From contig JBGVQK010000086.1 in NCBI GenBank assembly GCA_045127455.1, positions 488-64,487 on the forward strand: a stretch of 64,000 nucleotides of DNA. The letters are read 5' to 3'. This DNA comes from Eubacteriales bacterium (lineage in GTDB: Bacteria; Bacillota; Clostridia; Oscillospirales; CAG-272). Positions 1-64,000 of this stretch are shown here, in pieces. How positions within the stretch are numbered: the stretch's first letter is position 1; each line of letters opens with the position of its first letter. The notes beneath the pieces are model-generated. The model saw nothing but the letters and a program-made list of their open reading frames with translations, made no database searches and was not told the DNA's origin. Position numbers and translations under genes: made by a program.

Positions 1-2152
1 CCGTACCTGTAGCATTTCTAACAACGATACCCGCTGGATTGGAGTAATCGGAGAGATCAAGAGTTCCCTCGGTCCAACATATGTCCGCGCTGTCACCTTT
101 CAACGAACCGCCACCTTTGGCATCGGTAATAATGAGGTTCACGTTGCCTTTAATATAAAGCGCATAGTAATGCCTACTTTCTATGGTGTTGCCGTTTATA
201 TCAAGCGTAAAACTACCGCCGTTAGTTGTAACACTATTCTTTTCGTGATAAATAATGCTAGATAACAGCTTGACGTATTTTACGTTTGCATCGGCAGCCG
301 CCGCGTCAAGTGCCTCTTGCAAGCTGCCCCACGCGGTGAGATTATCCTTGTCGGTTCCCCACTCCGCTTGGTAGAGGCGGAAGGTAAGATCAATAATAAC
401 ATCGCCCTCGAGCATAGTGAAGGTGGTGCCCACAAGAGGTGTGCCGTTTACCAAAATCTCGGAAATTCTGTAACCATCATTCGGAACGATGTTTACAGTC
501 ACCTCACTGCCGGGAGTAACCCCATCATCACCTACACTGGTGGTGGCAGAGCCGTTATCGGCAACGTTAACGGTAACGGTATATTTGCTTACACCAACGG
601 TGTAGATGGAATCGCCTGCAAGTGCACCGTCAACTCTGCTGCCGTACTCATCGTAAAAGCTGTAACCGGTGGCAAGTGCAAGGGTTTGCTCTGCACCTGT
701 ATTATTGCGAACAATGATACCCGTTGGATTTGCATAGCCGGAAAGATCAAGTGTGCCACCGTTCCAATCTATAGCTGCGAGTTCACCTTCAAAAGTACCA
801 CCGGTGATCGTAGTCTTCACGCAGGTTGTGATTGCGTAATGTGTTCCGCGAAGCACGCCACCCGTAATGGTCAGACTTGTATCGGCGTTTTCGTGATCAA
901 ACATGATCGCATAAGTGTCGCCTTGCAAAGTACCGCCTTTTACAGTAATATCAACAGCATTGTCCCACGCATTGATCACAGCACAACCACCAATAAGAGC
1001 ACCGTTGCCTGCCGTATCGTCAATAACGAGGGTAACCGAAGCGCCAATAAGCAAAAGGTAGTAGTCGGTAGCGGTTTTAACGGTTTTACCGCCCAAATCA
1101 AGCGTAAAATTGCCACCATTGACCGAAAGATCCTCTGTTCCAAGATCAATATTCTTCATCACCTTGATGTATTTTACGTTTGCATCGGATGCTGCCGCAT
1201 CAAGTGCTTCTTGCAGAGTACCGCTGCTTGTGAGGTTTGCGGCATCGGTGCCCCATTGTGCCTCTACTGTGGGCTCTTCGGGAATAGGATCCTCTGGAGC
1301 AGGTTCTTCAGAAGAAGTTTCTTCGGGCTCGGAGGTGGTCTCCTCGGGCTCGGAAGTGGTCTCCTCGGGAGTGGTTTCGGGCTCTACGTACGTGCCGTTG
1401 ACGGTGTAGTAGTATCCATAGAGCATTTCGGTGACCTTTTCGTCATTTTGATAAATATCAAAACCCTCGGGAAGAATGATTTTTTCGCTGGGGAGCGTAA
1501 TGGTGCTACCGGTGCTATTGAAAATGTTCACACCGTCCAAATATTTGCCGTAGGCAGAAAGATCAAGCACACCGGTTGAGCCCCAAGAGATATGACCGCT
1601 ACCGGTAGGCTGCAGTGTGCCACCCGTAATGGTGAGATTGATGGCGGTGGTTCCACCCGTTGAGAGTTTCGTATTAATTGCAGTTGTACCAACGAAAGCA
1701 CCACCCGCAATGGTAAGATTTATCGCCGAGGTGTCGAGCGTCATAATTGCGGCAGCACCGGAATCGGTGGATTCAATTTTGCCGGTTTGCTCCGCTGAAG
1801 TGTCGGTAATAGTAATATCGACAGCATTTTTTACATAGAAAGTATAACTCGTTGCAGTAACCGTTTTGCCATTCAGGTCAAGCGTGAATGTGCCGCCTGT
1901 GGCTTTGACGTTCGAGTCGCCGAGGTCAATGTTGTCCATCACTTTAATGTAGGTGATGGAATTATCACCCGCAGCCGCGTTGAGCGCCTCTTGCAAAGTG
2001 CCCTCGTTTGTGAGGTTTGCGGCATCGGTACCCCACTGGGCTTGTGCCGTACCCTCGGCGGACACTCCCACAGCAAATGCCGCTGTAAGAGAGAATACCA
2101 TTGCAAGAACCATTAAATAGCTTGCAATTCTGGTGAACGTTGTTTTTCTCAT
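1..2152 (-). CDS. secreted repeat-rich cell-surface protein, N-terminal part only (gene continues past the left edge)
   Basis: Not in the ORF track because it has no stop in the window. The reverse strand reads GGAG-N8-ATG (ATG = complement of 2150-2152), then MRKTTFTRIASYLMVLAMVFSLTAAFAVGVSAEG (signal peptide), and stays open to position 1. It has three copies of a module starting QWGTD..NLT..G(T/S)LQEAL.AAA and a Glu/Pro/Thr/Ser linker. Confidence 0.8.
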   Translation of the reverse strand, partial: MRKTTFTRIASYLMVLAMVFSLTAAFAVGVSAEGTAQAQWGTDAANLTNEGTLQEALNAAAGDNSITYIKVMDNIDLGDSNVKATGGTFTLDLNGKTVTATSYTFYVKNAVDITITDTSAEQTGKIESTDSGAAAIMTLDTSAINLTIAGGAFVGTTAINTKLSTGGTTAINLTITGGTLQPTGSGHISWGSTGVLDLSAYGKYLDGVNIFNSTGSTITLPSEKIILPEGFDIYQNDEKVTEMLYGYYYTVNGTYVEPETTPEETTSEPEETTSEPEETSSEEPAPEDPIPEEPTVEAQWGTDAANLTSSGTLQEALDAAASDANVKYIKVMKNIDLGTEDLSVNGGNFTLDLGGKTVKTATDYYLLLIGASVTLVIDDTAGNGALIGGCAVINAWDNAVDITVKGGTLQGDTYAIMFDHENADTSLTITGGVLRGTHYAITTCVKTTITGGTFEGELAAIDWNGGTLDLSGYANPTGIIVRNNTGAEQTLALATGYSFYDEYGSRVDGALAGDSIYTVGVSKYTVTVNVADNGSATTSVGDDGVTPGSEVTVNIVPNDGYRISEILVNGTPLVGTTFTMLEGDVIIDLTFRLYQAEWGTDKDNLTAWGSLQEALDAAAADANVKYVKLLSSIIYHEKNSVTTNGGSFTLDINGNTIESRHYYALYIKGNVNLIITDAKGGGSLKGDSADICWTEGTLDLSDYSNPAGIVVRNATGT
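1323..1385. repeat. tandem 21-nt coding repeat (linker of the surface protein)
   Basis: tcgggctcggaRgtggtctcc occurs twice in tandem plus a degenerate third unit. On the minus strand it encodes the EPEETTS-type linker. Confidence 0.7.
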
Positions 2153-2205
2153 TGTTTTTTCTCCTTTTTGAATGGATTTGTGTATGTTTTTTTTATTTTT
2201 CTAAT

Positions 2206-2325
2206 TCAGGGACGCCGCCGAGGCGGCTACACCTCATCCGTCACCCGTCGCTCTGCGACGTTTGCCACCTTCCCCTCAAGGGGAAGGCTTTGGAGTCGGT
2301 TGCGCTTTCATTCTGCACTCTGCAC
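2206..2325 (+). repeat. GC-rich intergenic hairpin repeat, copy A of a dispersed family
   Basis: Stem-loops gtcgc-tct-gcgac (2247-2259) and ccttcccc-tcaa-ggggaagg (2268-2287). It shares the core tccgtca...tgccacctYccctc...ggct with the copies at 53101-53160 and 60078-60130. Confidence 0.6.
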
Positions 2326-2667
2326 TCATCTGCCCTCTTTCCTTTTGTTTTTAGGGCATCGACATAAGCCGAACCATTCCTCGCCGCGGCAAAAATGTTT
2401 ACATTCACCGCAGGTGGTATCTTCAACCCATTTGACGTCTCCCTTGTAGTGTGGGCAGGCATCCTGCATCATGGTAACAAGCGGCTCGCCATTCTCGGTG
2501 TAGATGGGCTCTTTTGTAAAATCGGGATAGATGACGTCGGGTGGACCCGATCTGTCTCTTTCATCATAGTAGCCGTACTTGAGCTCAAAGGTCTTTCCAA
2601 AGGTGTTGACTACTGCATAAACGTCTCCCTCGCGCGCTTCGGTCAAGTGTGTGGGGGGGATTTTCAT
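2326..2667 (-). CDS. small Cys-rich hypothetical protein (113 aa)
   Basis: ORF 2326..2769 trimmed to the internal ATG at 2667, which is preceded by GAAAGGAAACAACAAG. The C-terminus reads CGECKHFCRGEEWFGLCRC. No family recognised. Confidence 0.55.
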   Translation of the reverse strand: MKIPPTHLTEAREGDVYAVVNTFGKTFELKYGYYDERDRSGPPDVIYPDFTKEPIYTENGEPLVTMMQDACPHYKGDVKWVEDTTCGECKHFCRGEEWFGLCRCPKNKRKEGR

Positions 2668-2733
2668 CTTGTTGTTTCCTTTCTTCCGCTTTCCTGTATG
2701 GGTGGCGGATGGTGTTTTTTGGTATCCTTTAAA

Positions 2734-2762
2734 ATTATATCCTTTTTGAGTGGATTTGTGAA
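2734..2762 (-). promoter_or_regulatory. sigma-A-like promoter of the small Cys-rich gene
   Basis: The minus strand reads TTCACA-17 nt-TATAAT about 65 nt upstream of the ATG at 2667. Confidence 0.45.
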
Positions 2763-2814
2763 TTACCAAAAAAACAAAATTTTGGCTATGTTTTTGCCCT
2801 CAAAAAAGAAAAAA

Positions 2815-2845
2815 GCATAGCCATTTTGACCCCAAAACGGCTATG
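2815..2845 (-). terminator. intrinsic terminator after the LuxR-type gene
   Basis: catagcc/ggctatg stem just downstream of the stop at 2859, followed on the minus strand by a U-rich run (A-run 2802-2814 on +). Confidence 0.55.
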
Positions 2846-2858
2846 TTTTTTTGTTTGA

Positions 2859-4094
2859 TTATAGGAATGCGGCAAACCGATCTCTGCCTACTCCCGTTTT
2901 ATCGGTGATGGCAACCAATGCCTGCTTGACACCCGCAAGCGACATATTCAGCTTTTCGGCAATTTCTTTATTGCTCAAACCAAAGGCGGCAAGCTTTGCG
3001 ATCTCGCGCTGACGCGCGGTCAACGAGGTAACGATGGTTTTGCCGCGGATAGTGCCCGAAAGCTTTGACCACCCCTCGTTATACACCTTGTAGAACTCTT
3101 TTACCCTTTGCCATGCCTTTTCATCAACTATGGAAAGTCTTTTTTCCATAAGCGTATCAAGCACGCGGCAGTATTCGGCAAGTGTACCGTACAGTTTATC
3201 GGGGAGAGCTAACGCAATTGCCTTGTCGATGTGATGTATTGCATCATCATCCTTACCGCAGTTATGATATATTGCGGCGCAGGTGAGTCTTAGATAGATC
3301 TCGGCCATAATTGTATTATTGGCACTTGCCCATGAGATCAGCGGCTCAACAGAAAACGATATAACCGACATAATGTAAAGCCCCTGCGTTCCATCCACTT
3401 TAACATGCCCCATCGCAACAGCGTAGCCAAGAGCATACAAATACTTGGCATAATATACCATAGCTGCCGGATAAGAGTCTTTATGGACAGGCTCAAAATT
3501 GCCTTTTTTGAACCACTCCGGAAAATTTTCTACATTATACACCATGGTATCAACGGCACTGATGGCAAGCTGCATAACGTCACGGTCAAGGTCGTTTTTA
3601 GCAGGGGCTTCGGCAATATGGATCTTTGCACGACGCCACATTTCAATATCCCCTTTCCAAATAGCACACATCGCCAAAAGCATACCTGCGGAAAGAACGG
3701 CATAAAAGCCCGAATGCTTGCCAAGAAGATAGTTTGCACTTTCATAGACCTTGTCTATCTCTCCTCGGGAATACGCAACCTCAGCCTCGAAAAGCACCTG
3801 CGCCTCGTGGTTGTATGATAACGATGCACCAACTCTATCGGCATCTCCGGGCGTTTTGTAAAGATCGCTCATATACAAAAACGGCGTTTTGCGAGGAAGA
3901 GGCATATCCGCATCCAACCCCATTCGCCCTGCCTTGGTCCTTCCGTCAGCGGGCTTTTGTGCGTCTGTGGGGATCATCCAATCGCGACCGAAGCGAACCG
4001 CTCCCGGGATCTTTCCCTCGGAACAAAGCAACTGAACACGGCGCACACCAATGCCCCATTTTGCGGCTATTTCATCTATTTTTAAGTATTCCAT
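2859..4094 (-). CDS. LuxR/GerE-family transcriptional regulator with an N-terminal excisionase/MerR-like HTH
   Basis: N-terminus IDEIAAKWGIGVRRVQLLCSEGKIPGA (HTH). C-terminus LTARQREIAKLAAFGLSNKEIAEKLNMSLAGVKQAL (LuxR-type HTH). Confidence 0.8.
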   Translation of the reverse strand: MEYLKIDEIAAKWGIGVRRVQLLCSEGKIPGAVRFGRDWMIPTDAQKPADGRTKAGRMGLDADMPLPRKTPFLYMSDLYKTPGDADRVGASLSYNHEAQVLFEAEVAYSRGEIDKVYESANYLLGKHSGFYAVLSAGMLLAMCAIWKGDIEMWRRAKIHIAEAPAKNDLDRDVMQLAISAVDTMVYNVENFPEWFKKGNFEPVHKDSYPAAMVYYAKYLYALGYAVAMGHVKVDGTQGLYIMSVISFSVEPLISWASANNTIMAEIYLRLTCAAIYHNCGKDDDAIHHIDKAIALALPDKLYGTLAEYCRVLDTLMEKRLSIVDEKAWQRVKEFYKVYNEGWSKLSGTIRGKTIVTSLTARQREIAKLAAFGLSNKEIAEKLNMSLAGVKQALVAITDKTGVGRDRFAAFL

Positions 4095-4252
4095 ACCACA
4101 CCGCCTCTTTAATAAATTTGTGGTTTTATTCGTTATAACGACTTATTATTGATCGTTGTAACGAAATATATTATAACATATGGGGGTGTTTTTGTCAAGA
4201 GGAATGCTAAAGAAGCTTTTGAAAATATTTTTAAGAAAATCGCAAAAACCTC

Positions 4253-4281
4253 TTGCAATTCCCCAAATAGTATGGTATAAT
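4253..4281 (+). promoter_or_regulatory. sigma-A promoter of tRNA-Val
   Basis: TTGCAA (4253-4258), 17-nt spacer, TATAAT (4276-4281), 12 nt before the tRNA 5-prime end. Confidence 0.7.
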
Positions 4282-4293
4282 ATACACCGTTAC

Positions 4294-4370
<77 letters not shown>

Positions 4371-4372
4371 AC

Positions 4373-4414
4373 AAAAACAGAACATTTGTCACCGACAAAT
4401 GTTCTGTTTTTGTT
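4373..4414 (+). terminator. intrinsic terminator after tRNA-Val
   Basis: Perfect 18-bp stem aaaaacagaacatttgtc / gacaaatgttctgttttt with a 3-nt loop, running into a T-run. Confidence 0.85.
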
Positions 4415-4417
4415 TAT

Positions 4418-4580
4418 CCAAGCCGCAGGCTTGGCATATCATCGCCACACGAAGTGCGGCGTATATCATCAAGGACGGCTCACCGCCCTTGTATCTCATC
4501 AGCCCCTTTGGGGCTGTATCTCTCCTGCGGCTTGCTGATATACCGCAACAGGTTGCGGATGATATACAATGCTTCGCATT
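4418..4580 (+). repeat. array of six short variable GC-rich hairpins separated by TATATCATC-like AT-rich spacers
   Basis: Hairpins include ccaagcc-gca-ggcttgg (4418-4434), cagcccc-ttt-ggggctg (4500-4516), ccgcaa-cagg-ttgcgg (4543-4558) and aatgc-ttc-gcatt (4568-4580). Spacers read catatcatc, gtatatcatc, gtatctcatc, gtatctctc, gatatac, gatgatatac. Confidence 0.6.
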
Positions 4581-4661
4581 GATAATTCCATTTGCACTCT
4601 ATGTTTGTACAAGCCACTTCTCACACCTTTTATCACGTTTAAGGCAATAAAAAGTAAGAGA

Positions 4662-4688
4662 AAGCGCGTCCTTGGCAAGGGCGCGCTT
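4662..4688 (-). terminator. terminator after the AraC-family gene
   Basis: aagcgcgtcc / gggcgcgctt stem 12 nt beyond the stop at 4700, with T-rich flanks on both strands. Confidence 0.5.
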
Positions 4689-4699
4689 TTGTTGTTCGT

Positions 4700-5431
4700 T
4701 TATTTTTCTGCGTTCTCATACCTCTTCATTGCCTTCCAGAAGCCGGAATAGGAGCGGTAGCCCACGTATTTGGCGATTTGCTCGAGAGATGCGTTTTCCG
4801 CTTGCATCAATTGGTTGGCGATGCGCATACGCACTGCAACGAGCTCCTCGCGGAAGCTATGCCCCGTATACTGCAAAACAAGGCGCTCGGCGTGCCTTTC
4901 GGAAATGTGAAGCTGCTCGGCAAGGTCGGAAAGATAAACGTCTTTATCGTAATTGAGAATAAAAAATTCGCTGATGAGGAAATTGTAATCCTTGATTTCG
5001 GTTACGGTATGGTGCTCTTTGTGATAACGGTTGCAAAAAAGGGGGATGTAGAGCGCGACGGTACTATAATTACCTGTGAGGTAACATTGCTGTATTTCTT
5101 CAAAAAAAGCCTTTGCCACTCCGTCAGCAATGGGATAGGTACGCAGTTCTTCGGCCATACAGTCGGTTTGAAATGCCGTGTGCAAGAGGTTTTCGTCCTG
5201 ATAGGTGCAGCAATGCATTACAGACGCAGGAAGCGTTATGACCGCAGGCCCGCTAAAGGCTACGGAATGATTGCCGATCAAAAACTCTGCCTTTCCCTTC
5301 CCCAGCACGTGCACCTCGGTATAATTATGCTTGTGCAAGGAGGTATCGGTTTTGGGAGAAACGTAAAAGCCATCCTGCAAAAATGCCTTATATTCCCTCT
5401 CTATCATTTTGAAAGATAATTCGTAATGCAT
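4700..5431 (-). CDS. AraC-family transcriptional regulator (cupin N-domain + AraC HTH)
   Basis: C-terminal LSDLAEQLHISERHAERLVLQYTGHSFREELVAVRMRIANQLM...IAKYVGYRSYSGFWKAMKR. Divergent from the aldolase gene. Confidence 0.85.
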   Translation of the reverse strand: MHYELSFKMIEREYKAFLQDGFYVSPKTDTSLHKHNYTEVHVLGKGKAEFLIGNHSVAFSGPAVITLPASVMHCCTYQDENLLHTAFQTDCMAEELRTYPIADGVAKAFFEEIQQCYLTGNYSTVALYIPLFCNRYHKEHHTVTEIKDYNFLISEFFILNYDKDVYLSDLAEQLHISERHAERLVLQYTGHSFREELVAVRMRIANQLMQAENASLEQIAKYVGYRSYSGFWKAMKRYENAEK

Positions 5432-5747
5432 AATGATTTCCTAACAAGACATCGAGATTTCATTTTTGTCGGGTAGGCTTATTGCAATACAGGACAAAAT
5501 GATGTATAATTATTGTAGCATACCGCGACCTGCTTGTCAAGCAGATTTTGTGCAAAAATTACGCGAATTGTTAAAAAAGAGCTTTACAGGACCCAAAACG
5601 CCAAAAAATGATTGTTTTGCGCGGTCGTGCAACAAGCGACTGCTACGCGACAAGTTTGAATGACGTCTTTGATTTTCGCCTGCGTCGCGAATGTCCGTTT
5701 GGTAAAGCCGTTATGATAGTGAACACAAGAGAAATGGAGAATGGAAA

Positions 5748-6629
5748 ATGATGAAATTTAGTGGCGTTATGCCCGCTTTGGTGTCCCCTTTGGATGCCAA
5801 CGAAAATATAAATGTTCCCGTACTGAAGCAACTTTTGACCGACCTTTTGGAGAAAGGCGCCGACGGGTTTTACCTGTGCGGTGCAACGGGTGAAGGCATT
5901 GCCATCGCCCCCGAGCAGCGTATGGTTCTCACGGAGGAAGCCATTAAAACCGTTGGCGGTCGCAAGCCCTGCATCGTTCAAGTGGCATCGGGCAACTTTG
6001 AGGATGCTATCCGCCTGGCGAAGCACGCCGAGCGGGTGGGAGCGGCGGCAATTTCGGCTACTCCTCCCCTATTCTTCTCTTATGACAAGGACGACGTTTA
6101 CAACTACTACAAAAAACTTGCAGACGCGGTGTCCATCCCGATGATGATCTATTACAATCCCGCCGCGGGCTTTCACATCAATGCCGACATTGCCGCAAAG
6201 ATGTTTGAAATCGACAACATAACTGCAATTAAGTGGACGAGCTCGGATTACTACCAGATGATGCGTCTTAAGGATATTACCAATGGTGAGATGAACATCA
6301 TCAACGGTCCCGACGAAATGCTTTTGATGGGGCTCTCGGCAGGTGCGGACGGCGGTATTGGAACGACCTACAACTTTATGTTCGATATCATTCGCGGCAT
6401 TTACGATAACTTTGTAAAAGGTGACATTAAGACCGCAAGAGAATATCAAACGCGTGCCATTCGCATCATTTCGGTGCTGCTGAATTATAAGATCATTCCT
6501 GCGGCAAAGGCAGTGCTCGAGGCACAGGGCTATGCCGTTGGCAACGCAACCTTCCCTATGAAGCGCTATTCCGATGAAGAAAAAGCGATAATTGTTGCAC
6601 AAATGAAAGAAGCAGGGTTAAAAATTTAA
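5748..6629 (+). CDS. DapA-family aldolase (dihydrodipicolinate synthase / N-acetylneuraminate lyase-like)
   Basis: GFYLCGATGEG, MMIYYNP, and AIKWTS carrying the Schiff-base Lys context. RBS GGAGAATGGAAA before ATGATG. Confidence 0.8.
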   Translation: MMKFSGVMPALVSPLDANENINVPVLKQLLTDLLEKGADGFYLCGATGEGIAIAPEQRMVLTEEAIKTVGGRKPCIVQVASGNFEDAIRLAKHAERVGAAAISATPPLFFSYDKDDVYNYYKKLADAVSIPMMIYYNPAAGFHINADIAAKMFEIDNITAIKWTSSDYYQMMRLKDITNGEMNIINGPDEMLLMGLSAGADGGIGTTYNFMFDIIRGIYDNFVKGDIKTAREYQTRAIRIISVLLNYKIIPAAKAVLEAQGYAVGNATFPMKRYSDEEKAIIVAQMKEAGLKI

Positions 6630-6639
6630 TACAAACAAC

Positions 6640-6671
6640 AAAAACGGAGCAACGCAAGTTACTCCGTTTTT
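6640..6671. terminator. bidirectional terminator between convergent genes
   Basis: aaaaacggag / ctccgttttt stem with a 12-nt loop, A/T runs on both sides, between the stops at 6629 and 6683. Confidence 0.75.
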
Positions 6672-6682
6672 GTGTTTATTTA

Positions 6683-8161
6683 TTACAGCAAGATACAAAT
6701 CAGCCCGTTGCTGCCCTCATTGATGATGCGCTCAAGCGTTTCGGAAAGCTTTTTGCGCGATTCCTCGGGCATATGCTCAAGCTTGTTATGGAGCCCCTCG
6801 TTGATAAGCTCGTAAAGCGATTTGCCAAACATATTTGAGCCCCAAATGCTCTTGGGATCTTCTTCAAATTCCTTGAGCAGGTAGCGCACCATATCCTCGG
6901 ATTGCTGCTCGGTTCCCACCATTGGGTTGATCTCGGCGGCGATGTTGGCGCGGATCATATGAACCGATTGCGCCGCTGCGCGGAGCTTGACGCCATAGCC
7001 GCCTGCCTGCTTGACGATCTGCGGTTCTTCGAGATGCAGATCCTCAACGTTGGGCATAACAATGCCGTATCCACGCTCGTTGACCTCTTCCAGCGCCTCG
7101 GCAACCTTATCGTACTTCTCTTTCATGACCGAAAGGTCACGCAAAAGCGAGATGAGCTCTTCCTCCCCGCTTACCGAAAAGCCTGTGAGCTCGCTGATAA
7201 CGTCGTAATAAAGTCCATCCTTCATACAAAGGGAAATGGTCGCCTTGCCCGTTCCAAGGTCCAAGACGTCGATGTTTGCGCGCTCAACGTACTCGTTGTC
7301 TGCCATATTCTCAAAGGCAGCTTTTACGTCGCCCGCCTTTTTGATGCTCTCAGCACAGCGGCAGACCGATGTGCGAACAGCCGCACGGATACGGTGATGC
7401 GTATCAAGGGCACGCATCCAAGCAGGGGTCTTAACGGTGATCTCGGTGACGGGAAATTCCTCAAGAACAAGCCCCAAAATGTGGCGAATGTCCTCGGCAT
7501 CCAGATCCAAGCAACTGACAAGCGCTACGGGAACACCGTATTTTTCCTCTAATTCGTAAGCGAGCGTGCGTGCGGCATCCCCCTCGGGGCGCGCAGAATT
7601 GAGAATGATGGCAAAGGGCTTGCCAAGTGCCTTCAGCTCCCCTACGATGCGCTCTTCTGCCTCTACGTAGGCCTCCCGCGCAATGTCACCGATAGTGCCG
7701 TCGGTTGTGATCAGCATACCAATGGTGGAGTGCTCGGTGATGACCTTGTGGGTGCCCATTTCTGCGGCTTCGGCAAACGGCATAGGCTCCTCACGCCAAG
7801 GGGTACGCACCATGCGCGGCTGACCGTTCTCGATCGTTCCCATCGCGTCGGGGATAAGATACCCAACGCAGTCAATCATGCGCACGCGCATTTGTGCGTT
7901 GTTATCCAAAATAACGGGTACGGCTTCCTCGGGTATAAACTTTGGCTCGGTCGTCATAACCGTTTTCCCTGCCGCCGACTGCGGAAGCTCGTCACGTGCA
8001 CGGTCGCGGGAGTAGCCCTCCCCAATGTTTGGAAGCACAACTGCCTCCATAAATCGTTTGATGAATGTGGATTTACCACTCCGAACAGGACCTACAACTC
8101 CGACGTAAATGTCTCCACCCGTCCGCTCGGCAATATCCGTATAAATCGAATGCTCAGGCAT
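6683..8161 (-). CDS. spoIVA: stage IV sporulation protein A (spore coat morphogenetic ATPase)
   Basis: MPEHSIYTDIAERTGGDIYVGVVGPVRSGKSTFIKRFME...ELPQSAAGKTVMTTEPKF matches the SpoIVA N-terminus and Walker A. The track ORF is extended by 90 aa. The ATG at 8161 follows GGGAGGTTTTGAA. Confidence 0.93.
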   Translation of the reverse strand: MPEHSIYTDIAERTGGDIYVGVVGPVRSGKSTFIKRFMEAVVLPNIGEGYSRDRARDELPQSAAGKTVMTTEPKFIPEEAVPVILDNNAQMRVRMIDCVGYLIPDAMGTIENGQPRMVRTPWREEPMPFAEAAEMGTHKVITEHSTIGMLITTDGTIGDIAREAYVEAEERIVGELKALGKPFAIILNSARPEGDAARTLAYELEEKYGVPVALVSCLDLDAEDIRHILGLVLEEFPVTEITVKTPAWMRALDTHHRIRAAVRTSVCRCAESIKKAGDVKAAFENMADNEYVERANIDVLDLGTGKATISLCMKDGLYYDVISELTGFSVSGEEELISLLRDLSVMKEKYDKVAEALEEVNERGYGIVMPNVEDLHLEEPQIVKQAGGYGVKLRAAAQSVHMIRANIAAEINPMVGTEQQSEDMVRYLLKEFEEDPKSIWGSNMFGKSLYELINEGLHNKLEHMPEESRKKLSETLERIINEGSNGLICILL

Positions 8162-8267
8162 TTCAAAACCTCCCATATATCGCGTTGGTACACTATATGT
8201 GGGACTTGTCAGCTTTAGAACAAAATTTGAAAATACGTCAAAACTTGCAAGAGGAGCGCCTAAACGA

Positions 8268-8296
8268 TTGACAAAACAGCTCTTTTGTGGTATAAT
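8268..8296 (+). promoter_or_regulatory. sigma-A promoter with extended -10
   Basis: TTGACA (8268-8273), 17 nt, TGgTATAAT (-10 at 8291-8296). Confidence 0.7.
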
Positions 8297-8336
8297 ACTT
8301 ATGATAAATAAAGACCTTTTAAAGGAGGTGGACGGA

Positions 8337-9488
8337 TTGAATAAAAAGCATAAGTTTGTGATAACTGTCATTCGACCTATCGGCTTTCTGTTTGCCAAAA
8401 TAAAATTCAATTTCAAATTCAAAAAAGCCAAAAAAGAGGAGTTGCCGCAGAACTATATCGTTCTTTCCAATCACGTTACCGACTACGACCCTATTTTGGT
8501 AGGTCTTAGTTTTCCTCATCAAATGTATTTTGTGGCCAGTGAGCACATCACGCGTTGGGGATGGATCTATAAAGTCATTCGATTTTTGGTCGAGCCCATT
8601 ATTCGCTACAAGGCGACGGTTGCCGCCTCGACCGTTATGGATATTTTGCGCAAGGTGCGCAAGGGTAACAACGTTTGCATTTTTGCCGAGGGAGTTCGCA
8701 CGTGGGATGGCGTGACAGCCCCCGTTGTTCCCGCAACCGCACAGCTTGTTAAGTCTGCTCGTTGTGGACTTGTTACCTACCGCATTGAGGGTGGATATTT
8801 CGTCAGCCCCAACTGGGCATCCTCTGCTAACACGCGCAGAGGCCGTCTTTACGGCGCTCCCGTTGGCATTTACACCAAAGAAGACCTTTCTAAAATGAGT
8901 GTAGACGAAATTGATGAGATCATCAAGCGCGACCTGCATGAGGATGCCTATGCGCGCCAAAAGCTTGAAATGCGCCGCTATCGCTCGAAAAAGCGCGCTG
9001 AGGGAATGGAAAGCCTCATCTTCCTCTGCCCTAAATGCCGTGCACACGGCACGCTAACTTCTGCAAAGGATAAAGTGACCTGCTCTGCCTGCGGTGCTTC
9101 ATTCACATACGATGAATACGGCATGCTTGACGGCATTGATTACAAAACCGTTTATGAGTTGAACCAATGGCAACGCGGTGAGCTTGCAAAGGACGTTGCA
9201 AGCAACCTTCAATACACCGCTCCCGATGCTTCGCTCTACACCATCGAAGGGCACGAGCTCAAAGCGGTTTGTGAGGGTGATGCTCACATTACCCCAGAAG
9301 CCATTACCATTGCCGACGTCACCATTCCTCTCTCCACCATTTCGGATATGGGGATTCACGGGCGCAGAACCTTGATCTTCTCCACTACGGACAACTATTA
9401 TGAATTGAAGGTTCCCAAGGGAAAGAATATTATAAAGTTTTTGTATTACCGCGAGCTTGTAAAGGCAAGAGCGGAAGAAAAGGTATAA
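8337..9488 (+). CDS. lysophospholipid (1-acyl-glycerol-3-phosphate) acyltransferase-family protein with a C-terminal zinc-ribbon region
   Basis: NHVTDYD and FAEGVRT acyltransferase motifs, plus CPKCRAHG...CSACGASF. The start is taken as TTG 8337 after AAAGGAGGTG. ATG 8301 is the alternative but lies at the predicted transcription start. Confidence 0.7.
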   Translation: MNKKHKFVITVIRPIGFLFAKIKFNFKFKKAKKEELPQNYIVLSNHVTDYDPILVGLSFPHQMYFVASEHITRWGWIYKVIRFLVEPIIRYKATVAASTVMDILRKVRKGNNVCIFAEGVRTWDGVTAPVVPATAQLVKSARCGLVTYRIEGGYFVSPNWASSANTRRGRLYGAPVGIYTKEDLSKMSVDEIDEIIKRDLHEDAYARQKLEMRRYRSKKRAEGMESLIFLCPKCRAHGTLTSAKDKVTCSACGASFTYDEYGMLDGIDYKTVYELNQWQRGELAKDVASNLQYTAPDASLYTIEGHELKAVCEGDAHITPEAITIADVTIPLSTISDMGIHGRRTLIFSTTDNYYELKVPKGKNIIKFLYYRELVKARAEEKV

Positions 9489-9712
9489 AAAGAAAGGGTC
9501 TGTCACATTTGGCAAGACCGAAAAAGTCAAAAAAAGAACAAAGAAGCGCATTTTCAATAAAAATCAGTAAATGAGACAGTAATATGTTGAATTTCTTTGA
9601 AATTCTTCCAATTAAATTGACTTTTTCTACCGCCGTTTTCGAGGCTCGACGTACATTTGTACGCCCTTCGCCTCGAAGAACGACGCTTCTTGCCTAAATC
9701 TGACTATCCCCT

Positions 9713-9756
9713 AAAAGAGGCTGTCTCAAATTCGTATTTGAGACAGCCTCTTTTTT
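9713..9756. terminator. bidirectional terminator
   Basis: 18-bp stem aaaagaggctgtctcaaa / tttgagacagcctctttt with loop ttcgta and a T-run, lying between convergent genes. Confidence 0.8.
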
Positions 9757-9761
9757 ATGTG

Positions 9762-10298
9762 TCAGCCAAATATGCACAAAAGCAGCGCAAAAACAGTAAA
9801 AACGATACACCAAACAATATACCATTTATAGTTTTCAAATTTGAATTTTGCATTTTTGCATCTTTTATTGATCTCCACAATCATAAAGAATGATGGATTG
9901 CTGATCTCTACCCCTTGACTGTAATCACCACTGTACAGGCTCAACGAGCAAGGTCTGCCTGCGGTTTTACCAATTGATCCGTGTTCAAAGATAACAAACT
10001 TAACGTCCTCAAGCTTCATACTTTGTGTCATGATCTTCTTGCCCCTAAGGGTTATCGTATCCTCATCAATAAATACTTTGTGCTTTGTGAATATGGATAT
10101 CAGAAAGTGAAAAACATTTCCAAATACGACGTAAAACAATATGATAGCAAGGTACATTGGGAAAATGTAGAGAACACCTTCCGCTTCATCCGGATTTAAA
10201 AGTAGCCACATCAAAAAAATTCCCGGAAAGAAAGACAAAAACAGATTGCAAAGCTGAAACATGGGTGTAAACAAATAATTGGATTTGTATCTTTTCAT
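9762..10298 (-). CDS. hypothetical membrane protein (AT-rich orphan)
   Basis: RBS GGGAGACTTGC before the ATG. Hydrophobic N- and C-terminal segments. No recognised family. Confidence 0.6.
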   Translation of the reverse strand: MKRYKSNYLFTPMFQLCNLFLSFFPGIFLMWLLLNPDEAEGVLYIFPMYLAIILFYVVFGNVFHFLISIFTKHKVFIDEDTITLRGKKIMTQSMKLEDVKFVIFEHGSIGKTAGRPCSLSLYSGDYSQGVEISNPSFFMIVEINKRCKNAKFKFENYKWYIVWCIVFTVFALLLCIFG

Positions 10299-10319
10299 GC
10301 AAGTCTCCCTTTCGTTGTT

Positions 10320-11330
10320 TTATTCTTGCCCCTCAAAAACATCAGCAAGCCCTGCGGTTGTGGTAACGTTGCCGCCTTGATCAATAAAAACGGCTTCAAA
10401 ATCATAAATTTTGCTCTCATAAAAGGCGCGGGCATTCTCCTCCCCCATGACAAAAAGGGCTGTGGAGAGTGCGTCGGCAAGGGCTCCGTCGGAGCAAATG
10501 ACCGCTACCGAACAAAGTCCGCTCACGGCGGGATATCCTGTCTCGGGGTTGAGAATGTGGTGGTATTTTTCACCGTTTACGGTATAGTAACGCTCATAAT
10601 CTCCCGAAACCGAGAGGATCTGACCTGCTTTCAGGTTTAGGACACCTGCATATCCGATCTCTGCTTTTGGGTTTTTGAGCGCAATGCGGAAGGGGTTTCC
10701 GTTGGGCTTCTCTCCAAACACCGCAACGTTACTACCAAAGCTGACAAGGCCACCGCGTACACCATCGTAGCTTTCAAGATAAGAGATAAGCGCAGAGATT
10801 GCCGCGCCCTTGCCAATACCGCCAAGGTCGATCTGCACGCCTTTTTCAATTTTGGCAAGGGTGTTATCTTTCAAATTCAGGTGGCTTGTGCCAACCAATG
10901 TAAGAGCGGCTTGCAGCTCCTGCTCGGTGGGGAGAGTTCCCCTCTCTTTGCTCGCTTGCCAAAGATTGACCAGAGGCGCAACGGTGACGTCAAATGCACC
11001 GTTTGTTTTTTGGGTAACGTCCATTGCTTTTTCAATAAGAGTAGCCGTGCGAGGGTCGAGTTCGATAGAATTTTGGGCAACATTGAAGCGTCCAACGTCG
11101 CTATTCTCCTTGGTGCGTGACCAAAGATCGTCAAGCTCGGAGAGGATGATGCGACATTCGGCAAAGATTGCCTCTGCCGTTTTTTTGTCGGTATAAAGGG
11201 TCACGGTGATGGGTGTGTCCATCAAAAAGAAGCTTTTCTCTTGCCGTTCTTGCCTTTGGCAGGATGCGAATGGAAGCAAAAAAGTGAGGCAAAGAAGAAT
11301 ACAGAGGGCGCTCAAAATGATTTTTTTCAT
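10320..11330 (-). CDS. apbE: FAD:protein FMN transferase (ApbE family) lipoprotein
   Basis: Lipobox LPFASC. FLMDT, DLGGIGKGAA and HHILNPETGYP are ApbE hallmarks. Confidence 0.88.
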   Translation of the reverse strand: MKKIILSALCILLCLTFLLPFASCQRQERQEKSFFLMDTPITVTLYTDKKTAEAIFAECRIILSELDDLWSRTKENSDVGRFNVAQNSIELDPRTATLIEKAMDVTQKTNGAFDVTVAPLVNLWQASKERGTLPTEQELQAALTLVGTSHLNLKDNTLAKIEKGVQIDLGGIGKGAAISALISYLESYDGVRGGLVSFGSNVAVFGEKPNGNPFRIALKNPKAEIGYAGVLNLKAGQILSVSGDYERYYTVNGEKYHHILNPETGYPAVSGLCSVAVICSDGALADALSTALFVMGEENARAFYESKIYDFEAVFIDQGGNVTTTAGLADVFEGQE

Positions 11331-11866
11331 TTTCCTCTCCCCCTTTCAATTGCTTTTTGCAGGCGCGGGAGCAAGAGGTTGAGCAAGATGCCCACAATGC
11401 CACCGTAAATGACCGACGCGATAAGAAGTGCGGGCAGATAGGTGGTGATGAGCGCGGCATCAAAAAGCGTGACCGCTGCGATGACCTGCCCCGTGTTGTG
11501 CGCCGCCGCACAAAGAATGGAAACGCCAACGAGGCTACATTTTTTGCAAAGGTATTTGGCAAGCATTAAAACGGCAAAGGAGAAAAGTCCGCCCATTGCC
11601 GAAAAATAAAGCGAGGTTGGCGAGCCGAACAAAAGCCCCATTAAAAGAATGCGGACAGACATAACGGCAAGCGCATCAATGGGAGTAAAGAGGCAAAATA
11701 CTGCCACAACCGCCACGTTGGCAAGCCCCAAGCGGAAGCCCGGGAGCGGTACAAGAAGATTGAGCGGCAGAATGACCTCGAGGTAAGAAAGCATCATAGC
11801 CAGCACGCAAAGCATAGCGTCCATACTGATGCGACGGATCAGATTAGCCCGCGACGAAGTCGACAT
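11327..11866 (-). CDS. Gx transporter family membrane protein (heptaprenyl diphosphate synthase component I-like)
   Basis: Polytopic, with LEVILPLNLLVPLPGFRLGLANVAVV. Start ATG 11866 follows GGGAGGTGAGGGCG. 4-nt overlap with apbE. Confidence 0.7.
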   Translation of the reverse strand: MSTSSRANLIRRISMDAMLCVLAMMLSYLEVILPLNLLVPLPGFRLGLANVAVVAVFCLFTPIDALAVMSVRILLMGLLFGSPTSLYFSAMGGLFSFAVLMLAKYLCKKCSLVGVSILCAAAHNTGQVIAAVTLFDAALITTYLPALLIASVIYGGIVGILLNLLLPRLQKAIERGRGK

Positions 11867-12215
11867 CGCCCTCACCTCCCTTCACCGTGATACTCACACC
11901 TGCGGGAGCGCAAATAATGGTCTCGCCCGTTTTGGAGATGGGCGCGCTTGCAACACATACGCCATCGGGGCAATGACTTTTGTAAACGTCAACTTCCCCG
12001 TTCATAATAGAAACAAAAAGCGTTATGCCGCGCGATTCGATCTCGACTACGGTATTTTCGGAGAGCGCATATTCAAAGGTTTCGTCGGGGGTGACGATCA
12101 CTACCGTTTCGCCCGCTTGACTTCTCTGCCACGGATGCCAAATGAGAAGCGCGGCAACCAGTAAAACAGCAACTGCCGCTATCACGTCGCCAAAACCGAA
12201 TTTTGTACGGAACAT
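11844..12215 (-). CDS. NusG domain II-containing protein (membrane anchored)
   Basis: One TM followed by VVIVTPDETFEYALSENTVVEIESRGITLFVSIMNGEVDVYKSHCPDGVC, typical of the NusG_II family found with Gx transporter/ApbE. Confidence 0.7.
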   Translation of the reverse strand: MFRTKFGFGDVIAAVAVLLVAALLIWHPWQRSQAGETVVIVTPDETFEYALSENTVVEIESRGITLFVSIMNGEVDVYKSHCPDGVCVASAPISKTGETIICAPAGVSITVKGGEGDVDFVAG

Positions 12216-12305
12216 ATCAGCTCTCCTTTCTTTTTCAAATTCTATAAATTATTATAACAGAAAACCCGTTGCTTTGCAAGTGGATTTTTGATTTTATAGC
12301 AAAAT

Positions 12306-12328
12306 GCCCCCGCGCATAGCGCGGGGGC
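12306..12328 (-). terminator. terminator after the ABC ATPase gene
   Basis: 10-bp GC stem gcccccgcgc-ata-gcgcgggggc 17 nt beyond the stop at 12345. Short U-run on the minus strand. Confidence 0.6.
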
Positions 12329-12344
12329 TCTGTTTGCTTGTTGA

Positions 12345-13469
12345 TTAAACGAGCAGGTTCTTTTGGGTTTCGGGATCGAAGAAATGCATTACCTTACCCT
12401 CAAAGGTTACGTAAATGGTGTTGCCATATACGAGAGCCTTGCGCTCTTCATCATCGAGAGATACGGTGGGAATGCGAACGATCAGTCTGTCGCCGTTTTC
12501 TTCAACCACGTGCAGGTGCAGCTCACTACCCATCATTTCGTTTACAACGATCTTGCAAGGAATTGCACCGGGGTTGTTTGCGTTGCTCAGAGTGAAGTGC
12601 TCGGGACGTACGCCGAGAATGACCTCGCCGCCTGCAACGCCCTTTGCCTTGAGCATTTCTGCCTTCTTGCCGGTAACGGCAATCTTTGCGCCGTAAGGTG
12701 TTACGTAGTAGTTGCCACCCTCGCAAACCAGGTTGGTCTTAAAGGTGTTCATTTTAGGAGCACCGATAAACTCTGCAACAAAGAGGTTGATAGGCATATC
12801 GAATACTTCGGTAGGTGTGCCAACCTGTTGAATGAAGCCGTCCTTCATAATAACGATACGGTCACCAAGGGTCATAGCCTCGGTTTGGTCGTGTGTTACG
12901 TAAATAAAGGTGGTGTCGATCTTTTGACGGAGCAGAATGATCTCAGCTCTCATCTGGTTTCTCAGCTTTGCATCGAGGTTCGAGAGCGGTTCGTCCATAA
13001 GGAATACCTTGCTATCACGAACCATTGCACGACCGATTGCAACACGCTGTCTCTGACCGCCGGAAAGTGCACGGGGCTTACGGGTAAGATACTCGGTAAT
13101 ACCCAGAATTTCAGCAGCCTTGGTTACTTTTTCATAAACCTCTTCCTGAGGAGCCTTTTTGAGACGAAGGCTGAATGCCATGTTCTCAAACACGGTCAGG
13201 TGAGGATAGAGTGCATAGTTTTGGAATACCATTGCGATGTTACGGTCACGAGGTTGCAGATCGTTTACAACCACGCCGTCGATTTCAATGGTACCGCCAC
13301 TGATGTCCTCAAGACCTGCGATCATACGCAGAGTGGTGGATTTACCGCAGCCCGAAGGGCCTACGAATACGATAAATTCCTTATCGGCAATATCAAGGTT
13401 GAAGTTGTCAACCGCTACTGTGTCCTTGCCGTAGACTTTCTTTACGTTTGTTAACTTTAATGTAGCCAT
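12345..13469 (-). CDS. sugar ABC transporter ATP-binding protein (MalK/MsmK/UgpC type)
   Basis: Walker A GPSGCGKST, LSGGQRQRVAIGRA, FLMDEPLSNLD, and a C-terminal regulatory (TOBE-like) domain. Confidence 0.92.
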   Translation of the reverse strand: MATLKLTNVKKVYGKDTVAVDNFNLDIADKEFIVFVGPSGCGKSTTLRMIAGLEDISGGTIEIDGVVVNDLQPRDRNIAMVFQNYALYPHLTVFENMAFSLRLKKAPQEEVYEKVTKAAEILGITEYLTRKPRALSGGQRQRVAIGRAMVRDSKVFLMDEPLSNLDAKLRNQMRAEIILLRQKIDTTFIYVTHDQTEAMTLGDRIVIMKDGFIQQVGTPTEVFDMPINLFVAEFIGAPKMNTFKTNLVCEGGNYYVTPYGAKIAVTGKKAEMLKAKGVAGGEVILGVRPEHFTLSNANNPGAIPCKIVVNEMMGSELHLHVVEENGDRLIVRIPTVSLDDEERKALVYGNTIYVTFEGKVMHFFDPETQKNLLV

Positions 13470-13481
13470 AATATTCTCCCC

Positions 13482-14369
13482 TTATCCTTTAACTGCGCCG
13501 CCGGTAACACCCTCAACGTAGTACTTCTGCAAAAGCAGGAATACCGTTACAACAGGAATTGCTACAATTACGCCCGCGGCACAAAACATCGTATAGTGTG
13601 TGTTCAAATTTGTTTTTGAGAGCCACTCGTACATACCCACGGCAACGTTCATAGCCTGGCTGTTTTCGTGAATAATGTAGCTTGCAAGCATAAAGTCACC
13701 CCAAGGTGCCATAAAGCCCATCAGGATGGTGTAAATGATGATAGGCTTGGACAGAGGCATGATGACCTTGTAGAACACCTGCCAACGCGTAGCGCCGTCC
13801 ACTCTTGCCGCCTCGTCAAGGCTCTTTGGAATGGTATCAAAGAAGCCCTTGGAAACGTAGTAGCCCATACCACTGCTTGCACAGTATACGATGATAAGCC
13901 CGAGGGGGGCCATTTCTTTAATCAATCCAAAATCTGCGAATACCTTGTAGATCAGGATCATGGTGAGGAATCCCGGGAACATTCCCAAGATCAGCATAGA
14001 GTTCATTAAAAACTTTCTGCCCTTGAAGCGCAAACGGGAGAGCGTGTAGCTCATCGTAAGCACGAAGAAGGTTTGCAGGAATGCGGTTGCAATGCCCATA
14101 ATTGCTGTGTTCTTGAACCAAAGCAAGAAGTCGGTCTCTTTAAAGAGACGGATGTAATGGTCAAAGCCAAATTGCTTCGGGAACAAATAGCCGGTCTGCA
14201 TTTTGGTCTCTGCCTTAAAGGACTCAAGCACGATGCCTACAAACGGGAACAGCCAAACAACAGTCATAACCACGAGAACGATGTAAATGATCGTGTTGCT
14301 GATGCGTCTGCTTGCCTTTGCGCCCATGCTCTTGCGTTGCAGCTTTTTCATATCATTGTTCTTCATCAC
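13482..14369 (-). CDS. carbohydrate ABC transporter permease (MalG-like)
   Basis: EAA loop LDEAARVDGATRWQVFYKVIMP; six hydrophobic segments. Confidence 0.88.
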   Translation of the reverse strand: MMKNNDMKKLQRKSMGAKASRRISNTIIYIVLVVMTVVWLFPFVGIVLESFKAETKMQTGYLFPKQFGFDHYIRLFKETDFLLWFKNTAIMGIATAFLQTFFVLTMSYTLSRLRFKGRKFLMNSMLILGMFPGFLTMILIYKVFADFGLIKEMAPLGLIIVYCASSGMGYYVSKGFFDTIPKSLDEAARVDGATRWQVFYKVIMPLSKPIIIYTILMGFMAPWGDFMLASYIIHENSQAMNVAVGMYEWLSKTNLNTHYTMFCAAGVIVAIPVVTVFLLLQKYYVEGVTGGAVKG

Positions 14370-15940
14370 TTATAATCCTCCTCGTTTTTAGTAGACGGAA
14401 TGACGTTATAAACGATCAAGGACAAGATCGCAACAACCAAGAATACCAAAATACCTACGATAGACGCCATATAGTACTTGGATTCGGTACTGCCAAGCGT
14501 CATCTTGAACAACCACGTTACAAGCAAGTCGGTGTGACCTACCGATGCACCACCGGGAGTACCGAGTTCGGTATTGAGCGGGTTACCGCCGGTGAGAAGA
14601 TAGATAACGTTAAAGTTGTTCAGGTTGCCTACAAAGTTGGTCAACAGGTAAGGACCCGTGACGAACAGCATATAAGGCAGTGTGATCTTTGTAAACTGCT
14701 GAACCGAGCTTGCACCGTCAATGCGTGCGGACTCGTAAAGATCGTTGGGGATGTTCATCAAAATACCCGTAGCCATGAGCATGATGTAAGGAATACCGAT
14801 CCAGATATTGATCACGATCAAGAGGATCTTTGCAACAACGGGAGAATCCCACAGAGATACAAAATTATTGTCAACGCGCCAATCGTGAATGAACGGGATC
14901 TGCTCCAAAATGGAACCGATAATACCCGAGGTATCAAAGAGCTTGGAAACGTAAAGCAGGGATACAAACTGCGGAATTGCAATGGTCATAACCAAAACAG
15001 TTCTCCAGAACTTTTTGATCTTAATGCCCTTTTTGTTGATCATAATTGCAACGAACATACCAAGGAAGTAGTTGGAAAAGGTTGCAAAGAAGGACCACAT
15101 CAAGGTCCACGCAAGGATCTCACCAAAAGCAAGACCCATACCGCCCTTTCCAAAGTCGAAGAGCTCGTTGAAGTGTTCAAGTCCTACCCAGCTGAACAGG
15201 TTGGAGTAACCGTCGTTTGAAGCATCGTAGCTTGTGAAAGCAACGAGAACCATAAAAATGATAGGCAGAACAGTAAACGCAAGAATACCAACGATAGAAG
15301 GGGTGAGCAGCGTTTTGTGGAATTGGTCGTCCAAAAGAGATTTCAAGTCATCCTTGCCGCTCTTGATCTTTTTGCCCTTTGCGGTAATATCCATACAAAT
15401 GCGGCATTGCTTAACCTGCATTCTCCAGGTTGCAATAAAGGCAATGATGAAGATAAAGCTCAAGAGACCGTAAAGCATAACCTTTACAGAGTCATCACCG
15501 TCTACCCAATAGTCGGTATCGAGGATCTCGTTGTATTGGAAGCCGCCCTGAACCGTACCAACAGTTTCGCCTGTTTGGAACCAGTTACCCTTGCCGATCC
15601 AATAAATACCGCCGCTGGGAACAAGCATATAAACGATGAAAATGATCTCAAACAAAAGGAACAGAATTCCGCGTGCGATCTGTCCGTAATAGAAGTTACC
15701 AAAGCCAAAAATGAGGAACGAAAGCTTAACAGCCCAGTTACCTTTTGTAAAGGTGGTAATGATATCAACCACCTCGTTCTTAATTGCACGGCCGCAGGAT
15801 TTGAAGAATTCAAGAATGGAAATACCAATGCCCTTGAACCAAAGCGGAATTGCAAAGAAGAACATTTTCAGCTTATAAAGAAAAGCCTGAAATTTATTCA
15901 GCTTTAAATACTCTAAATCTGTTAATCTTTTCATAATCAA
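14366..15940 (-). CDS. carbohydrate ABC transporter permease (MalF/GanP-like, long N-terminal extension)
   Basis: EAA loop YESARIDGASSVQQFTKITLP. 4-nt overlap with the downstream permease. Confidence 0.88.
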   Translation of the reverse strand: MIMKRLTDLEYLKLNKFQAFLYKLKMFFFAIPLWFKGIGISILEFFKSCGRAIKNEVVDIITTFTKGNWAVKLSFLIFGFGNFYYGQIARGILFLLFEIIFIVYMLVPSGGIYWIGKGNWFQTGETVGTVQGGFQYNEILDTDYWVDGDDSVKVMLYGLLSFIFIIAFIATWRMQVKQCRICMDITAKGKKIKSGKDDLKSLLDDQFHKTLLTPSIVGILAFTVLPIIFMVLVAFTSYDASNDGYSNLFSWVGLEHFNELFDFGKGGMGLAFGEILAWTLMWSFFATFSNYFLGMFVAIMINKKGIKIKKFWRTVLVMTIAIPQFVSLLYVSKLFDTSGIIGSILEQIPFIHDWRVDNNFVSLWDSPVVAKILLIVINIWIGIPYIMLMATGILMNIPNDLYESARIDGASSVQQFTKITLPYMLFVTGPYLLTNFVGNLNNFNVIYLLTGGNPLNTELGTPGGASVGHTDLLVTWLFKMTLGSTESKYYMASIVGILVFLVVAILSLIVYNVIPSTKNEEDYK

Positions 15941-15974
15941 AATATAAAACGAGTTTATACTCCTTTTTGTATTG

Positions 15975-16077
15975 AAAAGGCATTGTTAGCCGACGTACAA
16001 AAGACAGCTGTCGTCCTTGCATATCGGCTAACAATGCCTTTTTTGTGAGAGTTGGGGGAGCCGTTGGCTCCCCCAAC
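15975..16077 (-). promoter_or_regulatory. two strong stem-loops between the binding-protein and permease genes (intra-operon attenuator or mRNA stabiliser)
   Basis: 19-bp stem aaaaggcattgttagccga / tcggctaacaatgcctttt (15975-16042, 30-nt loop containing the palindrome gacagctgtc). 12-bp stem gttgggggagcc / ggctcccccaac (16051-16077). Confidence 0.6.
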
Positions 16078-16107
16078 CTAGGGTTGTATGTTGTTTAATC
16101 GAGTAGA

Positions 16108-17670
16108 TTAGTTAGCAGGAATCAGGTTGATAACTGCAGTGGTATCCTCGTTGATTACGAGTTGGATGTAGTAGGTACCAGCTTCTGCTACCTTGTAGTT
16201 AGGCTTATTGCTGAGAGGAATGGACTTATCAGCGTTAGCGGTGTTGTCACCGTAAGCGGTCTTCCAGTCCATACCAAGACGAACCTTGAACTCTTCGCCA
16301 CCTGCAAAGGTGAAAGCTTCCTTGGTTGTCCAAGTGCCCTTAGGATCTTCCTTCATTTCGAAGTCGGTATCCCAGGTTGTGCCCTTAACAGCACCGATAA
16401 CGGTGTAGGATTTTCTTTGCTCGGGAGTAAGGCTTACAAACTTATCGCAAGCTGCCTTGTAGTCATCAAGACCCTTTTGGAGCTCTGCTTCGTTTGTTGC
16501 GTTCTTAGCTACTGCGCCAAGGAGCTTAGCGGTATCCCAGAATACGCCTGCAATGTTACCTTGAGCGGTTGCGTATGCGTTCTGCTTAGCAAGAGCTGCG
16601 AGAGAAGCGTTAGCTTGAACTGCATCAGATGCTTGAACTGCGAGGTTAGAGGGACCCCATTGGAAGGAGTCGAATCTTTGCTTTTGGCAAGCTTCGCCGG
16701 TGAGGTATTGAGCGAGGAGAGAAAGAACAGCGCCTCTCTTAGCGTCGGTTTGGGGCTTAACACCCATCAGCTTGTTACCGGAGTAAGAGCCGAGGTGGTA
16801 GGACTTGCCATCAACGGTGAAGGAAGGAAGATCGGTTACACCGAGGTTTTCGCCAAAGTGAGTGTCAGCTGCCTCTGCGTTCCAGATACCGGTAACGATA
16901 ACGCCTGCATCGGTGAAGATATCAGCGTTGGAATCGTATGCGGGGGACTTAGCGAGCTTTTCCATACCCTTCATTGCGATCAGACCGTTTGCAGATGCAA
17001 AGGTATCATCACAAGAAACGAATTCGCCGGCTTCGTTGGTAGTCCAGTTGGAGTGACAACCGGTTGCAAAGAAGAATGCAGCGGTGTACCAAGCGTTCTC
17101 GAGAGCGAAACGGAACTTCTTGCCGTTCTCTTCGCAAGCCTTAATGAGGTCTTCGAGACTCTCAGCCTCTTCAGCAGAGATGATGCTGGTGTCGTAGTAC
17201 ATGTAGTAGCCGTTATCGCTGGTCATAGGATAAGCATAGATGGTGCCGCCTACGGAAGCTGCGCCAACGGAACCCTTATCGTTGTTAGCGGTAATGGTAG
17301 CAGCAGCGTTCTTACCGGGAGCCAACAGAGCGGATGCTTGAACCAAGCGAGCGAGCTGGTCCTGTGCGAAGCAGTAAATGTCGGGAGCGGTTGCTACGTC
17401 TGCAATAACCTTGGAGCCTGCGTCAGCCTCGGTAACGCCTTCAATTTCAGCGTTGATGATGATGCCGGGGTTAGCAGCTTCAAATGCGTCGATCTGAGCC
17501 TTGAATTGGTCAGCAACGCCTTCTTTTTCGGAGACCCACATGGTAATGTTGTAAGTACCGCTGAGGTCTTCGCCATTGTTTTGTTCGGGGGTCTTGGGTG
17601 TGCAAGCTGCGAAGCAAGCTACGAGCATAAGAGCCGCCAGAACAAGAGCCAGAATTTTACTCATTTTCAT
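16108..17670 (-). CDS. ABC transporter substrate-binding lipoprotein (MalE/CycB-like) with an extra C-terminal beta-sandwich-like domain
   Basis: Lipobox LVACFAAC; RBS AGGAGG-N8-ATG. The SBP family 1 body is followed by about 100 aa: YTVIGAVKGTTWDTDFEMKEDPKGTWTTKEAFTFAGGEEFKVRLGMDWKTAYG. Confidence 0.85.
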   Translation of the reverse strand: MKMSKILALVLAALMLVACFAACTPKTPEQNNGEDLSGTYNITMWVSEKEGVADQFKAQIDAFEAANPGIIINAEIEGVTEADAGSKVIADVATAPDIYCFAQDQLARLVQASALLAPGKNAAATITANNDKGSVGAASVGGTIYAYPMTSDNGYYMYYDTSIISAEEAESLEDLIKACEENGKKFRFALENAWYTAAFFFATGCHSNWTTNEAGEFVSCDDTFASANGLIAMKGMEKLAKSPAYDSNADIFTDAGVIVTGIWNAEAADTHFGENLGVTDLPSFTVDGKSYHLGSYSGNKLMGVKPQTDAKRGAVLSLLAQYLTGEACQKQRFDSFQWGPSNLAVQASDAVQANASLAALAKQNAYATAQGNIAGVFWDTAKLLGAVAKNATNEAELQKGLDDYKAACDKFVSLTPEQRKSYTVIGAVKGTTWDTDFEMKEDPKGTWTTKEAFTFAGGEEFKVRLGMDWKTAYGDNTANADKSIPLSNKPNYKVAEAGTYYIQLVINEDTTAVINLIPAN

Positions 17671-17720
17671 AAGTAATGCCTCCTAAAAAAATTTTTTACT
17701 ACGCTTTTGCGTGCAGAAAT

Positions 17721-17749
17721 ATTATATCACTTTTGCACATATTTGTCAA
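17721..17749 (-). promoter_or_regulatory. sigma-A promoter of the ABC importer operon
   Basis: The minus strand reads TTGACA (17744-17749), 17 nt, TGaTATAAT (17721-17726). The palindrome acgcttttgcgt (17701-17712) sits just downstream. Confidence 0.7.
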
Positions 17750-17777
17750 CTGTGAGTTTTATTTTTAAAACAAAATC

Positions 17778-17821
17778 GGCATTTTGCCTAAAAAGCATTG
17801 TTACTTTCTTGACAAAATGCC
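17778..17821 (-). terminator. possible terminator after the cytoplasmic GH53 gene
   Basis: ggcattttg / caaaatgcc stem (22-nt loop) followed on the minus strand by GATTTTGTTTT. Confidence 0.4.
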
Positions 17822-17844
17822 AATTTACTTTAGTTAATTCCTAT

Positions 17845-18951
17845 TTATTCTACACAAAAAGTGTCAAAGGCGGGGAGTTTTCTTCCATTATAATCAAAAA
17901 GGCATTGGTTTGCCCACTCGTTTGCGGTGGACTTTCCTTCCTCTTTAATATAGGTCTGCCCTGCGGGGGATGCCCAACAGATGCCCTCACCCGGCAGCCA
18001 CAAGGGCTCCCAATAAACGGCTGCTTCAATACCGTTCTCGCGCGCTCTTGTCAAAAGGTCACGCAAGAAGTCTGCTTGCCCGTTTGGCGTGATGGGATAT
18101 TTTTCAGAAAGCTCAGGCACGTTTGCACGGTCGGCATCAATCACCAGTCGGCTCTCCTTGCCGTCAAGCACGTAAGCCTTTGTGGTAAAGCCATAGCCGA
18201 TCTCCACAAGCATCATGCGCTTGCCAAAGCGGCGGCAAGCCGCAAGATTGGCAAAGAGCTCATCGGGCGTGCCGTGCCAATAGGGGTAATAGGAAGCACC
18301 GATAATGTCATAATCAATACCTGCCTCCTGCATTTTGGAGAAAAATTCCTGATAAACAGCCGCATCGTTGCTGCGCTCAAGGTGCAGAATGATGCCTGCC
18401 TCAGGCAAAATCTCGCGGCAAGCGCGACAGCCCGCAGCGATCAGGCGGCAAAGGTTTTGGTAATTCCCTCTCTCACCGCTCTCAGCTTCAGTCAATCGCC
18501 CTACTGGCCAAAGCATACCGTTAGTGATCTCGTTGCCTACTTGAATAAAGGTAGGCGCAACATCCTCGGCACAGGCTTTTTGCAGGCAGGTTTTTGTAAA
18601 GGTATACACTGCCTCTTCCATCTCGTCAATACCAAACGATGCCCACGCCTTGGGGATCATTTGCTTGCCCGGGTCTGCCCAAAAGTCGCTGTAATGAAAG
18701 TCCAGCATCAGGCTATATCCTTTGGCTTTTGCCAATTTTGCAAGACGGACGTAGTGGTCGATATCGCAGCTTCCTGCCAAATAAGGCGTTCCGTCGGGTG
18801 CGTGCGGATCGTTCCATACGCGAATGCGCATACAGCTCACGCCGTTTGCGCGCAGAGCATCTAAGGGGTCGATTTGTACGTCACCGTCAAAATAGCGCGC
18901 ACCGTGCTCCAATTCCTCCAAATACGTGGAAATGTCTACACCGAGGATCAT
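17845..18951 (-). CDS. GH53 endo-beta-1,4-galactanase-family protein without a signal peptide
   Basis: RIRVWNDP, DFHYSDFWADPGKQ, VQVGNEITNG (acid/base Glu), MLVEIGYGF (nucleophile Glu). The N-terminus MILGVDISTY has no hydrophobic leader. Confidence 0.88.
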   Translation of the reverse strand: MILGVDISTYLEELEHGARYFDGDVQIDPLDALRANGVSCMRIRVWNDPHAPDGTPYLAGSCDIDHYVRLAKLAKAKGYSLMLDFHYSDFWADPGKQMIPKAWASFGIDEMEEAVYTFTKTCLQKACAEDVAPTFIQVGNEITNGMLWPVGRLTEAESGERGNYQNLCRLIAAGCRACREILPEAGIILHLERSNDAAVYQEFFSKMQEAGIDYDIIGASYYPYWHGTPDELFANLAACRRFGKRMMLVEIGYGFTTKAYVLDGKESRLVIDADRANVPELSEKYPITPNGQADFLRDLLTRARENGIEAAVYWEPLWLPGEGICWASPAGQTYIKEEGKSTANEWANQCLFDYNGRKLPAFDTFCVE

Positions 18952-19208
18952 TGCTCTCCCCCCTTGTGCGGCTCAAAACGAATGGGTTGGTTGTCCTCGC
19001 CAAAATCGACAACGCGCAGCTTCATTGCGCGGTAGCGATACCTTGCAGCCTCGTTGAGCTCGAGGACGCGTGCCTCCGCACCGGAAAATCCGCAACGCAG
19101 GCAATAGTATTCGCCCTTTTCTTCATCAAAGAACATATCAATGTCGATATCCCTCATAAAGCAGGAGGGACAACGGTAATTCAGTTTGCCTTTTGTAGCT
19201 TGAGCCAT
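18948..19208 (-). CDS. 86-aa zinc-ribbon protein, unknown function
   Basis: CPSC...CLRC motif pair. It overlaps the upstream gene by 28 nt and the downstream GH53 by 4 nt, so it is probably translationally coupled. Confidence 0.6.
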   Translation of the reverse strand: MAQATKGKLNYRCPSCFMRDIDIDMFFDEEKGEYYCLRCGFSGAEARVLELNEAARYRYRAMKLRVVDFGEDNQPIRFEPHKGGEQ

Positions 19209-21010
19209 GTCTTTACTCCTCCCTTTTGAACAGTTTTGCGAAGTGCCAAACGGTAAACGGGCGAGAAGGCAATGCCCTCCTCCACCTCGGCTTGGTCGTT
19301 GTCGCCGCTCATTTCGATGAGCGTGAGCACTGCGGGAACGGTCACGCGCGCACTTGCGGCATTCTCTTTTGTGATCTTGCGACCAAGATAAGAATACTGC
19401 ATCTGTTCGCCATCGACCGCGAGCGTCAAATCGCTCATATCCGCTTGGTATTCGGTGGTACCGAACGCACCGGTAAAATATTCCTCAAAGGTGACCTTTT
19501 CGTTACCAATGTCGTTGAGAATACGGCGCTCGGTAATAATTTTGCCCTCTCCCTCTACAATGGTAAAGACCGATTGCACGACCAGCTCAAGTCCACCCAA
19601 ATTCAGGGTAACGGGGTCGGTTATAAGGCTGACGCCATCCTCGTTTTTTTGATAGGTTGCCATTGTGCGGCAGAGGCAAAGATCGGCACTCTCCCCTCTT
19701 GCGCTGACGCGGCAGGATTTGATGGTTCCCGCGCCTGCATAGTGGGTGAAGAAGCCTGCGCGGTAGTTGATTTGGATAAGGTAAGGATAAGATGCATCAT
19801 ACACGTTCTCGGTGCCGATGCCGGTTCTTTGCGGAATACGTGCAACGTAGGGGCGAAGATCGATCATAGCACCGCCCTGATTGAAGTCGAAGCAGGTGCG
19901 AAGCGAGGGATCGGCATACCAAAAGTAAGACTTGTTGCTGCCGTAAAGAATATCCTTCCACAAAGCGCACTCTCCGCGCTTGTAGTCTGTGTGGCTTGCG
20001 CGATAATAGTCGGCAAATTCGCTCATAGTCATATCGGTAAGCTTACCCTCTGCCTTGAGCTTGCCGTAGTACTTCATACCGTCGTCATAAGACTTTGCCA
20101 AAAGCTCGTAGGGGGCTTCCCAACGTCCGCGGCGGTTGAGCCAACCGGGACCTACAAACATCATGTTGTAGCTGTAACCGTCGTTGTATTTTGCAAGATG
20201 ACGGTATTGGTCGATGAGATTGTAAAGATAGGGATACTCGTAATTTTCGCCATCCTTATAGTAGATCATACCGCGCAATACGTTTTGCGGATGTGTACCA
20301 AAGTTGGAACCGTTGCCGTCAAAGCAAGCCATCAGATCGCGGGAAAGGTGCGGAATGGCAACGATACCCGAGTCATCCTCGGCGTCGGATGCGGGACAGT
20401 GAGAATTGACCTTAGAAGGGATCCAAGGATTCCAAGGTCCGCCATCCATAAAGGTATACCAGGAATTGTTGCAGGTATGGTAAGCCTTGGGGCCTTCTTC
20501 CCAGCAGGTGGCAACCGCGCATTTTACCGAAGGATACTTCTTTTTGATATAGTTGATGGTGTAAGCATCTAAAAAATAACTGCTTGTGGAAGCGGGATAA
20601 AAGCCGAATTTTTCGTAGAATTTTCCAAATACGTCGTCAACGATCTCTTCCTTTCGTTTGTCGTCAAACATCCAAATGCAAAAGTCCTCGGTTTTGTATT
20701 TTTCCTTAAACTCTGGGCAAGGAAGCCCCAAAAGTGAGAGACCGATCTCGTCACCGTACTTTTCATTTGCTTGCTTTGCCATCTCAATAATAACGTCGGA
20801 GAAAAGAGATGCGTAGGTGATTTGAATGGTGGTCTTCAGACCGTATTTATGCGCCGTATCCTGCTGGAAACGGAAAATATCCAACGATTCGTCGCGTACA
20901 TCCTTGCCCTTCCCGAGCGCCTTTTCGGCATACTCGGGAGAAAGCTCGGGACGGTGAATAATGTTTACAATAAGTTTATCGTTCATAAAAGCCTCGCTTT
21001 GATAGGTCAC
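19181..21010 (-). CDS. 609-aa cytoplasmic protein of unrecognised family (candidate glycan-active enzyme)
   Basis: Long ORF in operon position, with a 4-nt overlap with the GH13 stop. No signal peptide. No motif I can assign to a GH, GT or CE family. Confidence 0.75.
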   Translation of the reverse strand: MTYQSEAFMNDKLIVNIIHRPELSPEYAEKALGKGKDVRDESLDIFRFQQDTAHKYGLKTTIQITYASLFSDVIIEMAKQANEKYGDEIGLSLLGLPCPEFKEKYKTEDFCIWMFDDKRKEEIVDDVFGKFYEKFGFYPASTSSYFLDAYTINYIKKKYPSVKCAVATCWEEGPKAYHTCNNSWYTFMDGGPWNPWIPSKVNSHCPASDAEDDSGIVAIPHLSRDLMACFDGNGSNFGTHPQNVLRGMIYYKDGENYEYPYLYNLIDQYRHLAKYNDGYSYNMMFVGPGWLNRRGRWEAPYELLAKSYDDGMKYYGKLKAEGKLTDMTMSEFADYYRASHTDYKRGECALWKDILYGSNKSYFWYADPSLRTCFDFNQGGAMIDLRPYVARIPQRTGIGTENVYDASYPYLIQINYRAGFFTHYAGAGTIKSCRVSARGESADLCLCRTMATYQKNEDGVSLITDPVTLNLGGLELVVQSVFTIVEGEGKIITERRILNDIGNEKVTFEEYFTGAFGTTEYQADMSDLTLAVDGEQMQYSYLGRKITKENAASARVTVPAVLTLIEMSGDNDQAEVEEGIAFSPVYRLALRKTVQKGGVKTWLKLQKAN

Positions 21011-22677
21011 TCAAGAATAACGCTTGTTTGCGGTGCAATGGTAAGAACTGTGCCCTCGAGCGTTGCCGCGCCTGTGCCGATCACGTCAAGGATAGCCGTA
21101 AAGCTATAACCTGCAAGATCGCTGCAGCCTGCAAGGTCAACGGAGAGCTCCTCGGTGGACGTGTTGTGGAACAAGCCGAGCTTTTGTTCACCGTGTGTGA
21201 TCAAAAATCCGCCCAAATTCTTTTCACCGCAGGTAATGGAATCGTAGGTTCCGCGTGCGATCGCCTCGTGCTTGTGGCGAATGGCAAGCAGCTTGCAGTA
21301 ATAGTTGTAAAGACTGTTGGGGTCCTCGAGCTGATCTGCCACTGTGGTGCTGATCTGCTTTGAGGGGCTGTAGGTAGAGCCAATGGGATTGCCTACCGTA
21401 TCGCCGTCTCCCCACAGCATGGCAAGGCGACGGTTGGCATCGGTATTGGCACTGCCACGGGAGCCGCGCATACCGATCTCTTCACCGTAATAAATGGTGG
21501 GAGAGCCGGGGCTGAGCAAATAGAGGTTTGCAGCCATACGCATATAGTTTTCGGTAACGAACGTGCCTGCAATGCGATCCATATCGTGGTTGGAAAGGAA
21601 AGACATCGACATACCATTGGGGTTGTTTTCCAAAACCTTCTTTTGATAGGACCCAATGTAGTTTGTAAAGGTAGAAATGGAAGAGCGTCCCTTTGCGGCA
21701 GTTGCTGCAATACCTTCTGCTTGAGACATTGCAAAGTTAAAGCAGTTCATAGCGCTGTAATAATCCAGAATTTCGCTCTCACCCGACCAGCATTCGCCAA
21801 CACAGTAGATATCGGGATAGTCCTTTTGGAGCTCGCCCATATACCATTCCCAGAACTCTACCGATTTTGCGGTATCACCAAAGTAGATATACTTAATAGC
21901 ATCAAAACGGAAGCCATCGACACCAAGCTCCATATAATACTTGGCGACCTTGAGCATTTCCTCACGAACGGTAGGGTTATCAAAATTCAGCTCGGGCATA
22001 TCCCCCGAGAAGTTGCACTCATACCACGCGTCAACGCCGTCGATCTTTTGATACGTGCGGCCGCTCACCTTTTCATCATTGGTAACGCAGGTGTAAAAAT
22101 CATAATATGGGTTGGTGTTGTCACGCTCCATACGTGCTTGCTTAAACTGCAAAAACCACTCGTGACGGCTTGAGGTGTGGTTGATGGCAAGGTCAAGAAT
22201 GAGCTTGACGTTGCGTGCTTCACACAGCTCTGCCAGCTCACGCAGATCATCCATATCGCCAAATTTCGAGTCGATATCATAATAGCTGATGGCATCGTAC
22301 TTGTGATAAGATGGCGAAGCGAAGATGGGAGAGAGCCAGATGCCCTGCACGCCCAAGCTTTTGCCCGAATTGATATTTCCGTCGTTGAGATAATCAAAAC
22401 GGTTGATGACACCGCGCAAGTCGCCAATGGTGTCACCGTTGGAATCTGAAAAAGAACCTACAAACACCTGGTAAAATGTGCGGTAATTATCATTGATAGG
22501 ATCTAACATAGGCGGTAGTGCTTCTTCCTTGGGAGACTTTGTAAAATGATTGATCAGTACCACCGCAGAAACAACGATAGCCACTGTTAAAACCAATGAT
22601 ACTGCAGCTATGGCAACCTTCTTTTTGTTTTGGAAAAAGCTTGCCAGGGCTTGTTTGAATGCTTTTGATTTTGCCAT
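21007..22677 (-). CDS. GH13 alpha-amylase-family enzyme, N-terminal membrane anchor
   Basis: TM AIAAVSLVLTVAIVVSAVVLI. GH13 regions DLAINHTS, GVDGFRFDAIKY, VGECW, FLSNHD. Confidence 0.9.
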   Translation of the reverse strand: MAKSKAFKQALASFFQNKKKVAIAAVSLVLTVAIVVSAVVLINHFTKSPKEEALPPMLDPINDNYRTFYQVFVGSFSDSNGDTIGDLRGVINRFDYLNDGNINSGKSLGVQGIWLSPIFASPSYHKYDAISYYDIDSKFGDMDDLRELAELCEARNVKLILDLAINHTSSRHEWFLQFKQARMERDNTNPYYDFYTCVTNDEKVSGRTYQKIDGVDAWYECNFSGDMPELNFDNPTVREEMLKVAKYYMELGVDGFRFDAIKYIYFGDTAKSVEFWEWYMGELQKDYPDIYCVGECWSGESEILDYYSAMNCFNFAMSQAEGIAATAAKGRSSISTFTNYIGSYQKKVLENNPNGMSMSFLSNHDMDRIAGTFVTENYMRMAANLYLLSPGSPTIYYGEEIGMRGSRGSANTDANRRLAMLWGDGDTVGNPIGSTYSPSKQISTTVADQLEDPNSLYNYYCKLLAIRHKHEAIARGTYDSITCGEKNLGGFLITHGEQKLGLFHNTSTEELSVDLAGCSDLAGYSFTAILDVIGTGAATLEGTVLTIAPQTSVILE

Positions 22678-22687
22678 ATCTTACCTC

Positions 22688-24727
22688 TTATTCTTTGACC
22701 GAATTAAAGCGTGCATCGTCGATCTTGCCCCACGCATTGGGGCCTGCACACTTGACGTAAATGCCAACAACGATGGTATCTCCCTCGTTGTAGACAATAC
22801 CGTTAACGCTTGCGGTGTGCCACTCGTTGTAAACTGTGATCTCTGTTTCACCGCGATAAACGATCTCTCCATTGACCTTTACGTAGGCGTAAATTTCCGT
22901 ATCGCCGCCGTCACCGCCCATAATGGAGATGGAATAGTTATATTTGTTGCCGGCAGTCAGCCCTGTCAGCTCTTGCTCAAGGGTGAACTCTACTGCATTG
23001 GCAGCTGCTCCCCAGAAATGGTAGTGTTTGGTACCTGTAATGGAGTCGGTGACCTTATCCTCTACGTGGAACTCATCAAAGGTACCGATCTTGTTTGCCG
23101 TCCAACCGGTATCCCCCTCTTCAAAGCTCCAATTCTTCAAAAAGTTGTATTCCTCCATCGAAACGTAGCAGCGCGCGGTCATGCCGCCTGCAGTTCCAAC
23201 AATATCATACTTTTTAACACCGCCCGCCTTCATAGCGGCAATGTCTACATTGTGCCATACAACGTCAATTACCTTTTTGGAGTTATCCAGCATAATGGCT
23301 TTGACAGTTGTGGGCATAACGACGTCTCCGTTCAAGTCGAAGATAAGGTTGGTATCCTCGATAGCATCTGCCTTGTTTTCAACAACGTTGCCCTCTTTAA
23401 CAAGTGCAAACACCTTGAGCGACTCAAGCGCGTGTCCGGTTGCATCAAAGAATGCTTGGTTATCAACAGCGCAGCCGCCATACCACTGCCCTGCATCGTC
23501 GGGATCGTAGTCACCTGCATAGGAGCTTGCCCAGCCGGAGCCGTTCTTTTCCCACAGTGCAAGGTTTTCTTCATAGCTCTCGCCACCTGCAGGGATCCAA
23601 GTGCCTTCCCAATAGAACACACCGATACCGTCGGTCATATCGTTTACGGTAACGTCGATAACGTCACGAACGAGGTTTGCCTGACCTTGTACGGTGAAGG
23701 GATAGTTTTTAACGATTCCGCCACCCTCACCAATGGTGTTGCCGTAAAAATCGTTATCGGCAGCAGTAAAGGCATAGGAGGTTTCGGCAACCATTACCTT
23801 TTTGCCGTATTTTGCGCTTACACGATTCAAAACCGCTGCAAGGTTTTCATACGTGCCGTGCCAGAAGGGATAGTAAGATGATGCGAATACGTCGTAATCA
23901 ACACCGTAGTAATCCAGGTTTGCACTGTAGCTCTCGTAGTTGGTCACCTTTTCGGGGTTCGCAAAGTGAACGGCAATAAGCGCATTGGGGCAAACCTCGC
24001 GTACTGCGCGAGAGCCTGCGCTCATCAGCTTGGTGATCTTTGCCCAACCGCCCGTCTTTGTGCTGCTTTCGCCACACATAGCACCGTTGGTCTCGTTACC
24101 AACCTGCACCATACCAACGTCAACGCCTGCAGCTACCAGCTTTTCAAGGCACTCTTTGGTGTAGGTGTAGAGGGCTTCGCTCTTTTCATCAATGCTCATA
24201 TTCTTCCAAGCCTTGGGGACCATTTGCTTTGCAGGGTCTGCCCAAAAGTCGGAATAGTGGAAGTTTACAAGCAGCTTCATACCGTATTCGGTAGCGCGCT
24301 TACCAATAGCAATGGCGTTTTCGATATCGCAGTTACCGCCGCCGTATCCCTTGTCGTTCTCGTCAAAGGGATCGTTCCAAACGCGTACACGGATGTAATT
24401 GATGCCGTTTTCGGAGAGAATTTGATAAACGTCCTTTTCGTTGCCGTCGTGGTCGTAATACTTTACGCCGCCCGCCTCTAGGGAAGGAACACAGGAAGCA
24501 TCCATGCCCATAATAAAATCATCTGGCAGGTTTTCTACTTTGGCAACGTACAAAGAGTCAGATGTAACGTTGACGTCAATGGCATTGGGGCGCCAATCTT
24601 TGTTTTTTCCGTCGGTCTCGTTGCCTTTGGGAGTGCACCCACCAAGCAAAAATGCACCCGCGAGGACAGCGGCCGCCAAAATGGCGGCCACTGCTGCGGT
24701 GCTGTATCGTTTTAGAATGTTTGACAT
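22688..24727 (-). CDS. extracellular GH53 endo-beta-1,4-galactanase lipoprotein with C-terminal Ig-like and carbohydrate-binding-like domains
   Basis: Lipobox FLLGGC. RVRVWNDP, NFHYSDFWADPAKQ, VQVGNETNG, VMVAETSYAF. About 270 extra C-terminal residues. Confidence 0.88.
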   Translation of the reverse strand: MSNILKRYSTAAVAAILAAAVLAGAFLLGGCTPKGNETDGKNKDWRPNAIDVNVTSDSLYVAKVENLPDDFIMGMDASCVPSLEAGGVKYYDHDGNEKDVYQILSENGINYIRVRVWNDPFDENDKGYGGGNCDIENAIAIGKRATEYGMKLLVNFHYSDFWADPAKQMVPKAWKNMSIDEKSEALYTYTKECLEKLVAAGVDVGMVQVGNETNGAMCGESSTKTGGWAKITKLMSAGSRAVREVCPNALIAVHFANPEKVTNYESYSANLDYYGVDYDVFASSYYPFWHGTYENLAAVLNRVSAKYGKKVMVAETSYAFTAADNDFYGNTIGEGGGIVKNYPFTVQGQANLVRDVIDVTVNDMTDGIGVFYWEGTWIPAGGESYEENLALWEKNGSGWASSYAGDYDPDDAGQWYGGCAVDNQAFFDATGHALESLKVFALVKEGNVVENKADAIEDTNLIFDLNGDVVMPTTVKAIMLDNSKKVIDVVWHNVDIAAMKAGGVKKYDIVGTAGGMTARCYVSMEEYNFLKNWSFEEGDTGWTANKIGTFDEFHVEDKVTDSITGTKHYHFWGAAANAVEFTLEQELTGLTAGNKYNYSISIMGGDGGDTEIYAYVKVNGEIVYRGETEITVYNEWHTASVNGIVYNEGDTIVVGIYVKCAGPNAWGKIDDARFNSVKE

Positions 24728-24800
24728 AACTTTCTCCTTATGACTTTGATAGCGGCACCTGCCGTAGAAATTTTAGGGAAATTTGTTTGTCGAAAAAAGA

Positions 24801-27473
24801 TTATTTTACAAGTGCGTCATTCACGTAAACGTGGATGCCCAAGCTTTCAACGGTAAAGTTGCCGCTAACGTGTGCAAAGGGCTCGCTGCCTGCTTTTTCT
24901 GCATTTGCGATCAGGTTCCATTCACCTGTAAGCGCGTAGGGAATGTCAGTGCGATTGGGGTTGATGATGACAACCGCTTCCCCACCGTTGCCATCCTGCA
25001 TTCTGAGAACGACTGCACCACCGGTGAGCTCGGTAGACTCGATTGCTACGTTGGACGTGAAAATGCTGTAAGACTTGCGCATTTCGATCAAGCCCTTGTA
25101 GTAGAGCATGGTCTCATACTCGCTGTTGCCCTCTTTGAGAACAGACCAATCAATGTTGTTGATAGCATCGCTGGACTTATAGCTGTTTTCGTCACCGTCC
25201 TTGGTACGCAGCATTTCCTCACCTGCTTGCCAGAAAGGAGTGCCCTGCGAGATCATCAAAATAGCTGCCCCCAGCTTGTTCATACGGTTGCGGATATCCT
25301 CACTATCGTTGGGATTGGAGAGCAAAAGCTTATCCCACAGAGTATTGTTATCGTGAGCACTCATATAGTTGATAACCATATTGTTCTTTACGAACCAGCC
25401 TGCACTAAAGCCTTCGCCACCGCGAATACCAAACAAAACCTTTTCAAGATTTTGTCTGCCCGCGCCACTGATATATCCTTGAGAGGTTGCATCGAACACA
25501 CTACCCTTCAGACCGTCGCGGATTGCATCGTTGAATACGGCAATGCCGCCAATCGCATTGTTAGAGGGTACGATCTCGGAAATATTGCTTTGGTTTGCTT
25601 GCTTGCTGCCGTCAATGGTGGCGCCCATCGTCCAGCCTTCACCGTAGATCAGGGCTTGGGGATTGATGGTGTGAACTGCGGTTTCAACCTCTTGCATGGT
25701 TCCAAGGTCGTGCAGACCCATCAGGTCAAAGCGCAAGCCGTCAAGCTTGTATTCCTTCGTCCAATAAGCGGTAGACTCTACCATAAACTTGCCGTACATA
25801 TAGCGCTCGGAAGCGGTATCGTTTCCGCATCCGCTTGCGGAGCTGTTTGCACCCGTAGCGGTGTATCTGTAGTAGTAATAAGGAACGATGCGGTTAAAGG
25901 AGCTGTTTGCATCATAGGTGTGGTTGTATACAACATCCATTACAACGCCGATGCCTGCGGCGTGCAGAGCCTGCACCATTTGCTTGTATTCCTTGATACG
26001 AACTGCACCGTTGAAGGGGTCGGTGGAGTAGCTGCCCTCGGGAACGTTATAGTTTTTGGGATCGTAGCCCCAGTTGAACTCGGAATCGGGATTGCTTTCG
26101 TCAACGGTTGCATAGTCGTATACGGGCAACAGATGAACGTGAGTAATGCCGAGCTGCTTGAGGTAGTCAACGCCTACGGGTTGACCGTGCTCGTTGACAA
26201 GACCTGTCTCGGTGAATGCAAGATATTTGCCCTTGTATTGGGAGGAAGCGATCTTGTTGGAGAAGTCTCTTACGTGTACTTCCCAGATGATTGCCTCGGA
26301 GTAGGAGGAAAGGTTGCTGTTCAGACCTGCTGTGTCCCAACCGTCGGGATTGGTGAGAGAGAGATCAACGACCATACCTCTGTTGCCGTTTACGCCCGCT
26401 GCTTTTGCATAGGGGTCAACAGCCTCTTGGGTTCCAACGGAGGTGGTAACGGTGTAGGTGTAATATGTACCGTGTCCGCACTCTTCGGTGTGAGACCATA
26501 CGCCCTTTTCGCCCTTGACCATTTCAACGGTCTTGTAGGCTTCTACGTCGTGCCCTGCCTCAAAGAGATTAAGCAGCACTTTGGATGCGGTGGGCGCCCA
26601 TACCTTGAAGGTGGTGTTATTGCCGTTGATATATGCACCGAGATCATCACCGTCATAGTGGAAATTCTCGGCAAAATAGTCGCTATCAAAAATATCGGTG
26701 GGAACGGCGATCTTAGAGCCAAATCCCTCGATCTCAACGCGATAGTTTTTGGAAAGATCCAACGTCTCTCCAAGCTCAATATAACCGGTAGACGCTTGTT
26801 TACCAAGTGCGGAAAGTCTGGTGATCTCAACCTCTCTGTCACCCTCGTATACCTTTACCTGACTCATATCGGAGATAAGCGTTTTGGGTGTGAGGAAGTA
26901 TCTGATTTTTGCTTGGTCTACAATACCTGCCAGAGAAAACTTCTTTATCATTTCGAGTGTTTGTCCTCCGTCATCACTTTTGAACTGATCGCCAACGCCG
27001 GGCTTGAGGTAGATAACCGTTTCTCTGCCATCCAGAATTACAAAGCGGTCTTGCTCAAAGTCCTTGGTTGCGCTGCCCCAAGAGCTGCCACCGGGCTCGG
27101 AGCAATCGCGGCGAACGATAAATCCAACCTCGCTGATGCCTTCGGGAACGTTAATAACCACTTTTGCACCGTAATTGCACTCGTGGAAAAGGTAGCCCTT
27201 GCCTGCTACGTCACCCCACCAGATCCAAACGTCACAGTTTTCGTACGCGGCGGACTTATGCGTCCAATAAATGGTGAGCTGATTATAGCCATCCTCAAGC
27301 GGCAGACGGTATTCGTCTTCCGGCATTACGTAAGGGGGCTTTGGTGTGTTATCCGGAGTGGTTTCGGGAGTGGTTTCATTGGGGTCTTGCTTATTGTGGC
27401 AGGATGTAAGTGCTACGGAGAGCATCATAACAAGCACCAGCAATAAGGAAAGAACGCGGAATGATGTTTTCAT
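24801..27473 (-). CDS. type I pullulanase (GH13) lipoprotein with N-terminal carbohydrate-binding modules
   Basis: Lipobox ALTSC. Pullulanase signature YNWGYDPKNYNVPEGSYSTDP, plus VVMDVVYNHT, LDGLRFDLMG, YGEGW, YMSAHDN. Confidence 0.92.
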   Translation of the reverse strand: MKTSFRVLSLLLVLVMMLSVALTSCHNKQDPNETTPETTPDNTPKPPYVMPEDEYRLPLEDGYNQLTIYWTHKSAAYENCDVWIWWGDVAGKGYLFHECNYGAKVVINVPEGISEVGFIVRRDCSEPGGSSWGSATKDFEQDRFVILDGRETVIYLKPGVGDQFKSDDGGQTLEMIKKFSLAGIVDQAKIRYFLTPKTLISDMSQVKVYEGDREVEITRLSALGKQASTGYIELGETLDLSKNYRVEIEGFGSKIAVPTDIFDSDYFAENFHYDGDDLGAYINGNNTTFKVWAPTASKVLLNLFEAGHDVEAYKTVEMVKGEKGVWSHTEECGHGTYYTYTVTTSVGTQEAVDPYAKAAGVNGNRGMVVDLSLTNPDGWDTAGLNSNLSSYSEAIIWEVHVRDFSNKIASSQYKGKYLAFTETGLVNEHGQPVGVDYLKQLGITHVHLLPVYDYATVDESNPDSEFNWGYDPKNYNVPEGSYSTDPFNGAVRIKEYKQMVQALHAAGIGVVMDVVYNHTYDANSSFNRIVPYYYYRYTATGANSSASGCGNDTASERYMYGKFMVESTAYWTKEYKLDGLRFDLMGLHDLGTMQEVETAVHTINPQALIYGEGWTMGATIDGSKQANQSNISEIVPSNNAIGGIAVFNDAIRDGLKGSVFDATSQGYISGAGRQNLEKVLFGIRGGEGFSAGWFVKNNMVINYMSAHDNNTLWDKLLLSNPNDSEDIRNRMNKLGAAILMISQGTPFWQAGEEMLRTKDGDENSYKSSDAINNIDWSVLKEGNSEYETMLYYKGLIEMRKSYSIFTSNVAIESTELTGGAVVLRMQDGNGGEAVVIINPNRTDIPYALTGEWNLIANAEKAGSEPFAHVSGNFTVESLGIHVYVNDALVK

Positions 27474-27556
27474 TGTCTTTTCTCCTTTTGTTTTGATTCA
27501 CTACGCACACATGAAAAGAGCGGTGGTGTTCCCTCTTTTTGTCGGCGTCCTGCTAT

Positions 27557-27585
27557 ATTATACTATGTTATAGTATAATTTTCAA
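27557..27585 (-). promoter_or_regulatory. sigma-A promoter upstream of the pullulanase gene
   Basis: The minus strand reads TTGAAA (27580-27585), 17 nt, TATAAT (27557-27562). Confidence 0.6.
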
Positions 27586-27698
27586 GCGATTTTTGAAAAA
27601 TATTTCAATTTTTCACACTTTTTTATATCGCTTTTGGTGAATTTGACCAATTTTGTTTTATAAAATGCAACAAAATGCCTATTGGAAAAATTATAAAA

Positions 27699-27729
27699 AA
27701 GAGCCCCGCGTAAAAAACGCAGGGCTCTT
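27699..27729 (-). terminator. terminator after the 27735 gene
   Basis: aagagccccgcg / cgcagggctctt stem followed on the minus strand by TTTTTTATAATTTTT. Confidence 0.75.
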
Positions 27730-27734
27730 GAGGA

Positions 27735-28520
27735 TCAAAACCAATATTCGTTCATTTGGGAAATGATCTCTTCATCCACAGTTTCTCCGACGCTGTCGGG
27801 AATTATAGCATCAATATCGCATTTGGGGCACAGTGCCGTTTCTCCGTTATCAATAAAGGTCTTGATTTCGTCACGTCTGATGCAGCTTTTGCAATAAAAG
27901 CAATAGCATTTATCGGCGGTGTCGATCAACTTTTTGTTGTGGGAGGAATACGCGTGCAGACGATTGAGTTGAGATTTTTTTTCGTAAGAGTATGTATAAT
28001 TTCGTTTCAACCTATAATTGCCCTTATGTCTTCTTATAGAAGCAATTACCGAGGCTGCTGCAATTACAGCAAACAAAAGAAACGTATTTGCACAATCGCG
28101 TGGAGTTTGATCAGCTTTTAGCGAACAGAAAAGAATCGCGGAAACAAAACAAACTATAATTGAAATGCATATATTCCGCCAAAGAACTCTTTTGGTATTT
28201 CCTTTCTTGCATTCTTGGTAGTATTCCCTGATATCTTCTTTGGAAAGAATCGGCTGACCGCACTTTTTTTGAATTCGCTCGATGATGCATTGCTCATCAA
28301 AAGCAATTCTTGCCCCACAAGACGGGCATTTGAATCTATAATCATATACGTCAACATCGCGCCTCGGAAATTCTCCATAATCGTGATATTGATAGTAATC
28401 CTTATCGTCTTTTGTGACCACTCTGTGGGTTCTTTCTTTTTCAAGCTTTGCACCGCACTTCGAGCAATAATATCTCTTGAATACCATTCCAAAAGGAATG
28501 GAGTAGCTTTTGGTTTTCAA
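27735..28520 (-). CDS. hypothetical membrane protein with N- and C-terminal zinc-ribbon motifs
   Basis: CSKC...CPSC, two TM segments, then CFYCKSC...CPKC. Start TTG 28520 follows GAGGAG-N7. ATG 28487 is the alternative. AT-rich. Confidence 0.55.
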   Translation of the reverse strand: MKTKSYSIPFGMVFKRYYCSKCGAKLEKERTHRVVTKDDKDYYQYHDYGEFPRRDVDVYDYRFKCPSCGARIAFDEQCIIERIQKKCGQPILSKEDIREYYQECKKGNTKRVLWRNICISIIVCFVSAILFCSLKADQTPRDCANTFLLFAVIAAASVIASIRRHKGNYRLKRNYTYSYEKKSQLNRLHAYSSHNKKLIDTADKCYCFYCKSCIRRDEIKTFIDNGETALCPKCDIDAIIPDSVGETVDEEIISQMNEYWF

Positions 28521-28570
28521 AATAAGTCTCCTCAATTTTTAATAGTTTTGCCTTAATAGCCACTCTTTGA

Positions 28571-29632
28571 CTATTTGATGCGATCGGGCTTGAAGCACAT
28601 TTGCTCCCACATTGCAGGAGCTTCGATGCGCTCAATAATCTCGTCGCCGTCAAATCTTTCAAGCAGAACCGTTCCGCCCATGCGGTGATAAGAGCCGCGG
28701 AAGCCAAGCAAATAGAACATAATAGCAAGCGGACGCCCTACAATATCGGTCATCACTTGTCTTTCCACTTCTTCGTCTCCTTTTTTATAGGTGATGCGGT
28801 AGTGAATGCCGTTTTCTTTTTCGTTATAATCGTAAATCAACGTTTTTGCAACGTGACGCTTGGTGTAAGGGTCTTTAACGAAATCTTTTTCTTCGTATTT
28901 GAGATACTTGAAAGCATCACCTGTTAATATTTTTCCATCCTTTGCAAGCATAAAGATGGGAACTGTCTTGTAGCCATCCTTTTTGTTGGCATATATGTAA
29001 GAAGAGACGACAACGTAGTCACCGATCTTAGCTCTACCCCAATACCAATCGTTCATCAAAAGGATCATAAGCTTGTTGCCAAAATTGTGGTCGTGATAAC
29101 CCGTGCCACAAAGCTCGATGCTCTCATCCTTCATTTTCAGCATTCCGTTCATTTTTCCCTCGGGAACGGACGGAAGCCATGCAAAATAGTCTTTTTTGCC
29201 AAAGTAAATATGCCCCGACTCGGGACGCCAAGAAGGAACACTCGCATCCAAGGTCAGCTTACACTCGGCATCCTCGTTTTTGAAATAGATATCGTAGTGG
29301 GATAGATCGCCCTTGACATAGCAATCTCCAATTCTTACGTCGCAGCCATCTTTGGAAAAAGAATAATCATCCGACCAAAGCTCGGTGCGAAGCTCTTTGC
29401 CGTTGGGATTGATATAATTAAGGGATACGAAGGGCTTGAATTTTTTGGCAAAGGATGTGACGTGCTTGGTATAAAAAACGATAACCAAGCTCGAGCCGTC
29501 GGCATATTTCGAGTCAAAATACCACCACTCGTAGCTGCCCGCTCTCTCTTCGGTGCGAAGTCCATCCTCAAATTTTTGAACTTTTTCGGTAAGTCCCAAT
29601 TCTTGGGGCTTCAATAGCTTTACTGTGCTCAT
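28571..29632 (-). CDS. hypothetical protein, AttH/CrtC (hydroxyneurosporene synthase)-like lipocalin-type fold suspected
   Basis: YEWWYFDS near the N-terminus and GYHDHNFG, as in AttH/CrtC-like proteins. RBS GGAG-N7-ATG. The assignment is from memory of the family only. Confidence 0.5.
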   Translation of the reverse strand: MSTVKLLKPQELGLTEKVQKFEDGLRTEERAGSYEWWYFDSKYADGSSLVIVFYTKHVTSFAKKFKPFVSLNYINPNGKELRTELWSDDYSFSKDGCDVRIGDCYVKGDLSHYDIYFKNEDAECKLTLDASVPSWRPESGHIYFGKKDYFAWLPSVPEGKMNGMLKMKDESIELCGTGYHDHNFGNKLMILLMNDWYWGRAKIGDYVVVSSYIYANKKDGYKTVPIFMLAKDGKILTGDAFKYLKYEEKDFVKDPYTKRHVAKTLIYDYNEKENGIHYRITYKKGDEEVERQVMTDIVGRPLAIMFYLLGFRGSYHRMGGTVLLERFDGDEIIERIEAPAMWEQMCFKPDRIK

Positions 29633-29647
29633 AATTTTCTCCGTAAA

Positions 29648-30163
29648 TTATTTTTTCGCTTCATACCAGAAGTCTAACGTGTCATCTTTTTTGAGTGTGG
29701 GATTATGCTTTAAAATTGTTTCAAACAGCAAAAGAAGGTCACACTCGGAAAAGTTATCAATCGGTTTTGTGGAGAAAGAAACAAGAACGGTTTTCTTTTT
29801 TTCACATTGTGCGACCAACATTCCCGACTTGGAGAATCCGTACGCCGAAACAATTGTTCCCCTTAACCACGTAACGTTTTTCAACTCGTATATTTTATTT
29901 TTCGTTTGTATGTATACGACTCCGTCATTTACCCAATATGCTCCCTCTCTTACAAACCATTTAAGCTTTTGCGCGCATTGGTAGTAAGCAAACAAGAGGA
30001 TAAGCATACTAATGACACAAATTGCGCCATACCAAAAATTTGCTTCCTCGATTTTCATCCATTTAGCAATTAAGAGTTGAATGGGAATTGCAATAAAAAG
30101 CATAACACCCGAGAGAAGAATTTTTAAATACCATCTTTGATATGTAAACGGTGTTTTTTCCAC
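29648..30163 (-). CDS. hypothetical membrane protein (two TM + small soluble domain)
   Basis: GTG start after GGAGGAG-N5. Hydrophobic segments ILLSGVMLFIAIPIQLLI and GAICVISMLILLFAYY. Confidence 0.55.
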   Translation of the reverse strand: MEKTPFTYQRWYLKILLSGVMLFIAIPIQLLIAKWMKIEEANFWYGAICVISMLILLFAYYQCAQKLKWFVREGAYWVNDGVVYIQTKNKIYELKNVTWLRGTIVSAYGFSKSGMLVAQCEKKKTVLVSFSTKPIDNFSECDLLLLFETILKHNPTLKKDDTLDFWYEAKK

Positions 30164-30297
30164 TTAGACTCCTCCGTAAAAAAACAAAAAATCTATTGCT
30201 TAAATCATAACACAAAACGCGAGAAAAGTCAACCCAATCACCATTTTTCCCGTGGTGCATAGAATGATATGGAACAAACATGACAGAGGAGGGACTT

Positions 30298-30726
30298 ATG
30301 AACCAAGAAATGCCTATGGAAAGCGAGGGTTATCTCGTTGTGCACGTTACAACTGCGCGCGGCTCGATTCCCGTAGAGGGGGCGGCGGTGAGCATTCGGG
30401 CAAACGAGGATGCCGAAACCGCTCCAAATGCCGATATTTTGTATGCAACTGTCACCAACCGCGACGGCAACACCGAGCGTATTACGCTCTCCGCTCCCCC
30501 GCGCGAAAATTCGATGTCACCCAGCGAAGTACCGCCTTTTTCGACCTATCATCTTGAGGTGCGCCGCGAGGGATACGGGATGCAAAGCTTTGTTGCACTC
30601 CCGATCTTCTCCGGCATTACGGCAATTCAGCCCGTAGACCTCATACCGCTCCCCGAGGATGGAACATCCAATTTGCTCCGCCCCGCGGATGAGCGCTTTT
30701 TTGAAAATTCCCCCGCCGACCTCTAA
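30298..30726 (+). CDS. carboxypeptidase-regulatory-like (prealbumin-fold) domain protein
   Basis: GYLVVHVTTARGSIPVEGAAVSI...TNRDGNTERITL...YHLEVRREGY pattern. Start after GGAGGG. Confidence 0.55.
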   Translation: MNQEMPMESEGYLVVHVTTARGSIPVEGAAVSIRANEDAETAPNADILYATVTNRDGNTERITLSAPPRENSMSPSEVPPFSTYHLEVRREGYGMQSFVALPIFSGITAIQPVDLIPLPEDGTSNLLRPADERFFENSPADL

Positions 30727-30747
30727 TTTTTGGAATGGAGATATTTT

Positions 30748-32145
30748 ATGCCTCAAGTACCTTTTATTCCCGAAACTATTACCGTGCATCTCGGCCCGCC
30801 CGATTCCAATGCCGAGAATGTGACGATCCCCTTTCTTGATTACATCGCCAACGTGGCGTCGAGTGAAATTTACCCCACGTGGCCCGAAAATGCCATTCGT
30901 GCCAACATTTACGCGCAGGTCTCTTTTGCACTCAATCGCGTTTACACCGAATATTACCGCACGCGCGGATACAATTTTGACATTACCAACTTTACGGGAA
31001 CCGATCAATCCTATGTAAACGGACGCGTTGTTTTTGAGAACGTGCGCGAGCTTGCAGGCGAGCTTTTTAACGACTACATCCGCCGTTCGGGGAGTGTTGC
31101 GCCCTTGTTTGCCTCCTATTGCAACGGTACGACCGTGACCTGCCCCGGGCTTTCGCAATGGGGTACGGTGGAGCTTGCCGAGCAGGGCTTAACGCCTTTT
31201 GAGATCCTCACCTACTACTATGGCGACAACATTGAGCTAGTTCGCAACGCCCCTGTGATGGGAAGCACCGAGAGCGCACCGCTCTACCCCTTGCAGCTTG
31301 GTTCAACCGGTGACGACGTGCGTACGGCTCAGCTGCGACTCAATCGCATTTCAAAGAATTTCCCCTCTATACCCAAAATTTTAGCGGTTGACGGCATTTT
31401 TGCCGAGGACACCGATGCGGCTGTACGACGCTTTCAAGAGGTATTCAACCTCACACCCGACGGCATTATTGGAAAGAACACGTGGTACACCATTCAAAAC
31501 ATCTATATTGGTGTTAAAAGGCTCAACGACCTAAATGCCGAGGGGATTTCTCTCTCGGACGTCACACGGCAATACCCCGGCTCGTTGCAGGTAGGAAGTG
31601 TGGGGGACGGTGTGCGAAATTTGCAATATTTTATCGCTTACGTATCGCAATTTTACGACACGATCCCTGCCGTTCCCATTGACGGTGTATTCGGCGAAGC
31701 TACGCGCGCGGCGGTCGAGGATGTGCAACGCACGTTTGGTCTTGAGCCCGACGGCATCGTGGGTGAGCGTACTTGGTATGCCTTAATAAATGCGTATCTT
31801 GGTGCGATTGCGACCATTCCGCGCGAGTACGTCGAGGGCGTTGCCGTCCCTTATGGGGGCATTCCTTTACGCATCGGGTCGGATTCGGATTCGGTGCGGC
31901 TTTTGCAGGAATACCTCAATTACATTGCGCGTTCTTATCCCGAGATTCCAACGGTTGAGGTGACGGGATATTTCGGTCCACGCACGCAAGAGGCGGTGCT
32001 TGCGTTTCAGCGGCGGTTTGATCTTGTGGCAAACGGCGTGGTAGCCTCGACCACGTGGAACGAGATCATTTCTCTTTATGAGGCGCTTTATCAAGGCAAC
32101 CGCTTGCAGGATGGGCAATACCCAGGCTTTGACGTAGGCGCATAA
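30748..32145 (+). CDS. SpoIID/LytB-like domain protein with three peptidoglycan-binding (PG_binding_1) repeats; SleC-like cortex-lytic enzyme candidate
   Basis: N-terminal FLDYIANVASSEIYPTWPENAIRANIYAQVSFALNRVY. Repeats of the form GD.V..LQ..LN.I...YP.IP....DGIFG..T..AV..FQ..F.L..DGI.G..TW. Confidence 0.65.
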   Translation: MPQVPFIPETITVHLGPPDSNAENVTIPFLDYIANVASSEIYPTWPENAIRANIYAQVSFALNRVYTEYYRTRGYNFDITNFTGTDQSYVNGRVVFENVRELAGELFNDYIRRSGSVAPLFASYCNGTTVTCPGLSQWGTVELAEQGLTPFEILTYYYGDNIELVRNAPVMGSTESAPLYPLQLGSTGDDVRTAQLRLNRISKNFPSIPKILAVDGIFAEDTDAAVRRFQEVFNLTPDGIIGKNTWYTIQNIYIGVKRLNDLNAEGISLSDVTRQYPGSLQVGSVGDGVRNLQYFIAYVSQFYDTIPAVPIDGVFGEATRAAVEDVQRTFGLEPDGIVGERTWYALINAYLGAIATIPREYVEGVAVPYGGIPLRIGSDSDSVRLLQEYLNYIARSYPEIPTVEVTGYFGPRTQEAVLAFQRRFDLVANGVVASTTWNEIISLYEALYQGNRLQDGQYPGFDVGA

Positions 32146-32161
32146 GAAAGTGAGGTTTGTT

Positions 32162-32689
32162 ATGCCAAGATATGAAAATGAAGCACAAGCTATCCTAAAT
32201 TTACAACGCTATTTGCGGCAGCTTTCCTATCACTACCCCGAAATTACTGCACCGCCCATCGACGGCATTTTTGAAAGTGACACCGAGAGGTCGTTGCGAG
32301 AGTTTCAAGCCCTGCGGGGCTTACCCGTAACGGGGCGCGCCGACCGTCGCACATGGGAGGAGCTTTATGCCCTTTACCGCGCCTCGGTCGCCGAAAACGA
32401 GCCCCCGAGAACGGTTGCAATACTCCCCTTTGTGGCAGGTGAAATATTACTCTCCGAGGGAGATGAGGGATTTACCATCAACGTGTTGCAATTTATGCTC
32501 CGCGAGCTTGGTGAGAGCCTGATCGAGCTTGAAGAAGTGGAGATCAGCGGCATATTTGATGCCAAAACGGCACGCGCGGTGCGGCTGTTCAGAGAGCAAA
32601 ACGGTCTTGCAGAGGGTGAGACCGTCGACCTTGTTACTTGGAACACCTTGGTGGATCGGTTTAATCGGTTGGGGATTGAGAATGTATAA
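32162..32689 (+). CDS. peptidoglycan-binding domain protein (two PG_binding_1 repeats)
   Basis: LQRYLRQLSYHYPEITAPPIDGIFESDTERSLREFQALRGLPVTGRADRRTWEEL and a second repeat. ATG follows GTGAGG-N6. Confidence 0.7.
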   Translation: MPRYENEAQAILNLQRYLRQLSYHYPEITAPPIDGIFESDTERSLREFQALRGLPVTGRADRRTWEELYALYRASVAENEPPRTVAILPFVAGEILLSEGDEGFTINVLQFMLRELGESLIELEEVEISGIFDAKTARAVRLFREQNGLAEGETVDLVTWNTLVDRFNRLGIENV

Positions 32690-32693
32690 CAAA

Positions 32694-32720
32694 AGAACGG
32701 CGAGTTTAGCTCGCCGTTCT
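32694..32720. terminator. bidirectional terminator
   Basis: agaacggcgag-ttta-gctcgccgttct hairpin between convergent genes. Confidence 0.7.
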
Positions 32721-32738
32721 GTGTTTAAGGGTTATTCT

Positions 32739-33614
32739 TTATTCGACCTTGTATATTTCATATTTTACATCATCCGGATTGGATTTATCTGTTACACGAC
32801 AGTGGTACAGTTCGCCGGTTTCTTCGTTTATATACACTTGAACCGCTTTTCTGTCCTTAACGTCAGTACCGTAAAATTTCAACGGTTTTCCATCGACAAA
32901 AGGAAATGTAATTCCCCAGCCAAAGCTACGCCACATCTTTTTTGCAACGAATATTTCTTTGCATCGTTCATTACGCCATTTGGTCAATTCTTTGCCTGTT
33001 AGATTCTCGGGGGAGTTTTTAATAACATTCTCGATGATGTATTTTTCGGTGTTAGGATTGACAAATCTTAAATCAATATTGCATTTATAAGTAAGGTAAT
33101 AATAATCCGACAAAAGCCAATCGTGCCCTCTAAATGATGCCAATTCCGGATGCCCTATTTTCTCGGCGGAATCCTTATACAATCGAATTTGATGTCCATA
33201 AGCAATTTTACAATACAATTCATTATAATGCTCGATACCACTCATATAGTTTGTCTCGAAGTGCTTGATGTTGTCATTGTATAATCTATCTATCGTTTTT
33301 TCAAAGTCATTTACATCTATGTCGCAAAAATCCCAACGATAGCCATTTGGTGTATTGTAAAGCAATTTGTTGGCTGTATGGTTATCTATCAACAAATCAT
33401 CCTTTAGGATGCTTTTTGTGATTTTGCTGATTTCGGGATGGCACTCTTTAATGATGATACTTAAATACATTTCAGCACAACCGCGATAATTTGTTTGTTC
33501 TAATATGATGATTGAATCTTCTAACTCCAGATAGAATAACTTGGAACCATAGTTTTTGAAATTATATTTTTTCAAAGAATGAATCAATAATTCACCTAAC
33601 ATTTCTTTTTCCAT
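32739..33614 (-). CDS. hypothetical cytoplasmic protein (AT-rich orphan, 291 aa)
   Basis: ATG 33614 after GGAGGTAATT (the track ORF starts 17 codons earlier). The N-terminus resembles DUF4304-type small domains (KKYNFKNYGSKLFYLELEDSIIILEQ), from memory only. Confidence 0.55.
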   Translation of the reverse strand: MEKEMLGELLIHSLKKYNFKNYGSKLFYLELEDSIIILEQTNYRGCAEMYLSIIIKECHPEISKITKSILKDDLLIDNHTANKLLYNTPNGYRWDFCDIDVNDFEKTIDRLYNDNIKHFETNYMSGIEHYNELYCKIAYGHQIRLYKDSAEKIGHPELASFRGHDWLLSDYYYLTYKCNIDLRFVNPNTEKYIIENVIKNSPENLTGKELTKWRNERCKEIFVAKKMWRSFGWGITFPFVDGKPLKFYGTDVKDRKAVQVYINEETGELYHCRVTDKSNPDDVKYEIYKVE

Positions 33615-33721
33615 AATTACCTCCAGCTGTACAATTGTTTTTGATTTTCGGCGGGAGGCAAGCATACTTCGCTTCGCTACATGGCAAATTTGCTTCGCAA
33701 AATTACCCCCGCCCTACTTTG

Positions 33722-34366
33722 TTATATTGTTCCTTTTACAAATCTCGTAGCAATATCTCCTTGATGCTCGTCGTAGCCGCACAAGAGGACGTTTGTGTTT
33801 CCATTATCGTCGTATTCGACGACTGAAACCGAGGCGTTGGCGCAGAATTCTACGTTTTTTAGTTCCTCAGGGGGATAACCTTCCCATTTTGCACGCATCA
33901 GGCGGATGGGGGTGGCGTGCGTGAAGATTGCAAAGCATTCGCCCTTGTGTTTTTCAATCAGTCGGTCGACCTCGCTGTAGATACGCGCGCCGAGCTCCAA
34001 GGTGCTCTCACCGCCTTCGGGATGTGCGCGTCCGCAATCGGTGCGCCAAGTGGTGTAGCTTTCGGCGTATTTTTCCATCAGTTCATCATAGGAGCGCCCT
34101 TCCCATTCTCCTGCAAAGATCTCGCGGAGTTCGCGGTCGGGAGTAATGGGGAGCTCGTGCGATCTTGCCGTCGGCTCGGCAGTTTGCATCGAGCGGCAAA
34201 GATCGCTTGAATAAATGGCGCGAATGGGATAGTTTTTGAGAAAATTTGCGGTGTTTTCGGCTTGTTTGTGTCCGAGATCGGTCAAAGGAGCATCTGTGTG
34301 CCCTGCAAATACGCGTTCAAGGTTTGCAGTGCTCTGCCCGTGGCGAACAAAAATAACGGTGGTCAA
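33722..34366 (-). CDS. histidine phosphatase family protein (phosphoglycerate mutase / CobC-like)
   Basis: VIFVRHGQSTANLERVFAGHTDAPLTDLGHKQA (RHG motif) and FTHATPIR (catalytic His). Confidence 0.85.
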   Translation of the reverse strand: MTTVIFVRHGQSTANLERVFAGHTDAPLTDLGHKQAENTANFLKNYPIRAIYSSDLCRSMQTAEPTARSHELPITPDRELREIFAGEWEGRSYDELMEKYAESYTTWRTDCGRAHPEGGESTLELGARIYSEVDRLIEKHKGECFAIFTHATPIRLMRAKWEGYPPEELKNVEFCANASVSVVEYDDNGNTNVLLCGYDEHQGDIATRFVKGTI

Positions 34367-35559
34367 TTTTGTGTACCTCCTTTATTTTTCTTTCTCTTTT
34401 GCAAAAGCAAAACTGTCAAGCAGATAAGTGGGAAAATGGTTGCAAAAACGAATGCCGCGCGCAGATCCTGCCCAAAGGCGTCGGCGATTACGCCCGAAAC
34501 GTAGGGTCCCGAAAGACATCCGATATCCCCCGCAACCGCAAGGATCGCGAACATTGAAACGCCGCCGAGAGGAATGCTTGCCGCCGCGTGACTGAGTGTA
34601 CCGGGCCAAAAAACGCCCACACTAAATCCGCAAAGTGCGCATCCAACAAGTGCAAAAATCGGGTGCGGTGCAAACGCCGCCATAAGGTAAGACGTTGCGC
34701 ATCCAATACATCCCCACACCATCCATTTTGTCAAATCTACGCGGCTCGAAAATCTGCCGTAAAGCAGGCGCGCGATCCCCATCATAACAGCAAACATACA
34801 GGGGCCGAGCAGGTCGCCGAGTGTTTTGTCAATGCCGAGGGCGGATTCTACAAAAGCAGACGCCCATTGGCTCATCACCATCTCCCCCGCTCCCGCGCAG
34901 TACATCATCAAAAAGAAAACGAGAAAGAGAGGCGTGCGGAAGAGTCTGCCTACGGGAGATTTTTCCCCTTCCTCGGTTGGAAGATTATAAATAGGAACGA
35001 TGCCAAACGCAACCGCTCCCGCAAGCGGGATGATCGCCCAAAGCACAGGCAGATAGTACCACGATGTGGAAATTTCAAAAAAGTAGAAATAGATGCCCGA
35101 AAGGAGCACGACGCTCGCCTGCCCCCAACAGTAAAAGGAGTGGAGCAGGCTCATATTGCCCGATTTTTCATCGGTTGGGCAAGCCTCCATCAAGGGGCTA
35201 ATGATGACCTCGGTAAAACCACCGCCAAGACCCAAAATCGCTTCTGCCAAAAGTAGTCCTGCCAAGGGTGGCATCAGTTTTGGAAAAAGAGCGAGACCGA
35301 CAAGTCCCGAAGCGGCAAAAATATGTGCCAAAATTGCCATTGCACGCAAATTGAGGCGGTTGGCAAAGTTGGATGCAAGAACGTCCACCAAAATTTGCGT
35401 GGCAAAATTGACGGCAATGAGGAGCCCGACCTGCGTAACCGAAAGAGAGAATTCACGCTGAAAGGTCAGGTACAGAAGTGGAGCTAAATTGATGCAAATG
35501 GCTTGCGTGATATAGCCGTTATAGCAAGCCAAAATGGTTGAGCGATGGGATAATTTCAT
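34363..35559 (-). CDS. MFS transporter
   Basis: About 12 hydrophobic segments, 398 aa, 4-nt overlap with the phosphatase gene. Confidence 0.8.
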   Translation of the reverse strand: MKLSHRSTILACYNGYITQAICINLAPLLYLTFQREFSLSVTQVGLLIAVNFATQILVDVLASNFANRLNLRAMAILAHIFAASGLVGLALFPKLMPPLAGLLLAEAILGLGGGFTEVIISPLMEACPTDEKSGNMSLLHSFYCWGQASVVLLSGIYFYFFEISTSWYYLPVLWAIIPLAGAVAFGIVPIYNLPTEEGEKSPVGRLFRTPLFLVFFLMMYCAGAGEMVMSQWASAFVESALGIDKTLGDLLGPCMFAVMMGIARLLYGRFSSRVDLTKWMVWGCIGCATSYLMAAFAPHPIFALVGCALCGFSVGVFWPGTLSHAAASIPLGGVSMFAILAVAGDIGCLSGPYVSGVIADAFGQDLRAAFVFATIFPLICLTVLLLQKRKKNKGGTQN

Positions 35560-35812
35560 AATGCTTTCCTTATTATTGTAGTGCTACGCAGATTATAACA
35601 CAAAATGCTCTTTTTGTAAAGTCCAATCCTCTTTTTTCTCGAATTTTCGACAGAATGACAAAATTTTCTTTGTTCCATTTTGTCGTTTTTTGGAAGTACG
35701 ACATAAATGTCTATCTATTTTATGAACAAAAAAGGCCCCTTATTTTGCCCATAAATTTTATGCTATATGCGTTTTCACGAATTTTTTGCTATTTTTTCGT
35801 CACAATTGATAC

Positions 35813-35841
35813 TTTACAAACGCAAAAAAAGGTGGTATAAT
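35813..35841 (+). promoter_or_regulatory. sigma-A promoter with extended -10, about 215 nt upstream of eno
   Basis: TTTACA (35813-35818), 17 nt, TGgTATAAT (-10 at 35836-35841). Confidence 0.6.
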
Positions 35842-35847
35842 ATATGA

Positions 35848-37380
<1,533 letters not shown>

Positions 37381-37398
37381 GATCCGCTTTCAAACAAT

Positions 37399-37435
37399 AA
37401 AAACCTGCCAAAAATCAATGTTTTGGCAGGTTTTT
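37399..37435. terminator. bidirectional terminator between eno and radC
   Basis: 15-bp stem aaaaacctgccaaaa / ttttggcaggttttt. The last codons of radC lie inside the stem. Confidence 0.75.
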
Positions 37436-38254
37436 ATTATTTTTTTCGTTTTTTGCCCTCTTTTTGGCGTCTGCCACCTCAAAAGGATCGCAAATAATAC
37501 AATCCTCGTCCTCTATCTTCAAAAATTGATCAAGGTCTACAAGGAAGGACTTTTGTGCTGCTATATCGGAGTTTGATACGTTAGCTTGCAAACGGCAATG
37601 CGATTTCATCGTGCAGGCATAGCGGTTTTCGGCAAATACCAAATGCTCAAGCAGGGGAATACTGATCATTCCCAGCATATCCGCCGCACGGACGGTGAGA
37701 TCGATGTCAGCATCGGACGGTACCGCCATTCCGTGCGGATGGTTGTGCGCAAGGATGACGCAGGAAGCTTTTTTGAACAGCGCCTTCTCAAGGATCAAGC
37801 GCAATGGGATCTCCGTACTGTTAATGGCACCTGTGGTGAGGAGTGCAGAATCTATCATTTCCATTCCGTTATTAAAAAGGAAGAGATAGAGCTGCTCACT
37901 TGTAGAGCCTACAAAACACGTGTGTGCAAACTCGGCTACCTCGCGGATATGCATAAAGCGCTTGCGGCTTTGCATGACCGCCTTGGTGTAACGGCGTGCG
38001 GATTCACGAATGAGCTGCATCAGCACTGCGCTGTGCAATCCTATACCGTCAATTTCGGTAAGCTCCTCTATCGTCGCCTCAAACACATTGTCGATACGGC
38101 CAAAGCGTTCCAAGAGAAGATGTGCCGTCTCGTTGGTATCACATCTCGGCTTGGAATAATAGAGTAGCATTTCCAAAACCTCGTGGTCGGCGAAAGATGC
38201 AAAGCCTGTTCTTTGGCACCTTTCTATCATTCTTTGTCTGTGATTTTCGTGCAT
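37415..38254 (-). CDS. radC: RadC-family JAB/MPN domain protein
   Basis: N-terminal HhH region (ELTEIDGIGLHSA) and JAMM motif VILAHNHPHGMAVPSDADIDLT, plus about 60 extra C-terminal residues. Confidence 0.8.
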   Translation of the reverse strand: MHENHRQRMIERCQRTGFASFADHEVLEMLLYYSKPRCDTNETAHLLLERFGRIDNVFEATIEELTEIDGIGLHSAVLMQLIRESARRYTKAVMQSRKRFMHIREVAEFAHTCFVGSTSEQLYLFLFNNGMEMIDSALLTTGAINSTEIPLRLILEKALFKKASCVILAHNHPHGMAVPSDADIDLTVRAADMLGMISIPLLEHLVFAENRYACTMKSHCRLQANVSNSDIAAQKSFLVDLDQFLKIEDEDCIICDPFEVADAKKRAKNEKNNKNLPKH

Positions 38255-38272
38255 ACTCTGCCCTACCTTAAC

Positions 38273-39088
38273 TTACTTGCGTTTCAGCTTACCGACCACC
38301 AAGCCCTTGCACTGAACGTCGGCAAAGTCCTTGAGAAGAATCGGGCCGTAATTCGGATTGAGTGAGATCAGACGGTCGCCACCAAACACCTTGAAGAAGC
38401 CGCAGCCATCTAAGAGGAAGATGCCAAGCTCGCCAACGTCAATGCTGTCGGCGTGACGAACAAGAAGAATATCGCCATCGCGATATTTGGGTTCCATACT
38501 GTTGCCGCTGATGCGCAGAGCATAGTCTGCCTCGGCGGTTTTATCGTTATCGGGAATATTGATGCTTTCTGCCTCTGCCTCGTCAAGATAGACACCGACA
38601 CCGGCGGATACGGGCAGATCGTAAAGCATAATGGCACGCTTGCCTGTGCGAACGACCTCACCTGCATAGCGGCCTTGCGGACGCATGGTGGGCAGGATGC
38701 GCGCGGTGGCTCTCTCGTTGTTTGCAGGGGCGGCTTGCGATGCCGTGGCAGCGGTTGCTGCGGCGCGTTGTGCCTCCTTAAAAATAACGGTTTCAACCAG
38801 ATCACGACCATAGGAATCAAGCTCGCGATAAGACTCGATCATGCGGATCTCTTCCCCACTCAAGCTGTAATTATTCGTGTTCTCGGGCGTGCCGCTGACG
38901 ATATATTCGACCGAACAGTCAAGCGCGTTGCAAATAGCAATGATATTGGAAAGCTTAGGCGAATCGCTCATGCCTGCCAGGATCTTGCTCAAGGTTCCAA
39001 GCGGAATTCCCGTACGCTCGGAGAGTTGATCGTTGGTCATCTTTTTTTTATTCTTTATAAGTTTAATTCTATCCAGATAAGACTCCAT
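38273..39088 (-). CDS. XRE-family HTH + S24 (LexA-like) peptidase repressor
   Basis: MTNDQLSERTGIPLGTLSKILAG (HTH) and ALRISGNSMEPKYRDGDILLV (S24 Ser) with an Ala/Thr-rich linker. Confidence 0.8.
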   Translation of the reverse strand: MESYLDRIKLIKNKKKMTNDQLSERTGIPLGTLSKILAGMSDSPKLSNIIAICNALDCSVEYIVSGTPENTNNYSLSGEEIRMIESYRELDSYGRDLVETVIFKEAQRAAATAATASQAAPANNERATARILPTMRPQGRYAGEVVRTGKRAIMLYDLPVSAGVGVYLDEAEAESINIPDNDKTAEADYALRISGNSMEPKYRDGDILLVRHADSIDVGELGIFLLDGCGFFKVFGGDRLISLNPNYGPILLKDFADVQCKGLVVGKLKRK

Positions 39089-39187
39089 AACAGCCTCCTT
39101 TTTCCGTTTACGGTATTATTATAGCACGGTTTTTCCGTTTTGTAAAGAGTTTTTTGAAAAAATTTTTCTTTTTTTGGAAAAAAGGTA

Positions 39188-39216
39188 TTGACAAATGCCA
39201 AATTATCTGTTATAAT
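39188..39216 (+). promoter_or_regulatory. sigma-A promoter with extended -10
   Basis: TTGACA (39188-39193), 17 nt, TGtTATAAT (-10 at 39211-39216). Confidence 0.65.
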
Positions 39217-39258
39217 AGCCTCACAAGAGTTCCATTTTTGGATTTAGAGAGGTGCAAA

Positions 39259-39576
39259 ATGAACATTTCTTATCAAAACAACGAGCGAGTTTATTCCAAT
39301 AACGATATTTTTGCAGATTATTTCAACGCCGGTGCAAGACCTTCCAAAATGAGAAAAGCGGCTGATGCTTGCCTCGCCGCTCTCTCTATGATCATCGCAT
39401 TTTTTACCGCTGCCCGCACTCGCACAGTTGCACGCGCTACGGGCTTTGGCTTGTGTCTTGTCTCCTTTATTGGCATTATCGGCGCAATGGAAGCCGGTGC
39501 TATCAGTCTTGGCTTCGGTCTTGTTTTGGGCGCTGCCCTGCTTGGCATCGAGGTGCTTTGCCTGCGCCGTCAATAA
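39259..39576 (+). CDS. small membrane protein (105 aa), unknown function
   Basis: ATG 39259 follows GAGAGGTGCAAA. Two to three hydrophobic segments. The track ORF starts upstream of the promoter. Confidence 0.55.
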   Translation: MNISYQNNERVYSNNDIFADYFNAGARPSKMRKAADACLAALSMIIAFFTAARTRTVARATGFGLCLVSFIGIIGAMEAGAISLGFGLVLGAALLGIEVLCLRRQ

Positions 39577-40616
39577 GCTGAGATCACCTTGGCAAAAGCC
39601 TCCCCCGCAAGGGTGGCAGCCGCTATTGCTTCCTCTATCGAATTGGCTCCCGTTCCGATCTCCAAAAGGATCGCGAAGGGGGCCATTTCTTGATTGTAAG
39701 CTCCCTTTTTTATCATAACCGGACGGCACAGTGCACTCTCGTTTTGATTAAGCTCTTGGCGGAGCTGCAGGGCGAGTGCAAGGTTTCCTTCCCACGCGTC
39801 GTGTGTCCCTCCCCCGGCATTGCTGCCGACCACGGGGAGAATTTGGGCGATGCCCTTTCCGTCAACCTCCGTGGCGGTGCGGACATATTCTCCCTCGGTG
39901 GTGAGAATGGCATCGCGGTGCAGATCCACCACATACCGAATGCTTGGATAATGCTCGAGAAAGAACCGAATACTCTGAGCGGCGCGCCCATAGGAGCCTG
40001 CGAGCCCCGACTCATCGTGCATCACCGTGCAATGAATTGCGGTGATGCCGTTTTTGTTCAGAGCGGAAACAAATGCCTTGCCGACTGCCAGCATATTTCG
40101 CTCTTGCTCCTGTGTATAAGTAATTTCACCGAGGTCGCCCTCAAGATAAGTGGCGCTTTGGGAAAGATACCCCTCGCTTGTGTGGGTATGCAAGACCAGA
40201 ACCAACGGCTCCTCTGCTATTGGCATTGTAACGTCGACCTCAAGAAGCGCATTCACGTTTGGGGTATAAGGGGTTTGGTTATTGAGATACCCGATCCCCT
40301 GCCCGAGATGAGAAAGGTCGTATGTGATGATAGGGGTAGCCCCCTCGGGAATAACGATCGGCTCGGGGGCTGGCGGCTCGTTTGGCACAAGCATCGGCAG
40401 AGTGGTATTCTCTTCGGGGCGGGCGGGATCGTCTCCTTTTGAAAACCAAGCTCCGTTTGAATCTCGCCAGAGCGCAGTGATGGCAAAGCCCGCAATAAAA
40501 AGTGCCGCACAGATCAAAAACGCACCAAAATGTCTCGATTTCCCAAAAGGCTTTGGAGAAAGCGGAATATGCGCCCTTGCTGCAGGGGCATTGGAAAGAA
40601 CGGGATGACGCTCCAT
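39570..40616 (-). CDS. spoIIP: stage II sporulation protein P
   Basis: One TM, then VLVLHTHTSEGY and YVVDLHRDAI motifs typical of SpoIIP. Adjacent to gpr, as in other endospore formers. Confidence 0.85.
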   Translation of the reverse strand: MERHPVLSNAPAARAHIPLSPKPFGKSRHFGAFLICAALFIAGFAITALWRDSNGAWFSKGDDPARPEENTTLPMLVPNEPPAPEPIVIPEGATPIITYDLSHLGQGIGYLNNQTPYTPNVNALLEVDVTMPIAEEPLVLVLHTHTSEGYLSQSATYLEGDLGEITYTQEQERNMLAVGKAFVSALNKNGITAIHCTVMHDESGLAGSYGRAAQSIRFFLEHYPSIRYVVDLHRDAILTTEGEYVRTATEVDGKGIAQILPVVGSNAGGGTHDAWEGNLALALQLRQELNQNESALCRPVMIKKGAYNQEMAPFAILLEIGTGANSIEEAIAAATLAGEAFAKVISAY

Positions 40617-40670
40617 AGTATGTCCTCCTTTGTGTGATCATCATCCCATTGTATGCTGCATGGGTGCGAC

Positions 40671-41573
40671 TTATTCCATCTCCATCAAGCCCTCGGTAAA
40701 GGCAAGACCGATTGCGCGTGCAAAAAGCTCTGCCACGCTCTCGCAAATCAGGTCACTCTCCTTTGGAGAGACGAAAAAGCTCTTTCCGCGCTCCAAAACG
40801 TCCTTCAAGCGAGGATCGTCCCCATCCATTCCCGCCTCGTTGATGGCATCCCACACAAGCGTTGCCGAATTGACGACGGTTGGAACACCAAGGGCGATGA
40901 CGGGAACGCCCATGCTTTTGTAGGTGATAGCGCGGCGGTGATTGCCAACACCCGACCCTGGCTCGATGCCGGTGTCGGAGAGCTGAACCGTTGCGCAAAG
41001 TCGATCGCAGCTACGTGCGGTGAGTGCATCTATGACAAGAATGACGTCGGGGTGTGTGGTATTCACCGCCCCGCGCAAAAGCTCCGAGGTCTCAATTCCG
41101 GTTTGCCCAAGCACCCCCGGAGCCAGAGCCGACAATGCCGAGCATCCCGCAGCGCGGTAAAGCTCCCCCTCATATTGGCGCAAATGTCTTGTTGCCGTCA
41201 AGCGCCGCATGGTTTGCGGACCAATGGCATCGGGGGTGAGGTCGGCATTGCCGAGCCCTGCCACAAAGACCGAAAGGTTGGAATTGACCGCCTTATTCGT
41301 CAGCCGCTGCACCGTTCCGCGCAGCTCACCTGCAAGCAGGTGAGAAAGGGCTTGGCGGTCGCTCGCACTCAAGCGATCAATGCGTCCGCACTCCACCGTT
41401 AAATACCTTCCGCAGGGCTTTCCAAGCCTTTGTGCCGCCTCTTTTGTGCTGATGATAAGCTCGCTGATGGCAAAGCCTGCAGCCTCTCTCGTCTTCCATT
41501 CAGCACCGCTACAAAGCGATCTTCCCTCTCCTGTGATCTCGCATGCAAGATCGCTTCTTTCAATGCCGTTCAT
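40671..41573 (-). CDS. gpr: germination protease (GPR endopeptidase)
   Basis: VAGLGNADLTPDAIGPQT, VIDALTARS, PVIALGVPTVV. Confidence 0.88.
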   Translation of the reverse strand: MNGIERSDLACEITGEGRSLCSGAEWKTREAAGFAISELIISTKEAAQRLGKPCGRYLTVECGRIDRLSASDRQALSHLLAGELRGTVQRLTNKAVNSNLSVFVAGLGNADLTPDAIGPQTMRRLTATRHLRQYEGELYRAAGCSALSALAPGVLGQTGIETSELLRGAVNTTHPDVILVIDALTARSCDRLCATVQLSDTGIEPGSGVGNHRRAITYKSMGVPVIALGVPTVVNSATLVWDAINEAGMDGDDPRLKDVLERGKSFFVSPKESDLICESVAELFARAIGLAFTEGLMEME

Positions 41574-41750
41574 TTTTTACTCCCCTTTATCGCCTTTTTA
41601 TACTTAATTTACCTAAAAAATTAACAAAATATACATTAAAAATGCCAAAAAACTATTGAAAAACAGTACGAAATAGTATATAATATAAGGGTATATTGCG
41701 TGCCATAGGCACGAAGGTTCTATTTTCTTTCAAAAGAGGAGGTTTTTACC

Positions 41751-43946
41751 ATGCTCAAAAAAATCATTGCACTCCTTTTATGTGTATTGATGATGATCCC
41801 CTTCTTCTCTTCCTGCTCTAAGCGAGACGAGAATGATATGGGTCCTATGATCACCATGTATTTGACTGATGAAATCTACAACTTTGACCCCTTCTATGCG
41901 TACTACAACTCCAGCACGCTGAATATTGTCAGCCTCTTGTTTGAGACGCTGTTTAAGTTGGATGAGAACGGTGTCGTTCAAAAAGCATTGGTCGACGAAT
42001 ATGAGTACATCGAGGATCCAGAAAACGATACTTATAAAATGGTAATGACTCTTAAGGATACCTGCTGGAGCAACAAGGACCCCATTACGACCGATAACGT
42101 AATGTATACCTGGAAACGCTTGCTCAACGCAAACAACAGCTTTGAGGGTGCTTCTCTTTTGTTCGACATTAAAAATGCCCGTGCAGTAAAGGAAGGTAAC
42201 GTTACCATTGACGACCTTGGCGTTGAGGCAAACTCCTCGAAGATGCTCACCGTTTATTTTGAAGGTCCCGTTGATCTTGACGCATTCCTTTTGAACCTGA
42301 CAAGCGTACTGACCGCTCCCCTGCCCGAGAGCCACATCGAAAAGGATGCTGACTGGGCAAAGAAGGGCTCTACCATGATCTGCAGCGGTCCCTTTAAGCT
42401 TGGTAAGACTCGCTACGTAAATGTTGATGCTGACAACAACATTGTTGATAAGCTTGATCCCAACAAGGCGGTTGTAAGAGACGACTATGCTCTTGACGAA
42501 TGGGGCAATATTACAAAGGCTACCTACTCCGACGTTAAAAAGCTTTCTTACTTTGTTCTTGAGCGCAACAACTACTACTATCGCAACCCCGAAGAGGATA
42601 AGATCGACAAATCGGTCATACCGCACCGCTTGCTGGTCAACTGCCGTATGACCGCAGAGGAGATCGAATCCGAATTCCAAAACAATAAGATCTTCTACAT
42701 TGGTAACATTCCCTGTGCTATGCGTTCCAACAGCGGCAGCACCGTTATGCAGAACGTAAAAACCGCAGATTCGATGTCTACCTTCTCGCTCTACCTCAAC
42801 GAAAACGCTCTTATCAGCAACAGTGCAGGTGAAAGCACTAAGCTGTTTGCAATCAAGGAAGTGCGCCAAGCCCTCTCCCTTGTTATTGACCGTACCGCAA
42901 TTGCAAATGCCGTTGTATTTGCAACCCCCGCAACCGCTTTTGTTCCCAACGGTGTGTTTGAGGCTGGTGCCAGCCAAAAGAAGCTCTTCTCGACCACGGA
43001 AGCTGAAAAGTTCCGCGATCACGCAACCAACCAGCCGCTTGCATCCTCTGCAAACCTTGCCGCTGCTCAGGAGCTCCTCACCACCGCAGGCATCAATGCC
43101 GCTGATTATTCCTTCACCATCAACGTTGCAAGCTATGATGACGTTAACATTGTGGCTACCAATATGATTGCGGAAGCTTGGCGTCAGCTCGACTTTAACG
43201 TAACCGTTAATTTGGTTCAAACCATTCAAAACAACGATATTTTGAAGGCGATCGCAAACGAAAAGGAAAACAAAATGACCGATATTTGCGACGACTTGTT
43301 TGTTGAGTCCATCACTCGTGCAACCTTTGAGGTCGTTGCATTTGACTACACTGCATTCTCCCCCGATGCTTACTCTGTTCTCTCCAGCTTTGCAAAATCT
43401 TTTGCAGGTATGGCAGTTGATATGAGATCTGATGACTATGCTCTCGCTCCTCACCGCACGGGATATGACAGCGAAGAATACAACAACCTGATTGAAGCAG
43501 TTTACTACGTTCCCTACTTTGCAAGTCTTGACCGCGAAAACGACAGCGACTTCCTCGGTATTTATGAAACAAAGGAAGACTTCCAGGCTGTTTACGATAC
43601 CGTAAAGGCTATTTACGAGGCAAACGGCATTACTCCCACCACCAATAAGGACGAATGGAAAACGCAAAAGGCAAAGCTTTTGCACAAGGCTGAAGAGCTG
43701 ATCCTTTCCGATCTGCCCATCATTCCCGTTCTCTTCAATCAACACGCAGCTTCCTACAGTGAGGATTACTTGACCGATCTGACCTCTGACTATTACGTTC
43801 CCAACCTCTTTACCCAGGCTATGCTCGAGGATTACCTGCAATACACCTACATCAGCAAGCAGGGTAAGCTCACTTCCATTTTTGCAAACTTCCCTGACGT
43901 TGAGTGGGAAAAAGCCGGCTATGACTACTCCGGCGGTGTGCAATAA
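41751..43946 (+). CDS. family-5 (OppA/DppA-like) ABC substrate-binding lipoprotein, orphan
   Basis: Lipobox PFFSSC. 731 aa with family-5 SBP features (TMYLTDEIYNFDP, LVDEYEY). No permease or ATPase genes adjacent. Confidence 0.75.
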   Translation: MLKKIIALLLCVLMMIPFFSSCSKRDENDMGPMITMYLTDEIYNFDPFYAYYNSSTLNIVSLLFETLFKLDENGVVQKALVDEYEYIEDPENDTYKMVMTLKDTCWSNKDPITTDNVMYTWKRLLNANNSFEGASLLFDIKNARAVKEGNVTIDDLGVEANSSKMLTVYFEGPVDLDAFLLNLTSVLTAPLPESHIEKDADWAKKGSTMICSGPFKLGKTRYVNVDADNNIVDKLDPNKAVVRDDYALDEWGNITKATYSDVKKLSYFVLERNNYYYRNPEEDKIDKSVIPHRLLVNCRMTAEEIESEFQNNKIFYIGNIPCAMRSNSGSTVMQNVKTADSMSTFSLYLNENALISNSAGESTKLFAIKEVRQALSLVIDRTAIANAVVFATPATAFVPNGVFEAGASQKKLFSTTEAEKFRDHATNQPLASSANLAAAQELLTTAGINAADYSFTINVASYDDVNIVATNMIAEAWRQLDFNVTVNLVQTIQNNDILKAIANEKENKMTDICDDLFVESITRATFEVVAFDYTAFSPDAYSVLSSFAKSFAGMAVDMRSDDYALAPHRTGYDSEEYNNLIEAVYYVPYFASLDRENDSDFLGIYETKEDFQAVYDTVKAIYEANGITPTTNKDEWKTQKAKLLHKAEELILSDLPIIPVLFNQHAASYSEDYLTDLTSDYYVPNLFTQAMLEDYLQYTYISKQGKLTSIFANFPDVEWEKAGYDYSGGVQ

Positions 43947-43970
43947 TTGAAGTTTTAAAATTACAACATC

Positions 43971-43999
43971 GAAATCCGCCGAAAATTTCGGCGGATTTC
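43971..43999 (+). terminator. terminator after the OppA-like gene
   Basis: gaaatccgccga / tcggcggatttc stem with a T-rich tail. Confidence 0.6.
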
Positions 44000-44043
44000 T
44001 TCAATTATTATAATAAATATCTCTTATTTTTTCGAAAAATCTC

Positions 44044-44072
44044 TTGCAAAAGGCAAAAAAGTGTGATATAAT
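44044..44072 (+). promoter_or_regulatory. sigma-A promoter of the pheST leader
   Basis: TTGCAA, 17 nt, TGaTATAAT. Confidence 0.65.
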
Positions 44073-44078
44073 GTCATA

Positions 44079-44331
44079 CAGAATGCGATGATAAAGTTCG
44101 CCAACTTGAGTTGTAGATTTTTACAGAGAGTGCCACGGGGCTGAGAGTGGCGCATGATCTTTGAGTTGTGCATTTCCCTTTGGAGCAGATTGGGCTAACG
44201 CGTATGCTTGTAACCCAGTACGGTAAGGCACCGTTATCGCCTATCAGAGTGTTGGCTTTGAGCCGAAAATTCGGGTGGTACCGCGGTGTGCATTTTGCGC
44301 CTCGTCCTGATGTTGGGACGGCGCTTTTTTT
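44079..44331 (+). promoter_or_regulatory. T-box riboswitch leader (presumably tRNA-Phe responsive)
   Basis: AGAGAG bay plus GGGGCTGAGA distal loop. T-box sequence AAATTCGGGTGGTACCGCG (44267-44285). Terminator gcgcctcgtcc / gggacggcgc (44297-44324) with T7. Located directly upstream of pheS. Confidence 0.85.
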
Positions 44332-44378
44332 GTTGCCTCCCTAAGTTTGTAATCATTTTGAAAGGAAGATATATTAAA

Positions 44379-45392
44379 ATGAAAGAAAAGCTTTCAAAAA
44401 TTCAAGTGGAAGCGCTCGGGCAGATCAATTCTCCTGACGCAAATCTTGAGGAGATCAAGATCAAATATCTTGGTAAAAAAGGTGAACTGACCGCCGTTTT
44501 GCGCGGTATGGGTGCACTTTCCCCCGAGGAACGACCCATTGTTGGTCAGCTGGCTAACGAGGTTCGCGAAGCAATTGAAGCTGCGCTGAACGCAAAAAAG
44601 ACCGAGCAGCAGGCAAAGGCTCTTGAGGCTCAGCTCAAGGCAGAAAAGCTTGACGTTACCATGCCTGGCACTCCTGCACCCGTAGGTCACATCCATCCCC
44701 TGACCCGCGCACAAAGAGAGCTTGAGGACATCTTTATCGGCATGGGCTTCTCGATTGCAGAAGGTCCCGAGGTTGAGCTTGACTACTACAACTTCCAAGC
44801 ACTCAACATTCCCGAAAATCATCCCGCGCGCGACACGCAGGATACCTTCTATATTACCGACAACATTCTGCTCCGCTCGCAGACCTCTCCCGTTCAGGTT
44901 CGCGTTATGGAGCATCAAAAGCCCCCCATCCGCATCATTTCTCCCGGTCGCGTTTACCGCTCCGACGCACTTGATGCAACGCACTCTCCCCTCTTCCATC
45001 AGCTTGAAGGTCTTGTAATTGACAAGGGCATCACGATGGGAGATTTGAAGGGTACGCTTGAGGTATTTGCAAAGAAGATGTTTGGTGATAGCACGCAAAT
45101 TCGTTTCCGTCCTCACCACTTCCCCTTCACTGAGCCCTCTGCAGAGGTTGACGTTTCCTGCTTTGTTTGTGGTGGCAAGGGCTGCCGTTTGTGCAAGGGC
45201 GAGGGTTGGATTGAAATTCTCGGTGCCGGCATGGTGCACCCCTTCGTGCTCTCCAACTGCGGCATTGACCCCGAAGAATACTCCGGTTTTGCATTCGGTC
45301 TTGGCATTGAGCGTATCACTATGGCAAGATACGGAATTGACGACATTCGCCTCTTCTATGAAAACGACGAGCGTTTTCTGGAACAGTTCTGA
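44379..45392 (+). CDS. pheS: phenylalanine--tRNA ligase alpha subunit
   Basis: [46 protein letters not shown] 44379 follows GAAAGGAAG. Confidence 0.95.
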
Positions 45393-45405
45393 TAGGAGGT
45401 AAAGT

Positions 45406-47808
45406 ATGAATCTTTCAAGAAATTGGCTTGCTGATTTCGTTGACGTTAGTGACATCAGCAATAAGGAATACAGCGATCGCCTGACCATTACCGGTTCTAA
45501 GGTTGAGGGCTTTGAGGTTCTTGGCGACGATATTGAAAACGTAGTTGTGGCAAAAGTCACCGCTATGGAAAAGCACCCCGATTCCGATCACTTGTGGATC
45601 TGCAAGCTTGATGCAGGCGACAAGGGTTCTGATATTCAAATTGTAACCGGTGCACAAAACGTATTTGTTGGCGCGCTCGTTCCCGCAGCTCTGCCCGTAG
45701 CAAAACTCCCCGGCGACGTTACCATCAAGGCAGGCAAGCTCCGTGGCGTTGAGTCCTTTGGTATGCTTTGCTCGATGGGCGAATTAAAACTCACCACACA
45801 CGAGTGCCCCGGCAAGGAAGAAAACGGCATTCTCATTCTTGATGAGGATTGCGCAGACAAGCTCGGTGCCGACATTCGTGACGTTCTTCTTTTGAATGAC
45901 ACCTGCGTAGAGTTTGAAATCACCTCGAACCGCCCCGACTGTCTTTCTGTTATCGGTCTTGCACGCGAAACGGCTGTCTCTTTTGACCGTGAACTCAAAC
46001 TCTCCACCCCCGTTGTTAAGGGATGTGGCGATGGCGATAAGATTGAAAATTATCTCAGCGTTGGCATTTCTGCCCCCGACCTCTGCTACCGCTATGCGGC
46101 AAGAGTGGTTAAAAACGTAAAGATCGCTCCCTCTCCCCTTTGGATGCGTATGCGTCTGCGCGCATCGGGCGTTCGTCCCATCAACAACATCGTTGACATC
46201 ACCAACTACGTAATGCTGGAATACGGTCAACCTATGCACGCATTCGATTATACCCAACTTGAAGGTGCAAAAATTGACGTTCGCCGTGCAGCTGACGGTG
46301 AGTGCTTCAAGTCTCTTGACGATATCGATCACACGCTCGATTCCTCGATGCTCGTGATTGCCGACAGCAAGAAGGCTTGCGCATTGGCAGGTGTTATGGG
46401 CGGTGCAAACTCCGAAATTACCGAAAATACTGCTACTGTCGTATTCGAATCCGCTTGCTTCAACGGCGCTTCTGTTCGCGTAACGGCAAAGAAGAACGGT
46501 ATGCGTACCGAATCCTCCGCGCGCTTTGAAAAGGGACTTGACCCCGAGAACTGCATGGCAGGTCTTGAGCGTGCTTGCGAGCTCGTAGAGCTCCTTGGCG
46601 CAGGTGAGGTTGTTGACGGAATCATTGACGTTTACCCCACCAAGAACGAGACCACTGTTCTTCCCTTTACCCCTGCAAGATACAACGAATTCCTTGGTAT
46701 GAACATTCCCGAGGAGCACATGGTAAATACCCTGATCGGTCTTGGCTGCGAAATCAAGGACGACAAGATCATTGTTCCCTCTTGGAGAGCAGACCTTGGT
46801 TGCATGAACGACATTGCCGAAGAGGTTTGCCGTATTTACGGCTACGACAAGATCGAGGCTTCCTATATGAACGCAGAGACCACCCTTGGCGGCCGCACCG
46901 ACAAGCAGGTTTTTGAGCTTGACACCGAAGCCGCTTTGGTTGGCATGGGTCTTTCTCAAATCCATACCTTCTCTTTCATCAGCCCGAAATTCTACGATAA
47001 GATTCGCATGGCTGAAGACAGCGTACTCCGTCGCTCGGTTGTTATCTCCAATCCTCTTGGCGAGGACACCAGCGTTATGCGCACCACCGCACTCCCCTCT
47101 ATGATGGAGACTGTGGCAAGAAACTACAACTTTAACAACGAGAACATCCGTCTGTTTGAGATTGCTTCTATCTATCTGCCTCACGAGACAACCAACGAGC
47201 TGCCCGATGAAAAGAGAGTTCTCACCATCGGTGCTTACGGCAACACAGACTTTTATGCCCTCAAGGGTGTTTGCGAGAACATTCTTGCACTCGCAGGCAT
47301 CAAGGGTGTAACCTACACCTCTTGCTCGACCAATCCCTCTTACCACCCCGGCAGATGCGCAACCATTACCACCGAGGATGGCGTTTGCCTTGGCGTTTTC
47401 GGTCAGGCTCACCCCCTGATGACTGCAAACTACGGCATGAACGTGCCCGTTTATATTGCAGAGCTTGCATTTGACGAGATCTTTGCAAATGCAAACACCA
47501 AAAAGTCTTACAAGCCTCTGCCCAAGTACCCCGCAACCACCCGCGACTTCTCCTTTGTTTGTGACGAGGATATGGAAGTTGGTGCAATTGAAGGCGTTAT
47601 GGCAAAGGCAGGCGGCAAGCTTGTTGAAAGCGTTGCTCTGTTCGATATTTACCGCGGTCCTCAAGTAGGAGAAGGCAAAAAGTCGGTATCCCTGCGCGTT
47701 ACTCTTCGCGCATCCGACCGCACGCTCACCGTTGAGGAAGCCGACAAGGTATCCAAAAAGATTTTGAACGATTTGAAATTCAAAATGGGCTTGGAGCTCA
47801 GAAACTAA
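45406..47808 (+). CDS. pheT: phenylalanine--tRNA ligase beta subunit
   Basis: 800 aa. N-terminal tRNA-binding domain (HPDSDHLWICKLD), B3/4, B5 and FDX-ACB domains. 13 nt after pheS. Confidence 0.95.
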   Translation: MNLSRNWLADFVDVSDISNKEYSDRLTITGSKVEGFEVLGDDIENVVVAKVTAMEKHPDSDHLWICKLDAGDKGSDIQIVTGAQNVFVGALVPAALPVAKLPGDVTIKAGKLRGVESFGMLCSMGELKLTTHECPGKEENGILILDEDCADKLGADIRDVLLLNDTCVEFEITSNRPDCLSVIGLARETAVSFDRELKLSTPVVKGCGDGDKIENYLSVGISAPDLCYRYAARVVKNVKIAPSPLWMRMRLRASGVRPINNIVDITNYVMLEYGQPMHAFDYTQLEGAKIDVRRAADGECFKSLDDIDHTLDSSMLVIADSKKACALAGVMGGANSEITENTATVVFESACFNGASVRVTAKKNGMRTESSARFEKGLDPENCMAGLERACELVELLGAGEVVDGIIDVYPTKNETTVLPFTPARYNEFLGMNIPEEHMVNTLIGLGCEIKDDKIIVPSWRADLGCMNDIAEEVCRIYGYDKIEASYMNAETTLGGRTDKQVFELDTEAALVGMGLSQIHTFSFISPKFYDKIRMAEDSVLRRSVVISNPLGEDTSVMRTTALPSMMETVARNYNFNNENIRLFEIASIYLPHETTNELPDEKRVLTIGAYGNTDFYALKGVCENILALAGIKGVTYTSCSTNPSYHPGRCATITTEDGVCLGVFGQAHPLMTANYGMNVPVYIAELAFDEIFANANTKKSYKPLPKYPATTRDFSFVCDEDMEVGAIEGVMAKAGGKLVESVALFDIYRGPQVGEGKKSVSLRVTLRASDRTLTVEEADKVSKKILNDLKFKMGLELRN

Positions 47809-47819
47809 AAAAGCAAAAC

Positions 47820-47854
47820 GGGAAGCGAACAAAAGTTCGCTTCCCTGCTTTTTT
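47820..47854 (+). terminator. terminator after pheT
   Basis: gggaagcgaac-aaaa-gttcgcttccc followed by tgctttttt. Confidence 0.8.
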
Positions 47855-47925
47855 CAGTTGTTCATCACACAACATTCTCCCGCACTTAATAATTGCGTGG
47901 TACAATAGTGCACGGAGGGATGAAA

Positions 47926-48648
47926 ATGAAGCTAAAAAACAGAAAACCCATTGTTACCGATGCACAAGAATTAGCATCCATTGTTCAGGCGCAAAGCCTT
48001 GAGCAAATTCGTCAAAAGTCACACGGATTTATTACGCTGATGTCCTACTATAAGTGTGCAATGATGGAGGTAGAAACAAAGCTCAACGTGCTAAACGAGG
48101 AGTTTTCACTGCGCTTTGACCGCAACCCCATCAGCAGTATACAATCGCGTTTGAAATCCCCTGTGAGCATTGAAGAAAAGCTCGCTTCAAAAAATCTCCC
48201 AATGACCCTGCAAACAATAGAAAAAAACCTCAACGATATTGCAGGTGTGCGCGTAATTTGTTCCTTTTTGGATGACATTTACCTTTTGGCAGATTGCCTC
48301 TTGGGTCAGGATGACATCACGCTGATCGAGCAAAAGGATTATATTGCAAATCCCAAGCCAAACGGCTACCGCAGCTTGCACTTGATTGTGGAAATTCCTA
48401 TTTTTTTGCAGGCAGGCAAGCGCAATATGCGTGTGGAAATTCAGTTGCGTACCATTGCAATGGACTGCTGGGCAAGCCTTGAGCATCAGCTGCGCTACAA
48501 AAAGGACGTGGCAGACACCAAGCTGCTTTCTGCAGAGCTGCAACGCTGCGCTACCCTGAGTGCCGAGTTGGATGCGAGAATGGACCGTTTGCGCCACCAG
48601 TTGATAGACAACTCGGATTTTGAGAGAAGGAGTGAGATTGGACTTTGA
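47926..48648 (+). CDS. small alarmone synthetase (RelP/RelQ-type GTP pyrophosphokinase)
   Basis: IAGVRVICSF, YRSLHLIV, EIQLRTIAMDCWASLEH (RelA/SpoT synthetase domain). Start ambiguous between 47920 and 47926 after GGAGGG. Confidence 0.85.
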   Translation: MKLKNRKPIVTDAQELASIVQAQSLEQIRQKSHGFITLMSYYKCAMMEVETKLNVLNEEFSLRFDRNPISSIQSRLKSPVSIEEKLASKNLPMTLQTIEKNLNDIAGVRVICSFLDDIYLLADCLLGQDDITLIEQKDYIANPKPNGYRSLHLIVEIPIFLQAGKRNMRVEIQLRTIAMDCWASLEHQLRYKKDVADTKLLSAELQRCATLSAELDARMDRLRHQLIDNSDFERRSEIGL

Positions 48649-49061
48649 AAAATTGGTTTGAAAAATTCAAATATAAAATGGCATCCTTTATGTACGGTCG
48701 CTACGGAAATGATGCGCTGACAAACTTTTTGCTGATTTTGGGATTGATCTTGATGATCATTTCTTGGATTCCGCGCCTTGGTTGGATGTACTTTTTGTCG
48801 GCGGCGGTGCTTATTTGGTCGCTCTCCCGCTCCTTTTCGCGCAAATTTGATAAGCGCAGACGTGAGCTTGACCGCTATTTGAAGATCAAAAAGCCGATCG
48901 TTAATTTCTTTAAGCTTCGTCGCAACAAGTGGCGCGACCGCAAAACGCACGTTTATTTTAAGTGCAAAAAGTGCAACGCCGTCCTGCGCGTTCCAAAAGG
49001 AAAAGGCTCGATCGTTGTGATCTGCACCCGCTGCAAAGACAGAATTGAAAAAGAAACGTGA
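48645..49061 (+). CDS. membrane protein with a C-terminal zinc ribbon, unknown function
   Basis: TTG start after AAGGAGTGA, with a 4-nt overlap with the upstream gene. Two TM segments. CKKC...CTRC. Confidence 0.55.
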   Translation: MKNWFEKFKYKMASFMYGRYGNDALTNFLLILGLILMIISWIPRLGWMYFLSAAVLIWSLSRSFSRKFDKRRRELDRYLKIKKPIVNFFKLRRNKWRDRKTHVYFKCKKCNAVLRVPKGKGSIVVICTRCKDRIEKET

Positions 49062-49067
49062 TATTAC

Positions 49068-49101
49068 GGGGACTTTTTGTAGAAAGTCCCCCTTCTTTTT
49101 T
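49068..49101 (+). terminator. intrinsic terminator
   Basis: ggggacttt-ttgtag-aaagtcccc followed by cttcttttttt. Confidence 0.8.
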
Positions 49102-49110
49102 TCCTTTTTA

Positions 49111-49139
49111 TTGACATTATTAACAATGTATTGTATAAT
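49111..49139 (+). promoter_or_regulatory. sigma-A promoter of the BNR lipoprotein gene
   Basis: TTGACA (49111-49116), 17 nt, TATAAT (49134-49139). Confidence 0.65.
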
Positions 49140-49171
49140 AAATTCACCCACCTCAAAAAGGAGAAATTATT

Positions 49172-51076
49172 ATGAAAAACGCACTTTACCGACAGCTTTG
49201 TGTTTTTTTAATTCTGCTTGGTCTTGCTATTTGTTTGACAGCTTGTAACAACAAAAACAGTAATGAGGAGGAAACCACCATGCCAAACGAAAACGAACAA
49301 ACTACCCCGATGAACACAACCGAGGCAACCACCCCCGAACAAACGACCCCTGAAGAAGTCACTCCCGAAATTCCCCCGGAGCATGAACACGTTATGGGTG
49401 ATGAATATGCTTGCACCGTTTGCGGCTTGAGCTTTTTGACCCCCGTTGAAGAAGCAATTGAGATTGGTATGTCCTTTGAAAAAGGCAAATACGGCGATGA
49501 ATATTATTACGTTAAGCTCACCCTTGATAAGCAGGCCAACTCCGACGGCTTTGCAAGAGCAACGATTGCGGAAGGTATTTACGTCAGCATTGCAGGTGGA
49601 TATTTGAAGGATGAGGATCTTGGCGCCATTCAAGTTGGTGACACCGTTGTTTTTAAGGCAAAGATCGGTGCTGTCAACTCTTCCCTCACAACCGGCGGCA
49701 AGGAAATGCGACTGTTTGAGATTGCAGCTTATGAGATTGTGAAGTTTGCCAATCCCCCAAAATATGAGGTTTTGGTAGAAAAAGAATTGCTCGTTCCCGC
49801 TAACGGCACAAACGTTGCCGAAAAACGCTTGCAATATTATTTGGATGCGGAAGGCACCGTGCGCAAAGAAATCAAGGAATTTCAATCACAGGACGACACT
49901 GCAGACTATCGCAAATATCGCTTTAGCTATGACAACGGCAAAACTTGGACGGAATGGATCCGTGAGCCATTGCCTGCACGCGAAAAGGTTGGCAATGACG
50001 AGATCGACGAAAATCTCGGTTATCAAAACGCACAACACGTATACAATCCCATTGTCGGTCACTTTGTGAGCCTGCAATGTCAGTTCATTTACATTGACGG
50101 TTACGCCGCAACCGAGGCACACTATTGGGCAGGCTATACCCGCCCCATGCACAGCTTTTTGATGATTGAAGATGCCGACGGCACGGCTCACGAGCGCGTA
50201 CTGGTGAAATATGAGGAAGGTGCCGATTACAGCCGTGGAAATTATCGCTCAACCAACTATTTAACAACCAATATTTCCCGTGGCTCTGCCCTGATCGTTC
50301 TTTCAAACGGCGATATTTTGTTCAATCTTTGCATTCCCGTAAACACAGCTTGCAAGCTTGCAGGCTTGAATTTGCAAGATGTATTCCCCACCACGGGTGG
50401 ACTTGGACACGCTTGGGCGCTTTTGGTGGCTCGCGGTGTTTGGAATGCCAATACCCAACAATATGACATTACCTATTCCGAACCTATCATTATGGATGAT
50501 ACGCTCTCGACACGCGGACTTTCGGAGCCAATGTTTGCGGAACTGCCCGACGGAAGAATCTTTTGCATCTTCCGTACCTCTACCGATAAAGTTTCGGGTT
50601 GGACGTGCCGCCTTGATGCCAATGCTCCTGCTTGCAAATATTACGTTATTTCCGAAGACGGCGGCAAGACCTTCTCCGAGCCCAAGCCTTGGTGCTATGA
50701 GAACGGTGAAATCGTTTATTCCCCCGCATCTATTTGCCAAGTGGTAAAAAGCGAGGTTAATGACAAGCTTTATTGGATCGGCAATGCTTGCACAAAGGGA
50801 GAAATCAACGGCGCATACCCCCGCTTCCCTCTCCTTATCATTGAAATCGATCAAGAAACAGGCTTGGCAATTCGCAACAGCATGGTACTGATTGACACGC
50901 GCCGCACAGGCGAGAGTGAAAAGGTGCAGCTTTCCAACTTCTGCATTTTGGAAGACCGCGAGGCAGGCACCTTGGAAATCTATCTCTCAAAGTTGGGACA
51001 ATTCTCCGGCAAACCCACCTACGAGTGCGAAACCTGGAAATACACCGTGTATCTTAACAACGACGAAGAAAAATAA
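49172..51076 (+). CDS. BNR/Asp-box repeat lipoprotein (sialidase-like beta-propeller suspected)
   Basis: Lipobox ICLTAC, a Thr/Pro/Glu-rich linker, and Asp-boxes SYDNGKTW and SEDGGKTF. Confidence 0.65.
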   Translation: MKNALYRQLCVFLILLGLAICLTACNNKNSNEEETTMPNENEQTTPMNTTEATTPEQTTPEEVTPEIPPEHEHVMGDEYACTVCGLSFLTPVEEAIEIGMSFEKGKYGDEYYYVKLTLDKQANSDGFARATIAEGIYVSIAGGYLKDEDLGAIQVGDTVVFKAKIGAVNSSLTTGGKEMRLFEIAAYEIVKFANPPKYEVLVEKELLVPANGTNVAEKRLQYYLDAEGTVRKEIKEFQSQDDTADYRKYRFSYDNGKTWTEWIREPLPAREKVGNDEIDENLGYQNAQHVYNPIVGHFVSLQCQFIYIDGYAATEAHYWAGYTRPMHSFLMIEDADGTAHERVLVKYEEGADYSRGNYRSTNYLTTNISRGSALIVLSNGDILFNLCIPVNTACKLAGLNLQDVFPTTGGLGHAWALLVARGVWNANTQQYDITYSEPIIMDDTLSTRGLSEPMFAELPDGRIFCIFRTSTDKVSGWTCRLDANAPACKYYVISEDGGKTFSEPKPWCYENGEIVYSPASICQVVKSEVNDKLYWIGNACTKGEINGAYPRFPLLIIEIDQETGLAIRNSMVLIDTRRTGESEKVQLSNFCILEDREAGTLEIYLSKLGQFSGKPTYECETWKYTVYLNNDEEK

Positions 51077-51137
51077 AATAAGATAGGGATAGCAGTTTTG
51101 CACAAGTCCGTTAAAAACGGACAATTGAAAAAAAGGG

Positions 51138-51174
51138 CCTCCTATGGTAGAATATAAACATCTACCATAGGAGG
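51138..51174 (+). promoter_or_regulatory. 14-bp hairpin sequestering the orfA ribosome-binding site
   Basis: cctcctatggtaga / tctaccataggagg. The right arm contains the GGAGG located 8 nt before ATG 51183. Confidence 0.6.
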
Positions 51175-51182
51175 AATTTTTT

Positions 51183-51518
51183 ATGTCACGAGAATATAGG
51201 CACATACAAGAATATGAAAAAGAGATATTGGAGTTGAGAGAAAAAGGACATTGTCATCAAGAAATAGGAGACAAATTAGGGTTTACCAAGAAACAAGTAA
51301 CAAAGTTTTTTGAGAGATACCATAAAAAGCAACGCAGAATAGCCGCAGGAATAACCCTCAAGAAGAAAGGCAGACCTGCAAGGAATAGTATCGTCACCGA
51401 GGAAGATAAGCTTGCAGATCTGCGGTACAAGCTTGCCCGTAAAGATGCACGGATAAAGCAATTAGAAATGGAAAATGAACTGATGCGGGATTTTCTCTCG
51501 CTCACGGAAAGGAAGTGA
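51183..51518 (+). CDS. IS3-family transposase OrfA (HTH)
   Basis: 111 aa with an HTH (ILELREKGHCHQEIGDKLGFTKKQV) and a leucine-zipper-like C-terminus. Confidence 0.85.
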   Translation: MSREYRHIQEYEKEILELREKGHCHQEIGDKLGFTKKQVTKFFERYHKKQRRIAAGITLKKKGRPARNSIVTEEDKLADLRYKLARKDARIKQLEMENELMRDFLSLTERK

Positions 51519-52369
51519 GAACAAGTGTAAAATACATGGTAATCTATCGTCACAAGGATAAATATGGGATAAGCGAAATGTGCCGGTTCTTTGAGGTATC
51601 AAGAAGTGGCTACTATGACTATGTTAAAAGGATGGATATTCCTGCGTGGGATCTTCCTCTTGCCGAGAAGATCCGAGAGTGTCAGGAACACAGCCATAGC
51701 ACTTACGGCTATCGTAGGGTTCAGATATGGCTTGAAAGACAAGGGATTCATAAAAACCCCAAGACTGTACTACGTGTAATGCAGAAATACAACCTTCTTT
51801 CTGTTGTAAGGAGAAAGAAATACCGTAACTATGGCGAGTATTTACATAGATATCCAAACCTGCTTAACAGAGACTTTCACGCAGATCGTCCCAATCAAAA
51901 GTGGGTAACGGATATTTCGTATATCAAAACAGGGCAAGGTATACTGTATCTTTCTGTTATTCGTGACCTCTACGACAACAGCATCGTCGCCTACAAAACT
52001 GGTACTGAACAGAATATTAACCTCGTTCTCTCTACCATCAGAGCAGCCAAAAGAAAGGAAAAGGTCACCGCAGAGCTGCAACTCCACAGTGACCAAGGCT
52101 TTCAATACACATCGCAAGCATATTTTAAGCTAACACAATCATATCACATAACTCCGTCAATGTCAAGACGTGGAAACCCATATGATAACGCTTTAGCTGA
52201 AAATTTTTTCTCAATCCTCAAAACCGAGTGCATTTACCGCGCAAAAATCCGCACCTATGCGGCGGCGCGCCTCCTCATAGGTGCATACATCCACTTTTAC
52301 AACAACGAACGTATTCAACTCAAAACAAAACTGACACCACTCGAAAAGCGATGTCAGTTCGTTGCTTAA
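51515..52369 (+). CDS. IS3-family transposase OrfB (DDE integrase core)
   Basis: NQKWVTDISY, HSDQGFQYTS, GNPYDNALAENFFSILKTE. The -1 frame relative to orfA is open from 51479. Confidence 0.88.
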   Translation: MRTSVKYMVIYRHKDKYGISEMCRFFEVSRSGYYDYVKRMDIPAWDLPLAEKIRECQEHSHSTYGYRRVQIWLERQGIHKNPKTVLRVMQKYNLLSVVRRKKYRNYGEYLHRYPNLLNRDFHADRPNQKWVTDISYIKTGQGILYLSVIRDLYDNSIVAYKTGTEQNINLVLSTIRAAKRKEKVTAELQLHSDQGFQYTSQAYFKLTQSYHITPSMSRRGNPYDNALAENFFSILKTECIYRAKIRTYAAARLLIGAYIHFYNNERIQLKTKLTPLEKRCQFVA

Positions 52370-52454
52370 ATTTTAATATTTTCTACCTAAGGTCCCCTTT
52401 TTGTGCTGTCCGCACAATTTGGTTCAGTTCATTTTATCTGCTATCCCTTTGCTT

Positions 52455-52991
52455 TTAGTATTTTGTATTGTTCTTTATGCCTTTGATATGCGCAAAGGTT
52501 TCTTTTTCGCCTTTTTGGGAGAGAAGCGTGAGCCATTCTTCGAGCAGGTCGGCGGTGGCGGGATGCATCTTTTTGCGCGCGTTGCCACGCTGAAAATAGG
52601 CTAATGGGTGGGCATCGGTATAGTTTTTGCCCTGGTAGATCTTGCTTGCCGCTACGCGGTCGCAGAACATTTCCTTAGCGTAGCGCATTGGCATTTTGAC
52701 GGGCTCATACATCTTTGTTTCGGGGTTGATGTCGTTCCAATACTCAAAGTGGTGGCGGTTTCTTCCCTTGTGGTGCATCCACGCATAGGAGCAGCCATAG
52801 AGCTCGCGTTCGCGCTCGTTGGGGCTTCTTGTGCCTTGGTAATAGCGCGCGCCGGGGATAAATTCGGTGGGAGAATACTTGGAGAGGTCGTGAAAAAGCC
52901 CTTGCCAGCCAATGCCTGCGCGGAAGCAGTGTGCGATGACGCGATGGCGGTGGCGTGTAATGGTTACAAAATGCAAAAACGGATGGGACAT
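52455..52991 (-). CDS. conserved hypothetical His-rich protein (possibly DUF5662-type)
   Basis: ATG 52991 follows AAAGGAGAGCCGAA. Contains FHDLSKY and WMHHKGRNRHHFEYW. The family name is from memory only. Confidence 0.55.
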   Translation of the reverse strand: MSHPFLHFVTITRHRHRVIAHCFRAGIGWQGLFHDLSKYSPTEFIPGARYYQGTRSPNERERELYGCSYAWMHHKGRNRHHFEYWNDINPETKMYEPVKMPMRYAKEMFCDRVAASKIYQGKNYTDAHPLAYFQRGNARKKMHPATADLLEEWLTLLSQKGEKETFAHIKGIKNNTKY

Positions 52992-53021
52992 TTCGGCTCT
53001 CCTTTCTCTCTTGTTTTTTAT

Positions 53022-53050
53022 ATCATAGCACATTTTAAGGGGAAAGTCAA
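53022..53050 (-). promoter_or_regulatory. sigma-A promoter of the 52991 gene
   Basis: The minus strand reads TTGACT (53045-53050), 17 nt, TATGAT (53022-53027). Confidence 0.55.
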
Positions 53051-53100
53051 GATAAAATGAAAAAGCACGCTCTTTTTATTGCGAGCACGAAACATTTTCT

Positions 53101-53345
53101 TGCGCGGGCTCCTTCCGTCAGCCTACGGCTGCCACCTCCCTCCCGGAGGGAGGCTATCTTTTCATTCTCCTTTGTTGTTGTAGCATAACCTCTTTTTTGT
53201 TGGAAAGTCAAGATATTTTTCGCTTTGCAAAAGCGGGCGATTCGTGAATCGCCCCTACGGAGTATATCCAACACATTGTAGGGGCGACCATTGGTCGCCC
53301 GCCTTTGAAAACGGCAACCGTTTATTTTCAGGGCGTCAAGGACGT
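53101..53345 (+). repeat. composite GC-rich hairpin repeat region (copy B of the dispersed family plus three further hairpins)
   Basis: gcgggctccttcc...cctccctc-ccg-gagggagg (53135-53153). Further hairpins gggcgattc-gtg-aatcgccc, ggggcgacca-ttggtcgccc and gggcgtc-aag-gacgtccc. Confidence 0.65.
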
Positions 53346-53374
53346 CCCGAAAGTAAAACAATTTGTAAATAAAA

Positions 53375-53405
53375 CACCGAGAGCAATTGTTTGGTGCTCT
53401 CGGCG
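53375..53405. terminator. bidirectional terminator ending the eight-gene operon
   Basis: caccgagagca / tgctctcggcg stem with T-runs on both strands, 26 nt beyond the stop at 53431. Confidence 0.75.
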
Positions 53406-53430
53406 TTTTGTTTTTGTTATTTTATAATTT

Positions 53431-53631
53431 TTAGGCGAAAAAGTCGTCCACCTTGCAGCCGATGGTCTGGGCGAGGAGTGGCAAAACGGCAATATCGGGA
53501 TAGCTTTCTTCCCTTTCCCACTTGGAAATGGATTGCGAGGTTACGCCAATCAGGTCGGCAATTTGTTGTTGTGTGACTTTATTCTCGTTGCGATACGTTT
53601 TAAGCTTTTCTGAAATAATAATTTTCTTCAT
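53431..53631 (-). CDS. small XRE-family HTH protein (66 aa)
   Basis: VTQQQIADLIGVTSQSISKWEREESYPDIAVLPLLAQ. ATG 53631 is 1 nt after the upstream stop (TTG 53646 is the alternative). Confidence 0.75.
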   Translation of the reverse strand: MKKIIISEKLKTYRNENKVTQQQIADLIGVTSQSISKWEREESYPDIAVLPLLAQTIGCKVDDFFA

Positions 53632-53632
53632 T

Positions 53633-54109
53633 TTAATTTTGTCCAAGTCTTATTCTTTCACTTGCCCACGCCTTACGGACTGCCGTGTGATGCCACAGGT
53701 TGATAAGAGGAAACGCGAGAATTCCAACGGGAAATACCCATTTAGCGTATGCAACAATAAAGATTAACGGTACATAAAGAATGGTGAAAATGATGCACTC
53801 AGTGCGGAACTGCTTTGATTTTGCGAGTGCTTTGAAATCGGCTTTGCGGTCGTACTTCTCTGCTCCGAGGGTGTTCAAAAATTCTCTGCGTGCTTCGGCA
53901 TCTCTTGCGTGAGGAATGCAGATTGCAAGCACGTTGAACGCCATTGTACCAAGGCGCACAAACACATTGGTTACATAGTCACCGGCAATGGGATTGCCCA
54001 TAATGGCGTTGAAGATGGTTGCAAAAATGGTAACTGCCAGCACGCGTAACAGTATAGAGCCGCCAAACATAATGGCTAAATTGATAAAAAACAGTTTTGC
54101 AGGTTTCAT
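53633..54109 (-). CDS. polytopic membrane protein, unknown function (158 aa)
   Basis: Four hydrophobic segments. The ATG directly abuts the stop of the upstream paralogue (TAAATG). Confidence 0.65.
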   Translation of the reverse strand: MKPAKLFFINLAIMFGGSILLRVLAVTIFATIFNAIMGNPIAGDYVTNVFVRLGTMAFNVLAICIPHARDAEARREFLNTLGAEKYDRKADFKALAKSKQFRTECIIFTILYVPLIFIVAYAKWVFPVGILAFPLINLWHHTAVRKAWASERIRLGQN

Positions 54110-54901
54110 TTAATAATCCTCCTTATGTCCAAGTGATTCGAAGTGAGCGTGCAGCTCGTGTTTGAGACGTTTTGTTAAAACCTTCCATCTACATACAATA
54201 ACATTTCCACTGATACATTCGCCTGTGATGCTGTGCATTATCTGTCCTTTCATAAAATATGCATCGGCATAAGAGTGATCGAGCACCAAGCAATGATATT
54301 CTGTATTTCGGGATGGAAATTCGGGAATGGAATATGCGCTGAAATGCTTGTAGTCAATTTTGCGAGGCCCGCGACGCAAACCAAAGCCTTCTAAATCTCC
54401 GGGGAGCGCCATGTGCATGCGGTATTCACGGTCATTTAGCAACAAAAACATTTTAAACACCGGGAGTGGTACATCTACAAAATGAAGGAGCAACTTTTTT
54501 CCTTCCATTTGAATTTCGATGTCAGCACACTCATCCACGCCTTTTAAAGATGCAAACAGTGAGCGACCAAAACGGCAAGTATAGCCTTTTTTGCGGCAAG
54601 TACACCATATCGCTAAATATTTTAACGGTCTACCAATGAAAAACAGAAGTATCGGTATGACACCGTCAACGATAACCCACACAAGGAACAAAAAAACAAA
54701 GCAACCAAGTAAAATGATACATCCCCATTTTAAGCCGCGATCTAAAACGTCATTCGTAATTTTGGGGAGAACCTTATCAAAAAACACATCAAATCGAAAT
54801 TGAGAAATGAAGATAGCTATCAGTATGCCAACAAACAACAATATGGGGATGCCAATGAGGAGCTTCCCTTTTGTTTTATTTGAAAGTTTTTTTCTTTTCA
54901 C
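54110..54901 (-). CDS. membrane-anchored protein, paralogue 3 of an unrecognised family (263 aa)
   Basis: GTG start. MKRKKLSNKTKGK, two TM segments, then a conserved soluble domain (CRF.R..FASL.GV, FLL.ND.EY.MH, GEC.SGN..VC) shared with 54949..55737 and 56987..57766. Confidence 0.7.
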   Translation of the reverse strand: MKRKKLSNKTKGKLLIGIPILLFVGILIAIFISQFRFDVFFDKVLPKITNDVLDRGLKWGCIILLGCFVFLFLVWVIVDGVIPILLFFIGRPLKYLAIWCTCRKKGYTCRFGRSLFASLKGVDECADIEIQMEGKKLLLHFVDVPLPVFKMFLLLNDREYRMHMALPGDLEGFGLRRGPRKIDYKHFSAYSIPEFPSRNTEYHCLVLDHSYADAYFMKGQIMHSITGECISGNVIVCRWKVLTKRLKHELHAHFESLGHKEDY

Positions 54902-54948
54902 TTGGAACCATCCTTTCTTTCAAGAATGTGTAAAATTCCTATTTCAGT

Positions 54949-55737
54949 TCATTTAATAGGTGTAAAAATTTCATTATTGAGGCGTTTTCTCAAGGTGTTT
55001 AGATTACATACGGTAATATTACCTACCACACATTCATCTATCACGTTAAGTACTACACTGTCCTTTGTAAATTTAGCAACGGCATAAGAAGGATCGACTA
55101 CCAAATAGTGATATTCTATTCCTTTTGTCGGAAATTCGGGAATCGAATACGTGTTGAACATATCTTCAACAATCTCGCGCTCTTTCGGAAGCCGACCCTC
55201 CAAAAAGCCCCGTTTTTTATTCCGCACAGATTTGTGCATACGATACTCACAATCATTCACCAATAAAAAAGTTCTAAACCATGGGAATGGAATCCCCACA
55301 AAATGAACGTGTAATGTTTTTTGATTGATTCCAATTTCAATATGGCTATCCCTTTTCACACCGAGCAAAGATGCAAAAGGTGCGCGATGAAAACGACAAG
55401 AATGTCCATTTTTGCGGCAGAGCTGCCATATTTTGAAATATGCAAAAAGTCTCCCGAAGAAGAATCCCAATAGCGGCAAAACGATAGTCGCTAGGAGTAT
55501 TATTAAGACTAACACAATCAAAGTGGCTATAATAACAAGAAACGCCCGATATGTATCACTTTCTTTATACAAAGAAAACCATTTTTCCACACTATCTACA
55601 TAGTTATCAAAACCACCGATTATGGAAATGAGACGGGCAAAAATGAAGCCCACGATTAAAACAACAACTCCTATTATAACAGATGCTATAATAAGCTTCC
55701 CTTTTGTTTTATTGGAAAGTTTTTTTCTTCTTTTCAT
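54949..55737 (-). CDS. membrane-anchored protein, paralogue 2 of the unrecognised family (262 aa)
   Basis: MKRRKKLSNKTKGK, two TM segments, and the same conserved motifs. The ATG overlaps the upstream stop (ATGA). Confidence 0.7.
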   Translation of the reverse strand: MKRRKKLSNKTKGKLIIASVIIGVVVLIVGFIFARLISIIGGFDNYVDSVEKWFSLYKESDTYRAFLVIIATLIVLVLIILLATIVLPLLGFFFGRLFAYFKIWQLCRKNGHSCRFHRAPFASLLGVKRDSHIEIGINQKTLHVHFVGIPFPWFRTFLLVNDCEYRMHKSVRNKKRGFLEGRLPKEREIVEDMFNTYSIPEFPTKGIEYHYLVVDPSYAVAKFTKDSVVLNVIDECVVGNITVCNLNTLRKRLNNEIFTPIK

Positions 55738-56369
55738 TTTGCATCGTCCTTTCTTTCAAAGACGTACCAATAGGGTTCGATGCCGCACAGTCTTTTGACG
55801 ATGTTGTCAACAGTAATATCATTGATATCAACCGGAATCTCTGATGTAAAAAATTCACTTTTCAAAAAAGAAAGCTCTTTTTTGGCTCCTGAAACCGTTA
55901 TTGACTTTTCTATCAGTGATATGTCGGTTCCGGCGACAATAGTGTAATTTTCCTTGATGATATGTTTTTGTATCAAATCGAATCTCCAACAAGTTAAGTT
56001 CGCATTTTCTTTAGCAAACTCTACAAATGTAACAGTATAAATCGGGCTGCGCGTTTTGCTGTCCTTTCCTTTTTTGATCGGCTGCGCTTGAAGATCAAAG
56101 CCCTGTATGCATTTTTTCAAAACATCGTTCTCTATATTTTCAGCAACCCATTTATTGAGCACAGAATCAATTTCGGAGTCTTTGATTTTTTGCGTTTTCA
56201 AAAAAATCAAGGCAGAAACAGCGACAGCAAAAATGGGAGTCCCGATTGGTATGCCGTGCCACGCAAATGTGATAATACCTGCTGCAATAATTGCCACTCC
56301 TAAAAGAATGAACTCTAAAACGGTCCAGTTTTTTTGTTCAAAATATTTTTGCGCCAAATCCTTTTTCAT
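55734..56369 (-). CDS. membrane protein, unknown function (211 aa), with a C-terminal tail copied from the MerR-like gene
   Basis: Two TM segments near the N-terminus. It ends GIEPYWYVFERKDDAK, versus GMEPYWYVFERKDEAK at the end of 57763..58875. Confidence 0.65.
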   Translation of the reverse strand: MKKDLAQKYFEQKNWTVLEFILLGVAIIAAGIITFAWHGIPIGTPIFAVAVSALIFLKTQKIKDSEIDSVLNKWVAENIENDVLKKCIQGFDLQAQPIKKGKDSKTRSPIYTVTFVEFAKENANLTCWRFDLIQKHIIKENYTIVAGTDISLIEKSITVSGAKKELSFLKSEFFTSEIPVDINDITVDNIVKRLCGIEPYWYVFERKDDAK

Positions 56370-56390
56370 AATACTGCTCCTCTCTTTGAT

Positions 56391-56963
56391 TTAACCGATC
56401 ACTAACGAATGTCCGCAGTCCTCACAATGAGAGGCGGTTTTGTCGTTATTCGTTCCGCAAACAGAACATTGAACCATTTTATCGGATGATTTTGGCAGAA
56501 CAACGGTTTGCATAGAGCCGTACAAATGAAAAACACGGTCTCCTACTTTATAAGTCTCTAAATTTTGTGCCAATTTGGTACTTCTTTCGTACGCCTTTTT
56601 GCGTACTACAATACCGTTCTCTTTTTCAACATGCAAAAAAATTGTGTTTTTCATATATAGGTTTTCTCTCGTGGGGCGACCGTGATACTCATTATCGACT
56701 GTGGTGGCAATTTCCAACTTTTGAACTGTACCGACATACGTTTGATCGATCAGTTTGAACGGCACACCCGTTACAGCAAACGGAACAAGCATTATCATTG
56801 TATACACAATTACCTTAACGATTTCTTTGTCAATTGGCAGAATAACGTCGCCCCAAAAGATCAATGCTATGGAAAAAGCAACGAGCAACAGCACGCACGG
56901 AACAACTCTTTTGAGAGCGGATTTAATTGCAAAATTTTTTAGATCTTTTGGTAATGTTTTCAT
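56391..56963 (-). CDS. membrane protein with a C-terminal zinc ribbon, unknown function (190 aa)
   Basis: Two TM segments, a soluble middle part, and CSVCGTNNDKTASHCEDCGH. RBS AGAGGAA. Confidence 0.65.
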   Translation of the reverse strand: MKTLPKDLKNFAIKSALKRVVPCVLLLVAFSIALIFWGDVILPIDKEIVKVIVYTMIMLVPFAVTGVPFKLIDQTYVGTVQKLEIATTVDNEYHGRPTRENLYMKNTIFLHVEKENGIVVRKKAYERSTKLAQNLETYKVGDRVFHLYGSMQTVVLPKSSDKMVQCSVCGTNNDKTASHCEDCGHSLVIG

Positions 56964-56986
56964 TTTGATATTCCTCTCTGAAAAGT

Positions 56987-57766
56987 TTAGTCGATATTGG
57001 AATGGAGCTTACTTTTGAGATGTTTTTTCAAAACCTTCATCCTGCATACGGTAATATTCCCCGAGGTACACTCACCTGTTATGCTCAGCATTTTTTTGTT
57101 TTCGATGAAATATGCGTTTGCATAAGAGGGAGAAATGACAAGATAATGACGTTCTGTTTCGTTTGACAAGAGCGCAGGCATAGTGTATACCGTATAATTA
57201 TCGGGATCCATAACCTGTTCACTCGGTCGAATAAAGCCACCAAAGCCGCGCAATTTTCCGGGGATAGACTTATGCATACAGTATTCACGGTCATTTGCCA
57301 ATAAAAACATTCTCAAAAACGGGAACGGGATATCGATCAAGTGAATGTGCAAGGTTTCACCCTTTATTTTTATTTCTATATCAGCCTTTTCACTTACACC
57401 TATCAAGGAAGCAAACATCGGGCGGCGAAAGCGGCAAGAATACTTTTTTTGAATGCAAATACACCATATTTTGAAATATGTAAACGGCTTTGCAATAAAA
57501 AAACAAAGCATGGGTAATATTTGATTGACGAAAAGAACCAAGAAAGCAAACTCTGCTATAACAAGAGCCACCGTTGCAATGGTAGCAAGAATTTCAAAGC
57601 TTTTATCGCTCAATTCGTTAAAAAGCTTTTTCCCTATCGAAGTGTTAAAGAAAGCAGAAGTGACAATAGTGATGCAAAATGCCAAAAACAAACCGATAAC
57701 AATGATAGAAGCAACGAGAATTAGAATTTTCCCTTTTGTTTGGTTTGAAATTTTTCTTCTTTTCAT
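56987..57766 (-). CDS. membrane-anchored protein, paralogue 1 of the unrecognised family (259 aa)
   Basis: MKRRKISNQTKGK, two TM segments, and the same conserved motifs. The ATG overlaps the MerR-like stop (ATGA). Confidence 0.7.
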   Translation of the reverse strand: MKRRKISNQTKGKILILVASIIVIGLFLAFCITIVTSAFFNTSIGKKLFNELSDKSFEILATIATVALVIAEFAFLVLFVNQILPMLCFFIAKPFTYFKIWCICIQKKYSCRFRRPMFASLIGVSEKADIEIKIKGETLHIHLIDIPFPFLRMFLLANDREYCMHKSIPGKLRGFGGFIRPSEQVMDPDNYTVYTMPALLSNETERHYLVISPSYANAYFIENKKMLSITGECTSGNITVCRMKVLKKHLKSKLHSNID

Positions 57767-58875
57767 TTTGCTTCGTCCTTTCTTTCAAAGACGTACCAAT
57801 AAGGTTCCATGCCGCCAAAGGCATAATCGCCCGATTTATGCTCTACAAGGAGATAGTCTTTGCCCTCAAAGCTTTTGATGATGTATTTCTCTGCCGTCAT
57901 GTGGGTGCGGTTGAGGACGAGCCCCTTGGTATAGTTGACTCCCCAACTCATTTTTTTGCCGTTCGCTTCGGAACGGGTAAATTTGAGACAGATTCCGCGC
58001 GGCAAAAATTGCATTTCCACAATGCTCAAACGTTTTTTGGGAGAGCATTGATGTGCCGGATCAAAATCTTCGGCGCGGTGAACAAAATCCACAACGCTCC
58101 ACGTGCCACTAACCGCGGGATCCTCTACAAAGGGGTAATCGACCTTGTCGATATGCGGGCGCATTTGATCCTCACTGTAAGCAATGGTATCGACCTGACG
58201 ATACAGAACGGGGAGCGCTTGGTCGATTGCAAGGTCGTTATCCTTCATAAAATAGATGATCATATAGTGTTCGCCATTTTGGCGGACGGTTCGGTATGGG
58301 TTTGCAACCGAGGAGCCGTGCTTGCCCGACATGGTGTAAAGGATTCCTTTTGTCCAAAAGTAGGACCACACGTTTGCTCCGCCCGGCATAAAGATGATCT
58401 CCTTGAAGATGCGTTCCTCGGGCGCGATTTCAACTGCCGAAGCAAAGTCGTTTTCATCGCGCAGCATTCCGCAAAGCTCCCATTTGCCAACCACCTCGGG
58501 GTGATTGGTGAAAGGAATATTGACGATGCTTGGCAATGGCTTTCCGCCCTCATCGTGCGCAAACATCCCGTTTATGGTTTGTACCTGACCTTGAATTTGT
58601 TGAACCGAGGAAAGAAGTGTTCCCTTTTTCTTTTTGAGCATTTCCTTTTCTTCTTCCTCGGTGGCAGCCAGTAATTTTGTAATTTCTTGCAGCGAGAAGC
58701 CGAGGTCTTTATAAAAGATGAGCTTTTTGTATTTTTTTACAGCCTCGGGGGAGTAAAAACGATACCCTGTTACTTCGTCGACAAAGTCCGCTTTGAGGAC
58801 TCCCGCATCATCGTAATAGCGCAACGTTCTTGCACTGGTGTCGCAAATTTTTGCAAAGTCACCTATTTTTAGCAT
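57763..58875 (-). CDS. MerR-family transcriptional regulator with a ~300-aa C-terminal domain of unknown type
   Basis: MLKIGDFAKICDTSARTLRYYDDAGVLKADFVDEVTGYRFYSPEAVKKYKKLIFYKDLGFSLQEI. ATG 58875 follows GGAGG-N7. The track start 58899 lies inside the -10 box. Confidence 0.85.
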   Translation of the reverse strand: MLKIGDFAKICDTSARTLRYYDDAGVLKADFVDEVTGYRFYSPEAVKKYKKLIFYKDLGFSLQEITKLLAATEEEEKEMLKKKKGTLLSSVQQIQGQVQTINGMFAHDEGGKPLPSIVNIPFTNHPEVVGKWELCGMLRDENDFASAVEIAPEERIFKEIIFMPGGANVWSYFWTKGILYTMSGKHGSSVANPYRTVRQNGEHYMIIYFMKDNDLAIDQALPVLYRQVDTIAYSEDQMRPHIDKVDYPFVEDPAVSGTWSVVDFVHRAEDFDPAHQCSPKKRLSIVEMQFLPRGICLKFTRSEANGKKMSWGVNYTKGLVLNRTHMTAEKYIIKSFEGKDYLLVEHKSGDYAFGGMEPYWYVFERKDEAK

Positions 58876-58897
58876 TGCACCGCCTCCTTTTTCCTCC

Positions 58898-58928
58898 ATT
58901 ATAACATTACAGTTAACTGTAAAGTCAA
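58898..58928 (-). promoter_or_regulatory. MerR-type promoter/operator (19-bp spacer containing a perfect palindrome)
   Basis: The minus strand reads TTGACT (58923-58928), spacer ttacagttaactgtaatgt (19 nt), TATAAT (58898-58903). TTACAGTTAACTGTAA (58907-58922) is a perfect 16-bp palindrome. Confidence 0.8.
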
Positions 58929-59103
58929 GACCTTTTTGGAAAAAAATTCTTTTTTCTTTGCCTTTTTTTGAGCTTTTGTGATACTTTTGATTGCTATTTG
59001 GTATCTATTAATATAATTATATCATCATTTGATTGTTTTGTCAATACCTTTTATGATATTTTTACAAAAAAATTTTGCAAGTGTAAACAATTTTGCATTT
59101 ATA

Positions 59104-59132
59104 TTGACATTCTCACTCAAATCATCTATAAT
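59104..59132 (+). promoter_or_regulatory. sigma-A promoter of the flavodoxin gene
   Basis: TTGACA, 17 nt, TATAAT, about 30 nt before ATG 59162. Confidence 0.6.
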
Positions 59133-59161
59133 TAACGTATTACAAAATAATGGAGATTTTT

Positions 59162-59683
59162 ATGAAGATTTTGATCGCTTACGCCTCTAAAAACGGCAGT
59201 ACGGCATCCTGCGTCGAGCGGCTTGCAAAGGGATTGAACGGGCTTGACGTCACCGTGGCTGATCTTGCGCAGGCAAAGCCAAACGCCGCCGAATTTGATA
59301 TGGTGATTGTGGGTGCGGCTGTGCATCATCACCGCTTCCCCACCCCTGTAACGCGCTTTTTGCGTGAGGAAAAAGAGGTTCTGAAAACCAAAAAGCTCGG
59401 GTTGTTCCTTTTGTGCGGCATTGCCGAGGAGCAAACGTATTATATAGAAAAGCTTTTTGCACCCGAATTGCGTGAGCATGCGTTTGAGGTCGCCTTTTTT
59501 GGTGGCAGTTTGCGTTATGACGGACTGAAATTTTGGGATAGGTTCTTTGTTTGGAACCTGCGTTCCCTGATTGTTGAAGCCGACATGAATGATGGCGAGT
59601 ACATTGCCTCGATGCCCGGATTGATGCCCGAAAACGTTGATAGAATGGCATCGTTGGCGAGAAAAGAGCTTTTTAAAGGTTGA
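59162..59683 (+). CDS. flavodoxin-domain protein
   Basis: MKILIAYASKNGSTASCVERLA (FMN phosphate loop). ATG follows GGAG-N7. Confidence 0.75.
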   Translation: MKILIAYASKNGSTASCVERLAKGLNGLDVTVADLAQAKPNAAEFDMVIVGAAVHHHRFPTPVTRFLREEKEVLKTKKLGLFLLCGIAEEQTYYIEKLFAPELREHAFEVAFFGGSLRYDGLKFWDRFFVWNLRSLIVEADMNDGEYIASMPGLMPENVDRMASLARKELFKG

Positions 59684-59736
59684 GAAAGCAAAAAGAATTT
59701 TCGATTAAAATTGCAATAAAATATTGCAAAAAGGTG

Positions 59737-59765
59737 TTGACAAACAAAACAAAGTGTGCTATAAT
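59737..59765 (+). promoter_or_regulatory. sigma-A promoter of tRNA-Lys
   Basis: TTGACA (59737-59742), 17 nt, TGcTATAAT (-10 at 59760-59765). Confidence 0.7.
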
Positions 59766-59784
59766 ATTTGGGTGAGCGAAAAAT

Positions 59785-59860
59785 GACCCATTAGCTCAGA
59801 TGGCAGAGCACATGACTTTTAATCATGGTGTCCGGAGTTCGACTCTCCGATGGGTCACCA
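59785..59860 (+). tRNA. tRNA-Lys (anticodon UUU)
   Basis: Acceptor gacccat/atgggtc, D arm gctc-agatggc-agagc, anticodon stem catga/tcatg with loop ctTTTaa (59818-59820), T arm cggag-ttcgact-ctccg, encoded CCA. Confidence 0.9.
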
Positions 59861-59898
59861 AAAAGAGCAGGTACTACAAAGTAGTGCCTGCTCTTTTT
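59861..59898 (+). terminator. terminator after tRNA-Lys
   Basis: aaaagagcaggtactac-aaa-gtagtgcctgctcttttt. Confidence 0.8.
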
Positions 59899-59995
59899 GT
59901 TAACTCCACGAGTCAAACTCCGCCGATTTTCGCTTGCGAAAATCGGCATAACCTGCGCCTTTGTGGCTTTGGCATAATGCTGAATAAAAGCGCAG

Positions 59996-60178
59996 GTTTG
60001 AGTTCTGACTCTCCGATAAACCACCGCGTGTTTGAGTTCTGACTCTCCGATAGAATTGAATATATTCTCTCATAATAACGCGGGCTCCCTCCACCGCTAT
60101 CGCGGTCCCCCTCCCTCCCGGAGGGAGGCTTATATAATACGCTTGCACTACGCGTGTTTGCTTTCTGACTCTCCGATA
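59996..60178 (+). repeat. three direct copies of a 23-nt echo of the tRNA-Lys T-arm/acceptor 3-prime end
   Basis: gtttgagttctgactctccgata at 59996-60018 and 60030-60052, and gtttgctttctgactctccgata at 60156-60178. Compare the tRNA segment gagttcgactctccgat (59835-59851). Confidence 0.7.
60078..60130 (+). repeat. GC-rich hairpin repeat, copy C of the dispersed family
   Basis: cgcgggctccctcc, accgc-tatc-gcggt, then cctccctcc-c-ggagggagg (60110-60128). Same orientation as copy B at 53101-53160. Confidence 0.65.
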
Positions 60179-60187
60179 TAAATAAAA

Positions 60188-60214
60188 ACGACAGAGATTT
60201 GATTTCTCTGTCGT
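60188..60214. terminator. terminator after the GT2 gene (bidirectional hairpin)
   Basis: acgacagag / ctctgtcgt stem with T-runs on both strands, 15 nt beyond the stop at 60229. Confidence 0.7.
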
Positions 60215-60228
60215 TTTGCTTTTTTGTT

Positions 60229-60942
60229 TTATACGGGCGTTTTACGGATCCTTTTTTTCATCTGTCGCAGATCCTTCAGCATTTTTAGGGTATCGCGGAT
60301 GATGCGGACCTTGGATTCGCCGTGGTTGATGACACGTACGGGGATCTCGACGATCTTCATCTTCATTTTAACTGCCCAAAGGATGGCTTCAAAGTCGAAG
60401 GCGAAGCTATTGACCTCGCAACGCGAGAAGATCCTCTCTGTTGCTTCGGCACGAAAAGCCTTGCATCCGCACTGCGAATCGGAAAGCTTGAAGCCGCCCG
60501 CAATGCAAAGAACCTTGATGTAGACCTTGGACATGATCTTGCGCAGGAGCGTGTAGCCCTCGTATCCCGATTTATCAAGATTACGCGAGCCGATCACAAG
60601 ATCGGCATCGGGGTTTGCTTCAAAAGCATCTGCCACCTTTTTGATAACGTCGGTTCCATACGCGAGGTCGGCATCGGTGAACATTCTCACGTCCCCCTCT
60701 GCTGCAAGCATTGCCGTGCGAACGGCACAGCCCTTGCCTTGGTTTTTTTCATAGCCGATGACGCGAACGTTTGGCAAATTGAGGGCGCGAACCGTCTCGT
60801 CGCAACCGTCGGTGCTACCGTCGCTGCAAAAAAGGATCTCGTAATCCTCAAACGTTGCCGCCATATAGTCGGAAAGCGTTTTGGCACTTGCCGCGATTAC
60901 GCGATTTTCGTTATACATAGGAATGCAAACCGAAATTTTCAT
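60229..60942 (-). CDS. family 2 glycosyltransferase (dolichyl-phosphate hexosyltransferase-like)
   Basis: ISVCIPMYNE, FCSDGSTDG, NQGKGCAVRTAM, FTDADL. Confidence 0.85.
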   Translation of the reverse strand: MKISVCIPMYNENRVIAASAKTLSDYMAATFEDYEILFCSDGSTDGCDETVRALNLPNVRVIGYEKNQGKGCAVRTAMLAAEGDVRMFTDADLAYGTDVIKKVADAFEANPDADLVIGSRNLDKSGYEGYTLLRKIMSKVYIKVLCIAGGFKLSDSQCGCKAFRAEATERIFSRCEVNSFAFDFEAILWAVKMKMKIVEIPVRVINHGESKVRIIRDTLKMLKDLRQMKKRIRKTPV

Positions 60943-60944
60943 TG

Positions 60945-61778
60945 TTATTCTCCTTTTTGGTAAATGAAAATGTCAAAGTCGACCTCTGTTGTGAGTGTTT
61001 GAATATTTTTGAGCTTGGCGCGGTCTGCCTCGGAAGTGCGCCAATAGTAAGGCGTCATGGAAAAGAGCGCCTCGATGGCTTCCTCGCCCTCAACGGTAAC
61101 GGTGTATTGCAGGCGCTGGCGGTCGATCTCCTTCATTTCTTTGGGAAGGTCGGCTCTGCCGGGATTGAGATATGGGTTTTCGTAAAGCACTTGCTTTAGT
61201 CCCATTAAATGTCGCTCACCCGCGCCAACAAGAATGAGGTATCCGTTCTTTTTCAGCACGCGTGCAAATTCGCTCTCACAGCAAGGTGCAAACAAATTGG
61301 TAACGGCATCGCAGGCGGCATTTGCTACGGGAATTGAAAAAATGCTGCCCACCGCAAATGCGGCTCCCGTGGCATTTTGCTTTGCAGATTTCGCGGCGGC
61401 ATCAATGCCTGCGCGTGAAAGATCTACACCCAAGACCGCGCGATCCTTTTCTGCCATACGGTTGGTATAATAGCCCTCACCGCATCCTGCATCGAGCACG
61501 GCTTTGGCATCCAATTTTTGCAGGATCTCGTTTATTTTGTTTGAAAGAGGCGCGTAATATCCTGCATTTAAAAAGAGACTGCGTGCCCGAATTGCCTCGC
61601 GCAGATCCCCTTCTCCCTCGCCGGGGCGAGTGAGATTGAGATATCCGCTACGCGCAAAGTCATAGGAGTGTGTTCGTGCCCCTGTGCAACGGCAAGACTT
61701 TTCGGCTTCGTCCGTTTGCATTGAGGCGGCACACACCGGGCAGCGCAACATAGCAAGAACAGTATGTTTCACTGTCAT
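60945..61778 (-). CDS. rlmA: RlmA-like rRNA (guanine-N1)-methyltransferase
   Basis: N-terminal Zn motif CPVC...C.C..H.YDFARSGYLNL followed by SAM motif VLDAGCGEGYYT, collinear with E. coli RlmA. Confidence 0.7.
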   Translation of the reverse strand: MTVKHTVLAMLRCPVCAASMQTDEAEKSCRCTGARTHSYDFARSGYLNLTRPGEGEGDLREAIRARSLFLNAGYYAPLSNKINEILQKLDAKAVLDAGCGEGYYTNRMAEKDRAVLGVDLSRAGIDAAAKSAKQNATGAAFAVGSIFSIPVANAACDAVTNLFAPCCESEFARVLKKNGYLILVGAGERHLMGLKQVLYENPYLNPGRADLPKEMKEIDRQRLQYTVTVEGEEAIEALFSMTPYYWRTSEADRAKLKNIQTLTTEVDFDIFIYQKGE

Positions 61779-63286
61779 TCCTCCAAATGTTCTGTTGTTT
61801 CATTTGCGGCATCAAGAATATCAAGCTCAAACCAGAAGGTCGAGCCGCACCCAACCTGACTTTCAACGCCATAGGTGGCATTATGAAGCTCAAGCACGCC
61901 TTTTACAATGGAAAGTCCCAAGCCGGTGCCGATCATTGCTCTGCGGTGGACCTTATCCACTTTGTAGTAACGATCCCAAATTTGCGGGAGCTCGTCCTCG
62001 GCAATGCCCTGACCCGTATCGCTGACGCTGATGCGAACGCGCCCCTCGCTGACCGACTGTTTGACGGTAACAGAGAGATCCTCGCCCGTGTAGTTGATGG
62101 CATTGTTGATCAGGTTATACAGCACCTGCAGGATCATGCTTCTATCGGCAAAAACGGTGGCTCTCTCCTCGGAAGTGAAGCTGATATGATAGCCTTGGTG
62201 TGCCGTAAACGCATCGTAGCGTCGCATAATTTCCTCAACGGCGGCGGTCAGGTCAAACTCCTCAAACACCGCTTTGCGAGAGCCCGATTGAATTTTAGAA
62301 AGGTCTAACAAATCGTTTACAAGCTCGGAAAGGCGCGTGGTCTCGTCGATAACGACCTGAATATTCTCTGCCGTGTTTTCGCCGGGAATATCACGCATGA
62401 CCTCGCTATACCCCTTGATCATAGTCAAGGGCGTGCGCAGATCGTGTGAAATGTTGGCGATGAGCTCTTTTTGCAAACGGTCAAGACGCGAAAGCTCGCG
62501 AGACGCGTAGTTCAATGTATCGGCGAGCTCAAGGGTCTCGCGGTATCCCTCACCCGAGAATTCAACGTCATATTTTCCGTGCGCCAGCTGCTTTGCCGAT
62601 TCGTTCATTTTTACGATAGGTGAAGAGATATGGCGATAAAGATAAAATACCATAATGGCGGCGCAAACGAGAAGGATGGATAGGATCCACAAAAACTGCG
62701 TTTGCAAAATTTGCACCGTTGTGGAAAGGGGCTGGCGTGCCGCGTTGAGCAAGATCAGATAAACATTTCCGCTTTCTGCTTCAAAAAGGCGCATATGCAT
62801 GAGTCTGACACCGGGAGAATTATCCGGCTTAAGCTGAAATGCGGGAAGCGCTCTGCCAGGGACCTCAATTCCGCCAAGGGTAAAATTGCCCGTATAGCTT
62901 CCACCGTTTTCGGCGGCTTTTTTATAGTATCTTTCCAATTGCTTCGTTGGCAGCGTGATGCCCGTTGTTTGCCCCGTTGCATCTACGCTGATGACCTGCT
63001 TTGGAATGCCTCTATCTACTTGATAGATCGCCACCGCCATAACGCCATCCAGTGCTTGATCGTATGCGTGTATATTAAGATCTTCGGTCTCAATATAGTT
63101 TGCAAGCTCGGTTGCGCTGTGCGCCATTTCTCGCCGTTTGATCAACTCATAAAAGTTGTTGAGCAGATAAACCTGGAACACCCACATGACCAAAAGAGCA
63201 ACGGCAACAAAGATGGCAAAATAGACGATCAGCTTCCAACCGATACTGGCGACCGGACGGTTTTTCTTTTGCTTTTCTTTTTTCAT
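61775..63286 (-). CDS. sensor histidine kinase
   Basis: Two TM segments, HAMP, H-box ELIANISHDLRTPLTMIKGY, N/G boxes (NLINNAINYT, GTGLGLSIV). Confidence 0.9.
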   Translation of the reverse strand: MKKEKQKKNRPVASIGWKLIVYFAIFVAVALLVMWVFQVYLLNNFYELIKRREMAHSATELANYIETEDLNIHAYDQALDGVMAVAIYQVDRGIPKQVISVDATGQTTGITLPTKQLERYYKKAAENGGSYTGNFTLGGIEVPGRALPAFQLKPDNSPGVRLMHMRLFEAESGNVYLILLNAARQPLSTTVQILQTQFLWILSILLVCAAIMVFYLYRHISSPIVKMNESAKQLAHGKYDVEFSGEGYRETLELADTLNYASRELSRLDRLQKELIANISHDLRTPLTMIKGYSEVMRDIPGENTAENIQVVIDETTRLSELVNDLLDLSKIQSGSRKAVFEEFDLTAAVEEIMRRYDAFTAHQGYHISFTSEERATVFADRSMILQVLYNLINNAINYTGEDLSVTVKQSVSEGRVRISVSDTGQGIAEDELPQIWDRYYKVDKVHRRAMIGTGLGLSIVKGVLELHNATYGVESQVGCGSTFWFELDILDAANETTEHLEE

Positions 63287-63981
63287 ATTTCCTCAAAGCG
63301 GTAACCAACACCGCGCAGGGTAACGATGTAATTGCTGTAACGTCCCAAGCTCTTGCGGAGCAGCTTGATGTGCGTATCCAGCGTGCGGGCATCGCCAAAG
63401 AAATCGTAGCCCCAAACCTCGCAAAGGAGCTTTTCACGCGAGAGTGCAATATTGCGGTTGGCGAGCAGATAAAAGAAGAGATCGTACTCCTTGGGAGACA
63501 TATCTACGCGCTCGCCGTCGATAAATACCAGACGTGCGGTAACATCGGCACGCAGTCCGCCACCGTCAAGCTCCACGATGACGTTGGGCTTGCTTTGTGC
63601 ATTTGCTTGCGTGGGAACGGTTTTTACACGCTTCATAATTGCTTCAACACGAAGCATCAGCTCCTTGGGAGAGAACGGCTTGATAACGTAGTCGTCAATT
63701 CCCACCTCAAAGCCGTTGATGCGGTCGTATTCCTCACCTCTGGCAGAAAGCATAATGATAGGTGTTTGTGAAATTTTGCGAATTTCGCGGCAAGCCGAAA
63801 AACCATCCAGCTCGGGCATCATAATATCCATGATAATCAAGTCATATTCATTCTTGCGGCAAAGCAGAACGGCCTCCATACCGTCGCCTGCTTCGGTAAC
63901 GGTGTGCCCGTCAAACTCCGCATATTTACGAATGATAGAGCGAATTCTGGATTCGTCGTCTACAACCAAAATGTGATACAT
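63283..63981 (-). CDS. OmpR-family response regulator
   Basis: ILVVDDE...DLIIMDIMMPELDG receiver domain and a winged-helix C-terminus (TLDTHIKLLRKSLG...IVTLRGVGYRF). Confidence 0.92.
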   Translation of the reverse strand: MYHILVVDDESRIRSIIRKYAEFDGHTVTEAGDGMEAVLLCRKNEYDLIIMDIMMPELDGFSACREIRKISQTPIIMLSARGEEYDRINGFEVGIDDYVIKPFSPKELMLRVEAIMKRVKTVPTQANAQSKPNVIVELDGGGLRADVTARLVFIDGERVDMSPKEYDLFFYLLANRNIALSREKLLCEVWGYDFFGDARTLDTHIKLLRKSLGRYSNYIVTLRGVGYRFEEI

Positions 63982-64000
63982 TCGATCTTTTCCTTTCTAA

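Follow-up and report, generated by a model that had tools for sequence, protein, structure and literature searches.

X601 is a cytoplasmic protein of 601 aa whose family has no name; the gene directly after it encodes ZnR86, an 86-aa zinc-ribbon protein. In the galactan loci of the carriers, no unassigned component is more conserved than this gene pair. We found the pair in at least 592 stretches among 185,579 species-representative genomes, with carriers in the Oscillospiraceae, Christensenellaceae, Lachnospiraceae (including the cultivable Waltera), Erysipelotrichaceae and others. In its model X601 is shaped like an enzyme that cleaves sugars, which makes it a good candidate founder of a new family of carbohydrate enzymes, probably one of CAZy type whose fold is already known. 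We estimate a probability of about 0.5 that X601 and ZnR86 are the catalytic subunit and the small zinc-binding partner of a cytoplasmic glycosidase for imported β-1,4-galacto-oligosaccharides; the putative activity, whether hydrolytic or phosphorolytic and on β-galactosides or another substrate, is read from genomic context only.

In the window, the 64,000-nt stretch of DNA analysed here, the pair is encoded together with the following genes and signals.

27699-27729: terminator upstream of the pullulanase gene (terminator scan)
27557-27585: promoter-like site upstream of the pullulanase gene (promoter scan)
24801..27473, minus strand: type I pullulanase, lipoprotein, 890 aa, heading the transcription unit (NCBIfam TIGR02104, above cut-off at 651 bits; lipobox)
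22688..24727, minus strand: GH53 galactanase, extracellular lipoprotein with an Ig-like domain, 679 aa (Pfam; LLGGC lipobox)
21007..22677, minus strand: GH13 α-amylase-family enzyme, membrane-anchored, 556 aa (PF00128, E 3e-76; N-terminal hydrophobic anchor)
19181..20986, minus strand: X601, 601-aa cytoplasmic protein, ATG at 20986 to TGA at 19181-19183 (open reading frame list and translation)
18948..19208, minus strand: ZnR86, 86-aa four-Cys (CPSC...CLRC) zinc ribbon (open reading frame; adjacency; homology to fused C-termini)
17845..18951, minus strand: GH53 endo-β-1,4-galactanase, cytoplasmic, 368 aa (PF07745, E 7e-90, full length; no signal peptide)
17721-17749: the importer's own consensus promoter (promoter scan)
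12345..17670, minus strand: GanS/MalEFGK-like ABC importer (Pfam and NCBIfam, as for each component below)
16108-17670, minus strand: importer substrate-binding protein (SBP), GanS-like
14366-15940, minus strand: importer MalF-like protein
13482-14369, minus strand: importer MalG-like protein
12345-13469, minus strand: importer ATPase
12306-12328: the importer's terminator (terminator scan)

From the pullulanase to the cytoplasmic GH53, genes are spaced by -28 to 73 nt (gaps or overlaps), and the terminator scan found no strong internal terminator between the two. The GH13 neighbour of X601 is placed outside the cytoplasm because of its N-terminal membrane anchor. X601 itself is cytoplasmic, since no signal peptide is seen at its N-terminus when judged by eye; a preliminary description of this DNA had placed both it and the 368-aa GH53 in the cytoplasm, and both placements held.

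That description had X601 begin at a GTG, and the 609-codon open reading frame it reported (19181..21010, minus strand) exists. As read from the sequence, however, the true start is almost certainly the ATG at 20986 (601 aa) rather than the GTG at 21010, because homologues are about 601 aa long and align from MNDKL, and because a GAGG motif stands 5 nt before the ATG.

20987..21010, minus strand: GTG-initiated in-frame 8-codon extension, missing from homologues, with the ribosome-binding site inside it; probably untranslated
20992..20995, minus strand: GAGG Shine-Dalgarno motif of X601, 5 nt before ATG 20986 (sequence read)
19216..19225, minus strand: Shine-Dalgarno motif of ZnR86, AAGGGAGGAG, within the X601 coding sequence (sequence read)

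With this start, the 4-nt overlap that had been reported between X601 and the GH13 stop (21007) gives way to a 20-nt gap. The reported 28-nt overlap with the following 86-aa reading frame is real. The absence of a recognisable family was likewise borne out: X601 had no matches in Pfam, even at E ≤ 10, or in NCBIfam at E ≤ 0.01, a phmmer search of PDB sequences returned nothing meaningful, and no established CAZy family claims it. Its relatives are numerous 'hypothetical proteins' of gut bacteria, mainly Firmicutes, and we found no characterised member among them; literature searches on DUF3863 and 3LM3 gave nothing relevant.

ZnR86 overlaps the 3' end of X601 by 28 nt and the start of the GH53 gene by 4 nt. 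The preliminary description had not recognised this zinc-ribbon partner. Each of the 64 homologous pairs measured has an X601 overlap of exactly 28 nt, and an AAGGAGG-like block and the ATG of ZnR86 were kept in every one of these loci. Across 80 species-level loci, collected with a 7-sequence alignment, a ZnR gene is adjacent to the X601 gene in 77, and the partner is also retained in clades at 32-38% identity; the contigs of distant representatives are mostly too short to show context. Two distant homologues, P0189 and P0194, carry the ribbon fused at the C-terminus as an extension homologous to ZnR86. Such fusions are rare, since a region-restricted search for further cases recovered the query alone. 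AlphaFold2 (AF2) modelled the body of the natural fusion P0189 confidently and its ribbon with pLDDT 59-81, this part being covered by 2 sequences. The one hint that Pfam gave for ZnR86, a ribbon of TFIIB type (E 0.002), fell short of the cut-off. We rejected a programmed -1 frameshift that would join the two proteins and prefer translational coupling, because a strong Shine-Dalgarno motif and the ATG are conserved in 64/64 loci and a slippery heptamer is absent. The frame of the ribbon relative to X601 is -1, with the overlap fixed at 28 nt.

Structure prediction followed by a Foldseek search, a check that had been proposed for X601, gave a model with pLDDT 90.7 and pTM 0.92 in which a seven-stranded (β/α) barrel is followed by a C-terminal β-sandwich. 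The predicted fold is of the glycoside-hydrolase/deacetylase (β/α)7 barrel type, and the top matches were 3LM3, the GH57 structures 1K1X/1K1W and GH38 mannosidases. Foldseek also paired the barrel with CE4-like barrels at E about 1e-6 to 1e-7 (the fold superfamily includes the deacetylases 3QBU and 3RXZ), and the C-terminal domain with mutarotase-like domains and the C-domains of GH57 and GH38.

19982..20986, minus strand: N-terminal (β/α) barrel, residues 1 to about 335 (AF2 secondary structure, Foldseek, conservation)
20492-20506, minus strand: CWEEG motif of the barrel, holding E163 and E164 (conservation)
20336-20353, minus strand: PHLSRD motif of the barrel, holding H213, R216 and D217 (conservation)
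19184..19972, minus strand: C-terminal β-sandwich, residues 339-601, a galactose-mutarotase-like supersandwich (AF2, Foldseek, conservation)
19847-19861, minus strand: DLRPY motif of the β-sandwich, holding D376 and R378 (conservation)

In alignments of 31 and 106 sequences, E80, D140, E163, E164, W185, H213, R216, D217, R238, Y253 and N268 of the barrel were invariant or near-invariant, and R363, D376, R378, G389 and P401 of the sandwich were invariant. Model and alignments together place the invariant carboxylates, aromatics and arginines after the barrel strands and in the sandwich. No histidine is invariant: for each of H11, H213 and H232, some of the 106 sequences have another residue.

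The best structural match to the barrel, 3LM3 (BDI_3119 of Parabacteroides distasonis; DUF3863, PF12979), reached Foldseek E 2e-16 with probability 1.00 and a TM score of 0.63 (normalised to 3LM3), at about 14% identity. The X601-family profile weakly matched its sequence (E 0.011, in an EGGPWxPWxPSxxNxxxPA loop), and it is the sole PDB entry touched. X601 did not match PF12979 at any threshold; 2 of 31 family members did so weakly (best of the 31, E 0.0036), as did P0122, an X601 paralogue in the same genome (12.7 bits), and neither the family nor P0122 reached the Pfam gathering threshold of 27 bits. Unlike X601, 3LM3 has no zinc-ribbon partner or galactan context known. It transfers no function, because it is itself uncharacterised, a structural-genomics 'putative glycoside hydrolase/deacetylase' with no assigned function.

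The GH57 4-α-glucanotransferase of Thermococcus litoralis (1K1W/1K1X; Foldseek E 3e-14 to 1e-12) shares with X601 a (β/α)7 barrel followed by a β-sandwich, a similar length (about 630 aa) and a cytoplasmic location, and by analogy X601 may likewise process oligosaccharides in the cytoplasm. The global TM score to 1K1X is, however, about 0.3, with an rmsd of about 20 Å, so the domain packing differs. We rejected membership of GH57, a family marked by PF03065 or by five conserved sequence regions with a Glu nucleophile and an Asp acid/base: hhalign of the X601-family alignment A1 with an alignment of 8 GH57 sequences built from 8 genomes gave a probability of 0.5%, and PF03065 was unmatched even at E ≤ 10. 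With no sequence relationship, GH57 catalytic residues cannot be transferred to X601. GH57 enzymes also act on α-glucans or α-galactosides and are not known to have a zinc-ribbon subunit, whereas X601 is paired with ZnR86 in a β-1,4-galactan context.

Other established families were set aside as well. GH2, GH35 and GH42 (clan GH-A, (β/α)8) differ from X601 in its lack of a Pfam match, its seven-stranded barrel and its top neighbours outside clan A. CE4 deacetylases are unsupported by PF01522 or by an invariant Asp-His-His metal triad in the 106 sequences, and GH38 α-mannosidases show fold-level likeness only (7UFS and 6B9O, TM 0.24-0.27; PF01074, their N-terminal domain with a His/Asp zinc site, unmatched). 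GH112 galactoside phosphorylases left PF09508 unmatched and are not represented among the Foldseek matches listed. GH147 and GH165 are clan GH-A families and as such would differ from X601 in fold. Together with GH173, they are recent β-galactosidase families from gut microbiomes and pectin-related loci, GH173 belonging to clan GH-A with a GH30-like architecture and occurring in Bacteroidetes polysaccharide-utilization loci (PMC8810776). GH173 was rejected as the family of X601, which is found mainly in Firmicutes and whose different fold does not fit the described architecture.

Across genomes, X601 keeps company with galactan genes. GH53 is present in 74 of the 80 loci, a cytoplasmic GH53 directly follows ZnR in 62 of the 70 with room for it, and genes for SBP, MalF and MalG accompany X601 in about 60/80. 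Leloir genes are linked less often (GalK 13/80, GalT 10/80, GalE 9/80), as is GalM (4/80, immediately upstream of X601 in L031 and L045). About 400 class-level genomes divided into 10 with the X601 family and GH53, 7 with X601 alone, 20 with GH53 alone and 362 with neither, an odds ratio of about 26 (Fisher p = 2e-8, uncorrected for phylogeny). Distant X601 clades lie in non-galactan surroundings, beside GH36-like and GH88/105 genes or no sugar genes at all.

By position, X601, cytoplasmic and linked to galK/galT/galE, is a functional analogue of the GH42 β-galactosidase GanA/GalG. It takes the place that a GH42 gene has in the gan/gal operons of Bacillus and Bifidobacterium, between the genes for a GanSPQ-type transporter and the one for GH53. 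The two proteins differ in fold ((β/α)7 versus the clan GH-A (β/α)8 of GH42; PF02449 is unmatched by X601) and in the small second protein that GH42 lacks. They also share some loci and show no anticorrelation: GH42 occurs in 6 of 10 genomes with the X601 family and GH53 and in 13 of 20 with GH53 alone (p = 1). Non-orthologous displacement of GH42 is thus unsupported, and because carriers of the family have GH42 no less often, X601 is not a simple GH42 substitute. GH42 or GH2 lies within ±10 kb of X601 in at least 10/80 loci, a minimum since some unlabelled neighbours fell outside the Pfam scan, and in X601's own locus in 4/10 class-sample genomes, which suggests that X601 does something GH42 does not. 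Most loci (at least 70/80) hold only GH53 enzymes, the pair and a transporter, without an identified galactose-releasing enzyme.

Two earlier expectations stand in part. The proposed lack of a β-galactosidase applies to the operon, which has no GH2, GH35 or GH42 gene, and GH42 was not found in this genome; four GH2-type matches elsewhere in the genome, however, could release galactose. That X601 is the missing enzyme of the glycan locus agrees with its glycoside-hydrolase-type predicted fold and its association with GH53, but the GH42 counts weaken the idea that it fills a gap.

In the mechanism we favour, the extracellular lipoprotein GH53 would cut pectic β-1,4-galactan, the GanS/MalFGK-like ABC system would bring galacto-oligosaccharides into the cell and the cytoplasmic GH53 would shorten them. 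X601-ZnR86 would then perform terminal glycosidic cleavage, most likely exo-hydrolysis of galactobiose and -triose, and the free galactose would feed the Leloir pathway. ZnR86, presumably in physical association with X601, would be translated by coupling, its start codon lying within the last 28 nt of X601. The reaction site may be a cleft that the (β/α)7 barrel forms with the β-sandwich, and two carboxylates from the conserved set E80, D140, E163, E164, D217 and D376 may be catalytic. The GH42 counts, the missing sequence relationship to GH57, the GH2 enzymes elsewhere in the genome and the non-galactan loci of distant clades count against this mechanism, as does the fact that, to our knowledge, characterised GH57 and GH38 barrel enzymes all cleave α-linkages, not β-galactosides.

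As a dietary fibre, pectic galactan is of major importance, and the last steps of its breakdown inside gut Firmicutes are known only from the GH42-based Bacillus/Bifidobacterium model. Knowing the reaction of X601 would probably lead to a new CAZy family, fill a hole in the metabolic models of gut bacteria that make butyrate, supply the DUF3863-like branch of the glycoside-hydrolase/deacetylase barrel superfamily with its first function and account for an unusual obligate zinc-ribbon subunit. A bolder form, which we consider rather unlikely, is that the pair founds a new CAZy family as the first (β/α)7 enzyme on β-galactosides, a glycosidase in which a zinc-ribbon (or rubredoxin-like) protein is the obligate second subunit, possibly with non-classical chemistry, such as that of a β-1,4-galactobiose/oligosaccharide phosphorylase. 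If true, it would explain both the coexistence with GH42 and the constant need for a cytoplasmic endo-GH53.

Phosphorolysis as such, in which β-1,4-galactobiose or short galacto-oligosaccharides and phosphate would yield galactose-1-phosphate and save ATP in a strict anaerobe, seems to us unlikely. The conserved neighbouring endo-GH53 would supply its substrates and fits an enzyme limited to short ones; cellobiose and mannobiose phosphorylases are partners confined in the same way. A difference in chemistry would make the loci shared with GH42 less puzzling, some X601 loci have a linked GalT, and no β-1,4-galactobiose phosphorylase was found in the searchable literature. Four invariant arginines (R216, R238, R363, R378) could bind phosphate, but arginines are also common sugar ligands, GalK and the upstream GalM point instead to free β-galactose, and we know of no phosphorylase with this fold.

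Somewhat less probable is removal of a non-backbone group from imported pectic fragments (an arabinosyl branch, the Gal-Rha stub of rhamnogalacturonan I or an ester), clearing the way for GH53 and GH42. The loci shared with GH42 or GH2 in some lineages are consistent with this, as are the deacetylases of the fold superfamily and the GH88/GH105-type and GH36-like neighbours in distant clades, apparently other pectin or galactoside loci. It would, however, leave most loci without a galactose-releasing enzyme, and the histidine losses described above argue against a CE4-type triad.

A disproportionating '4-β-galactanotransferase' that reshuffles imported galacto-oligosaccharides, as GH57 and GH77 4-α-glucanotransferases do with their substrates, is improbable. 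The T. litoralis enzyme is the best full-length structural analogue of known function and has the same two-domain layout, but the missing sequence relationship and different packing speak against it, and a transferase alone yields no monosaccharide.

We give still less credence to a non-enzyme, a cytoplasmic sugar sensor, scaffold or regulator with a dead glycosidase fold whose ribbon binds nucleic acid or protein. Zinc ribbons often bind nucleic acids, the ZnR86 hint is of TFIIB type, and LacI and AraC regulators are absent from the window's locus; such regulators do occur in most related loci, however, the pair lies inside a structural-gene block, and the invariant carboxylates, aromatics and arginines form an active-site pattern.

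Least credible is a GH57-like cytoplasmic α-glucan enzyme that serves the operon's starch half on imported maltodextrins, a reading we rejected on synteny: upstream GH13 and pullulanase genes, the GH57-like fold and a MalEFGK-like transporter favour it in this window, but GH13 occurs in 31/80 loci and pullulanase in 17/80, far behind GH53, and the SBP is GanS-like. The α-glucosidase role once suggested for X601 is likewise unlikely, because the starch-type GH13 neighbours are lineage-specific; the Lachnospiraceae loci are purely galactan/Leloir loci.

X601, a 601-aa protein encoded on the minus strand, probably represents a new family of enzymes in a fold superfamily that is already known; its obligate zinc-ribbon partner is unusual. 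The features of the window that bear on it are as follows.

17721-17749 (-): promoter, 12/12 perfect sigma-70 consensus with extended -10 TG, ahead of the binding-protein gene
17845-18951 (-): GH53 endo-galactanase without a signal peptide
18948-19208 (-): ZnR86, an 86-aa four-Cys zinc-ribbon ORF starting 28 nt inside the X601 3' end
19181-20986 (-): X601
19226-20572 (+): 448-codon ORF antisense to X601
21007-22677 (-): GH13 enzyme with an N-terminal transmembrane anchor, KKKVAIAAVSLVLTVAIVVSAVVLI

The preliminary description gave X601 609 codons from GTG (19181-21010), and this ORF is present in the ORF list and translation, but the protein almost certainly starts at ATG 20986: thousands of homologues measure 598-603 aa (query coverage 98-99%), the alignment of diverse homologues begins at MNDKL, and a GAGG stands 5 nt upstream of this ATG, within the supposed GTG extension. 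With this start, which leaves 20 nt between the genes, the proposed overlap of 4 nt (GTGA) with the stop codon of the GH13 gene is probably unused. A promoter-like site lies upstream of the pullulanase gene, which a terminator precedes, and a promoter/terminator scan of the window found no strong terminator between pullulanase and the cytoplasmic GH53; this argues for a single predicted transcription unit comprising pullulanase, GH53, GH13, X601, ZnR86 and GH53. The consensus promoter downstream of this enzyme block would give the transporter its own unit. Mirror ORFs like the one antisense to X601 face most of the window's long genes; they arise from codon usage and are not genes themselves.

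As previously proposed, X601 appears cytoplasmic, its N-terminus carrying no signal sequence, and so does the adjacent GH53, which lacks a signal peptide. It is unusual for an endo-galactanase to be intracellular, a hint that X601 may need short substrates. Lipoboxes were read at the N-termini of the pullulanase, the extracellular 679-aa GH53 and the binding protein; the membrane anchor of the GH13 marks it as a predicted extracytoplasmic amylase-type enzyme rather than a cytoplasmic alpha-glucosidase.

To place X601 in context, we called and clustered ORFs at the 80 loci of its best species-level relatives and assigned cluster names from Pfam matches or by eye. The modal gene order was (LacI/AraC)-SBP-MalF-MalG-X601-ZnR-GH53 (cytoplasmic)-(MalK)-(extracellular GH53), often accompanied by GalK, GalT and GalE (13, 10 and 9 of 80 loci); GalM occurred in 4/80 and lay immediately upstream of X601 in L031 and L045. 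GH53 was present at 74/80 loci, directly following the zinc-ribbon gene in 62 of the 70 with room, and SBP, MalF and MalG were each found at 59-62. The constant association of X601 is thus β-1,4-galactan, whereas the starch genes that flank it in the window are a lineage-specific addition, with GH13 at 31/80 loci and pullulanase at 17/80. Starch genes (GH13, pullulanase and GH77, the last at 11/80 loci) joined the galactan locus only in the Oscillospirales-like lineage of the window. Within ±10 kb of X601, GH42 occurred at no fewer than 8 and GH2 at no fewer than 2 of the 80 loci, both minimum counts because part of the unlabelled neighbours fell outside the Pfam scan. In Roseburia faecis and R. 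hominis, Sheridan et al. 2016 (PMC5320581) describe a locus for arabinogalactan that contains three GH53 genes.

A zinc-ribbon gene follows X601 in 77/80 loci. ZnR86 itself reads MAQATKGKLNYRCPSC...YYCLRCGFSG..., and its described 28-nt overlap with X601 is real, recurring at exactly this length in 64/64 pairs resolved by ORF calling, so that this stretch is coding for both proteins. Within the X601 reading frame, the ATG of the zinc-ribbon gene and an AAGGAGG-type Shine-Dalgarno are conserved, which disfavours frameshifting and argues for translational coupling of ZnR86 to X601. A partner of 62-74 aa is retained in X601 clades at 30-38% identity. Furthermore, two distant homologues, P0189 (671 aa) and P0194 (676 aa), have a homologous module, CPRC...CxFCxF(S/E)G, as a C-terminal fusion, a Rosetta-stone indication that X601 and ZnR86 may act together. 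One fused homologue comes from a Verrucomicrobiae MAG; in the AlphaFold2 model of a fused homologue the body was confident, with the ribbon at a pLDDT of only 59-81.

The reported lack of a recognizable family held up, with no match to X601 in Pfam (even at E ≤ 10) or NCBIfam and only a chance one among PDB sequences. A word-indexed search returned 2544 clusters at E ≤ 0.001, every named one a "hypothetical protein" from Clostridia, Oscillospiraceae or Ruminococcaceae MAGs, and an exhaustive HMMER search through 1.84 billion representatives found 495 clusters at 50% identity, of which 104 reached E ≤ 1e-30. Across 185,579 species (one genome each), at least 592 stretches encode relatives; the best 80 (61-95% identity) derive from Oscillospiraceae, Christensenellaceae, Lachnospiraceae (among them the cultured species Waltera intestinalis and W. 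acetigignens), Erysipelotrichaceae, Anaeroplasma and others; most came from the guts of ruminants, rabbits, mice and humans. Full-text literature searches on DUF3863, 3LM3, galactan, GH53, zinc-ribbon, new-GH and galactobiose-phosphorylase themes found no study of the family.

AlphaFold2 modelling from 31 diverse sequences (pLDDT 90.7, pTM 0.92) predicted a barrel from residue 1 to ~335, with seven β-strands (4-11, 53-56, 80-84, 133-135, 156-158, 209-211 and 271-278), and a β-sandwich at 339-601. The top Foldseek match in the PDB was 3LM3 (BDI_3119, "putative glycoside hydrolase/deacetylase", a DUF3863 structure; E 2e-16, TM 0.63 on target), followed by the GH57 4-alpha-glucanotransferase of Thermococcus litoralis (E 3e-14 to 1e-12), with GH38 alpha-mannosidases and CE4-like deacetylases next; the C-domain matched many galactose-mutarotase-like sandwiches. 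The family profile reached 3LM3 only marginally in sequence (E 0.011), and hhalign comparison with eight aligned bona fide GH57 proteins from genomes rejected GH57 membership (probability 0.5%). X601 thus appears to share the GH57/GH38/DUF3863 architecture while lying outside all three families by sequence. GH173, a recent gut β-galactosidase family (PMC8810776), was rejected as a home because it belongs to clan GH-A, of unrelated fold.

Among 106 sequences (31 diverse, 75 orthologues), E80, E164, G165, G182, W185, R238, Y253, R363, D376, R378, G389 and P401 are invariant, and D140, E163, H213, R216, D217, N268 and W356 are kept in at least 103. The active sites of barrel enzymes usually sit after strands, and most of the conserved barrel residues fall just past them in the model's secondary structure (D140 after β4, CWEEG after β5, PHLSRD after β6); E80 opens β3 in the DSSP assignment. 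The sandwich contains another conserved cluster (R363, DLRPY), suggesting an inter-domain cleft. No position invariant across the 106 sequences is a histidine, and the family is therefore not characterized by a metal site of the CE4 or GH38 type.

At class level, 17 of ~400 genomes carried the family: 10 with GH53 and 7 without, against 20 with GH53 only and 362 with neither (odds ratio 26, Fisher p = 2e-8, uncorrected for shared ancestry). GH42 occurred in 6/10 genomes with both and 13/20 with GH53 only (p = 1), and in 4/10 of the former a divergent GH42 lay 5-7 kb from X601. Although tied to galactan use, the family is therefore no simple GH42 replacement. At these four loci (G230:C1, G613:C35, G666:C2, G791:C3), where the GH42 clade scores 198-251 bits to PF02449 versus ~500 for typical GH42, the two are complementary rather than alternative.

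The most economical reading is that X601 and ZnR86 form a putative two-protein cytoplasmic glycosidase, which would complete the degradation of galacto-oligosaccharides taken up by the cell. The favoured product is free galactose, because GalK and GalM genes are linked and because 70/80 loci have no identified GH42/GH2 within ±10 kb, that tally being a minimum. The earlier proposal, that X601 may represent a new family of hydrolases or phosphorylases, is plausible, with partial support from fold and synteny. A phosphorylase would suit the constant presence of the cytoplasmic endo-GH53, the invariance of several arginines and the coexistence with GH42, but we consider it unlikely. It is quite unlikely that X601 removes side groups, and improbable that it is a transglycosylase. 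A non-catalytic role is very improbable, and an alpha-glucan enzyme slightly more so.

Beyond the putative galacto-oligosaccharide glycosidase, the seven genomes that carry the family but lack GH53 have members of 32-38% identity placed in other surroundings: two adjoin GH36-like (Raffinose_syn) and GH88/GH105-type genes, and others lie beside ABC transporters and sensor kinases or beside housekeeping genes. Clades may therefore differ in substrate while mostly remaining in sugar loci. The own genome also encodes a remote 532-aa paralogue (24-32% identity over part; weak DUF3863 match, E 0.054) on contig C79 (L002:1099-2697; L109:4056-5654), adjoining an ABC/FtsX-type transporter gene, with no adjacent zinc-ribbon gene. 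Members at 32-34% identity in L125:9019-12753 and L128:5921-10917 stand beside GH36-like (Raffinose_syn) and GH88/GH105-type genes, in what looks like a different glycan pathway. Immediately after its X gene, L128 has a zinc-ribbon ORF; L125 has, where the partner would be expected, only an unassigned 65-aa ORF on the opposite strand, and two glycyl-radical enzyme and activase pairs adjoin.

Follow-up and report, generated by a model that had tools for sequence, protein, structure and literature searches.

A conserved operon was found on the minus strand of the window (the whole 64-kb stretch of DNA that was analysed), in which a ligand-sensing MerR switch presides over a reshuffled set of membrane-anchored proteins. 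In line with the original prediction, the ORF listing showed eight close-set, co-directional genes spanning 53431-58875, with all overlaps and gaps as claimed:

57763-58875, minus strand: merR, 370 aa; the supported start is the ATG at 58875, with ribosome-binding site AAAGGAGG
56987-57766, minus strand: paralogue 1 (par1, family F0), 259 aa, with an ATGA overlap with merR
56391-56963, minus strand: p190 (family F2), two transmembrane (TM) segments, a small β domain and a C-terminal zinc ribbon
55734-56369, minus strand: p211 (family F5), predicted two-TM hairpin and cytoplasmic domain
54949-55737, minus strand: paralogue 2 (par2, family F0), 262 aa, with an ATGA overlap with p211
54110-54901, minus strand: paralogue 3 (par3, family F0), 263 aa, GTG start; the F0 member that was modelled
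53633-54109, minus strand: p158 (family F1), polytopic membrane protein with about four TM segments
53431-53631, minus strand: XRE-family HTH protein (family F4), 66 aa, the last gene of the operon

From merR to the XRE gene, the spacing is -4, 23, 21, -4, 47, 0 and 1 nt. A longer merR ORF (378 aa) has its start within the -10 box of the promoter described below. Clear Shine-Dalgarno sequences were present for seven of the eight genes, the exception being the XRE gene, whose translation is probably coupled to that of the preceding gene. TM segments were predicted in six of the eight products, the number expected beforehand. The gene structure of the operon is demonstrated, and we infer that its eight genes are co-transcribed.

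The strongest result of the analysis concerned the promoter. Three control elements were located:

58898-58928, minus strand: P1, MerR-type promoter (TTGACT, 19-nt spacer, TATAAT)
59016-59044, minus strand: P2, canonical σ70 promoter (TTGACA, 17 nt, TGnTATAAT)
about 53375-53405, both strands: intrinsic terminator hairpin with T-runs on either side, read directly from the sequence

A single MerR-type promoter had been proposed at the head of the operon, and both its boxes (-35 TTGACT, 58928-58923; -10 TATAAT, 58903-58898) and a palindrome were read there. The 19-nt spacer holds the perfect 16-nt palindrome TTACAGTTAACTGTAA (58907-58922), an operator with half-sites TTACAGTT/AACTGTAA that occurs only once within the window. 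This architecture of spacer plus palindrome was kept in 32/32 related loci examined, among which the half-sites changed in a compensatory manner (TTACAG/CTGTAA, TTATAG/CTATAA, central TATA). In the group of loci whose MerR is 30% identical to this one, the half-sites were CTTCCC/GGGTAG. At the level of sequence comparison, promoter and operator are thus conserved, with compensatory changes, and MerR control of the operon, as had been suggested, is supported. P2, about 90 nt upstream of P1, matches the consensus at 12/12 positions, with an extended -10, and was retained in 11/12 aligned loci, the sole exception (L018) having a different upstream region; it probably drives basal merR transcription. 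At the tail of the operon, the predicted bidirectional terminator was found as an 8-bp stem (CCGAGAGC/GCTCTCGG) followed by a T-run in either direction, which the automatic scan had missed because its loop is 11 nt long.

The MerR protein consists of an HTH and coiled coil (residues 1-105), a low-confidence linker and two tandem β-barrels (residues about 125-240 and 250-370), each opening with an invariant GxW. Its N-terminus is of the multidrug type: it matched Pfam MerR_1 (46 bits), PDB profile matches (EcmrR, Mta, BrlR, BmrR, TipA) covered residues 1-125 only, its closest relatives were the multidrug regulators EcmrR, Mta, BrlR, BmrR, TipA and SkgA, and a Foldseek search with the AF2 model (pLDDT 81) retrieved MtaN/BmrR/EcmrR at about 1e-6. 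The C-terminal effector domain was matched by no Pfam model. It arose by internal duplication (hhalign 95%, E 3.4e-8) and is a new sensor, a duplicated GxW β-barrel with weak lipocalin-like fold matches; the Foldseek hits of the model to β-lactoglobulin (E 2.6e-3, probability 0.99) and to the tandem-barrel protein BFA1 suggest a modest likeness. Full-length relatives of this MerR amounted to at least 315 clusters. The regulator thus resembles BmrR, Mta, TipAL, EcmrR and BrlR in the sequence and fold of its HTH and coiled-coil N-terminus, and multidrug MerR activators in general in the palindromic operator placed between -35 and -10 boxes 19 nt apart, in the large C-terminal effector domain and in having distant relatives of the same architecture that head drug-modifying enzymes. 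It differs from them in that the effector is a duplicated GxW β-barrel instead of GyrI-like or TipAS-like, merR is the first gene of its own operon, not divergent from it or separate, and neither an efflux pump nor any enzyme recognisable as conferring resistance is part of the cargo.

The cargo families had been called unrecognisable, and F0, F1, F2 and F5 indeed gave no convincing match in Pfam, NCBIfam, PADLOC, PHROGs or PDB. By sequence comparison, they belong to no described family and are confined to uncultured Oscillospiraceae/Eubacteriales. The p190 family (59 clusters) is the partner that most often accompanies this MerR family, down to MerR relatives of 44% identity; it has an invariant GDRVFHLYG motif in its small β domain and four invariant cysteines in its C-terminal CxxC...CxxC, with weak Pfam zinc-ribbon matches. 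Of two distant p190 relatives, one stands alone amid housekeeping genes and the other lies near BlaR/BlaI-like genes. p211 finishes with a copy, ~15 residues long, of the C-terminal tail of MerR; the chimeric 3' end of its gene lies in a 65-nt repeat (55722-55786 vs. 57751-57815, 95% identical); the F5 orthologues in loci L009 and L022 do not have this tail. The p158 family, usually encoded after an F0 gene, has a conserved C-terminus (...NLWHHTAV.K.WASER).

The three F0 paralogues share a basic N-terminal peptide, two TM segments and a β-rich domain that is predicted to be cytoplasmic. The positive-inside N-termini and even TM counts predicted for the operon's membrane proteins argue for a cytoplasmic topology. 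The motif blocks described earlier were present in all three paralogues, whereas the wider family keeps only some of their residues invariant. Paralogues within one genome were 40-44% identical to one another, compared with 84-89% for orthologues elsewhere (89% between paralogue 2 and its L009 orthologue). Pairwise identity was 84% in the N-terminal peptide, 61-64% in the soluble domain and 31-38% in the TM segments and outer loop.

The window comes from an uncultured gut Oscillospiraceae bacterium. The operon lies between a DUF5662 gene and a set of genes for an RlmA-like methyltransferase, a GT2 and a flavodoxin, a chromosomal slot that carries it in several species-level relatives; the earlier framing as an accessory neighbourhood does not fit this fixed position. 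At this conserved site, cassettes have been shuffled, with order and copy number varying among relatives, and the eight genes, first described as one unit, are no fixed set but one arrangement out of a variable cassette pool. The reported elements were all found in place:

51183-52369: IS3 element with an rve domain
59785-59860: tRNA-Lys

Three partial copies of the 3' end of the tRNA lie at 59991-60186, and a GC-rich hairpin element flanks the operon at 53135-53153 and 60110-60128 (0 expected by chance). The tRNA echoes had been read as att-like signs of an accessory neighbourhood; they lie beyond the 3' end of the tRNA, on the side not facing the operon, and enclose just ~330 nt. The right-hand hairpin is an intergenic element that is conserved. 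Searches of viral contigs, phage records and plasmids revealed no homologue and, given this and the fixed chromosomal site, a mobile island was rejected. The AT-richness of the cargo was borne out, with a GC content of 0.34-0.40 over 54.5-58.0 kb compared to 0.45-0.54 in most flanking intervals, but low values (0.39-0.43) were also seen in IS3 and in the intergenic region next to the flavodoxin gene, and the part of merR coding for the sensor is flank-like (0.51).

A signal-triggered membrane module, as originally put forward, remains the best reading of the operon; more specifically, an inducible, self-activating MerR regulon that responds to membrane-damaging lipophilic compounds has, in our estimation, about an even chance of being correct. 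Among the triggers named at the outset, drug or envelope stress is favoured and phage defence less so, on account of PADLOC and gene contexts. MerR relatives of the same architecture (30% identity) head genes for an APH, four GNATs, an ICMT/PEMT, a P-loop kinase and an S41 peptidase, and behind others (45-50% identity) lie p190 and two lipoprotein genes, one for an esterase-like and one for an HExxH protein. At locus L107, genes for a flotillin-like Band_7 protein and an NfeD-like TM protein (a match below threshold) are followed, with translational coupling, by homologues of F0 and F2, under a DUF1836 HTH protein. Further, some F0 relatives lie directly downstream of PadR and carry an N-terminal HAAS-like module (16 bits, below the Pfam cut-off of 27). 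Both HAAS-PadR dyads and flotillin/YuaF operons have been described as envelope-stress modules (PMC11237479). These APH/GNAT/ICMT, flotillin and PadR contexts are the reason why envelope or xenobiotic stress is favoured.

The L107 arrangement recalls the FloT-YuaF operons of Firmicutes, and the zinc ribbon on a membrane protein recalls YdjG of the PspA-YdjGHI operons (PMC11237479); a predicted sub-membrane location is common to all. In contrast, the window's operon encodes no PspA, PspC, LiaF/Toastrack, Band_7, NfeD or TPM protein, no sequence homology of its proteins to YdjG or YdjH was detected, and the flotillin link comes from one locus. The absence of PspA, PspC, LiaF/Toastrack and Band_7, classical envelope-stress proteins, counts against the membrane-stress reading, as do the single flotillin context and the sub-threshold HAAS and NfeD matches. 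Likewise, the drug-modifying regulons belong to relatives that are only 30% identical and may respond to other ligands, and the likeness of the sensor to lipocalins is modest. AT-rich cargo, expanded paralogues and a rapid exchange of cassettes are more usual at conflict loci (defence or immunity) than in a housekeeping stress response.

Alternatively, though we think it unlikely, the operon might mainly transduce a signal instead of producing effectors, with F0 (perhaps also p190 and p211) embedded in the membrane as sensor or tether and modulating either MerR or the XRE protein at the operon's end, in the way the TM part of HAAS proteins acts toward PadR. F0 occupies the sensor position of the HAAS-like fusions behind PadR (a concept and arrangement described in PMC11237479), its most conserved part is the short cytoplasmic N-terminal peptide, where HAAS sits in the fusions, and its variable TM segments and outer loop suggest diversified inputs. 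An HTH protein (Pfam HTH_3, 51 bits) also ends the operon, as it does in L019 and L023 and, in the form of XRE-TPR fusions, in L006 and L032. On the other hand, MerR has a large ligand-binding domain of its own, and it would be unusual for three sensor paralogues to be controlled by the regulator they modulate. Moreover, the HAAS detection is sub-threshold, the window's paralogues have only a 13-residue basic peptide in place of the module, the F0 extensions show no evident GxP motif of the kind described for HAAS, and the regulator is a MerR, not a PadR.

Less probable still is an anti-phage or abortive-infection array, in which F0 would provide membrane-tethered PD-(D/E)xK-like nucleases or membrane-disrupting effectors restrained by MerR/XRE. 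The paralogue 3 model (pLDDT 78.5; soluble domain 80-92) gave weak Foldseek matches only, and the top ones in the PDB and viral libraries were nucleases (Hjc, RecU, the R2 endonuclease domain, VRR-NUC, restriction enzymes). All were non-significant (E >= 0.016, query-normalised TM-score <= 0.24), with low-rmsd alignments of 50-70 columns to part of an 11-stranded domain far more β-rich than these nucleases; a PD-(D/E)xK-like fold is thus a weak and unproven suggestion of the model. Acidic, His and Cys residues are invariant among the close F0 family, but E129, H163, C229 and C237 are not kept in more distant members, and F0 has no D...(D/E)xK catalytic motif. Conflict would also fit the paralogue expansion, cassette turnover and AT-rich cargo noted above, the nearby IS3 element and tRNA-Lys remnants, and a MutS_V ATPase in the L009 array. 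Against this, PADLOC and PHROGs returned nothing for the operon beyond HTH domains, the neighbours are housekeeping genes, and elsewhere F0/F2 occur with flotillin and PadR instead of in defence islands.

An immunity-like array, with each paralogue neutralising one membrane-targeting bacteriocin or toxin of competitors, is slightly less likely again: the divergent paralogues with close orthologues elsewhere, their variable TM and outer-loop regions, the differing copy numbers and the polytopic partner that often trails an F0-type gene (F0-F1, F8 after F7, F11 after F10) would suit it, but no bacteriocin, toxin, ABC exporter or secretion gene was found in or near any locus examined, the conserved parts are cytoplasmic, which is unexpected for recognition of an external toxin, and F0-F8 homology is weakly supported (hhalign 21%).

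Under the membrane-stress reading, a MerR dimer would occupy the palindrome of P1, whose 19-nt spacer is over-long, with basal MerR supplied by the upstream P2. A lipophilic small molecule, presumably bound by the C-terminal tandem lipocalin-like barrels, would cause MerR to realign the -35 and -10 boxes in the manner of BmrR, Mta and EcmrR, giving a single transcript of merR and the seven downstream genes. The membrane-anchored proteins so induced (three F0 proteins, p190, p211 and the polytopic p158), with their conserved parts facing the cytoplasm, may form an assembly on the membrane's inner side, and the terminal XRE protein may act in feedback or as a further regulatory output. The cargo would then have a protective function in these bacteria, guarding, repairing or reorganising a membrane under attack, for which bile acids, unsaturated fatty acids, plant phenolics, ionophores and antibiotics are the candidate agents.

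All eight co-directional minus-strand ORFs of the operon were found as the original prediction had described them. Their coordinates, given with the best-supported starts, and those of the MerR-type promoter at the operon head (P1) are as follows.

Features of the operon, in the order of transcription
58898-58928, minus strand: promoter P1; -35 box TTGACT at 58928-58923, 19-nt spacer, -10 box TATAAT at 58903-58898
57763-58875, minus strand: merR, regulator of 370 aa; ATG at 58875 with AAAGGAGG 5' of it
56987-57766, minus strand: par1, first paralogue (family F0)
56391-56963, minus strand: p190 (family F2)
55734-56369, minus strand: p211 (family F5)
54949-55737, minus strand: par2, second paralogue (F0)
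54110-54901, minus strand: par3, third paralogue (F0); GTG start
53633-54109, minus strand: p158 (family F1)
53431-53631, minus strand: XRE HTH gene

The distances between consecutive genes along the operon are -4, 23, 21, -4, 47, 0 and 1 nt, and a clear Shine-Dalgarno sequence precedes every gene but XRE. A mechanically called merR ORF of 378 aa has its start within the -10 box. The predicted terminator is also present at the operon tail (~53375-53405), where a hairpin (CCGAGAGC...GCTCTCGG) carries T-runs on its flanks. Rfam models detected just two tRNAs in the window, and neither a riboswitch nor an sRNA in the operon leader. The AT-richness ascribed to the operon holds for the cargo, with a GC content of 0.34-0.40 vs. 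0.45-0.54 in most flanking windows, but not for the sensor-coding half of merR, which at 0.51 resembles the flanks. By hydropathy, six of the eight products contain transmembrane (TM) segments; since in all six the N-terminus carries positive charge and the TM segments are even in number, we infer a topology in which their soluble domains should be cytoplasmic.

The promoter architecture was analyzed by comparing the 90 nt upstream of the regulator gene in 32 related loci, each with a full-length homologue of the window's regulator (28-96% identity). In the window, the spacer of P1 holds a perfect palindrome, TTACAGTT/AACTGTAA, at 58907-58922 (16/16). The expected MerR-type layout was kept in every locus (32/32), with TTGAC[TAC], a 19-nt spacer and a TATAAT-like -10 box located 20-25 nt 5' of the start codon. 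The spacer dyad was likewise detected in all loci except L030, where the right half-site is degenerate (8/16). Further, the half-sites covary among loci (TTACAG-TTAA-CTGTAA, TTATAG-TTAA-CTATAA or TTACAG-TATA-CTGTAA), and take the form CTTCCC-TTAA-GGGTAG in a group whose regulators share 30% identity with that of the window. This phylogenetic footprint with compensatory change is, in our view, the strongest non-experimental evidence for the proposed regulatory design. The operator sequence was found only once in the 64-kb window, so that the regulon within the window consists of this operon.

A canonical sigma-70 promoter, P2 (TTGACA, 17-nt spacer, TGnTATAAT; 59044-59016, minus strand), lies in tandem ~90 nt upstream of P1 and is kept in 11 of 12 aligned loci, being missing only from L018, whose upstream region differs; we infer that P2 supplies basal merR expression. 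A second perfect sigma-70 promoter (59104-59132, plus strand) stands back to back with P2 in the merR-flavodoxin intergenic region, and the motif TCAAAT[C/G]AT that both carry directly 5' of TATAAT may represent a shared site of regulation.

The regulator belongs to the MerR family, as three defining features, the HTH, the coiled coil and the promoter layout, were each found. Residues 1-105 correspond to the MerR HTH plus coiled coil in Pfam, with scores of 46.1 bits for MerR_1 (cut-off 21.6) and 36.4 bits for MerR (cut-off 28.2), and Foldseek superimposed the HTH on MtaN with a target-normalised TM-score of 0.83-0.88 and an rmsd of 1.8-2.0. The coiled-coil dimerisation helix is predicted by AF2 at residues 73-105, and PDB profile alignments with MerR proteins reach residues 105-125. 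By both sequence profile and fold, this N-terminal part is nearest to EcmrR, Mta, BrlR, BmrR, TipA and SkgA, all of them multidrug sensors.

The remaining 250 residues matched neither Pfam models nor PDB sequences. In the AF2 model (pLDDT 81), they form two beta-rich barrels, each opened by an invariant G-x-W (G130/W132 and G257/W259), which represent an internal duplication (hhalign probability 95%, E 3.4e-8). Beyond MerR proteins, the Foldseek matches included beta-lactoglobulin (E 2.6e-3, probability 0.99, query-normalised TM-score just 0.19) and the tandem-barrel protein BFA1; the Pfam lipocalin model gave no match. GxW is the signature motif of lipocalins and, together with the fold matches, it makes a lipocalin-like sensor of hydrophobic ligands a plausible reading of the modeled tandem barrels. 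A GyrI-like (SHS2) or TipAS effector domain was rejected, as Pfam is silent past residue ~103 and PDB profile matches end at ~125; with two beta-barrels in its effector domain, the regulator falls outside both subfamilies. In this respect the operon is set apart from BmrR/Mta-type multidrug MerR regulons, although it would work alike.

The regulators of the 30%-identity group (335 aa; L038-L044 and L052, from low-GC organisms) have an equal tandem-barrel architecture and a 19-nt-spacer promoter. Directly after them lie genes for an APH phosphotransferase, GNAT acetyltransferases, an ICMT/PEMT-like methyltransferase, a P-loop kinase and an S41 peptidase, a set typical of xenobiotic or antibiotic responses.

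In the model that we propose, a lipophilic ligand would bind the tandem barrels of promoter-bound MerR, which would then realign the sub-optimal 19-nt-spacer promoter, and the operon, including merR itself, would be transcribed. The membrane-anchored, cytoplasm-facing products would work at the inner membrane face against membrane damage, with XRE contributing feedback. We hold the regulatory part of this model to be very probable, while a function in membrane or xenobiotic stress has, in our estimate, an even chance of being correct.

With regard to the cargo, searches of Pfam, NCBIfam, PADLOC and PHROGs with all cargo proteins bore out the original prediction that these products resist assignment: apart from HTH domains, the only match was to a zinc ribbon and was weak, and p158 and p211 gave no informative match. 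In PDB profile searches with F0, F2 and the MerR family, matches were confined to the MerR N-terminus and to generic zinc ribbons, and F0 had none. Undescribed are the regulator's sensor domain and a minimum of four cargo families. The p190 family, F2, comprises 59 clusters, and its four zinc-ribbon cysteines and a GDRVFHLYG motif are invariant; one source labels a member 'zinc ribbon domain-containing protein'.

The paralogue family F0 is rare, with just 71 representatives among 1.84 billion and 52 clusters at 90% identity, and among reference genomes it is confined to uncultured Oscillospiraceae/Eubacteriales MAGs. It was not found in viral contigs, phage records or plasmids, and a phage or plasmid origin of the cargo was therefore rejected. 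Conservation within the family is highest in a basic peptide of 13 residues at the N-terminus, MKRKKLSNKTKGK (mean pairwise identity 84%), followed by the soluble domain (61-64%), with the TM segments and outer loop at 31-38%. The gene junction with its ribosome-binding site, TTGAAAGAAAGGA, is common to all three paralogues.

The context of F0 relatives provides further functional clues. Several more distant relatives (P0189, P0205, P0206, P0223, P0224 and the product of L108 1020-2087) have a 105-residue N-terminal helical extension, and in L108 just 2 nt separate the extended gene from a PadR gene upstream. Pfam matches of the extension to HAAS, a three-helix domain (DUF1700/DUF1129-like), are sub-threshold and restricted to two of five members, and a comparison with the PDB gave no meaningful match. 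Neither HAAS nor PadR was found among the window proteins, and a HAAS-PadR dyad was rejected as a description of the window operon itself.

In another locus, L107 (2565-6591), an operon headed by a DUF1836 gene continues with genes for an NfeD-like TM protein and a flotillin-like Band_7 protein of 466 aa, and then for an F0 homologue, which matched the F0 profile with E 1.6e-29, and a p190 homologue; the last two genes overlap. The NfeD match, at the C-terminus of the TM protein, is sub-threshold, and the DUF1836 protein has a near-threshold match to MerR_1; DUF1836 has been placed in Pfam's HTH clan (PMC3146951). L107 is the sole link found from the cargo families to a characterised membrane system; the flotillin association was looked for in other loci and not found again. 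Flotillin/YuaF-type operons, HAAS-PadR dyads and zinc-ribbon membrane proteins have been described as parts of an envelope-stress network (PMC11237479). The window operon has no Band_7/SPFH, NfeD, PspA, PspC or LiaF/Toastrack component, which rules out a flotillin/NfeD or PSP operon; such components occur only in L107, alongside the F0 and p190 relatives, and the entire 64-kb window has no Band_7 homologue.

The best-placed alternative to a stress-response cargo is a signaling role in which F0 would act like HAAS, as sensor or tether, and which we consider rather unlikely. Phage defence by membrane-tethered, nuclease-like effectors is a less probable account still. In the AF2 model of F0 (pLDDT 78.5; 80-92 in the soluble part), a long TM2-stalk helix is followed by ~11 strands. 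Foldseek searches of the PDB and BFVD gave no significant match, and the top hits in both libraries, Hjc, RecU, the R2 endonuclease domain, VRR-NUC and restriction enzymes, were all non-significant (best E 0.053 in the PDB and 0.016 in the viral library), with low-rmsd alignments spanning just 50-70 columns. No D...(D/E)xK motif was detected in F0, and E129, H163, C229 and C237 are invariant in the close family but substituted in more distant members. A PD-(D/E)xK nuclease fold is thus an unconfirmed lead from the model rather than an assignment. In a search of PADLOC-DB v2, no non-regulatory component matched a catalogued defence protein: the matches fell in HTH domains alone (mad1, the RmrA N-terminus, capH and control proteins), with none for F0, F1 or F2 and just 14.5 bits for p211 against SduA. 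A catalogued defence system was rejected on these grounds, and the immunity-like gene array that had also been proposed is, in our judgment, the least probable of these alternatives. The rest of the probability we reserve for a reading not yet conceived.

Whatever its function, the cargo of these MerR operons is variable. When the genes that follow each MerR relative in the same direction were clustered, the following arrangements emerged, in which F6-F11 and F23 are further cargo families.

Cargo arrays downstream of merR
Window: F0 F2 F5 F0 F0 F1 XRE
L022: F0 F0 F2 F1 F5
L019: F10 F11 F0 F0 F2 F1 XRE
L006: F0 F1 XRE-TPR
L014: F7 F8 F2
L031: F6 F9 F2
L032: F5 F2 F23 XRE-TPR

F6 and F9 are both lipoproteins, the former with weak esterase-type matches and the latter with an HExxH motif. 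A single superfamily of cargo proteins is not supported, as the profile-profile match between F0 and F8 was weak (21%, E 0.001) and all other such comparisons were negative. In L006 (11565-12497) and L032 (360-aa ORF after 3293), the XRE protein carries TPR repeats as a fusion of 310-360 aa, and these fusions resemble RRNPP-type peptide-sensing regulators.

In close relatives the array occupies the same slot as in the window, with genes for an RlmA-like methyltransferase, a GT2 and a flavodoxin on one side and DUF5662 on the other, while in L006-L008 it lies at a different chromosomal place. Within the operon, a 65-nt direct repeat (95% identical) links the merR 3' end/par1 start (57751-57815) with the p211/par2 junction (55722-55786). 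Through this repeat p211 gained a foreign C-terminal tail copied from MerR, PYWYVFERKDDAK, which p211 orthologues do not have. The repeat is evidence of recent recombination between cassette junctions. In L009, a close relative with the array at the same site, the array includes a gene (6536-8125) whose 529-aa product contains a MutS domain V ATPase. Separately, a 22-nt inverted match (91% complementary) between par2 (55376-55397) and merR (58447-58468) coding sequences may be due to chance.

The original prediction had placed the operon in an accessory-looking neighbourhood; its interpretation as an island was not supported. The att-like echoes of tRNA-Lys do exist, as three partial copies of its 3' end (GAGTTC(T)GACTCTCCGAT) at 59991-60186, and are probably scars of past integrations; they lie 3' of tRNA-Lys (59785-59860), on its far side from the operon, and bracket just ~330 nt, leaving the operon outside. 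Given this geometry, the gene order kept in relatives and the lack of an integrase, a tRNA-Lys-integrated element was discarded. A GC-rich hairpin of ~55 nt (CGCGGGCTCC...CCTCCCTCCCGGAGGGAGGCT) occurs in exactly two copies in the 64 kb (53095-53155 and 60078-60130), which flank the segment of operon, flavodoxin and tRNA. The right-hand copy is kept in L003, L004 and L020, and the hairpins were consequently rejected as element boundaries; they could be REP-like elements or terminators. Echo geometry and hairpin conservation thus leave the island unsupported. The IS3-family element (51183-52369; HTH orfA and rve orfB in overlapping frames) is a separate insertion beyond DUF5662, with a 22-nt hairpin directly upstream (51130-51182). 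A 634-aa protein (49172-51076, plus strand) has a lipoprotein-like signal sequence and, as its only match, a sub-threshold BNR/Asp-box; it may represent a beta-propeller of the sialidase type and seems to have no connection with the operon.

Oscillospiraceae are abundant anaerobes of gut and rumen and are mostly uncultured; little is known of how they tolerate antibiotics, ionophores, plant toxins, bile acids and fatty acids. A possible, if tentative, reading is that F0, F1, F2 and F5 make up a sub-membrane stress system of Clostridia that has so far gone unrecognised and whose cassettes are shuffled. Such a system would differ from Psp, Lia and flotillin but share their one-component regulators (MerR with the new tandem-calycin sensor, DUF1836 and PadR-HAAS), and F0 would contribute a new domain on the cytoplasmic side close to the membrane, possibly metal-binding or nuclease-fold-derived, that senses or repairs membrane damage. 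The evidence so far points to no mechanism beyond known biology; the locus is solid and testable, and its proteins are genuinely novel. It offers a testable regulatory handle in its compensating conserved operator and new putative tandem beta-barrel ligand sensor, brings at least four unannotated protein families, ties MerR, DUF1836-flotillin and PadR-HAAS modules together by context, and is a clear case of cassettes shuffled by recombination where gene junctions are conserved. Once its ligand and the part played by F0 and p190 were established, it would open a new branch of bacterial envelope-stress biology and provide a potential biosensor scaffold.

Follow-up and report, generated by a model that had tools for sequence, protein, structure and literature searches.

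A duplicated regulator-gene junction and a grafted MerR tail suggest stacking of alternative alleles in an operon array of uncultured gut Oscillospiraceae

Two otherwise unrelated genes in the 64,000-nt stretch of DNA analyzed here (the window), one for a MerR-family regulator and one for a 211-aa protein (g211'), have nearly the same 3' end, and each is followed by a member of one paralog family. How did this junction come to be present twice? A preliminary description of the locus had reported a ~95-nt block occurring twice at about 90% identity and had placed it correctly to within ~10 nt (Table 1). The duplicated junction is genuine. On the minus strand, the 65-mer GCGGCAT..GAAGAAAAA at 57751-57815 has a three-mismatch copy at 55722-55786 (62/65 nt identical), a match for which the expected number in dinucleotide shuffles was 0. 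The longest exact match between the regulator junction (J1) and the g211' junction (J2) is 29 nt; with one 3-nt indel allowed, ~90 nt are similar at ~90% (57729-57815 vs. 55697-55786). The block comprises the last 16 codons of the upstream open reading frame (ORF), an AAGGA ribosome-binding site, an ATGA stop/start overlap, and ~13 codons of the paralog. AAGGA lies 9 nt before the ATG, within the final codons of the upstream ORF, and the layout is the same at both junctions, with the overlaps at 57766-57763 in J1 and 55737-55734 in J2. The similarity is not limited to the ribosome-binding site and start region: the match runs well into the upstream coding tails. The translation of the MerR ORF ends in ..FGGMEPYWYVFERKDEAK and that of the 211-aa ORF in ..LCGIEPYWYVFERKDDAK, and the two unrelated proteins do share the C-terminal end EPYWYVFERKD(E/D)AK, as first described. 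The M/I difference between J1 and J2 is explained by the origin of the Ile codon in J2, which derives from g211.

Table 1. Features of the array and its junctions (window coordinates)
Feature	Position	Strand	Remarks
MerR-type promoter (putative)	58898..58928	-	TTGACT (58928-58923), 19-nt spacer, TATAAT (58903-58898); read from sequence
MerR-family regulator gene	57763..58875	-	370 aa; ATG 58875; AGGAGG 7 nt upstream
J1, live junction	57729..57815	-	last 16 MerR codons, AAGGA Shine-Dalgarno (SD) sequence, ATGA overlap, first ~13 p1 codons
p1, paralog	56987..57766	-	259 aa; uncharacterized family; two long N-terminal helices, C-terminal alpha/beta domain
zn190	56391..56963	-	small membrane protein with C-terminal zinc ribbon; homologs in other arrays
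g211', chimeric 211-aa gene	55734..56369	-	codons 1-197 native (..VKRLCGI), 198-211 MerR-derived
Putative illegitimate joint, GGCAT(C) microhomology	55779..55784	-	native g211 end GGC ATC AAA vs. MerR end GGC ATG GAA
J2	55697..55786	-	49 nt of resident MerR 3' end plus p2 start and N-terminal codons; in-frame fusion to g211
p2, paralog	54949..55737	-	262 aa; directly after MerR in same-species strains, L004, L007
J3	54902..54935	-	decayed noncoding MerR-tail remnant before p3; 13-nt core at 54911-54923
p3, paralog	54110..54901	-	263 aa; GTG start
tm158	53633-54109	-	membrane protein; array end
XRE-type HTH gene	53431-53646	-	71 aa; array end
Array end (tm158 and XRE-type HTH gene)	53431..54109	-	
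Inferred imported segment	55779..58069	-	~254 nt foreign MerR 3' sequence, J1, p1, zn190, g211 codons 1-197

The locus appears to be an operon read from one MerR-type promoter, with the regulator gene first, followed by a strain-variable array of ~260-aa membrane paralogs and small membrane proteins. Whatever gene comes next, its ribosome-binding site lies within the final regulator codons (..YWYVFERKD..), and its ATG is overlapped by the regulator TGA. The regulator start listed in Table 1 is the most likely one; an alternative 378-aa ORF from 58899 begins inside the -10 box, and homologs are mostly 366-370 aa long. Promoters activated by MerR proteins are marked by an overlong spacer of 19 nt (19-20 bp) with a central palindrome. 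Here, the spacer holds the perfect palindrome ACAGTTAACTGT at 58920-58909, a putative operator; our consensus promoter scan was limited to spacers of 16-18 nt, so the site at 58898-58928 was not listed by it. The regulator has a MerR helix-turn-helix (HTH; Pfam MerR_1 PF13411, E=5e-12; PF00376, E=5e-9), and its residues 10-118 match the sequences of MtaN, EcmrR, TipA, and BmrR in the PDB. In the AF2 model, the HTH is followed by a long helix (73-104) and two beta-rich domains (130-229 and 257-365), in which no Pfam domain was found; the lipocalin-like matches that Foldseek gave for them were weak (E about 3e-3, TM 0.35-0.46 to target). The last beta-strand of the model, residues 359-365, is YWYVFER. 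A tail of the form ..P.WYVFERK.. ends 120 of the 120 homologs listed, down to 44% identity, with P358 and R365 invariant and Y361, V362, and F363 each conserved in at least 90%, and it is kept even where no paralog follows (L034 and L005; L numbers denote the sequences compared with the window). Judged from these homologs, the YWYVFERKD tail is native to the MerR-family regulator.

The tail is, by the same kind of comparison, foreign to g211. Codons 198-211 of g211' (EPYWYVFERKDDAK) and the stop codon, at 55734-55778, are MerR 3' sequence in the MerR frame. Homologs of g211 from seven other clusters are all 199 aa long and end in ..LCGIKS or ..LCGLEK, without the MerR tail (0/7). The native 3' end of g211 is also visible at the DNA level in L009 and L004; L009 reads CTGTGTGGCATCAAATCTTGA, and the window reads CTGTGCGGCATC followed directly by GAACCC at the joint. 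The last 14 residues of g211' give rise to its spurious match to the MerR 3' end of L003 (E=2e-6). Because the tail occurs in all listed MerR homologs and is absent from the other g211 clusters, the direction of transfer is from MerR to g211, with 14 borrowed residues, and the earlier claim of a MerR C-terminal tail grafted onto the 211-aa gene holds. An in-frame joint has a prior of 1 in 3; retention of the frame is therefore no evidence of selection.

The paralogs p1, p2, and p3 share only ~41% amino acid identity, as opposed to 95% nucleotide identity between J1 and J2. Thus, the paralogs are far older than the junction repeat. The arrangement also varies between strains, in copy number as well as in order. 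Ten same-species contigs (L011-L020) have a single junction in the order MerR, p2, p3 and are without p1-zn190-g211; the common species allele continues with tm158 and the XRE-type gene. The window corresponds to the L012 allele with a 2,029-nt insert between the copies of the 90-nt repeat. Within the same flanks, L008 has MerR-p3, and L009 and L010 have p1-zn190-g211 with the 199-aa form of g211 and no MerR in front. The closest p1 block, at 85-88% nucleotide identity, is that of L009 and L010. MerR heads the array in the window, L001-L005, L007, L008, L011-L020, and L026-L033.

The preliminary description had proposed that the paralog spread within the locus as a unit that includes the 3' end of the regulator gene. 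Internal paralog copies in L001, L004, L005, and L026 do carry a piece of the regulator 3' end, and that part of the proposal stands; duplication within the locus is not supported. Under such a scheme, a paralog and the MerR 3' end would have been duplicated in situ and the paralogs would then have diverged, with gene conversion keeping J1 and J2 alike. It would fit the likeness of internal remnants to the MerR tail of their own genome (31/31 nt in L004, 24/34 in L026), and two J2 positions of the window that resemble J1 and not the junction of allele A (L011/L012) could be a short conversion tract. We nevertheless consider it highly improbable. The same-species strains lack p1-zn190-g211 altogether, the nearest relatives of p1 are located in a different allele, and the zn190 and g211 genes between p1 and p2 are left without an account. 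Moreover, J2 is the resident MerR-p2 junction; in L021, it is identical to the junction of L012 from GAACCC to the ATG. Paralog types are also interchangeable at the first position across genomes: at 70% identity there are nine types, at least six of which come right after MerR in one genome or another, and types at the first position recur at the second or third position elsewhere.

The regulator gene itself is a mosaic, and the mosaic reaches exactly to the insert, a further point against duplication in situ. Its 5' 806 nt are 99.0-99.3% identical to allele A, its last 254 nt before J1 are 81-83% identical (Fisher p about 1e-21 to 1e-25), and p2, past the insert, is again 98.9% identical. 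Most of the divergence is concentrated in a 135-nt patch (57935-58069), which is 74% identical to allele A, 97.8% to L001, and 100% to L008; over the 119 nt from the patch to J1, there are only 5-9 differences to allele A. For this reason, two or more recombination events may overlie each other, and since L008 shares it, the patch is a circulating polymorphism.

We infer from these comparisons that a single one-sided recombination, homologous on the left and illegitimate on the right, probably stacked a foreign block in front of the resident p2. DNA of a diverged relative, bringing its own MerR 3' part, J1, p1, zn190, and g211, would have entered the common MerR-p2-p3 allele in the lineage of the window. 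The left joint would lie inside MerR near 58070, and the right joint would have formed at the GGCAT microhomology between the incoming g211 3' end and the resident MerR 3' end (55784-55779). The body of the resident regulator gene would thereby have been replaced, apart from its last 49 nt, which would have remained on p2 as J2 when p2 was shifted downstream. In this exchange, g211 would have lost two codons (KS-stop) and gained 14 MerR codons, stopping at the same ATGA; hence, p2 would have kept its original ribosome-binding site and stop/start overlap, and the retained stub would matter for its translation. The best reading is that the array grew by stacking of alternative alleles and not by duplication in situ. 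The microhomology of 5-6 nt is short and possibly coincidental, and the order of events is beyond proof from a handful of metagenome contigs. A donor allele with MerR-p1-zn190-g211 and the native 199-aa end was not found, the contigs with exact p1 all being of the stacked form or too short.

The direct J repeats that flank the insert could instead point to a Campbell-type integration, in which a circle with J and p1-zn190-g211' enters by one homologous crossover in the ~90-nt junction and J is duplicated on both sides. The junction and the conserved N-terminal codons together offer ~90 nt of homology common to all cassette types, L004 has the same topology, and the system would resemble an integrase-free integron. 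That scheme leaves the foreign 254-nt part of MerR before J1 unexplained, however, and an illegitimate event of its own would still be needed to join g211' to the MerR tail. We saw neither a circular form nor an attC-like site; the genes called in the window region and in L011-L033 include no integrase, and an IS3 transposase is the sole gene of recombinase type nearby. Integration of this kind is unlikely in our estimation.

An assembly chimera, with alleles of two strains joined via the shared repeat, is conceivable in that the window may stem from metagenome assembly and samples of the same study contain the two types of parental allele together. Yet the chimeric arrangement is also found in L021, L022, L023, and L037, each assembled independently, and the g211'-J2-p2 joint occurs in assemblies from different samples and assemblers (L021, L022, and L023). 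L022 covers both junctions over 7 kb, L023 (Logan) is 100% identical over 3,041 nt, and the P0121 cluster has 12 member sequences. The shared 5-6 nt at the g211/MerR joint are below any assembler k-mer, and the exact match of J1 and J2 stops at 29 nt. A chimera of this sort is exceedingly unlikely, and an assembly artefact as the source of the arrangement was rejected given the same joints in independent contigs.

If arrays grow by stacking, each earlier cassette would be pushed downstream carrying a stub of the regulator gene, and J3 and the remnants in other genomes would be products of like events, J3 being older and decayed. The third, decayed copy proposed to precede p3 does exist, although it is short. 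The 64 kb contain the 13-mer TTGAAAGAAAGGA once at each junction (54911-54923, 55747-55759, and 57776-57788) and nowhere else, against 0.18 occurrences expected, and J3 reads HILERKDGSK-stop in the frame that overlaps the GTG start of p3. J3 agrees with MerR tails at 22-24 of 34 positions, as opposed to 12-17 of 34 for junctions not derived from MerR, and the remnant measures ~22-34 nt. L008 has a complete MerR tail immediately in front of p3.

The likeness of the junctions might also be kept mainly by selection on a cis-acting RNA hairpin, CGUCUUU-GAAAGA-AAGGACG, that occludes the ribosome-binding site until ribosomes finishing the upstream ORF open the stem (translational coupling). This hairpin is the minimum free energy structure in most junctions derived from the MerR tail (dG -6 to -11 kcal/mol per 40 nt, z -2 to -5.5), is absent from junctions of other origin, and pairs best in register at slide 0 (91% vs. 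55-73%); J3 (CAUUCUU/AAGGAUG) and the second L005 copy retain the pairing despite changed bases. However, covariation was no better than composition (91.0% paired vs. 90.8% in shuffles), and a run of pyrimidines opposite a run of purines pairs anyway. The 95% identity of J1 and J2 reaches 22 nt beyond the upstream side of the hairpin, into sequence that needs no such element, and the second copy in L002, the first copy in L005, and paralogs in L006 and L010 do without it. Selection of this kind is a very unlikely main cause; the hairpin is possibly an add-on function of the stub and not the cause of the duplication. As a conserved RNA element, the SD-occluding hairpin was rejected: it folds well, but its covariation equals that of shuffles and it has no Rfam match.

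The paralog family is small (72 clusters at 50% identity in a set of 1.84 billion representatives), and a scan of metagenome contigs for further arrays returned two short loci only. The paralogs, zn190, g211, and tm158 have no Pfam, NCBIfam, PADLOC, or PHROG match, and a PDB sequence profile of the paralog gave nothing significant. For the paralog AF2 model (pLDDT 66), Foldseek gave nothing beyond sub-threshold matches (E of at least 0.08) to PD-(D/E)xK nucleases, which is too weak to name a function. Synonymous codons of the paralog N-terminus show a modest excess of identity (71% vs. 52% identical codons); it was discarded as a recombination or regulatory signal, as AAA codon bias can account for it. 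Internal promoters and terminators did not exceed shuffle expectation within the array. It is tempting to view the MerR 3' end as a portable adaptor (ribosome-binding site, stop/start overlap, and recombination anchor) and the paralog stacks as a diversifying defense or immunity repertoire, a view we hold to be rather unlikely. If true, any incoming cassette would be expressed at once from the promoter of the regulator, and the displacement logic would be that of toxin-immunity arrays with a sensor-regulator at the head. A PD-(D/E)xK-like C-terminal domain in the paralogs, itself only possible, would suit such a role.

The locus is a clean but ordinary example of bacterial gene-array growth. 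Because resident, stacked, and shortened alleles occupy the same chromosomal flanks, it offers a before-and-after record of the growth of an operon array in uncultured gut Oscillospiraceae. For annotation, g211' should be treated as a chimera, and the MerR similarity of its last 14 residues should not be taken as a shared domain. The analysis also flags an uncharacterized operon under a MerR-type regulator, whose small paralog family, variable between strains in copy number and order, could serve as a strain marker and merits functional work.

Among known systems, the regulator shares an N-terminal winged HTH and a long dimerization helix with ligand-responsive MerR-family activators of the BmrR/Mta type, and the same overlong-spacer promoter type, TTGACT/19 nt/TATAAT around ACAGTTAACTGT, is here its predicted target. 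With translationally coupled overlapping genes the locus shares the ATGA overlap and an SD sequence inside the upstream ORF, coupling being putative here. As in integrons, promoterless cassettes are ordered behind one promoter and newcomers would take the promoter-proximal end. Unlike integrons, the locus has no integrase, attI, or attC; its shared junction is regulator coding sequence plus conserved N-terminal codons, and junction secondary structure amounts to a 7-bp hairpin at most.

The locus also resembles displacement arrays. In Vibrio cholerae T6SS effector-immunity arrays, orphan modules are arranged by sequential displacement (PMC5361080); Rhs C-terminal displacement and the orphan cdiA-CT/cdiI modules of CDI are related systems, as cited there. 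These arrays have a conserved upstream anchor gene, beside which new modules arrive while older ones are pushed downstream with a stub of the anchor 3' end, and they are heterogeneous between strains. Correspondingly, MerR is common to the alleles, the module next to it varies, and anchor fragments were found in J2 (49 nt), J3 (about 22-34 nt), L004 (31 nt), L005, and L026. Homology-facilitated illegitimate recombination (de Vries and Wackernagel 2002, Prudhomme et al. 2002, and Meier and Wackernagel 2003, as cited in PMC5361080; for E. coli conjugation, PMC3240628) has been proposed for those arrays too. Comparative sequence suggests its two ends here: a homology end in the MerR 5' part, where 99% identity gives way to a haplotype switch (81-83%, the stretch from the patch to J1 being only mildly divergent), and a microhomology end at the g211/MerR GGCAT. 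In contrast to those arrays, a transcription regulator takes the place of a toxin or structural gene as the anchor, searches of Pfam, NCBIfam, PADLOC, and PHROG revealed no recognizable toxin or immunity domain, the cassettes stay complete genes with their own start codon and receive a ribosome-binding site from the stub, and one stub became the C-terminus of an unrelated protein. By this analogy, the locus resembles and behaves like a displacement array but is not classed as a polymorphic-toxin locus, and it extends the displacement-array pattern beyond toxin loci, with apparently one homologous and one microhomology joint.

All genes of interest in the window lie on the minus strand, and ATGA overlaps occur at both the MerR/p1 and the g211/p2 boundaries. 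The TTGACT and TATAAT elements, separated by 19 nt with a palindrome, have the appearance of a typical MerR operator-promoter. This promoter overlaps the first ATG of a 378-aa ORF (58873-58899 region); therefore, the regulator probably starts at the ATG at 58875, which has AGGAGG 7 nt upstream and yields 370 aa, as in most homologues. The XRE-type gene has a 14-nt same-strand overlap with the 3' end of tm158, and in related contigs gene callers favour a 66-aa form starting past it. Between the DUF5662 gene and a 634-aa gene sits an IS3-family insertion; the two genes are adjacent in L011-L017, where the insertion is missing.

Features of the regulator-paralogue array and its surroundings (window positions)
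Feature	Position	Strand	Remarks
MerR-type promoter	58928-58898	-	TTGACT, 19 nt with palindrome ACAGTTAACTGT, TATAAT
MerR-family regulator	57763-58875	-	ORF open to 58899
Regulator effector region	57763-58500	-	C-terminal 250 aa
135-nt MerR patch	57935-58069	-
p1	56987-57766	-	259 aa
zn190	56391-56963	-	small membrane protein
g211	55734-56369	-
p2	54949-55737	-	262 aa
Remnant J3	54902-54935	-	decayed
p3	54110-54901	-	263 aa, GTG start
tm158	53633-54109	-	membrane protein
XRE-type HTH gene	53431-53646	-
IS3-family insertion	~51100-52431	+	rve and HTH_21 domains
orfA of the insertion	51183-51518	+
orfB of the insertion	51515-52369	+

The preliminary description held that the MerR/p1 junction (J1) is duplicated at g211/p2 (J2) and extends into the upstream coding tails, which was confirmed. 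The 65-mer at 57751-57815 recurred at 55722-55786 with 3 mismatches (0 expected from shuffles); allowing one 3-nt indel, 57729-57815 and 55697-55786 were 90% identical over ~90 nt. The match begins 49 nt upstream of the ATG, within both upstream ORFs, whose C-terminal ends are GGMEPYWYVFERKDEAK and CGIEPYWYVFERKDDAK. The decayed third copy reported before p3 (J3) was also recovered, though it is short. TTGAAAGAAAGGA was confined to the three junctions (3 seen versus 0.18 expected), the frame overlapping the GTG of p3 reads HILERKDGSK-stop, and J3 agreed with MerR tails at 22 to 24 of 34 positions, as opposed to 12 to 17 of 34 for MerR-unrelated junctions.

The regulator had 1,290 homologues at E<=1e-3, and ..GG..P.WYVFERK.. 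formed the C-terminus in 120 of 120 among the matches listed, down to 44% identity. P358 and R365 were invariant in a 40-sequence regulator alignment, with Y361, V362, and F363 at least 90% conserved. In an AF2 model (pLDDT 77), the second of two beta-rich domains has residues 359-365 as its last beta-strand. The tail is also kept where a non-paralogue gene comes next (L005 and L034), so it belongs to the structure of the regulator itself. At L005 (1780-2020), the tail, ..WYVFERKGKL, is coupled by a TAATG overlap to the gene for a 195-aa membrane protein; the paralogues begin 1.3 kb further on, the first without a MerR stub, as we term the 3'-end remnant of MerR. The effector region consists of the two beta-rich domains in tandem. 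Pfam returned no domain there, the lipocalin-like matches of both domains were weak, and the region may be a hydrophobic-ligand sensor.

The earlier reading of the 211-aa gene as carrying a grafted MerR tail proved right. Seven of the eight clusters of the g211 family are 199 aa long, ending in ..VKRLCGIKS or ..VKKLCGLEK, and among the eight the 211-aa length was found only in the window's form (P0121, 99% identical, 12 members). The native DNA end (L009) is CTG TGT GGC ATC AAA TCT TGA, the window has CTG TGC GGC ATC|GAA CCC TAT.., and MerR has GGC GGC ATG GAA CC. at the corresponding site. Comparison of the three ends places the likely joint in a GGCAT(C) microhomology (55784-55779). In J2, the Ile is g211's own residue, and the graft, EPYWYVFERKDDAK, substitutes 14 residues for KS-stop.

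The three paralogues share 40 to 43% protein identity, and their bodies 40 to 70% DNA identity; the 60 nt around the starts of p1 and p2 are 83 to 100% identical. Judged by these values, the junction repeat is of much later origin than the paralogues. Co-duplication of the stub with the paralogues was rejected, as it would require the stub to escape all divergence.

Ten contigs that are 94 to 99% identical to the window and share its flanks (HisKA, methyltransferase, GT2, flavodoxin ... DUF5662, 634-aa gene) carry, in this order, MerR, p2 (99% aa), p3, tm158, and XRE with a single junction and without p1, zn190, and g211. L008 has MerR followed by p3 only. At the same site, L009 and L010 (85 to 88% nt) carry p1-like, zn190, and g211 (199 aa) ahead of DUF5662, without MerR. 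In this alternative allele (JGI 3300041700 and 3300041529), the three genes directly follow the flavodoxin-side intergenic region, with no MerR-tail junction. In a blastn comparison, the window corresponded to L012 with 2,029 nt added, and the two flanking alignments share 90 nt of L012 (7952-8041). The stacked form recurs in other samples (L021; L022, 7 kb with both junctions; L023, Logan, 100% over 3,041 nt; and L037). J2 of L021 is identical to the MerR-p2 junction of L012 from GAACCC to ATG, which argues that J2 is the resident junction. The young junction, the same-species alleles without p1-zn190-g211, and the resident J2 contradict the proposed origin of the array in situ from one paralogue.

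Two sharply different tm158 alleles exist in the species within otherwise 94 to 100% identical flanks. Those of L012 and L014 are 100% identical to the window, and those of L011, L013, L015-L017, L019, and L008 73% (protein). The gene appears to be another recombination cassette of the same operon.

Compared with allele A, the common same-species form (L011/L012; MerR-p2-p3), the 5' 806 nt of MerR were 99.0 to 99.3% identical, the next 254 nt, up to the junction, 81 to 83% (Fisher p ~1e-21 to 1e-25), and p2 98.9%. The 135-nt patch was 74% identical to allele A, 97.8% to L001, and 100% to L008; outside it, L001 MerR was 82% identical to the window. The patch points to patchy between-lineage exchange inside the regulator gene. 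We propose that a foreign haplotype extends from inside MerR near 58070 to the GGCAT joint and entered by one recombination, homologous at the left end and illegitimate at the right. The mosaic pattern is the footprint expected of such an event. The predicted donor allele of the imported segment was looked for and not found. Since the stretch of 119 nt from the patch to J1 diverges only mildly from allele A and the patch also occurs in L008, more than one event may be overlaid.

In seven species-level genomes, and in additional metagenome contigs, MerR is succeeded by a single paralogue or a pair, together with a shuffled set of zn190, tm158, and g211 relatives. At least six of the nine paralogue types (70% identity) sit directly after MerR somewhere. 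Non-coding MerR-tail remnants precede internal paralogue copies in L001, L004, L005, and L026; the L004 remnant matches its own MerR tail at 31/31 nt, lineage-specific GGGAAAACCCGT included. The remnants support the earlier view of a stub that moves together with its cassette; the companion idea, spread of one paralogue in situ, did not hold. Decay grows with distance from MerR in the window (J1 live, J2 95% identical, J3 decayed), which fits sequential displacement.

The stub contains AAGGA 9 nt before the ATG and the ATGA overlap, and p2 would be set up after the event for coupling to the chimeric g211 exactly as formerly to MerR. An SD-burying hairpin (CGUCUUU/GAAAGA/AAGGACG) was the MFE fold in most MerR-derived junctions (dG -6 to -11, z down to -5.5). 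Several paralogues lack it, its covariation did not exceed that of shuffles (91.0% versus 90.8%), and Rfam gave no match for it; it is at best a candidate functional element.

The paralogues form a small family with no annotation, which counts 64 clusters at 90% identity and 72 at 50% among 1.84 billion representatives. In its model, two long N-terminal helices are joined to an alpha/beta domain. The C-terminal domain (AF2 model) gave weak, consistent, and in all cases sub-threshold Foldseek matches to PD-(D/E)xK nucleases (McrC, Hjc, and RecU; E>=0.08). E131, H142, D159, E161, Y162, H165, and two Cys are invariant in the family.

The locus is new and uncharacterised, and the event probably belongs to a known process, displacement or stacking by one-sided recombination. 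Recombination with one homologous and one illegitimate end is homology-facilitated illegitimate recombination (PMC3240628), the mechanism proposed for orphan immunity gene arrays, Rhs tips, and CDI orphans (PMC5361080).
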